Part shown: piece after piece, positions 1 to 26,363 of the stretch
How the letters are laid out: each line of letters starts with the position of its first letter
How positions within the stretch are numbered: position 1 is the stretch's first letter
DNA from: an uncultured Pseudomonadota bacterium
GTDB taxonomy: Bacteria; BMS3Abin14
Assembly (NCBI GenBank): GCA_964454175.1
Contig: CAYVSA010000024.1
Location: 1 to 26,363 of the forward strand
DNA: 26,363 nucleotides
Direction: 5' to 3'
Notes under the pieces: generated by a model
Seen by the model: the letters and a program-made list of their open reading frames with translations, nothing else
Database searches by the model: none
Told to the model about the DNA's origin: nothing
Position numbers and translations under genes: made by a program

Positions 1-53
1 TTGCATCTCACCAGTTTTCCCTCGCCTCGTTCTTAAATGACAATCCATAGTAA

Positions 54-116
54 ACGTTGGACCTTGGACCAGGTGTCGCTTTCAACTATTGCTTGGCAAG
101 CGTTGGGCGTTGGACG
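54..116 (+). repeat. Degenerate heptamer tandem repeats (two short runs)
   Basis: ACGTTGG-ACCTTGG-ACC at 54-70 and GCGTTGG-GCGTTGG-ACG at 100-116. Same unit family as GGACGTT/GGACATT at 24415-24442. Confidence 0.55.
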
Positions 117-270
117 ATTTTGACATAAATGGATCCTGGGACTGCAACACTAAATCAGAATATTGTAGAAAGGTAATAATTTTCTTGATATCTTTCAGTG
201 GTCATGTATTATCGGAAAAATTGACATTGAATTGCGGGGAATTGACTTCAACCTGGAAGATGCGGGAGGT

Positions 271-507
271 ATGAGGATGACATCGAACTTCAAGCAGTCC
301 AGGCTCGACACTTCAGGGACGGTTGATCTTTGGTGCGAGCAGTGCGGCCAGAAAATCAAGGGTGAGCCTTTTGAAACAAGTTTTTCAGGATGGTGCGCCT
401 GCTTCGATCCTGTACACTTCTGCTCAAGCAAATGCTGGGAGGATCCGGAGAACATGTTCAACACCGAGAACTGGCCGGAGGCGCCAAAGGCGCCTGAGGG
501 GTGGTAG
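271..507 (+). CDS. Small Cys-rich putative metal-binding protein (TRASH/zf-FCS-like), 78 aa
   Basis: GGGAGGT Shine-Dalgarno just before ATG-AGG-ATG (start at 271 or 277). Motif WCEQCG-x15-CAC-x4-HFCSSKC; CxxC plus FCSxxC is typical of TRASH/YHS/MYM-type treble-clef domains. Confidence 0.65.
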   Translation: MRMTSNFKQSRLDTSGTVDLWCEQCGQKIKGEPFETSFSGWCACFDPVHFCSSKCWEDPENMFNTENWPEAPKAPEGW

Positions 508-512
508 TTTTT

Positions 513-544
513 GGGTAAGGGGGTATGGGGGTGTGGTGGTAATG
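513..544 (+). repeat. G-rich 8-nt tandem repeat
   Basis: GGGTAAGG-GGGTATGG-GGGTGTGG-TGGTAATG, starting 6 nt after the stop of the small ORF. Confidence 0.6.
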
Positions 545-691
545 GCAAAAAACCTTAAATTCTAGTGGTATATAAAAGCAACTTAAAGTAACATATAAAG
601 TAGAATTCAGTTCGAAGAGATCATGACCAGGAGAAAACCGGAAAATACACGCCACTTCAGGCCAACGCCCCGGACCATCTCCAAACAACCA

Positions 692-719
692 TTGAACGGC
701 TTCCAAAAGATGCTATAAT
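692..719 (+). promoter_or_regulatory. Probable sigma70 promoter of the HIT-lapA-mutS operon
   Basis: TTGAAC (692-697), 16-nt spacer, extended -10 TGcTATAAT (TATAAT at 714-719), about 60 nt upstream of the HIT start. Confidence 0.6.
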
Positions 720-777
720 CAGACAACTAAACCGTTACCTTTACTCACGGTTTTCCTTGATGGGGGAATATATCGTT

Positions 778-1278
778 TTGAAGGTCATGTGGGCTCCGTG
801 GAGAATGGAGTACATACTCAGCGAAAAGGAAGGAGAATGTATATTCTGCAGGCTCAACTCTGCTGATCCTTCTGCTGATAACCTGATGCTGCTCAAGACA
901 GAGAGCGTCCTGGTACTTATGAACATGTACCCGTACAACAATGGACACATTCTGGTGGCCCCGCGCAGGCACACAGCAGACTTTTACGACCTGCCGCCAG
1001 GTGAGTATGGAGACCTGATGGAGGTCTTCCGGTTCAGTCTCAAGGCTCTTGAGAATTTCATTTCGCCGGAAGGTTTTAATGCAGGCTTGAATCTGGGCCA
1101 ATCTGGGGGCGCCGGCGTGGTCGATCACCTGCACTGGCACATTGTTCCCCGATGGCACGGGGACACGAATTACATGCCTGTCATTTCCGGCACCAGAGTG
1201 ATCCCGGAGGCTATTGAGGATACCTACAGCAAGCTCTTTCCGCTTTTCACAGGTTACGGAAAAAAGGGGGTAAAGTGA
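778..1278 (+). CDS. HIT family hydrolase / Ap4A phosphorylase-like
   Basis: N-terminal WAPWRMEYI, CIFC zinc motif, NMYPYNNGHILVAP and histidine triad HLHWHIVPRW. TTG start at 778 chosen from the GGGGGA SD (the ORF track starts at 757). Confidence 0.92.
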   Translation: MKVMWAPWRMEYILSEKEGECIFCRLNSADPSADNLMLLKTESVLVLMNMYPYNNGHILVAPRRHTADFYDLPPGEYGDLMEVFRFSLKALENFISPEGFNAGLNLGQSGGAGVVDHLHWHIVPRWHGDTNYMPVISGTRVIPEAIEDTYSKLFPLFTGYGKKGVK

Positions 1279-1279
1279 G

Positions 1280-1723
1280 ATGATGAAGTACCTGAGGGCC
1301 CTTCTTGTATTCCTCCTTGCTCTGGTGTTGGCCGGCTTCATCCAGCAGAATTCACAAAGTGTTATCCTGAAGTATTTCGGGTATGACTCAACCCCGCTCC
1401 CACTATCACTATTTATGATAGTTGCCTTCGGTCTGGGTTATATTCTGGCGATCCTGGTTGGGTTTTCAGGGACTATCAGGTCCAGATACCGGCTGATGCA
1501 GGCGGAAAGGGAAGTAAAGCGCCTGAAGGGCGGCTCAACCCGGCGCAGGAAGAATAAAAAGTCAGGTAGATCAGGTAAGTCTGATAAGTCTGAGAAGCAG
1601 GGGAAGAGCGACGCGGACAATAACGACACAGGGGAGAATGAAGGTGATACTCCCGATCCAGAGAAAGAGGAACCGGGATACGATACCCAGAAGTTTCCCT
1701 CCGATGAAGACGACCAGGAGTAA
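1280..1723 (+). CDS. lapA: LapA-family (DUF1049) membrane protein with long charged C-terminal tail
   Basis: Two TM helices separated by QNSQSVILKYFGY..PLPLSL, followed by a basic coiled-coil. Typical LapA layout and neighbourhood. Confidence 0.75.
   Translation: MMKYLRALLVFLLALVLAGFIQQNSQSVILKYFGYDSTPLPLSLFMIVAFGLGYILAILVGFSGTIRSRYRLMQAEREVKRLKGGSTRRRKNKKSGRSGKSDKSEKQGKSDADNNDTGENEGDTPDPEKEEPGYDTQKFPSDEDDQE
1562..1597 (+). repeat. In-frame 9-nt tandem repeat in the lapA tail
   Basis: TCAGGTAGA-TCAGGTAAG-TCTGATAAG-TCTGAGAAG, encoding SGR-SGK-SDK-SEK. Confidence 0.65.
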
Positions 1724-1749
1724 TTCGGGTTACAGAGGGATGTGGAGGA

Positions 1750-2565
1750 TTGGTTAGCCTTTCTGCTGTGCTGCCTTTGCCCCGGTTCAGGGTATCGGGA
1801 CCCCTGTTGTGGTCAGTTGCCCTGTTAATGATTATAGGTGTTTCCGGCGCGGAAGCATCGTCTGAAGTTTTCATCGGTGAGGCCCTTTATATGTCGGGTG
1901 ATCTGGCCGGTGCTTCGGTCCATCTGGACAGGGCATTGGAAGAGGACTCCACCGTGTCGGTGAGGGCCCTTTATCTTCTTGGAAGGATCTCACTGCTCAC
2001 GGGTGATTTTCGCCAAAGCAAGGAGTTTTTCGAAAGATCTCTGGAGCTTTTTCCCGAAGGTTACAGGTACAAGGCCCTGGTTGGCATTGCTGATGCGCTC
2101 TATGGGGGCGGTAGATATCAGGAGGCCGTAAGACGCTTCAGGGAGGCCAGGCTGGCAGGTGCGCCCGAAGGGCTTGTTGAACTGAAGCTGGCTCTGTGTG
2201 AACTGGCGGGAGGAAAGAATGAGGCCGCCCTGGACAGGGTCGAGAAAGCCCTGAATTTTATCCCGGTCCTGTCCTCCTGGAAGGGCAGGGAACGCGAGTT
2301 TGTTCGTTCATTGAAGCTTCAAAGTTTTCATGTGTCTGAAGCAGCACTCGAAAATGTATATGTGCTCCTGGGCCCTGTTTCTGCCTGGAAGAAACTGCCC
2401 CCAGAAATTGACGAGGCCGTGGGCCCCACACCGGTGAAAAAAATAAGGGAAAACGGCAAGATTTACCTCCGGTATGGTCCAATGGCCGATCCGGTGGAAG
2501 GGATGCTCCTTGCCGAGTCTCTCAGGAAGCTGACTTCCCATGAAGTGAGGATCATAAGAAAGTGA
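1750..2565 (+). CDS. Exported tetratricopeptide-repeat protein with SPOR-like C-terminus
   Basis: Hydrophobic N-terminal segment ending AEA, TPR helices (ALYLLGRISLLTGDFRQSKEFFERSLELFP; ALVGIADALYGGGRYQEA), and C-terminal IYLRYGPM...LAESLRK resembling SPOR. Start codon uncertain. Confidence 0.7.
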   Translation: MVSLSAVLPLPRFRVSGPLLWSVALLMIIGVSGAEASSEVFIGEALYMSGDLAGASVHLDRALEEDSTVSVRALYLLGRISLLTGDFRQSKEFFERSLELFPEGYRYKALVGIADALYGGGRYQEAVRRFREARLAGAPEGLVELKLALCELAGGKNEAALDRVEKALNFIPVLSSWKGREREFVRSLKLQSFHVSEAALENVYVLLGPVSAWKKLPPEIDEAVGPTPVKKIRENGKIYLRYGPMADPVEGMLLAESLRKLTSHEVRIIRK

Positions 2566-5216
2566 AGGGAAACAGACAAAAGGGCGGGACATCCACGCCG
2601 ATGATGAAGCAATACCTGTCAATTAAAGGACAGCATCCGGATGCTATCCTTTTCTTCCGTATGGGAGATTTTTACGAGATGTTCATGGATGATGCTGTTC
2701 AGGCTGCCGGTGTCCTGAAGATAGCCCTCACCAGCAGGGATAAGGGCAAGGAGGACGCAGTTCCCATGTGCGGCGTGCCATACCATGCTGCAGAAGGCTA
2801 CCTGAACAAGCTCGTTCAGGCCGGGCATAAAGTTGCTATTTGTGAGCAGGTTGAAGACCCTGCTAAAGCCAGGGGACTGGTCAAAAGAGAGGTTACAAGG
2901 GTAGTCACTCCGGGCACAGCGGTGGAAGATGCTCTCCTGGAAGCATCTGAACCTTCCTACCTGGCGGCCGTCATCCAGTCCGGCACAGACGCGGGTCTGG
3001 CGCTGGTGGATGTTTCAACTGGGGATTTCAGGCTGGCCCAGATGTCCGGAGATGATGCTCCGATGGAGCTTTTGGCGGCCCTGGCGCAGTTCGCGCCTCG
3101 AGAGATGCTGCTGCCGATGGATGCGGAAGCGCCGGAGACCAAGTCTCATCTGACACGGCTGGACGGCTACCGGTTTCAGACGGATCTGGCAGAGGAGGCG
3201 TTGAAGCATTTTTTCGGTGTTAAAACGCTGGCTGGTTTCGGCATCGAGTCCATGGCGCTTGCAGTTGGTGCAGCTGGAGCAGCCATCTCCTATCTCGAGG
3301 AGGTGCATCCTGCGGGCCTGAAGCACATAGCCGGTATCAGACCTATCGCTGCCCTGGAGGGATTGGTTCTTGATGAGATCACTCTGAAGAACCTCGAAAT
3401 AGTAGAGCCGATGCACGGCTCAGGACGTGAGGGAAGTCTCTTTAACCTCCTGGATGGTACCGTTACGCCCCAGGGAGCCCGGAGGTTAAGAGAGGTGATC
3501 GTGCGTCCCCTCAGGGACCCCGCTGTTATAGATGCAAGGCTGGACCTGGTTCAGGAACTTGTAGACGACCCGGTTTTAAGAGGCCGAATCAGGCTGGCGC
3601 TGAGGAATGTGTCCGATGTCCACAGGATACTCTCCAGGATAAGTTCAGGGACTGCCTCTCCCCGGGACATGGCTGCTCTTAGAGACACTCTTCAGGAACT
3701 GCCGCATCTTAGAGGACTCCTTTCAGAGCTGGATTCCGATCTGGGTGAGGAGGTCTGGTCGAGAATGCATGAGATCGATGATCTCAGAGATATTCTGGTG
3801 CAGGCGGTAGTGGATATCCCCGCTGCGACAATGAAGGATGGGGGCGTAATAAGAGAGGGCTACGACAGCGATCTGGATGAACTTCGGGCGCTGGCAAGGG
3901 ACGGTAAGTCCTTTATCAGTTCTCTTGAAAACCGGGAGAGGGAGCAGACGAAGATACCCTCCCTGAAAGTCGGTTTCAACAGGGTCTTCGGGTACTATCT
4001 GGAAGTTACTAACGCTCATAAGGACCTGGTGCCGGACCATTTCATCCGCAAACAGACGCTTGTGAATGCCGAGCGGTTCATAACTCAGGAACTCAAGGAG
4101 ATGGAAGACAGCATTCTCAGTGCCCAGGAAAGGATGCTGAGGAGGGAGCGGGACCTCTTCCAGGGGCTCGGCGGCAAAGTGCTCGAACACATCAGTGCCC
4201 TGCAGGAAACAGGTACCTCCCTTGCTGACTCAGACCTTTTCTGTTCATTGGCGGAGCTGGCGCACAACTCCGGTTACTGCAGGCCGGTGATCCTGGAAAA
4301 TGATCCCGAGAGGAGAATATCCATAACAGGCGGCAGGCACCCGGTTCTGGAAAGTCTCGATCTCGGAGAAAATTTTGTGCCGAACGACGTCTTTCTCGAT
4401 TCAACTGACAGCCGACTGATGGTGATAACAGGACCCAATATGGCTGGTAAGTCAACATATATGCGGCAGGTAGCGTTGATCGTTCTGATGGCCCAGGCCG
4501 GTTCATTCGTGCCGGCTTCGGAGGCTATAATCAGTCCGGTGGACAGGATCTTTACCAGGATAGGCGCTTCAGATGTCCTCACCAGGGGGCTTTCAACTTT
4601 CATGGTGGAAATGATCGAGACAGCAGGGATCGTCAATAATGTTTCTGCAGACAGCCTGGTGATCCTCGACGAAATAGGCAGGGGGACCAGTACATTCGAC
4701 GGCATAAGCATTGCCTGGGCTACAGCTGAATATCTTCTTGAAGGGCCCGGGAAGGGTTGCAGGACAATGTTTGCAACCCACTATCACGAACTGACTGAGC
4801 TGCCCCTGGAAAAAGAGGGAGTTCGCAACTGTAATGTGGCGATCAGGGAATGGGGCAGCAGACTTGTTTTCCTGAGGAAGGTCCGCGAGGGACCAGCCGA
4901 CCGGAGCTACGGTATCCAGGTGGCCAGGCTTGCCGGACTCCCAGAAAAGGTCGTTCAGCGGGCCAGTGCAATACTGGAAAACCTTGAGGAAACTGCCCTT
5001 GACAGGAAAGGCAGGCCTGTCATAGTTGCCGGCCAGACAAAAGCACCTCCATACCATGACCTGCAGTCAGACCAGGAGCCCCAGATGAACCTGTTTTCAG
5101 AGCGGGGGAAGCTGATGGAAGAACTGGCCAAAGCTGACCTGAACAGCATGACCCCTATCGAGGCCCTCAACTTTATGATGAGATTAAAAAAGCGTTTCAG
5201 CAGCCGAGAGGTATGA
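2562..5216 (+). CDS. mutS: DNA mismatch repair protein MutS
   Basis: TPMMKQY, FRMGDFYEMF, Walker A GPNMAGKSTYMRQ, STFMVEM, DEIGRGTSTFDG, SYGIQVA, and C-terminal beta-clamp motif QMNLF. Confidence 0.99.
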   Translation: MKGNRQKGGTSTPMMKQYLSIKGQHPDAILFFRMGDFYEMFMDDAVQAAGVLKIALTSRDKGKEDAVPMCGVPYHAAEGYLNKLVQAGHKVAICEQVEDPAKARGLVKREVTRVVTPGTAVEDALLEASEPSYLAAVIQSGTDAGLALVDVSTGDFRLAQMSGDDAPMELLAALAQFAPREMLLPMDAEAPETKSHLTRLDGYRFQTDLAEEALKHFFGVKTLAGFGIESMALAVGAAGAAISYLEEVHPAGLKHIAGIRPIAALEGLVLDEITLKNLEIVEPMHGSGREGSLFNLLDGTVTPQGARRLREVIVRPLRDPAVIDARLDLVQELVDDPVLRGRIRLALRNVSDVHRILSRISSGTASPRDMAALRDTLQELPHLRGLLSELDSDLGEEVWSRMHEIDDLRDILVQAVVDIPAATMKDGGVIREGYDSDLDELRALARDGKSFISSLENREREQTKIPSLKVGFNRVFGYYLEVTNAHKDLVPDHFIRKQTLVNAERFITQELKEMEDSILSAQERMLRRERDLFQGLGGKVLEHISALQETGTSLADSDLFCSLAELAHNSGYCRPVILENDPERRISITGGRHPVLESLDLGENFVPNDVFLDSTDSRLMVITGPNMAGKSTYMRQVALIVLMAQAGSFVPASEAIISPVDRIFTRIGASDVLTRGLSTFMVEMIETAGIVNNVSADSLVILDEIGRGTSTFDGISIAWATAEYLLEGPGKGCRTMFATHYHELTELPLEKEGVRNCNVAIREWGSRLVFLRKVREGPADRSYGIQVARLAGLPEKVVQRASAILENLEETALDRKGRPVIVAGQTKAPPYHDLQSDQEPQMNLFSERGKLMEELAKADLNSMTPIEALNFMMRLKKRFSSREV

Positions 5217-5217
5217 C

Positions 5218-6870
5218 TTGAAAAAACTGTCAGCGGTTTTGATCGCAGCTTCAATCCTGGCCTGGGCACCTGCAGCCATGTCCAAACCCTACTGTGAACG
5301 GCTCTACGATTCCGCCAGACAGGACTACTACGCACTATTAAAAAGCGAACGTAAACAGCGTTTTCATGACAGCTGGGATAAGGTTATCGGGAAATTCACC
5401 GGGATCGTGGATAAATACCCGGACTGCAGACTGGCCCCGGACTCGCTCTTTAATACGGGAATCCTGTATCAAAAACTGTACAGAAAATCATGGATGCGTA
5501 AAGACCTCGAAAGCTCACTCAAAAATTTTATGAAACTTTCAAAAAGCTATCCTGAGAGCAAACTGGCAGACGACGCGCTTGTAATGGCTGCCGAGATCCA
5601 GGAGGAGAAGGGCGACAAGAAAGGCGCCTATTTGACCTACGACAGGGTTATAGCCTCCTATCCATCAGGTGACATGAAGTCCAGTGCCAAAAAGAAACTC
5701 AGGGAACTCGCCAGATATGCGCCCTCCAGGGAGCCTGCAGCCCTGTCACGGCCTGGAAAAGCCAAGATCACGGATATCAGGCACTGGTCGAACCCGGACT
5801 ACTCGAGGGTGGTAATTTATGCCTCCGGAAAATTGAGCTTTAAGAAAAATCTATTGAAACGCGATCCAGCAAGGGGCAAACCGCCAAGACTCTATCTGGA
5901 TATAAAGAGGGCCTTTGTACCTTCTGATCTAACCGACCCGATCCCCATAAGGGACGGGCTTCTGCTTCAGGCCAGAGCAGGTCAGTACGACCGGGACACG
6001 GTACGTGTCGTCCTGGACATCGACAGCATGGCGGACAACCGGGTCTTTACAATGGAAAATCCCACCCGTCTGGTGGTAGATGTGATGGGAGAAAAGGCGT
6101 CCGGGAGATCCCCATCTGCCGGTTCGTCTGGTATGGGTACTGAAAATCCCATACCCCTTGTCAACCAGCTGGGACTTGGTGTTAGAAAGATAGTGCTGGA
6201 TCCCGGACACGGCGGTAAAGACCCCGGGGCAGTGGGGCGCAGGGGCACCAGAGAAAAAGATGTGACGCTTGCTATAGCCCGAAAGTTAAAGCCCCTCCTG
6301 GCTGCAAAAGGTTACGAAGTGCTGATGACCAGGAATTCGGACCGATACGTGGGACTTGATGAAAGAACAGCCTTTGCCAATAAGAACCAGGCGGATCTTT
6401 TTGTTTCAATACACACCAATGCAAGCCGCAGTCGTAAAGCCAGGGGGATCGAGACCTATTTCCTTGGCGTTGCCAGGGACAGAGAGTCCTCGGAGACGGC
6501 CATGCTGGAAAACGCGATCACCGAACAGACCCTCGCTGATCTGGAACAGATCCTCCTTGACCTCACCAGAACTTCAAACCTCATGCAGTCAAGCCTGCTT
6601 GCCGAGACAATACAGGACAGCCTCTACAACGGGCTGAGGGCAAAATATTCAAATATCAGGAACCACGGAGTGAAACAGGCTTCTTTCTACGTGCTCATAG
6701 GCGCACAGATGCCGGCGGTTCTTGTGGAGACCTCCTTTATTTCCCACCCGACGGAAGAAAAGCTCCTCCTGAGCAGTACCTACAAGGAAGTTGTCGTCAA
6801 TTCGATCTACGATGGAATAATCCGGTACATTGAAAAAGTCCTCAGCAAGGTCAGCGCGGAGTCTTCATGA
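5218..6870 (+). CDS. N-acetylmuramoyl-L-alanine amidase (signal peptide-TPR-AMIN-Amidase_3)
   Basis: Signal peptide, BamD/TPR-like helices, AMIN-like RLYLDI/RVVLDI/PTRLVVDV, and catalytic motifs LDPGHGGKDPG, EKD, SIHTN, VLVETSFI. Confidence 0.95.
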   Translation: MKKLSAVLIAASILAWAPAAMSKPYCERLYDSARQDYYALLKSERKQRFHDSWDKVIGKFTGIVDKYPDCRLAPDSLFNTGILYQKLYRKSWMRKDLESSLKNFMKLSKSYPESKLADDALVMAAEIQEEKGDKKGAYLTYDRVIASYPSGDMKSSAKKKLRELARYAPSREPAALSRPGKAKITDIRHWSNPDYSRVVIYASGKLSFKKNLLKRDPARGKPPRLYLDIKRAFVPSDLTDPIPIRDGLLLQARAGQYDRDTVRVVLDIDSMADNRVFTMENPTRLVVDVMGEKASGRSPSAGSSGMGTENPIPLVNQLGLGVRKIVLDPGHGGKDPGAVGRRGTREKDVTLAIARKLKPLLAAKGYEVLMTRNSDRYVGLDERTAFANKNQADLFVSIHTNASRSRKARGIETYFLGVARDRESSETAMLENAITEQTLADLEQILLDLTRTSNLMQSSLLAETIQDSLYNGLRAKYSNIRNHGVKQASFYVLIGAQMPAVLVETSFISHPTEEKLLLSSTYKEVVVNSIYDGIIRYIEKVLSKVSAESS

Positions 6871-9554
6871 GCCTTCTGTCCCTTGAGCAGATCACAGATA
6901 CAGGCACCAGCCAGGAGGAGATAGGAAAGGTCCTTCAGGAGCACTACAGGACCGCATGGGACACTCTCAAAAAAGAGCACGAATCCGGCCTGGACAGCCT
7001 GGAGGTCATCTCACAGCTTACCCGGTTAATGGATGAACTGGTCGGTTTTGTCTACCATCACGCGGAGTCCGAGCTTGGCAGGGAGGGATTGAAGAGAGAT
7101 GAACGACTTGTTCTGATGGCCCTGGGAAGCTATGGACGAAGGGAGCTGGCCCCTCACTCGGACATTGACCTTTTGTTCCTGCTTCCTGACAAGATCACGC
7201 CATGGGCCGAAGAATTCACACAGAAAATACTTTATATTCTTTGGGATACCGGGATCGACGTGGGTTATAGCTCCAGGTCGCTTGCGGATTGTGTGAGTCT
7301 GGCTGTTGAAAATTACGATGTTCTCACCTCACTGCTGGATGCCCGTTTTCTCCAGGGCAACCTGGATCTGTACCAGAAGTTCGGCGAAGAGTTTCGGCGA
7401 AAAACGTTGAGCCGGATCGGAGAGGATTTTGTAAAGAGTAAACTGGAAGGAATGTTAAAGAGGCTGGAAAAGCACGGAGGGACGGTTTACGTACTGGAAC
7501 CCAACCTGAAAGAGGGTATGGGTGGTCTAAGGGACATCCACATGACCCTCTGGGTTGCCAAAGTCCTCTACGGGGTTGACAGGATCGAGGATCTTGAGGA
7601 GCTCGACCTTGTGGACAGAAGAGACCTCAGGCTGTTAAAAAAATCGCTTAATTTCCTACTGAAGGTCAGGTGTGAACTCCACTTTACAGCTAATACAGCG
7701 CGGGACATGCTGAGTATGGAAAGACAGCCTTACCTCGCCAGACGGTTCGGATTTCGGGACAGGGGAGGTGTTCCCGCAGTTGAACAGTTTATGCAGAGAT
7801 ATTACTCACATGCGGGTCAGGTGCACCAGATCACCGAAAATATCATAAGAAAGTGCAGGGACAGCGAGAGGCGGACACCCAGAATACTTCTGAAGCTAAA
7901 GGAAAAGGATCTGGGTAACAGCTTCTACTCAAGAGACGGAGCCATTTATACGCACAAGCCGGCAGTGGAGTTCTTCAGGAAAGACCCCGGTCTCATCATG
8001 GAGGCCTTCAGGCTCTACCAGACGGCTGGACTGGACTTTTCTCCTGAGATCAGCGTTGCTGTGAGGAGGTCTCTGAGATATGTGGATGAGGCTTTCAGAA
8101 GCGATGAGCGGATAAGAGAGAGGTTCTTCAGTATCCTGGACGAGGACACGAGGCTCTATGAGACACTTCTGCTGATGAATGAGCTCAGGTTCCTGGGCAA
8201 TTTCATCCCCGAGTTTTCCGGGATCCACTGCAAGATGCAGCACGACTATTATCACACCTACACCGTGGACGAACACAGTATCCGTGCTGTCAGGGAACTT
8301 GTAGATCTCGCGTCGTCAAAGGAGTCTGATCTGGAGATCTACAAATCGGTTTATGAGGAACTTAAAGACAGCAGGCAGCTGCTGCTTCTTGTGACACTCC
8401 TCCACGACATCGGCAAGGGAGAAGGGTCTGGACACTCGGAGAAGGGTGCTGTCATGGCTGTAAAGGTTTTTACCCGGCTGGGCCTTCAGGATGACGAATT
8501 AGACACCGTGGATTTTCTTGTCAGGAACCACCTGGTGATGGCGCACATAGCCCAGAGAAGGGATCTGCACGAGGAAAAGACGATAAAGGAGTTTGCGAAA
8601 CTGGTCGAGACATCTGAGCGCCTGGGGTTACTGTGCATGCTGACCATGGCTGATCTGAGAGCTGTTGGGCCGGGTGTCTGGAATGAGTGGAAGGGGAGTC
8701 TGATAGCCGAGCTGTTTATTGAGACCAGCAGGGTTTTGGAAACCGGGGGCCTCAAACTGGAAGATATAGCCAGCAGGATAGAAAGGACCCGGAGTAAAGT
8801 AGAGAGAAATCTGGAAAAAGAGCTGCCCGCCGACGATATCAGGATCGAGTTGAACAGGCTGACCGAGAGGGCGTACCTGGTTTTCAGGCCGCGCAAGATC
8901 ACCAGGCTGATCTCGATGCGGGTGCGGATGGGAGATGACGATATTATTTCCGAATGGCATCAACCAAGAAGGGGCGGCTACACTGAGTTTTACGTTGTAG
9001 CCAACGACCATCCAGGTCTCTTTGCTCAGGTCACTGGTGTTCTAGCCGCCAACAACGTAAATATCCTCGGCGCACAGATACTGACGAGGGACGATGGGAC
9101 GGTTTTTGACATACTCCAGGTGACTGACAGTGTAATGCAGCCGATACATGACTCCGTAAAGTTCCGTATGGTAAGCCGTGAACTCAAGAAAACCATTGAC
9201 GGTGATCTGACAGTTGAGGATCTGATCCACACCCGGAAGCCCTCACTGCCGCTCGAGAAGAAAAAAACAGTGGCTGGGGAGATCATTACCCCCACCAGGG
9301 TAGAGGTGAGCAATGATATTTCGGATAACTTTACGGTGATCGATATCTATACAACAGACCGCATCGGGCTCCTGTATTCCATAACTTCCACCTTTTCTTC
9401 TCTGGACCTTTCAATTCACACTGCCAAGGTTTCGACCAAAGTGGATCAGGCTGTTGACGTGTTTTACGTAACTGATCTGAAAGGGAAAAAGATCACCGGA
9501 AAAGGAAGAATGGAAAAGATAAAGTCGAAGCTGGCTGAAGGGCTGGGAGGGTGA
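6867..9554 (+). CDS. glnD: [Protein-PII] uridylyltransferase / uridylyl-removing enzyme
   Basis: Nucleotidyltransferase motif GSYGRRELAPHSDIDL, EPNLKEGMGGLRD, HD domain (HTYTVDEHS...LHDIGKG) and two C-terminal ACT domains (DHPGLF, DRIGLL). Confidence 0.98.
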   Translation: MSLLSLEQITDTGTSQEEIGKVLQEHYRTAWDTLKKEHESGLDSLEVISQLTRLMDELVGFVYHHAESELGREGLKRDERLVLMALGSYGRRELAPHSDIDLLFLLPDKITPWAEEFTQKILYILWDTGIDVGYSSRSLADCVSLAVENYDVLTSLLDARFLQGNLDLYQKFGEEFRRKTLSRIGEDFVKSKLEGMLKRLEKHGGTVYVLEPNLKEGMGGLRDIHMTLWVAKVLYGVDRIEDLEELDLVDRRDLRLLKKSLNFLLKVRCELHFTANTARDMLSMERQPYLARRFGFRDRGGVPAVEQFMQRYYSHAGQVHQITENIIRKCRDSERRTPRILLKLKEKDLGNSFYSRDGAIYTHKPAVEFFRKDPGLIMEAFRLYQTAGLDFSPEISVAVRRSLRYVDEAFRSDERIRERFFSILDEDTRLYETLLLMNELRFLGNFIPEFSGIHCKMQHDYYHTYTVDEHSIRAVRELVDLASSKESDLEIYKSVYEELKDSRQLLLLVTLLHDIGKGEGSGHSEKGAVMAVKVFTRLGLQDDELDTVDFLVRNHLVMAHIAQRRDLHEEKTIKEFAKLVETSERLGLLCMLTMADLRAVGPGVWNEWKGSLIAELFIETSRVLETGGLKLEDIASRIERTRSKVERNLEKELPADDIRIELNRLTERAYLVFRPRKITRLISMRVRMGDDDIISEWHQPRRGGYTEFYVVANDHPGLFAQVTGVLAANNVNILGAQILTRDDGTVFDILQVTDSVMQPIHDSVKFRMVSRELKKTIDGDLTVEDLIHTRKPSLPLEKKKTVAGEIITPTRVEVSNDISDNFTVIDIYTTDRIGLLYSITSTFSSLDLSIHTAKVSTKVDQAVDVFYVTDLKGKKITGKGRMEKIKSKLAEGLGG

Positions 9555-9596
9555 TGTAAGTGAGCAGCGGTGAACGCCAGCCAGGACTGGCAGGAA

Positions 9597-10544
9597 TTAC
9601 ACCTGCTTATGAATATAGAACTGTGCGCCGCCAAGTTCCTTGGCCCTGTAAAGGGCTTCGTCCGCGGCAATTATCACTTCATCAGATGAAATAATGTCTT
9701 CTGGCTCAAAGGCTACCAGGCCGATACTGGCTTGGATCACGTGCTCCCTCCCATCGGCGGTAACTGGTTCGGCCAGCCGGTTCAGGATCTGTTCTGCCAC
9801 CTTGATGCTTCCCAGTCGGTCTGTCTGGGTGAGAAGCACCGAAAATTCATCTCCCCCGTACCGCGCAAGAAGGTCTGTTTCCCGTAATCCCTGCTGGATG
9901 CCTGTTGCCACGGCCTTGAGCACAAAATCACCGTGCCTGTGGCCGTAAGTGTCATTGACTTCCTTGAAGTTGTCGAGGTCGAGGAGGATCATCCCGAAAG
10001 GGGTCCTGTACCGGTGACTTCTCTTGATCTCCTCGGTCAGTTTGTCGATCATATACCTGTAATTTGGTATCCCCGTGAGTCCGTCCGTAACGGCCATTTC
10101 CTCCAGGAGTTTATTCTTGTCGACAAGCTCGTCCTGGAGGTGTTTTATCCTCAGCATTGCCTTGATCTTGGCAATAAGCAGGGTAGTGTTGAACGGTTTG
10201 GTTATATAGTCGTCGGCACCCGCATCAATGCCTCTCATTATGTCCTCAGGCTGATCTTTTACAGTGACTATGAAGATCAGGGTATCTCTGAGCCCGGGGT
10301 CGCTCTTTATCTGTCTGCATACTTCGAGACCGTCAATGCCCAGGCCCGGGGGGGCGTCCGGGTCAGGCAGCATGACGTCCAGAAGAACAAGATCAAAAGG
10401 GCCTTCATCACGTAATATCTCCATGGCTCTTTTGCCGGTGGATACCGAAGTGGAGTCGTACCCTTCCGACTGCACGATCTTGCAGAGGATCTCGTTGAGA
10501 CTCTTGTTATCCTCTACGATCAATATCCGTACTTTATCATCCAT
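9597..10544 (-). CDS. Response-regulator diguanylate cyclase (REC-GGDEF)
   Basis: REC domain (ILIVEDN, LLDVMLP, ADDYITKPF), coiled-coil linker, DGLTG, DLDNFKEVND, I-site RETD and intact RYGGDEF. Confidence 0.96.
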   Translation of the reverse strand: MDDKVRILIVEDNKSLNEILCKIVQSEGYDSTSVSTGKRAMEILRDEGPFDLVLLDVMLPDPDAPPGLGIDGLEVCRQIKSDPGLRDTLIFIVTVKDQPEDIMRGIDAGADDYITKPFNTTLLIAKIKAMLRIKHLQDELVDKNKLLEEMAVTDGLTGIPNYRYMIDKLTEEIKRSHRYRTPFGMILLDLDNFKEVNDTYGHRHGDFVLKAVATGIQQGLRETDLLARYGGDEFSVLLTQTDRLGSIKVAEQILNRLAEPVTADGREHVIQASIGLVAFEPEDIISSDEVIIAADEALYRAKELGGAQFYIHKQV

Positions 10545-10807
10545 AATATAATCCGGGAGTGATATCCTCTGATCCCTGCCTGAAACACTGGCTGATCAGA
10601 TCTGATGGCGCGGTAGTAACAACCTTCTGAACCGGGATCGCTGGGGTGAAACGACGGGTTTGCAAGTAGACCGTAGAAAACCCTGACCTGATACACGGTC
10701 TGGGAGAATTTTCATAACCTGCTGCTCTTCCCTTTCCCCACGCTAAAGTTTCTGGTAATTTAGTGAATATGACCAGAAAAATCAAGAAATTAAAGGAACA
10801 CGAGGGT

Positions 10808-12208
10808 ATGGAGCCCAGTACGGGGGACCTCTTCTTACCGAAGTATAATAGCAGCGCAGATGCGGGGTCGGGGCCGCTTCCGGAGAGGATGAGACCAGCA
10901 AACCTGGAGGAATTTCTCGGCCAGGAGGAGCTTATGGGAGAGGGGGCCATCCTCAGAAGGATGATCCAGGAGGACATGGTAAGCTCTGTCATATTCTGGG
11001 GCCCGCCCGGGTCTGGTAAAACGACCCTCGCGCGCCTCATAGCTGCCAGGACGGAATCAGTTTTCCTTGCCTACAGTGCTGTCACATCGGGAAGTAAAGA
11101 GATGAAGACCGTCATGTCCGAGGCCAGAAGGATCAGGCGAAGCACCGGACGAAAAACGATCCTTTTTATTGATGAAGTCCATCGTTTCAACAAGGCCCAG
11201 CAGGATGCCTTCCTCCCCTTTGTGGAAAGCGGAGATGTCATCCTGGTGGGGGCAACCACCGAAAATCCATCCTTTGAGGTTAATTCTGCGCTCCTCTCAC
11301 GGAGCAAGGTCTTTGTCTTTCATCCCCTGTCCAGGGAGAATTTAATAAGCCTCATCGAACGCGCCCTTCGAGATGACCCGGAGATATCATCCGTCGGCCT
11401 GGAGCTGACGTCTGAAGGGGTTGAAAAAATAGTCGCCTTTTCCGACGGGGATGCCCGCCGTGCCCTGACCGCGCTGGAGCTGTCGGCTGTCCTCGCTGAA
11501 CCGGATGAGTCAGGCAAAAGGAAGATCGACCCTGACCTGGTCGACCGGGCTCTTCAGCGCAAATCTGTTGCTTACGATATGGCCGGTGAAGAGCATTACA
11601 ATATCATAAGCGCGCTTCACAAGAGCATCAGGGGGAGTGATCCTGATGCTTCCCTGTACTGGCTGGCGAGGATGCTCGAAGCGGGTGAGGACAGAAAGTA
11701 CGTCCTCAGACGCCTCATCAGGGCGGCAGTTGAGGATATAGGGCTGGCCGAGCCGGGAGCCTTACACCATGCTGTTGCAGCCTTTCAGGCCTTCGACATA
11801 CTTGGGGTTCCCGAGGGAGATCTGATTCTGGCCCAACTCGTTGTATACCTTGCCGCCGCACCCAAGAGTAATTCAATTTACCGGGCCTACGGAAGGGCAG
11901 TCAGGGACGTGCAAAAGGAACCCGCCCGGCCGGTGCCGCTTCACATAAGGAATGCGCCCACTGGTTTAATGAAAGATCTTAACTACGGTAAGGGTTATGA
12001 ATACTCCCACGACATGCCAGGCGGTCTGTCGATCCACCCATTTTTTCCGGAGGGTATGGATGAGCGAAAATATTATTCACCTTCAGGAGAGGGAAGGGAG
12101 GCAGCCATCGCAAAGAGGCTTGCGGGCATAAGAACCGAGATCAGACGTCTTAGAAAAGACAAAAGCCGAAACAAGGCTGTACGGGGGGAAGATGAATCCG
12201 GGAATTAG
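10808..12208 (+). CDS. rarA: Replication-associated recombination protein A (MgsA/RarA AAA+ ATPase)
   Basis: [58 protein letters not shown] 10808 follows a GAGG SD; the ORF could start as early as 10763. Confidence 0.96.
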
Positions 12209-13895
12209 GGTTCTTCCGGACGAACTCGTAAATTTAATAGCTGCGGGTGAGGTCATTGAGAGACCTGCGTCGATAGTCAAAGAACTCCTGGAGAATGCAC
12301 TGGACGCATCCAGCAGCAGGGTGAGGGTCCATCTGCTGGAAGGCGGGCGCCGGGAGGTCAAAGTCACTGACAACGGCATCGGTATGAGCCGGGACGATGC
12401 CCTTTTGTCCATCGAAAGGCACGCTACGAATAAAATAAGCGTCAAGGAGGACCTGGATAATCTTGTATGTTACGGGTTCAGGGGGGAGGCTCTTCCAAGC
12501 ATATCGTCTGTTGGACGTTTCACCCTGGAAACCTGGTCTGGTATCGATGAAGCCGGTACGGGCATAGTCATCGACAGCGGGCGTCTCGTTACAGTTCGCG
12601 ACAGCGCGGCTGTTCAGGGGACATCAGTCAGTGTCAAATCGATTTTCTCGAATGTGCCTGCCAGGCGGAAGTTTCTCAGGAAAGCTGATACCGAGTTGTC
12701 GTGGTGCATCAGGGTGGTAGAGGAGGCAGCCCTTGCCAGACCGGATGTTCATTTCGAGATCACTGGAAGTGGCGGAGCCACTGTTGTTCTGGCGCCAGTG
12801 ACCGGATTGAAGGAAAGAGTCTGGACAATGTGGGGTGAGGAAACCGCTGCAAGGCTGATGAGTATGGAGGCTGAATTGGATGGGGTCCGTGTTGAGGGAT
12901 TTATCAGCACACCTGATCTGACTTATTCCAGGAGAACCAGACACCATGTTCTTATTAACGACAGGCCCGTCAGGGATCCGGGGATAACACGGCTCTTAAC
13001 TCAGGCTTTGTCGACAAAGTATCCATCAGGCCGGTATCCAGCCGTGGTCTTGTCCATATCAATGCCGTCCGGGGAGGTCGACGTCAACGTCCATCCCTCT
13101 AAAAGGGAAGTCAGGCTGTTAAAACCCGGTAAAGTTTCGGCCGTTCTGCGAAAAGCCGCAAATGGACTGGGAAAAGCAGCGCCGGGTGGCCCCTATCCAT
13201 CTGGTCAGACAAGCGCAGAAGCCGGAGCAAAGGCCATGGAACCTGCTGCAGGCTGGCAGGACAGGCCTGTTGAGCTGCCTGTCGGAAAAGGCAGCACTGT
13301 GACCGCCGATAAACAGCTGTCTTTGAGATCCGGCATTAGAGTGATCGGCCAGGTCCTCGGTACTTTTATCGTTTGCGAAGTGGACGACAAACTCCTCCTG
13401 GTGGATCAACATGCTTCGCACGAGAGGATTCTATTCAATAGTCTCATGAGAGGCTATGCAGAGTCCGAAAGTCCGTCACAGGGTCTGGTTGTTCCCGTTT
13501 TGCTGCACATGGGCCCGTCCGAGATGAAAAATATAATGAATAAACTGCCGCTGATGCAGTCATTCGGGTTCCGTCTGGAGGAATTTGGCGACAGTTCTGT
13601 ACGGGTCACTGCTCTGCCGGCTGAGATGCCCCAGGATCTGTCAGTCGACGTCCTGCAGTCCCTCTCATCTGATCTTGAAGATGCTCCTCCTGTACCAGAG
13701 ATGATCGCGCTCCAGATAAGCAGATGGGCCTGCAAACAGAGCGTCAGGGCAGGTATGACCCTGTCTCTGCCGGAAATGGAGCAACTTGTCTCTGACCTTG
13801 AGGAAGCAGAATCCGGTTACTCCTGCCCTCATGGCAGACCGACACGAATATACATGACTGAAGCGGACCTGGAGAAGATGTTCAAACGGAGATGA
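12192..13895 (+). CDS. mutL: DNA mismatch repair protein MutL (endonuclease type)
   Basis: IAAGEVIERPASIVKELLENALDA, GFRGEALPSI, DVNVHPSKREV, and C-terminal DQHASHER, ACK, CPHGRP. Confidence 0.98.
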   Translation: MNPGIRVLPDELVNLIAAGEVIERPASIVKELLENALDASSSRVRVHLLEGGRREVKVTDNGIGMSRDDALLSIERHATNKISVKEDLDNLVCYGFRGEALPSISSVGRFTLETWSGIDEAGTGIVIDSGRLVTVRDSAAVQGTSVSVKSIFSNVPARRKFLRKADTELSWCIRVVEEAALARPDVHFEITGSGGATVVLAPVTGLKERVWTMWGEETAARLMSMEAELDGVRVEGFISTPDLTYSRRTRHHVLINDRPVRDPGITRLLTQALSTKYPSGRYPAVVLSISMPSGEVDVNVHPSKREVRLLKPGKVSAVLRKAANGLGKAAPGGPYPSGQTSAEAGAKAMEPAAGWQDRPVELPVGKGSTVTADKQLSLRSGIRVIGQVLGTFIVCEVDDKLLLVDQHASHERILFNSLMRGYAESESPSQGLVVPVLLHMGPSEMKNIMNKLPLMQSFGFRLEEFGDSSVRVTALPAEMPQDLSVDVLQSLSSDLEDAPPVPEMIALQISRWACKQSVRAGMTLSLPEMEQLVSDLEEAESGYSCPHGRPTRIYMTEADLEKMFKRR

Positions 13896-14842
13896 CGAAA
13901 AAACCGTTGGTCCTGGTCATAGGTGGTCCCACCGCGTCGGGCAAGTCTGCTCTGTCCATGAAGATCGCGGCAGTGATCCCATCGGAGATCGTGAACGCCG
14001 ATTCCATGCAGGTTTACAGGTACATGGATATCGGCACTGCCAAGCCGGGGGAAAAAGACAGATCCTTCGTGCCTCACCACATACTGGACATAAGGGACCC
14101 GGATGAGTCATTCAGCGTTGGCGAATACATCGAACTCGCCAGGTTGAACGTTGAGGCCATATCCTCCAGGGGCAGGTTGCCGATAATGGTGGGCGGCACC
14201 GGCCTTTACATCAGGAGTGCTATAGGCGGATTATTTTCAGGACCGTCCAGAGACCAGGAACTCAGATCCAGGCTGCTCATCCGCGAGGAGAAGGAGGAGG
14301 GAGCGCTGTACAAGCTCCTCGAGAGGGCGGATCCGGTATCAGCAGGGCGTATACACCCATCTGACACCGTAAGGATCGTCCGTGCTCTTGAGGTGAGGGA
14401 GTTGACTGGACGTACTATCAGCTCACTTCAGGAGGAGCACAGATTTTCAGACCGGCCCTTCAGGACCGAGATCGTGTGCCTGGACCCGCCAAGGGAGCAG
14501 CTATACAGCTCGATAGATGCACGAGTGGAGAAAATGATGGCAAAAGGTCTGCTGGATGAAGTGAGATCACTTGCCGCATCAGGATACGGCAGGGAGTTAA
14601 ACTCCATGAGAGGTTTAGGGTATAACGAGATGAGGTCGCACCTGGCCGGGGAATTGACCCTGGATGATGCTGTTGAAGCGATCAAGAAGAACACACGCCG
14701 CTACGCCAAAAGGCAGTTGACCTGGTTCAGGGGAGAGGAGGGTGTGCAGTGGGAGAAAATAGAAGATGGGCGGCAGCTGGATGTTCTGACGGCCGATATT
14801 GCGAGAAGGCTGAACGTATCGGGTGATAATGATCGCCTTTGA
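13892..14842 (+). CDS. miaA: tRNA dimethylallyltransferase
   Basis: GPTASGKS, NADSMQVYRYMDIGTAKP, VGGTGLYI, TRRYAKRQLTWF. ATGA overlap with mutL. Confidence 0.98.
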   Translation: MTKKPLVLVIGGPTASGKSALSMKIAAVIPSEIVNADSMQVYRYMDIGTAKPGEKDRSFVPHHILDIRDPDESFSVGEYIELARLNVEAISSRGRLPIMVGGTGLYIRSAIGGLFSGPSRDQELRSRLLIREEKEEGALYKLLERADPVSAGRIHPSDTVRIVRALEVRELTGRTISSLQEEHRFSDRPFRTEIVCLDPPREQLYSSIDARVEKMMAKGLLDEVRSLAASGYGRELNSMRGLGYNEMRSHLAGELTLDDAVEAIKKNTRRYAKRQLTWFRGEEGVQWEKIEDGRQLDVLTADIARRLNVSGDNDRL

Positions 14843-15142
14843 GCCAGTGTCCTGGCCAGGTGATCGGCTACACTATCTGATATGCGGAATAGTATTTACA
14901 GTAAGACATTAAGTATATTGCATAACAACTTGTAAATATAAAGAATAATACTAGTTTAAAACTGGCATAGCTTGCTTCGTCTATTTCAGGTAATGGGTTT
15001 TTTATGGCTTGCGAATAACTGATTGATGGCATATCGTCTGACTTCGTACTGTCTGGTACCAGAAGAATGTTAAATTTCTTAAAAGCTCACCGAGCGTGGA
15101 TCCCGTGATCGGGGCACAGGTTGATATGACCCGGAGGTACCT

Positions 15143-16831
15143 TTGAGAGGTTTGTACAAAGCTGTTTTTTTTATTTCTGTTTTAGCAGTACTTGCGGCAT
15201 GGATGCCGAAACCGGCTGATGCAGCGCCCGGGACATACTATGTCTCGGAATTTTCACCCATCGAAGATGGAAATGTCGTTCGTGCCCAGGCTGCGGCCTT
15301 AAAGCTTGCGAAGGAAACCGCAGTTAAAAAGGCCCTGTCGGACCTGTTCCCTGAATATACATACATGGCTTTTCGCACCTATCTCACAGAGAGCATTGTT
15401 CCAGGTGCTGACATATTCGTCACTAACTATAAGATAGATAATCAGGACATAAGCGATCTGGCATATTCGATCAACCTTACCGTGAAAGTGGATATGGAGC
15501 TTTTGAGGAAACGGCTCAACGAAGCCGGGCTGATCAAAGTACCGGGCAGCCCGCCTCTTGCTTCGATTTTTTTGACTCTGGACGTACCTCTGGAACTTGA
15601 TCAGGCCCAATATCTTGGGCGACTTGCCGATGTGGCTTTCAGCACAAAACTGGGCAGGGCTGGTTTGACCGTGATCCCTGTTCCTGTTGAAGAGGTCGAG
15701 ACGGAGGCAACCGACATTGAAGCTGGGATCCCGGAGATCGATCCTCTGCCTGCATTCAGGATAATTAGACCCCCGCAGGTGCCGGAAGCGCTTCTGGATG
15801 AAGGGTTAACGGCTATGACCGACCTGGCAGTGGGAGTCGCTTTCGTACAGGTTGGGGATTTTGAGGAGGATCAGGACGGAAAGAAAGTGCCTGTCAAGCT
15901 GAACACGCTTGTTATAGACACCGGCACCGGTCAGCCTGCTGTAGCTGACAGCAGAGAACTGACACTGGTAGTTGGTAACGATCAACAAAAGGTTTCTGGA
16001 AAAGGCCTTTTCAATGCCATTGAGGAGCTTTCAAAAAATATTGCCGCTCACCTGAAAAGCCAGTATGTGGAAAGGGAGACGGTATTTAACTCCTATGAAA
16101 TAACCGTTAGCGGGACCCTCACATCCTTTGTGATCAGAGAGCTCAATTACAGGCTCAAAACGAAGCTGGGTGAGAAGGCTTCCCTGCTTCCTGTTGCCTA
16201 CACAGGGGAGCGGGTGGATCTTGTATTGTATACTGCAAGAAGTCCGCGGGAAGTTGTGGACATCCTTAACGAACTGGAGCTTACGGGTTTCGGTTTGAAA
16301 GCTTCCATGCAGGAGGATACCATCACCGTTTTGGTGAATGAGGACCCGGAGGCGGTCAGGGGGGTCGTGGAGTATGGTCTGGATGTACCTTATTACAAAA
16401 GGATACCGGTTCCAGGCCTCGAGAATCCCGAGGATCTGAAAAAGACCGAGCTTGTTCCCTGGGCTGAACAGGAGGAAAACGGGACTATCTACACGGCAAA
16501 TATTGCTCCGCTGGGAATGGCTGTGATCGGTAAGATGAATTACCCTCAGGACCACGATTTCTATCACTTTCTCCTTCAGGAAAACACCAGGAGAGTGTCC
16601 TTCAGGGTAGAATTGACGGGCCCGGACGAGCAGCAGTCCAGGGTGCGGGTTTTTACACCCTCCGGGAGGCTTATTTCAGACACCAGGGCGTCAAGAAGAG
16701 GGCGAAATCTCTACCATACGTTCAAGGTTGAGAAAGATACCAAGGCCGTGATCCTGTCTGTTGAGGATTACCTGGGGCGGCACAAATCGCTATTTTCCTA
16801 CGTGCTCAATGTAGATGCCGGGGTTAAGTAA
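15143..16831 (+). CDS. Secreted hypothetical protein (DUF2066/FlgT-N-like N-terminus, PPC-like C-terminal beta-sandwich)
   Basis: GGAGG SD before TTG, signal peptide ending ADA. A..AALKLAKETAVKKAL...VTNYKI...LTVKVD pattern, and C-terminal EQEENG..TAN...G.M.YPQDHDFYHF resembling PPC-associated motifs. Domain names are by resemblance only. Confidence 0.8.
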   Translation: MRGLYKAVFFISVLAVLAAWMPKPADAAPGTYYVSEFSPIEDGNVVRAQAAALKLAKETAVKKALSDLFPEYTYMAFRTYLTESIVPGADIFVTNYKIDNQDISDLAYSINLTVKVDMELLRKRLNEAGLIKVPGSPPLASIFLTLDVPLELDQAQYLGRLADVAFSTKLGRAGLTVIPVPVEEVETEATDIEAGIPEIDPLPAFRIIRPPQVPEALLDEGLTAMTDLAVGVAFVQVGDFEEDQDGKKVPVKLNTLVIDTGTGQPAVADSRELTLVVGNDQQKVSGKGLFNAIEELSKNIAAHLKSQYVERETVFNSYEITVSGTLTSFVIRELNYRLKTKLGEKASLLPVAYTGERVDLVLYTARSPREVVDILNELELTGFGLKASMQEDTITVLVNEDPEAVRGVVEYGLDVPYYKRIPVPGLENPEDLKKTELVPWAEQEENGTIYTANIAPLGMAVIGKMNYPQDHDFYHFLLQENTRRVSFRVELTGPDEQQSRVRVFTPSGRLISDTRASRRGRNLYHTFKVEKDTKAVILSVEDYLGRHKSLFSYVLNVDAGVK

Positions 16832-16892
16832 GAAATTGGAAATTGGAACATTAGAAATTAGACATAGTTAGTTGGTATATTTTCTAATTTCC
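16832..16892 (+). repeat. Degenerate heptamer array with a short inverted copy
   Basis: GAAATTG-GAAATTG-GAACATTA-GAAATTA-GACATAG (16832-16867) right after the stop codon. TTTCTAATTTCC (16881-16892) is the reverse complement of GGAAATTAGAAA. Confidence 0.7.
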
Positions 16893-16934
16893 CGGCCGAA
16901 TATTTTTATTTGTTATGATATGAGGCCTGAACAG

Positions 16935-17480
16935 ATGAACCTGCCAAATGCATTAACAGTTATCAGGATTCTATTGGTACCACTGTTCCTGTACAAGGTA
17001 CTGCAGGGTGACTTCAGTTTTGCGTGTGTTGTTTTTCTCGTTGCGGCAATTACGGACGGACTTGACGGTTTTATAGCCAGATTCTGGGATCTGCAGACAA
17101 AATTGGGTACTTTCCTGGATCCAATGGCGGATAAGCTGCTGGTTACAACTGCCTACCTCAGTCTTGCATTCGCACAGGCAGTGCCGTTGTGGCTTTCAAT
17201 AGCAGTAATAAGCAGGGATGTCATTATTGTTGCGGGCTCTATAACCGTATACCACTTAACAGGCAGTATCGATATCAAGCCGCTGTTAACCAGCAAAGTA
17301 ACCACTTTTTTCCAGTTCCTCACTATAGTATTCGCGCTGCTTATTGGTGCCGGGGGGGCCAGTGCCTCAAGCTTTTTCACTAGTGCATTTAAACCACTTG
17401 CATTTTTTACAGGGATGATGACGATAATTTCCGGATCAGTATATATCTTTGCCGGTTTCCGTCTGTTGGATGAGAAGTGA
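16935..17480 (+). CDS. CDP-alcohol phosphatidyltransferase (PgsA/cardiolipin synthase-like)
   Basis: MNLPNALTVIRI and the signature DGLDGFIAR...GTFLDPMADK, multiple TM helices. GAGG SD before ATG 16935. Confidence 0.93.
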   Translation: MNLPNALTVIRILLVPLFLYKVLQGDFSFACVVFLVAAITDGLDGFIARFWDLQTKLGTFLDPMADKLLVTTAYLSLAFAQAVPLWLSIAVISRDVIIVAGSITVYHLTGSIDIKPLLTSKVTTFFQFLTIVFALLIGAGGASASSFFTSAFKPLAFFTGMMTIISGSVYIFAGFRLLDEK

Positions 17481-17556
17481 GCGGATCGCGCCAACGGACA
17501 GGCAGCTCCAGGAGGGCTGGTGTGCAACCTTTTGTGTCTATAGTGTCGGGGCGGTC

Positions 17557-18834
17557 TTGAAACGATCTCTGGCCGCTTTGGCATTAATATTCCTGATACC
17601 CTCCATTGCTTTAAGCTCGGACGGCGTCTGGACTCTCACAGAGGGTGCAGGTATAGCATTTCGAGAGAACAGGAGCATTAACGATACCCAGACGCTGGGT
17701 GTTGTCATCATTACGCCATCGTACAGATCCGATCGCTGGAAGTTCTCACTTGACATCAACCTGAGATGGAACCTCGAAGGCCAGGGTTTCATGAGTGAAG
17801 AGTGGAAGCGAAAGGGTGATCCTTTGAGAGCTTTGAGTGAACTGGTTTATCGCGCAGACTCAGGTTCCTGGAAGGCAGGTATCGAGGTCCTGCGTGGTAT
17901 TACCCTGGGCAGCGGCCAACTGGTCCGAGGCATCAGAGGTGACGCAGAGTATGATTATGCGGTACCGGGCTTTACTATCATGGGTAATTCAGGCAAAGCG
18001 GACATGGAGTTGGTGCTCGACAGAGTTGTGGATCCGGGGCTGGCAGCCCTGGCAGTTAAATACAAACCCAATTCGAATACTGTGTTTTTCCTGGAAGGGG
18101 CTGTGGATCAGGATGCACCGGTCACTTTTACCGGGGTCTTTCAGAGCGGCAGGCCCAGGGCCGACATCAGCGAAAGCATTGCCGGATATCTTGGCCAGGG
18201 AAGGATCCGCTTACTTGACAGGAAAGTTCTCGATCTCTGGTTCAGCCTGACTTCGGGGGTTCTTGGGAGTAGTTCGGACGGTTTGGGCGGCAGCGCCCTC
18301 CTCGAGTTTGATTTTTCACAGTTCTACCTGCACCAGTTGAAAATAGAGCTGGGCAGTATGCAGTGCCAGAACGGTTATATTCCGGCTTACTTCGATGAGC
18401 TTTATCTCCTTGAGCGGTGGGGTCTTAACGGCAGCACCATGAGGACCCTGGTCCCTCTGGGCTCCGGTGTTCCTGACAGGAGGATGGATTCCATCAGCAT
18501 CCGCTATAACGTGGGCGAGCACTTTCAAATGAAGACTGGATATGACCGCTTCGATGACGAAACCATGAGGCGCGCGGGGATGTCGATAAGCCTGATGGAG
18601 GAAGGCCGGAGGGGACTTCAGGCTGACATATGGTCCAGGGCCGACAGCAGGGACCAGGAGTTATTTGACAGTGAACTCAATCTCTTTACCAGGATCGGCG
18701 CTCTTTACGACTTTTTCCCTCACACTCTTGTCAAGATCTCTTTGCAGCATTCCTGGGCCCTGGACGAGACCGCAGGCGGTGTGATACCTGTAACTGATGT
18801 CCTTTTTGGAGCGGTTTATTCCATATCATTGTAA
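17557..18834 (+). CDS. Hypothetical protein, probable outer-membrane beta-barrel
   Basis: TTG start giving signal peptide MKRSLAALALIFLIPSIALS. Alternating amphipathic strands (WKFSLDINLRW, DSISIRYNV, TLVKISLQHSW) and C-terminal GAVYSISL. Confidence 0.7.
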   Translation: MKRSLAALALIFLIPSIALSSDGVWTLTEGAGIAFRENRSINDTQTLGVVIITPSYRSDRWKFSLDINLRWNLEGQGFMSEEWKRKGDPLRALSELVYRADSGSWKAGIEVLRGITLGSGQLVRGIRGDAEYDYAVPGFTIMGNSGKADMELVLDRVVDPGLAALAVKYKPNSNTVFFLEGAVDQDAPVTFTGVFQSGRPRADISESIAGYLGQGRIRLLDRKVLDLWFSLTSGVLGSSSDGLGGSALLEFDFSQFYLHQLKIELGSMQCQNGYIPAYFDELYLLERWGLNGSTMRTLVPLGSGVPDRRMDSISIRYNVGEHFQMKTGYDRFDDETMRRAGMSISLMEEGRRGLQADIWSRADSRDQELFDSELNLFTRIGALYDFFPHTLVKISLQHSWALDETAGGVIPVTDVLFGAVYSISL

Positions 18835-18847
18835 ATGGTTAAGTTCA

Positions 18848-18916
18848 GTTTCAAGTTTCAGGTTGTGTAAAATGTGATCTTATGGATCTGAATTTCAATT
18901 TTCAATTTTCAATTTC
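18848..18916 (+). repeat. Heptamer tandem repeats, T-rich variant
   Basis: GTTTCAA-GTTTCAG-GTT (18848-18864) and ATTTCAA-TTTTCAA-TTTTCAA-TTTC (18892-18916). Confidence 0.65.
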
Positions 18917-18919
18917 TAT

Positions 18920-18948
18920 TTGACAAAGGATAGACATGTTGTTACTAA
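18920..18948 (+). promoter_or_regulatory. Probable sigma70 promoter of tRNA-Val
   Basis: Perfect TTGACA (18920-18925), 17-nt spacer, TGt-TACTAA (18943-18948), 14 nt before the tRNA, with an AT-rich upstream tract. Confidence 0.6.
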
Positions 18949-18962
18949 AACCGGCATCCTGT

Positions 18963-19037
18963 AGGCACGTAGCTCAGTGGGAGAGCACTGCCTTGACGCG
19001 GCAGGGGTCGGCGGTTCGAAACCGCCCGTGCCTACCA
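18963..19037 (+). tRNA. tRNA-Val (GAC)
   Basis: Acceptor stem AGGCACG/CGTGCCT, D arm GCTC-AGTGGGA-GAGC, anticodon arm CTGCC-TTGACGC-GGCAG, T arm GGCGG-TTCGAAA-CCGCC, encoded ACCA end. Confidence 0.98.
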
Positions 19038-19049
19038 CCTGCAAGATAC

Positions 19050-19087
19050 AGGGCATCTTGAAAGCCTTCATAGATGCCCTTTGTTTT
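19050..19087 (+). terminator. Intrinsic terminator-like hairpin after tRNA-Val
   Basis: AGGGCATCT/AGATGCCCT 9-bp perfect inverted repeat with inner TGAA/TTCA, followed by TTGTTTT. Confidence 0.65.
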
Positions 19088-19100
19088 CGGCCTGTGGTCG

Positions 19101-19195
19101 GGTCCCTGGACCCAGGACTCAAGACCTGCGTGGATTATTAACCTGGGCCCTGCCCGTCCTGAGTAAGTCGAAGGGGGCCATGGGACCTGGGACTG
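19101..19195 (+). repeat. Degenerate heptamer arrays in the thrS leader
   Basis: GGTCCCT-GGACCCA-GGACTCA-AGACCTG (19101-19128) and GGGCCCT-G[insert]GGCCAT-GGGACCT-GGGACTG (19145-19195). Confidence 0.7.
19153..19175 (+). mobile_element. 23-nt hairpin micro-insertion element, copy 1
   Basis: CCCGTCCTGAGTAAGTCGAAGGG inserted after TG. Removal restores GGGCCCT-GGGCCAT-GGGACCT. Homologous to 23202-23257 and 23211-23234. Confidence 0.65.
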
Positions 19196-19214
19196 TTTCT
19201 ACAGGAGAATTACG

Positions 19215-21140
19215 TTGAAGATCAAGTTCCCGGATGGATCACAGAGGGAATTCAGTGAGGGAACGACTCTTGACCAGATCGCTGCATCCATTGGCGGCCG
19301 CCTGGCAAAAGAGTCCCTTGCTGCTGACGTTGACGGCCAGCTCCTTGACCTGAGTACTTCTCTTGACGGGGATGCCGAAGTTAAATTCGTCACCTTCAAG
19401 GATCCGGAAGGGAAGGATATCTTCCGACACAGTGCTTCTCACGTTATGGCCCAGGCAGTGAAAAGGCTGTTTCCAGGGACCAAACTGGCCATAGGGCCTT
19501 CCATTGAGAACGGCTTCTACTACGATTTCGATCTCCCTGAAAAAGTGACAGAGGATGATCTCAAACGTATTGAAAAGGAGATGAACTCCATCACTTCGGA
19601 GGGGATAGCCTACGAGAGAGAAGAGTTATCCTCTGAAGATGCCATTGGGATGTTTGAAAGCATGGGGGAAGATTACAAGGTCGAAATGATCCGCGATCTT
19701 GATACAGAACAGATCTCTGTTTACCGCCAGGGCGATTTCGTGGATATGTGTCGTGGACCCCATGTACCATCCACCGGATTTATCAAGTCTTTTGCGCTAC
19801 TTAGTCTTGCCGGTGCCTACTGGAAGGGCGATGAGAAAAACAAGATGCTTCAGCGGATCTACGGAACCGCCTACCCTAAAAAGAAAGCCCTCTCAGAGCA
19901 CCTGAACAGGATCGAAGAAGCCAAAAAACGCGACCACAGGCGCCTTGGGAAGGAACTTGAGCTGTTCTCCATTGAAGATGAAGCAGGACCGGGATTTGTC
20001 ATCTATCATCCCAAGGGTGCGTTGGTCAGAACCATTCTGGAAGATTTTGAAAAGGCTGAACACCTCAAGAGAGGCTACCAGATAGTCGTTGGGCCGCAGC
20101 TCCTGAAGCTTGACCTGTGGAAGAAATCGGGTCACTTCGAAAATTATCGTGAGAACATGTACTTCACTGAAGTGGAAGACACACAGTACGGCATCAAACC
20201 GATGAACTGCCTCGCCCACATGCTGATATTCAAGTCCAGGATCAGGAGCTACCGTGACCTTCCTATAAGATATTTTGAGCTTGGGACAGTCTACCGGCAC
20301 GAAAAATCAGGAGTTCTTCACGGGCTTTTCAGGCTGCGCGGCTTCACTCAGGACGACGCACACATACTATGCACGCCTGAGCAGCTCAACTCCGAGATCA
20401 GGGGCGTCATTTCCTTTGTGAGAGACGTTATGGGCGTGTTCGGTTTCGAGTTCGAGCTTGAGATATCCACACGACCCGAAAAGTCCATCGGGTCTGATGA
20501 GGATTGGGAGAGGGCGACGGATGCCCTTGTCAGGTCCCTCGATGACGAAAATCTCCCCTACGGGATCAACGAAGGCGACGGAGCGTTCTACGGGCCTAAA
20601 ATAGATGTCAAGCTGAGGGATGCTATTGGCAGGATGTGGCAGTGCGCGACGATACAGTGTGATTTTGCTCTGCCAGAGCGGTTCGACCTTCATTACGTGG
20701 GTCAGGATGGCGAAAGACACCGGCCGATCATGCTGCACAGAGTGATACTCGGTTCTATCGACCGGTTCCTGGGAGTGCTTATTGAACACTATGCCGGAGC
20801 CTTTCCTGGGTGGCTGTCACCTGTTCAGGTGAAGGTGTTGACAATCACAGACAAGAGTGCTAACTATGCCGAAGCCGTGGCGGGAACACTGAAAACTCAT
20901 GGCTTTCGGGTCGAATTGGACCTTAGAAACGAGAAGATCGGTTACAAGATCAGAGAGGCCCGCCTGGAGAAGATCCCTTACATGCTTATTATAGGGGAGA
21001 GAGAAGCCGCGACCGGCGCCGTTTCCGTGAGGCACAGGGAAGACGGCGACAGGGGTGTTATGCCCCTTGACGGGTTTATTGAGAGCGTTTTGGACGAGAT
21101 TCAGGTCCCGGTCCTGAAAGAACAAGGAGGGAAGAAATAG
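19215..21140 (+). CDS. thrS: Threonine--tRNA ligase
   Basis: TGS domain, editing motifs [12 protein letters not shown] and [37 protein letters not shown] before TTG. Confidence 0.99.
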
Positions 21141-21652
21141 CCAAGGACAGAGGCACTCCGGTTAACGACAAGATCATGGCCCGCGAACTCCGGGTCATTG
21201 GAGCTGATGGTGAACAACTGGGGATAATGTCGAAGCAGGACGCCCTTGACGCCGCTCACGAGCTTGGTCTTGATCTGGTTGAAGTTGCGGGTACTGCCAG
21301 TCCCCCGGTCTGCCGGATAATGGATTATGGCAGGTTCAAGTATCAGCAGAGTAAAAAGGCCCAGGTCGCCAAGAAAAAGCAGAAGACGATCCAGATAAAG
21401 GAGATCAAGATCAGGCCGAAGACAGACAGCCACGATCTTGAAGTCAAGGCAAAACATGCCAGGCGATTTCTTTCCGAAGGCAACAAGATAAAGATCACAG
21501 TAAGGTTCAGGGGCCGGGAAATAGTCCACCCGGAACGGGGGCATCTCGTTCTGGATAAGTTTATTGGGCTGCTCGAGGAAGATTGTGTGGTCGAGCAGAG
21601 AGCCAAAATGGAGGGCAGGACCATGATATCGGTCCTTGCACCCAGCAGCTGA
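21137..21652 (+). CDS. infC: Translation initiation factor IF-3 (non-canonical ATA start)
   Basis: [46 protein letters not shown]. The frame extends upstream of ATG 21176 to ATA 21137, 6 nt after AAGGAGG. Confidence 0.96.
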
Positions 21653-21667
21653 GGAGTAGCAGAGCGA

Positions 21668-21868
21668 ATGCCCAAAATTAAGACGAATAGAGGCGCTGCA
21701 AAGCGGTTTGGACGCACCGGCAGCGGAAAAGTGAAGAGAAGGCGGGCTTATCACAGCCACATTCTCACCAGTAAGAATCAGAAACGCAAGCGGCGTCTGA
21801 GATCAGGGACGCTAATTCACAGTGCTGACGTAAAGAATGTCAGGAAGCTTATTCCCTACGTAAAGTAG
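21668..21868 (+). CDS. rpmI: 50S ribosomal protein L35
   Basis: [19 protein letters not shown]...HILT.K..KRKRRLR, between infC and rplT. Confidence 0.99.
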
Positions 21869-21884
21869 GTTCAGGAGAAGACAC

Positions 21885-22250
21885 ATGCCCAGGATCAAGA
21901 GGGCGGTACACGCCAGAAAACGAAAGAAAAAGCTCTTTTCAAGGGCCTCGGGTTTTCAGCATGGGAGGAAGAATCTCCTTCGCCAGGCCCGGACGACCCT
22001 TGAAAAGGCCATGCAGTATTCCTACAGGGACCGGAGAACTAAAAAGCGGGAGTTCAGAAAACTCTGGATCATCCGGATCAACGCTGCCGCGAGGAACCAC
22101 GGACTCTCCTACAGCCAGTTTATGTACGGGCTTGCCCAGGCGGGAGTTTCTGTGGACAGAAAAATGCTTTCCGACCTGGCGGTGTATGACGATGCTGCAT
22201 TTGCAGAACTGGTAAAGATCGCCGCAGGGAACTTAAAGCAGAGCGCTTAG
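21885..22250 (+). CDS. rplT: 50S ribosomal protein L20
   Basis: MPRIKR, YSYRDRR.KKREFRKLWIIRINAAAR, SYSQF, DRKMLSDLA. Confidence 0.99.
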   Translation: MPRIKRAVHARKRKKKLFSRASGFQHGRKNLLRQARTTLEKAMQYSYRDRRTKKREFRKLWIIRINAAARNHGLSYSQFMYGLAQAGVSVDRKMLSDLAVYDDAAFAELVKIAAGNLKQSA

Positions 22251-22257
22251 CAGGTTT

Positions 22258-22929
22258 ATGAAGCAGATCGCCGTAATCGGGCTTGGCCGGTTCGGGATGA
22301 GCCTGGCAGAGAGTTTGATGGAAAATCGATGTCAGGTCCTGGCCATCGATACCGACATGGAGCGTGTCAAGAAGGCTCAGACCTTCGTTACCCAGGCCGC
22401 TCAACTCGACTCCAAAGATGAAGCTGCACTTAAGGCACTGGGTATAACGGACATGGACACCGTTGTAGTGGCCATCGGCTCGGATGTCGAAGCCAGCATG
22501 CTGACCACAATGATCCTCAAGGACATGGGCGTAAAGCAGGTAGTGTCCAAGGCAGTTACCAAGCTTCACGGGAGGTTTCTGGACAGGATCGGGGCCGATG
22601 AGATCATTTACCCTGAAATTGATTCGGGGCGAAGACTTGGCAGGAAACTTTCCAGCCCCTCTATCGTTGAACAGATCGAGTTCGGCAACGAATATGGGAT
22701 ATTTGAGATAAACACCCCGCCAACGTGGGTTGGAAAGAGTATTGGCGACCTTGAAGTTCGCGCTAAATACGGTGTTGCCATCCTGGCGATCAGCACAAAG
22801 GCAGCCGAGGGTGATGAGACAGAAACAAATGTGTCGCCTGTGGCCAGTACGAAGCTTGCACAAGAGGATGTTGTTTTAATCCTCGGGCGCCACACTGAGG
22901 TTGAAAAACTCATATCGAATAAAGGCTGA
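22258..22929 (+). CDS. ktrA: KtrA/TrkA-family RCK potassium-uptake regulatory subunit
   Basis: IAVIGLGRFG Rossmann motif, D.VVVAIG.DVEAS, IGADEIIYPE, C-terminal RCK_C (WVGKSIGDLEVRAKYGV.ILAI). Single-RCK length (223 aa). Confidence 0.9.
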   Translation: MKQIAVIGLGRFGMSLAESLMENRCQVLAIDTDMERVKKAQTFVTQAAQLDSKDEAALKALGITDMDTVVVAIGSDVEASMLTTMILKDMGVKQVVSKAVTKLHGRFLDRIGADEIIYPEIDSGRRLGRKLSSPSIVEQIEFGNEYGIFEINTPPTWVGKSIGDLEVRAKYGVAILAISTKAAEGDETETNVSPVASTKLAQEDVVLILGRHTEVEKLISNKG

Positions 22930-23183
22930 GACGGAGAGTGGAGCCCTGATGGTCTTCCCAGAGAGGGAGGGTCGCTGGCTGAGAGCCTTCCCGAAGATCC
23001 AGGGTGATCCTTTCGCTCCCGAGCTTCCCGCCTGAACAGCGCAGTAGGGCGGGACGTAATACCCCACGTTACAGGGGTTGGGCAGTTCATTTGTCCGCCG
23101 AGAGTTCCCTTTCGGGGGAGAATCGGGGTGGTATCGCGGAGCTTGGAGGCTTCCGTCCCTGGGGATGGAGGCCTTTTGTGTTT
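22923..23183 (+). ncRNA. T-box riboswitch, Phe (UUC) specifier, upstream of pheST
   Basis: Stem I with GA/K-turn base, AG bulge CAGAGAG, distal loop GGCTGAGAG, specifier TTC at 23012-23014. Stem II GAA/AGTA, F-box CGTTA, T-box AATCGGGGTGGTATCGCG (23121-23138), antiterminator 3' side CGTCCCT. Confidence 0.93.
23147..23183 (+). terminator. T-box attenuator terminator
   Basis: AGGCTTCCGTCC/GGATGGAGGCCT stem followed by TTTGTGTTT, mutually exclusive with the antiterminator. Confidence 0.88.
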
Positions 23184-23201
23184 GTGGAGCATTAGAAATT
23201 G

Positions 23202-23257
23202 CCTGCCCTGCCTGTCCTGAGCATTGCCGAAGGGAGCGTTATTAATTAGCCGAAGGG
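23202..23257 (+). mobile_element. Hairpin micro-insertion element, outer copy (32 nt, interrupted)
   Basis: CCTGCCCTG (23202-23210) + AGCGTTATTAATTAGCCGAAGGG (23235-23257), inserted after TG. Removal restores AGAAATT-GGAAATT-GGAAATT. Confidence 0.6.
23211..23234 (+). mobile_element. 24-nt hairpin micro-insertion element, nested inner copy
   Basis: CCTGTCCTGAGCATTGCCGAAGGG inserted after the TG of the outer copy's CCCTG|AGC. Confidence 0.65.
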
Positions 23258-23350
23258 GAAATTGGAAATTGGGTAATGGGCCATGGGATCTGGGGCCTGG
23301 GCCCTGGGACCAGATAATACGGCAGCAGACCGGAGAGATGGAGCAGCATT

Positions 23351-24370
23351 ATGCAAAATAAGGTGGACGAACTGCTTAAAACGGCCAGGAGCGAGATCAA
23401 GGCCGCCGGTTCCAACAAAGAGCTTGATGCCATTCGTGTAAAATACCTCGGGAAAAAAGGTTTGATCACTGTTTTGCTGAAGTCCCTTGGTAAGCTGTCG
23501 GCTGAGGAGAGACCATCTGCCGGTCAGGCGGTAAACAAGGGCCGGGAAAAGCTCACTGGTCTGCTGGAGGGCAGAAAAACTGAGTTAGCAAGGTTTGAAT
23601 CGGAAAGGGTGATCAATGAAGAGGCCGTTGACATCACAATGCCCGGGATCACCAGGGAACTGGGTCACAGGCACCCTGTCAACATGGTCATGTCCGAGGT
23701 CCTTGATATTTTCAGAGGCATGGGTTTCTCGGCACGTAAAGGTCCTGAAATAGAGAATGATTACTACAATTTTGAGGCTTTGAATATTCCCAGAGACCAT
23801 CCCGCCAGAGATATGCAGGATACATTTTATTTCGATGAGGACACGCTTTTAAGGACCCACACTTCCCCCGTACAGATAAGGACCATGGAGACGGAACAGC
23901 CTCCCCTGAGAGTGGTTTCCCCGGGTAAGGTCTACCGGGTAGATTACGATGTGAGCCACACACCCATGTTCCACCAGGTTGAGGGTTTTTTGGTGGATGA
24001 GGATATTACTTTCAGCGACCTGAAGGGTGTACTCACCGAGTTTCTGAACCAGTTCTTTGGAAAGGGCACACCGGTAAGGTTCCGGCCAAGCTTCTTCCCC
24101 TTTACGGAACCCAGTGCAGAGGTGGATATTGGCTGCGTTATATGCTCCGGATCAGGCTGCAGGGTTTGTTCAGACAGTGGCTGGATCGAGATCCTTGGAT
24201 CAGGGATGATCCATCCCGAGGTTTTCCGGTTCGTTGATTACGACCCTGAAAAGTATACCGGATTCGCCTTCGGCATGGGGATGGAGAGGCTCACAATGCT
24301 CAGGCATGGAATAGATGATATACGGCTGTTTTTCGAAAACGATATGCGGTTTCTGGCGCAGTTCTCGTAA
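23351..24370 (+). CDS. pheS: Phenylalanine--tRNA ligase alpha subunit
   Basis: HPARDMQDTFY, LRTHTSPVQIR, HTPMFHQVEG, FPFTEPSAEVD, Cys cluster CVICSGSGCRVC, GFAFGMGMER. Confidence 0.99.
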   Translation: MQNKVDELLKTARSEIKAAGSNKELDAIRVKYLGKKGLITVLLKSLGKLSAEERPSAGQAVNKGREKLTGLLEGRKTELARFESERVINEEAVDITMPGITRELGHRHPVNMVMSEVLDIFRGMGFSARKGPEIENDYYNFEALNIPRDHPARDMQDTFYFDEDTLLRTHTSPVQIRTMETEQPPLRVVSPGKVYRVDYDVSHTPMFHQVEGFLVDEDITFSDLKGVLTEFLNQFFGKGTPVRFRPSFFPFTEPSAEVDIGCVICSGSGCRVCSDSGWIEILGSGMIHPEVFRFVDYDPEKYTGFAFGMGMERLTMLRHGIDDIRLFFENDMRFLAQFS

Positions 24371-24372
24371 TT

Positions 24373-24442
24373 AGAAATCAGAAATCAGAAATTGGGTAAT
24401 GGATATTAGACATGGGACATTGGACGTTGGACATTGGACGTC
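24373..24442 (+). repeat. Degenerate heptamer array between pheS and pheT
   Basis: AGAAATC-AGAAATC-AGAAATT-GGGTAAT-GGATATT-AGACATG-GGACATT-GGACGTT-GGACATT-GGACGTC: ten units in exact 7-nt phase. Confidence 0.85.
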
Positions 24443-24466
24443 ACCAACAGGCCGGATGGAGAGAGC

Positions 24467-26363
24467 ATGAAGATCAACCTGGACTGGCTATCGGATTACA
24501 TTGAAATTGACACCTCTGTTGAGATGTTGGCCGAAGACCTCACCATGGCGGGACTTGAGGTGGAGGGAATCTCGGAATATGAGGGAGATACCATTTTAGA
24601 GCTTTCCATTACACCGAACAGGCCCGACTGGCTGAGTCATTTCGGAGTGGCGCGGGAACTCGCTGTGATCTACGGCAAGAAGCTCAAAAAGCCCGGGACA
24701 GGGCTCAAGGAGTCCGATACTCCTGTAGAGGCCATGGCCAGTATTGAGACAGAGGATCCCAAAGGGTGTCCACGCTACAGTGCGCGGATCGTGACCGGCA
24801 TTAAGATCGGCCCTGCACCTGAAAAGATCTCGCACCGACTGGAGTCCGTGGATGTGAGGAGCATCAACAATATCGTCGATGCCACAAACTACGTGATGAT
24901 GGAGTTGGGTCAGCCGCTGCATGCGTTCGACTACAACCTGTTGGGGGAAAACAGGATAGTTGTCCGTAGAGCTTCTTCGGGAGAGAAACTCAAAACCCTG
25001 GATGGGCAGGAAAGGACCCTGCATGAGGAGGATCTCCTCATCTGCGACGGAAGGGGGCCGGTTGCTATTGCCGGGGTCATGGGGGGGGAGAGCTCCGAAG
25101 TCCGTGAAGATACTGTAGATCTACTCCTGGAAAGTGCTTGTTTCGATCCTGTTACGATCAGGAGGGGCTCCAAGAGGCTGGGCTTGTCAACCGAGGCTTC
25201 TTTCAGGTTCGAAAGGGGAACGGACCCGGATGGGACCGTAACTGCAGTGGACCGTCTTGCCCAACTCATCAGCGAGTGGGCTGGAGGGGAAATCTGCAGG
25301 GGAGTATTGGATGTATGTGCTCCTGCGGGACCTGAACCATCTGTTGAACTGCGTACACAAAGGGTTGCAAGGCTGCTCGGAGTGAAGATCCCCGACAGGG
25401 AAATATACTCCCTGCTCAAAGGTCTGGGACTCTCGGTTAAAAAGGGCAAAGCCGGGAAGTGGGCCGTTACACCTCCTGGTTTCAGAAGAGACATACATCG
25501 AGAAGAAGACATCGTTGAAGAGGTAGCGCGTATCTACGGGTATCAGAAGATACCGGCTACCATGCCGGCGGGGGCTACCATCCCGGTGAAGATCGATCCT
25601 GCGGATGCCCTGGAAAAGGATATGAAATCAGTCATGGAGGCACTCGGATTTTCTGAAGCAGTTACATACAGCTTCATCAGCAGGGGGGAACTGGAGGACC
25701 TTGGTGTTACTGGCGGGCCGGAGCCTGTCGCACTTTTGAACCCGATATCCGAGGAGATGAGGGTTATGCGGACCAGCCTCCTGCCCGGTCTTCTGAAGAC
25801 CGTCAAGCTCAATCTGGCGAGGAGACGGACAGGGAGCCTGTCAATGTACGAAGTCGGGAAAACTTTCCTGCCCTGTACATCCTGTGAGATCTCCGAGGAG
25901 AGACTTCGTATTACCGGGGTGATGACAGGTGCAAGGAGTGACAAATCATGGTACGGGGAGCGCGAGGCGGCAGACTTTTTCGACATAAAGGGAGTTGTGG
26001 TCAACCTCCTGTCGAAACTGGGCATCGGGGATGTTAAATTCATGGGAGAGGCTATCCAGTACCTTCACCCTGGTCAGGGCGCATGGGTGATGGCCGGTGA
26101 AAAAGTGGCAGGAACCGTAGGCACCCTTAATCCAGTGATTAGGGACAAGTACGGGATAAGCGAGTGGGCAGGCTGTTTTGAACTGGATGTGGAGGTCCTC
26201 GCACAGGCTGCTGCCGGCAAAAGGTCCTACAGACATATCCCCAAATATCCCGGTCTTTTAAGGGATCTCGCACTGGTTGCCCCAGTAAAGGTCAGCAGCA
26301 GGGATATAGAAGACGCTATCGTCGCAGCTGGCAGCAACCTCGAGTCCTGCCGCCTGTTTGACC
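24467..26363 (+). CDS. pheT: Phenylalanine--tRNA ligase beta subunit (3' partial; lacks B2 OB-fold)
   Basis: Manual translation from ATG 24467: MKINLDWLSDYI...LTMAGLEVE...LSITPNRPD, INNIVDATNYVMMELGQPLHAFD, EDIVEEVARIYGY, MRTSLLPGLL, PKYPGLLRDLA. Runs off the window end, so it is absent from the ORF track. Confidence 0.97.
   Translation, partial: MKINLDWLSDYIEIDTSVEMLAEDLTMAGLEVEGISEYEGDTILELSITPNRPDWLSHFGVARELAVIYGKKLKKPGTGLKESDTPVEAMASIETEDPKGCPRYSARIVTGIKIGPAPEKISHRLESVDVRSINNIVDATNYVMMELGQPLHAFDYNLLGENRIVVRRASSGEKLKTLDGQERTLHEEDLLICDGRGPVAIAGVMGGESSEVREDTVDLLLESACFDPVTIRRGSKRLGLSTEASFRFERGTDPDGTVTAVDRLAQLISEWAGGEICRGVLDVCAPAGPEPSVELRTQRVARLLGVKIPDREIYSLLKGLGLSVKKGKAGKWAVTPPGFRRDIHREEDIVEEVARIYGYQKIPATMPAGATIPVKIDPADALEKDMKSVMEALGFSEAVTYSFISRGELEDLGVTGGPEPVALLNPISEEMRVMRTSLLPGLLKTVKLNLARRRTGSLSMYEVGKTFLPCTSCEISEERLRITGVMTGARSDKSWYGEREAADFFDIKGVVVNLLSKLGIGDVKFMGEAIQYLHPGQGAWVMAGEKVAGTVGTLNPVIRDKYGISEWAGCFELDVEVLAQAAAGKRSYRHIPKYPGLLRDLALVAPVKVSSRDIEDAIVAAGSNLESCRLFD

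Follow-up and report, generated by a model that had tools for sequence, protein, structure and literature searches.

A candidate mobile unit of 23 to 32 nucleotides in the heptanucleotide arrays of two aminoacyl-tRNA synthetase leaders

Analysis of a 26,363-nucleotide stretch of DNA from an uncultured Pseudomonadota bacterium (here called the window) revealed related short segments in the leaders of thrS and pheS, two essential genes. These segments probably represent a very small, strand-oriented, non-coding insertion module that is, or recently was, a non-autonomous mobile unit moved in trans. The module is 23 to 25 nt long, or 32 nt with a longer loop, and carries the conserved words (A)G-CCYG-YCCTGAGY…GYCGAAGG. 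Its landing sites are 7-nt tandem arrays, positions in or beside other small palindromic repeats, and its own copies.

Copies and host arrays in the window

The initial annotation described three same-strand copies of CCYGYCCTGAGY-loop-GYCGAAGGG, each following a TG. All three are present on the + strand, with TG directly before each. The features of the region are as follows.

16831–16862, + strand: paralogous 7-nt array of GAAATTG units without the element, an "empty" paralogue (family D2)
18963–19034, + strand: tRNA gene upstream of the thrS leader (66.1 bits; context only)
19142–19152, + strand: left part of a host 7-nt array, broken by copy 1 (…CCT GGGCCCT G)
19153–19175, + strand: copy 1, thrS leader (CCCGTCCTGAGTAAGTCGAAGGG, 23 nt; 31.2 bits with the covariance model)
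19176–19195, + strand: host 7-nt array right of copy 1 (GGCCAT GGGACCT GGGACTG; family D4)
19215–21140, + strand: thrS, TTG start (TIGR00418, 738 bits)
22919–23163, + strand: T-box leader of pheS (85.4 bits, below the gathering score of 93)
23195–23201, + strand: final host unit ahead of the 56-nt composite (GAAATTG; 7/7 across the rejoined junction)
23202–23210, + strand: outer copy, 5' part, split by the inner copy (CCTGCCCTG)
23211–23234, + strand: inner copy, pheS leader, nested in the outer copy (CCTGTCCTGAGCATTGCCGAAGGG, 24 nt; 36.2 bits)
23235–23257, + strand: outer copy, 3' part (AGC, an 11-nt loop region and GCCGAAGGG)
23258–23313, + strand: host 7-nt array past the composite (eight units, GAAATTG first)
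23351–24370, + strand: pheS, ATG start (TIGR00468, 350.6 bits)
24369–24439, + strand: paralogous uninterrupted 7-nt array in the pheS/pheT interval (GAAATCA GAAATCA GAAATTG GGTAATG …; family D2)

Copy 1 ends 39 nt before the TTG start of thrS, and its boundary can slide by one G (alternative placement 19152–19174), as initially proposed. By our reading of the anticodon loop (GAC), the upstream tRNA is a tRNA-Val. The composite in the pheS leader begins 25 nt downstream of the T-box terminator hairpin (23145–23176, a terminator-like site) and ends 93 nt before the ATG. Only when 23211–23234 is taken out does the outer copy fit the strict consensus, and it then does so perfectly; rejoined, it measures 32 nt, a length class shared with 7 of the 131 copies among the matches listed.

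The core pattern CCTGAGY-N2-12-GYCGAAGG occurs twice in the window, compared with a mean of 0.01 in 100 dinucleotide shuffles, none of which gave two or more matches. A covariance model built from 116 copies and run with filters off recovered copy 1 and the inner copy as the sole intact matches in the window, both of which belonged to its training set; the next-best match scored 10.5 bits.

Cutting out 23 nt from the thrS leader or 56 nt from the pheS leader restores the host 7-nt arrays, as the initial annotation had it. For deletions of 0 to 70 nt starting at 19153, lag-7 identity at the junction was 6/7 at 23 nt and again at 30 nt (23 + 7), and at most 5/7 at other lengths. The same series from 23202 gave 7/7 at 56 and 63 nt and 0/7 without deletion. 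The units at 23258–23313 read GAAATTG GAAATTG GGTAATG GGCCATG GGATCTG GGGCCTG GGCCCTG GGACCAG, and a 17-mer of the right thrS-leader array, GGGCCATGGGACCTGGG, recurs at 23278 and 23292. Unbroken GAAATTG GAAATTG … stretches lie at 16832–16853 and 24381–24402, and the array at 24369–24439 matches 23258–23279 at 91% (family D2). The host arrays, composed of GGGNCNT and GAAATTG units and repeated across several intergenic regions, are of the same kind as the dispersed four-unit heptanucleotide elements of Geobacter metallireducens (GGGACCG, 49 sites; PMC2700814). This likeness concerns the host arrays only, the inserted micro-element being unmentioned in the available part of that article.

Dispersal in other bacteria and filled and empty sites

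A pattern scan of species-representative genomes yielded at least 131 matches in at least 123 loci (from 124 stretches). The matches listed fall into about 18 phylum-level groups, confirming that the unit is dispersed far beyond thrS and pheS leaders. By our arithmetic, about 65 matches evenly spread over gap lengths are expected by chance in the whole collection; 15 gap lengths were allowed, and 119 of the 131 copies listed measure 23 or 24 nt, with a gap of 2 or 3. The pattern was derived from the window's own copies, and the evidence for a family comes from the other genomes; because the pattern fixes most positions, it partly predetermines the conservation of the unit, the G that follows it and the pair counts. 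According to record titles, the 123 listed loci comprise Acidobacteriota (51), Chloroflexota (13), Proteobacteria (12), Verrucomicrobiota with Kiritimatiellae and Lentisphaerae (10), Patescibacteria (7), Bacteroidota with Ignavibacteria (7), Planctomycetota (5) and others (18).

Among the matches listed, 44 of 77 copies lie outside crude open reading frames, which cover 86% of the DNA. Convergent genes flank thirteen of these 44 and divergent genes 3; copies between co-directional genes are antisense in 16 cases and sense in 8. The flanking genes belong to unrelated housekeeping families. One copy (L080) sits in a 23S-5S spacer and another on a cyanobacterial plasmid, and a sister form with a (T)GTCA tag ahead of TCCTGAG…GAAGGA also occurs in the loci. 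Away from the seeded matches, 563 kb of flanks contained 2 strict and 6 loose copies, a density too low to suggest a burst. No Rfam family covers the unit. Among the 79 listed loci with at least 2 kb, the flanking DNA showed no recurrent transposase family. Six protein clusters are shared by at least three listed loci, none of them a transposase, and no reverse transcriptase recurs.

Several sites differ by the unit alone. At L026, paralogous sites differ by a 24-nt gap between flanks identical at 25/25 and 27/28 positions, and a 24-nt gap also separates L057 from its paralogous site. L062 and L019 show gaps of 25 and 24 nt in a hairpin that recurs within the locus, the joined flanks of L063 equal L025 exactly (24 nt), and at L013 the host of the unit is a (TCACTCG)n array. 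No target duplication was found at these filled/empty pairs or at L013. The gaps of 24 to 25 nt are clean and the flanks near-identical without target duplication, which marks the unit as a discrete insertion module; presence and absence carry no direction here, and precise loss would give the same picture. Together with the window excisions, these pairs bear out the initial description of a discrete, oriented unit, precisely present or absent without target duplication. Further nested copies occur at L023, L049 and L094, and head-to-tail copies at L113 and L037.

The proposed insertion after TG fared differently. TG precedes all three window copies, but family-wide only 12 of the 131 listed, the preceding dinucleotide being AG in 74, GG in 21 and CG in 13; a G directly precedes the unit in 120 of these 131. 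Uniquely placed inserts read (A/C)G-CCTG...CGAAGG, and at the three such sites the insert itself begins with AG or CG; the proposal is not supported. The host bases preceding these three are T, C and C (longer contexts CCCAT, GCCGGC and TCACTC), and no conserved target word was found next to the insert.

Folding and similarity to known repeats

An imperfect hairpin had been put forward as a recognisable feature, but both in the window and family-wide the fold is weaker than that of shuffled sequence. For the two short window copies, the predicted energies range from -0.2 to -0.7 kcal/mol for DNA and from -2.7 to -2.9 kcal/mol for RNA, with positive z-scores against shuffles. The Watson-Crick stem comprises 4 bp, accompanied by two G·A mismatches and one or two further pairs, with no tail, and no second end hairpin was found in the unit. 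Among 116 copies, no stem pair is altered on both sides; two stem positions carry C-to-U changes that preserve G·U pairing, in 31 and 5 copies. The weak predicted fold removes the usual handle of hairpin-recognising transposases. Joined flanks are more structured than two sets of controls (mean -5.30 versus -4.28 and -4.21 kcal/mol; Mann-Whitney p = 2e-4 and 9e-5). The junction falls inside a hairpin in 43 of 128 joined flanks compared with 125 of 512 nearby 40-mers, a modest enrichment (Fisher p = 0.043), and in the hairpin loop alone in 20 of 128 versus 58 of 512 (p = 0.23).

The closest known kinds of element are REP-like tagged stem-loops and cyanobacterial small dispersed repeats. The repeats SDR1-8 of Nostocaceae, reportedly described by Elhai et al. 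in 2008, are said to be 21 to 27 nt long and devoid of coding capacity, often to lie inside tandem 7-nt repeats or nested in their own copies, and to have been recently mobile by inference. Going by this description, the unit has in common with them size class, residence in 7-nt arrays, self-nesting, lack of coding capacity and inferred mobility. It occurs in about 18 phylum-level groups, whereas SDR1-8 belong to Nostocaceae, a contrast by description and not by sequence. The window itself is not cyanobacterial because it contains glnD and a T-box. In the available parts of the articles, the SDR1-8 work is cited (PMC5861425, PMC3116915, PMC3733652), and the short host motif HIP1 is given as the insertion site of SDR5 (PMC5861425).

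The CGTC-tagged REP superfamily (Di Nocera et al. 2013) has stems of 8 to 9 bp starting with A-T pairs, loops of 4 to 5 nt and a CCA tail, and a TGTC tag variant is mentioned (PMC3733652, available part). Like these REPs as described there, the unit has a short stem-loop preceded by an unpaired tag of 4 nt, spans several phyla, lies mostly after coding regions and has no associated transposase gene found; its (T)GTCA-tagged sister form recalls the TGTC variant. It differs in its tag (CCTG or CCCG), its 4-bp Watson-Crick stem and the lack of a tail. The text of PMC3733652 contains neither the words CCTG and CAGG nor the strings CTGAG and GAAGG, and its four supplementary files lack CCTGAG, GAAGGAT, CGAAGGG and ATCCTGA. 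GTAG-tagged REPs and REPINs are likewise small extragenic tag-plus-stem repeats with a presumed mobility in trans, and most of them lie between convergent or co-directional genes (PMC3733652, PMC3116915 and PMC3184786, each in its available part). Unlike them, the unit lacks the GTAG tag and a stable GC-rich palindrome, forms almost no inverted dimers (2 of 123 listed loci), has a low copy density and keeps the same sequence across phyla.

IS200/IS605 elements depend on structure at both their left and right ends, and their insertion takes place 3' of a fixed 4- to 5-nt word. The unit resembles them in oriented insertion without target duplication, and an activity on single-stranded DNA would be plausible for entry into arrays and hairpin tops; it differs in being 23 nt with one weak stem and no fixed word before the insert. 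This family and its miniature derivatives are treated in PMC6006769 (available part).

Alternative explanations and proposed mechanism

The mechanism first suggested, in which an HUH (Y1) transposase of the IS200/IS605 or RAYT kind moves the unit in trans through an imperfect hairpin and a fixed target, is unlikely. Strict orientation and the lack of target duplication at every filled/empty pair speak for it, as does the 4-nt word before a short stem, which resembles the REP tag-plus-stem layout (PMC3733652, available part); the more structured joined flanks are compatible with entry into extruded single strands. Opposed to this are the lack of a fixed 4- to 5-nt target word, given how rarely TG precedes the listed copies, a single weak stem folding no better than shuffles in place of two end hairpins, and a CCTG or CCCG tag instead of GTAG. 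Inverted pairs are rare, with copies on both strands only at L104 and L108, and the six recurrent protein clusters include no transposase. Near-identical sequence in so many phylum-level groups is also unlike REP/RAYT pairs, which are regarded as lineage-specific.

It is also unlikely that the unit is not itself mobile and instead represents a host-selected cis element, such as a protein-binding site or transcript 3'-end module, which recombination between repeats would add or remove and selection would maintain. Homologous recombination leaves unexplained the clean 24- to 25-nt gaps in hosts as dissimilar as 7-nt arrays, several palindromes unrelated to one another and the unit's own loop, and it does not account for the same 24-mer in about 18 phylum-level groups. 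Moreover, the window copies sit in 5' leaders rather than at 3' ends, and the nested copy disrupts the outer one. Such an element would nevertheless fit the strongly conserved primary sequence, the favoured position 30 to 100 nt past gene 3' ends, the scarcity between divergent genes (3 of 44 among the matches listed), the low copy density and the frequent location in or beside terminator-like flank hairpins.

Spread via an RNA copy that inserts into a transcript or is reverse-transcribed into DNA appears quite improbable, although it has reportedly been proposed for cyanobacterial small dispersed repeats, whose reported size, nesting and 7-nt arrays are close parallels. The G·U-preserving C-to-U changes and the slightly better predicted fold of RNA than of DNA would agree with it. 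However, the excess of antisense copies is not the sense bias expected of transcript entry, the closing mismatches T·G (6) and C·A (5) are equally common in matches not selected by pattern, and the flanks of the listed loci contain no recurrent reverse transcriptase.

Both window sites are synthetase leaders in slippage-prone arrays, yet a regulatory RNA motif of such leaders, or a chance or slippage product of 7-nt arrays, is scarcely credible: the contexts are diverse, with only the usual large paralogue families as recurrent neighbours in the listed loci, the window expectation is 0.01, and slippage of 7-nt units cannot yield a 23-nt non-periodic block with the conserved words of other phyla. 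The leader motif was ruled out by copies after unrelated genes, in the 23S-5S spacer and on the cyanobacterial plasmid.

We thus favour an insertion module moved in trans. In the window, it would have entered two 7-nt arrays in the untranslated thrS and pheS leaders, and at the pheS site one copy would have gone into another. The module would be, or would recently have been, non-autonomous mobile DNA that depends for its copying into new sites on a trans-acting activity with its gene elsewhere. This activity may rely on the conserved primary sequence and not on a stable hairpin, and would most likely work on transiently single-stranded nucleic acid. The module is among the smallest mobile-looking DNA units known.

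Micro-element copies in the window and their host arrays

Three copies of the micro-element, a short segment of fixed orientation, lie in the leaders of thrS and pheS. As the initial annotation had described, all three segments are present, on the same strand and each directly behind a TG:

19153-19175, + strand, copy 1, preceded by TG, thrS leader
23211-23234, + strand, inner copy, preceded by TG, pheS leader
23202-23210 plus 23235-23257, + strand, outer copy (split by the inner copy), preceded by TG, 32-nt class

The core pattern matched twice in the window, versus a mean of 0.01 in shuffled sequences, and none of 100 shuffles contained two matches. In silico removal of 23211-23234 joined flanks that match the strict consensus perfectly, which establishes the third, nested copy as real. 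When run with filters off, a covariance model trained on 116 copies revealed no further copy above 10.5 bits in the window; a weak match on the - strand inside pheS (24267-24304, 23-nt loop, E = 1.2) was treated as chance.

Tandem 7-nt units, among them GAAATTG, GGGNCNT and GGACATT, occupy many intergenic regions of the window:

46-70, tandem 7-nt array, intergenic
100-115, tandem 7-nt array, intergenic
505-541, tandem 7-nt array, intergenic
16831-16862, tandem 7-nt array, intergenic
18891-18921, tandem 7-nt array, intergenic
19090-19195, tandem 7-nt array, intergenic
23258-23313, tandem 7-nt array, intergenic
24369-24439, tandem 7-nt array, intergenic

Excision of the micro-element had been claimed to restore the 7-nt phase of the host, and this was borne out in both leaders. 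At 19153, deletion of 23 nt aligned the two halves of the thrS-leader array with 6/7 bases identical at lag 7 across the junction; among all deletion lengths from 0 to 70, 23 nt was the best and was equalled only by 30 nt (23 + 7). At 23202, deletion of the 56-nt composite of outer and inner copies placed GAAATTG directly next to GAAATTG (7/7). Intact arrays of the same type at 16832-16853 and 24381-24402 (family D2, the repeat group of GAAATTG arrays) represent paralogous empty sites within the window. The arrays also share longer stretches, namely GAAATTGGAAATTGGGTAATGG at 23258 and again at 24381 (91%) and GGGCCATGGGACCTGGG at both 19175 and 23278, so that the 7-nt arrays themselves form a dispersed repeat family. 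They resemble the four-unit heptanucleotide elements that PMC2700814 describes at 49 sites in Geobacter metallireducens.

The window (GC content, 52%) contains the following genes:

mutS, amidase gene, glnD, rarA, mutL, miaA and pgsA, + strand
18963-19034, + strand, tRNA gene
thrS, infC, rpmI and rplT, + strand
22258-22929, + strand, TrkA-like gene (weak matches, 60.7 bits at best)
22919-23163, + strand, T-box leader of pheS (85.4 bits; Rfam gathering score, 93)
pheS and pheT, + strand
GGDEF response-regulator gene, opposite strand

The T-box leader and its terminator (22919-23176) lie upstream of pheS; the leader is missed by a default scan because its 85.4 bits fall below the gathering score. 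Neither a T-box nor another known leader was found before thrS. The TrkA-like gene sits between rplT and the pheS T-box, within the otherwise conserved thrS-infC-rpmI-rplT-pheST cluster. In the pheS-pheT spacer, a 7-nt array reaches the predicted TTG start of pheT. The bacterial PheT model aligns to the pheT open reading frame (ORF; 24434-26362) only from profile position 158 (residue 52), so that the protein apparently lacks its usual N-terminal domain, unless the start is miscalled.

Family size, sequence anatomy and predicted folding

Species-representative genomes (a 596-Gb collection) were scanned with the reverse complement of the initial consensus, a pattern that derives from the window's own copies and fixes most positions. 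At least 124 stretches were obtained, and at least 131 matches were counted in 123 loci (numbered here with the prefix L). Among the 131 matches listed, 64 were 24 nt long, 55 were 23 nt and 7 were 32 nt, while five other lengths occurred once each. By our arithmetic, about 65 matches would be expected by chance in the whole 596-Gb collection, spread evenly over the permitted gap lengths. Since 119 of the 131 matches listed use just two of these 15 gap lengths (2 to 3 nt), the matches are homologous copies. The source genome was absent among the scan matches listed.

Lineages of the 123 loci among the matches listed, assigned from record titles
Acidobacteriota: 51 loci
Chloroflexota: 13 loci
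Proteobacteria: 12 loci
Verrucomicrobiota, Kiritimatiellae and Lentisphaerae: 10 loci
Patescibacteria: 7 loci
Bacteroidota and Ignavibacteria: 7 loci
Planctomycetota: 5 loci
Nitrospirota: 3 loci
Binatia: 3 loci
Syntrophaceae and Syntrophobacteraceae: 2 loci
Unclassified: 2 loci
Nitrospinaceae, Myxococcales, Dormiibacterota, Dadabacteria, Cyanobacteria, Aegiribacteria, Stahlbacteria and Vulcanimicrobiota: one locus each (8)

Cultured carriers among the matches listed are Gelidibacter, Aequorivita, Leeuwenhoekiella, Edaphobacter, Occallatibacter, Sphingobium and Leptolyngbya. Cyanobacterial copies were found in Leptolyngbya (L067) and on a Planktothrix plasmid. BLAST of a 62-nt composite against plasmids, a search insensitive to a 24-mer with a free loop, returned four records, with a full copy in only one of them, Planktothrix agardhii p4 (23/24 bases, E = 0.4); the corresponding phage search returned one record with a partial 22-nt match, which was treated as chance. 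The 24-nt p4 copy (L124, 1501-1524; NZ_LR882948.1, 114016-114039) lies inside a hypothetical-protein coding sequence on the opposite strand and may be an in-frame insertion in that gene, or the coding sequence may be spurious. Away from the seeded match, density was low, with two strict and six loose copies in 563 kb. No Rfam covariance model covered the unit in the window or in 26 loci, at the gathering score or at E values up to 10 or 1, and a known RNA family was rejected as its identity. In L074 (1372-1417), a near-threshold match to the Acido-Lenti-1 RNA family reached 35.1 bits against a gathering score of 37; it has no relation to the micro-element.

Alignment of 116 copies gave nAG-CCTG-CCCTGAGC-(2-3 nt)-GYCGAAGGG. 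Conservation resides in the primary sequence of both halves; the loop is free and measures either 2-3 nt or about 11 nt, and conservation does not extend into the 3' flank. Directly before CCTG, a G is present in 120 of the 131 copies listed, and an A stands one position further out in 78. The dinucleotide before the unit in these copies is AG in 74, GG in 21, CG in 13 and TG in 12; the proposed rule of insertion after TG holds in the window only. The 4-mers before CCTG vary widely, AGAG being the most frequent (29/132). A looser anchor, CCTGAG…GAAGG, matched 171 times in the loci, with the 4-nt tags CCTG (115), CCCG (13), GTCA (8) and TTTA (3) and the rest scattered, including TTCG. Because the anchored matches carry several tags, the window unit is one tag class of a broader set. 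A sister form has the tag GTCA, the stem TCCTGAG…GAAGGA and often long loops (L100, L101, L123, L034, L106, L055, L072 and L038).

The proposed stem begins with C-G or T·G and comprises four Watson-Crick pairs, two G·A mismatches and one or two more pairs. As DNA, the window copies had predicted folding energies of -0.2 to -0.7 kcal/mol, and as RNA of -2.7 to -2.9 kcal/mol; z-scores were positive, and the composite folded more poorly than 198 to 200 of 200 shuffles. Across 57 distinct copies, mean minimum free energies were -1.54 versus -2.85 kcal/mol in shuffles for DNA and -4.06 versus -5.59 kcal/mol for RNA, and on either strand, with either parameter set, the family folded less stably than its shuffles. 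With predicted folding no better than in shuffled sequence, in the window as in the family, we rejected the imperfect hairpin, initially regarded as a hallmark, as the defining feature. In the alignment, four of six stem pairs never vary and two vary on one side only; these counts carry no information, since the scan pattern had fixed the pairs. Strand-specific wobble was likewise rejected as evidence for the folding strand: among all anchored matches, T·G far exceeded C·A as closing mismatch (37 versus 6), but this excess is a pattern artefact that vanished in the 43 unselected matches (6 versus 5).

Filled and empty sites, nesting and genomic position

A conserved, oriented block of 23 to 25 nt is precisely present or absent, without target duplication, in many unrelated host sequences and many phyla. 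Several loci contain the same local repeat twice, once with and once without the unit.

Filled and empty sites in the scan loci
L026: 24-nt gap; flanks identical at 25/25 and 27/28
L062 and L019: repeated GGGTGCCCCA hairpin filled and empty in one locus; gaps of 25 and 24 nt, respectively
L057: 24-nt gap
L063: joined flanks equal the empty site in L025, exact over 24 nt
L013: (TCACTCG)n array interrupted by the unit

No target duplication was found in L026, L019, L062, L057, L063/L025 or L013, and the filled/empty pairs show clean gaps of 24 to 25 nt with sliding of at most one base. Together with the restored arrays of the window, they uphold the earlier claim of insertion without target duplication. 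Uniquely placed inserts (L019, L063 and L013) consist of AG or CG followed by CCTG…CGAAGG, after which the host continues with G; the host bases before them are CCCAT, GCCGGC and TCACTC, respectively. Neither the window copies nor the L057 copy has the extra first base, and there the boundary can slide by one G, as the initial annotation had noted for the window.

Copies are nested in the loops of other copies in L023, L049 and L094 as well as in the window, stand head to tail in L113, L037, L089, L084 and L121, and lie within 7-nt arrays in the window, L013 and L089. Within the GTCA-tagged sister form, the CCTG-tagged unit occurs repeatedly in the 3' arm, at GAAG^GATC (e.g., L100, L101, L123 and L034). 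A second repeat family of Acidobacteriota (L062, L019, L052, L060, L074, L078, L119 and L003), composed of GGGTGCCCCA, a variable hairpin and a closing TGGGG or TGGGA, has several copies per locus, often hosts the micro-element and yielded filled/empty pairs. In L061 (4821-4860), the 5' half alone (AGCCTGCCCTGAG) is present and the closing TGGGGA of the host comes directly after it, which suggests an internal deletion of a resident copy.

After in silico excision, the joined flanks folded at a mean of -5.30 kcal/mol, versus -4.28 kcal/mol for nearby sequence and -4.21 kcal/mol for random 40-mers (Mann-Whitney p = 2e-4 and 9e-5, respectively), and the junction fell within a hairpin in 43/128 cases versus 125/512 (p = 0.043). 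The preference for hairpin tops is real; because the enrichment is modest, we do not lean on it.

Positional counts are limited by crude gene calls in the loci (ORFs of 100 amino acids or more): by these calls, 44 of 77 copies are extragenic, though such ORFs make up 86% of the DNA. The 44 extragenic copies are located between convergent genes (13), co-directional genes (24; 16 antisense and 8 sense) or divergent genes (3), or have no called ORF on one side (4). The usual distance is 30 to 100 nt past the 3' end of a gene; the window copies, by contrast, lie in 5' leaders. A 32-nt copy in a Vulcanimicrobiota metagenome-assembled genome (L080, 301-332) is located in the 23S-5S rRNA spacer, antisense to the rRNA.

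All-against-all BLAST of 2,047 ORFs from the loci gave six clusters found in at least three loci, comprising ABC ATPases, two-component proteins, short-chain dehydrogenases, acyl-CoA dehydrogenases, TonB-type outer-membrane barrels and Mur ligase. No transposase was among them, in the flanks of 79 loci of at least 2 kb (about 10 kb per genome). Within flanks of this limited length, no recurrent neighbouring enzyme emerged as a candidate mover; the shared clusters are the usual large paralogue families.

Relation to known repeats and possible mode of movement

We infer that the micro-element is non-autonomous mobile DNA and that its copying depends on an activity encoded elsewhere. Such an activity would copy the unit into new sites, would read its conserved words rather than a stable hairpin, and would work where DNA easily becomes single-stranded, as in tandem arrays and at hairpin tops. 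The initial interpretation was right in kind, in that it saw a tiny insert mobilised in trans without target duplication; of its specifics, the TG target and the hairpin did not hold, and the HUH enzyme is putative.

The same annotation had favoured an HUH (Y1) enzyme acting in trans, which is possible. Insertion without target-site duplication, as seen at the filled/empty pairs, is a trait shared with IS200/IS605. In these systems, however, a fixed target word of 4 to 5 nt lies 5' of the insert and imperfect hairpins lie near both ends, whereas the micro-element has neither: its uniquely placed copies follow CCCAT, GCCGGC and TCACTC, and its 23 to 24 nt hold one short stem. Lower weight is given to an RNA-mediated route of spread and to the micro-element being a cis-element maintained by selection, with no mobility of its own.

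No published account of the micro-element was found in the REP, REPIN, HIP1 and Geobacter literature, a search that did not cover Elhai 2008, and literature matches to its sequence strings were primers only. The small dispersed repeats of Nostocaceae described by Elhai in 2008 are reportedly 21 to 27 nt long, lie inside tandem 7-nt repeats and are nested in themselves. In these traits (size, residence in 7-nt repeats and nesting) the micro-element matches them; it differs in a distribution far wider than Nostocaceae, the comparison with SDR1-8 being by description, not sequence.

With REP and REPIN sequences the micro-element shares an extragenic location, mainly past 3' ends and rarely between divergent genes. 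They differ in their 5' tag, GTAG (GTRG) versus CCTG or CCCG (115 and 13 of 171 anchored matches), and in their stable palindromic stem of 6 to 13 bp, whereas the micro-element folds no better than shuffles. REPINs replicate as inverted dimers, whereas the micro-element was found on both strands in 2 of the 123 loci listed (L104 and L108); head-to-tail copies were commoner among these loci. According to Di Nocera et al. (PMC3733652), the CGTC-tagged REP superfamily has a CGTC, TGTC or CCTC tag, a stem of 8 to 9 bp starting with A-T, a loop of 4 to 5 nt and a CCA tail, and has no associated transposase; beside the micro-element, none recurred within the roughly 10 kb per genome covered by the 79 loci. 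Set against this layout, the micro-element deviates with its CCTG/CCCG tag, a stem starting with C-G or T·G, a free gap of 2-3 nt in 119 of the 131 copies listed and a 3' flank without conservation, and the GTCA-tagged sister form comes nearer. The closest kinds are the tagged REP-like stem-loops (PMC3733652) and the small dispersed repeats of Nostocaceae.

A bolder version of the mobile-DNA reading, which we regard as rather doubtful, is that one sequence-conserved unit, about 24 nt long, moves or until recently moved in 18 or more phylum-level groups, entering arrays, the tops of hairpin repeats and itself as an exact block without target duplication, through a mover that is either housekeeping or promiscuous. 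As the unit has neither a stable structure nor a recognisable partner gene, the mover would be one of two kinds: a housekeeping activity that is nearly universal and acts on single-stranded nucleic acid, or an enzyme that is promiscuous, spreads horizontally and is so far linked to no repeat. In both cases, no mobile DNA described in bacteria would be smaller or more widely distributed than the micro-element.

A precise insert of 23 to 25 nt conserved across distant phyla would carry the lower size limit of bacterial mobile DNA well past one cyanobacterial family and imply that whatever mobilises it is very widespread or else very promiscuous. The old question of how transposase-less REP-like repeats spread would become testable by phylogenetic profiling and oligonucleotide assays. 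Micro-elements also swell lists of spurious small ORFs and offer clean insertion markers for strain typing. Such units occupy leaders and 3' regions of essential genes, in the window those of thrS and of pheST with its T-box control, and can alter transcript structure.
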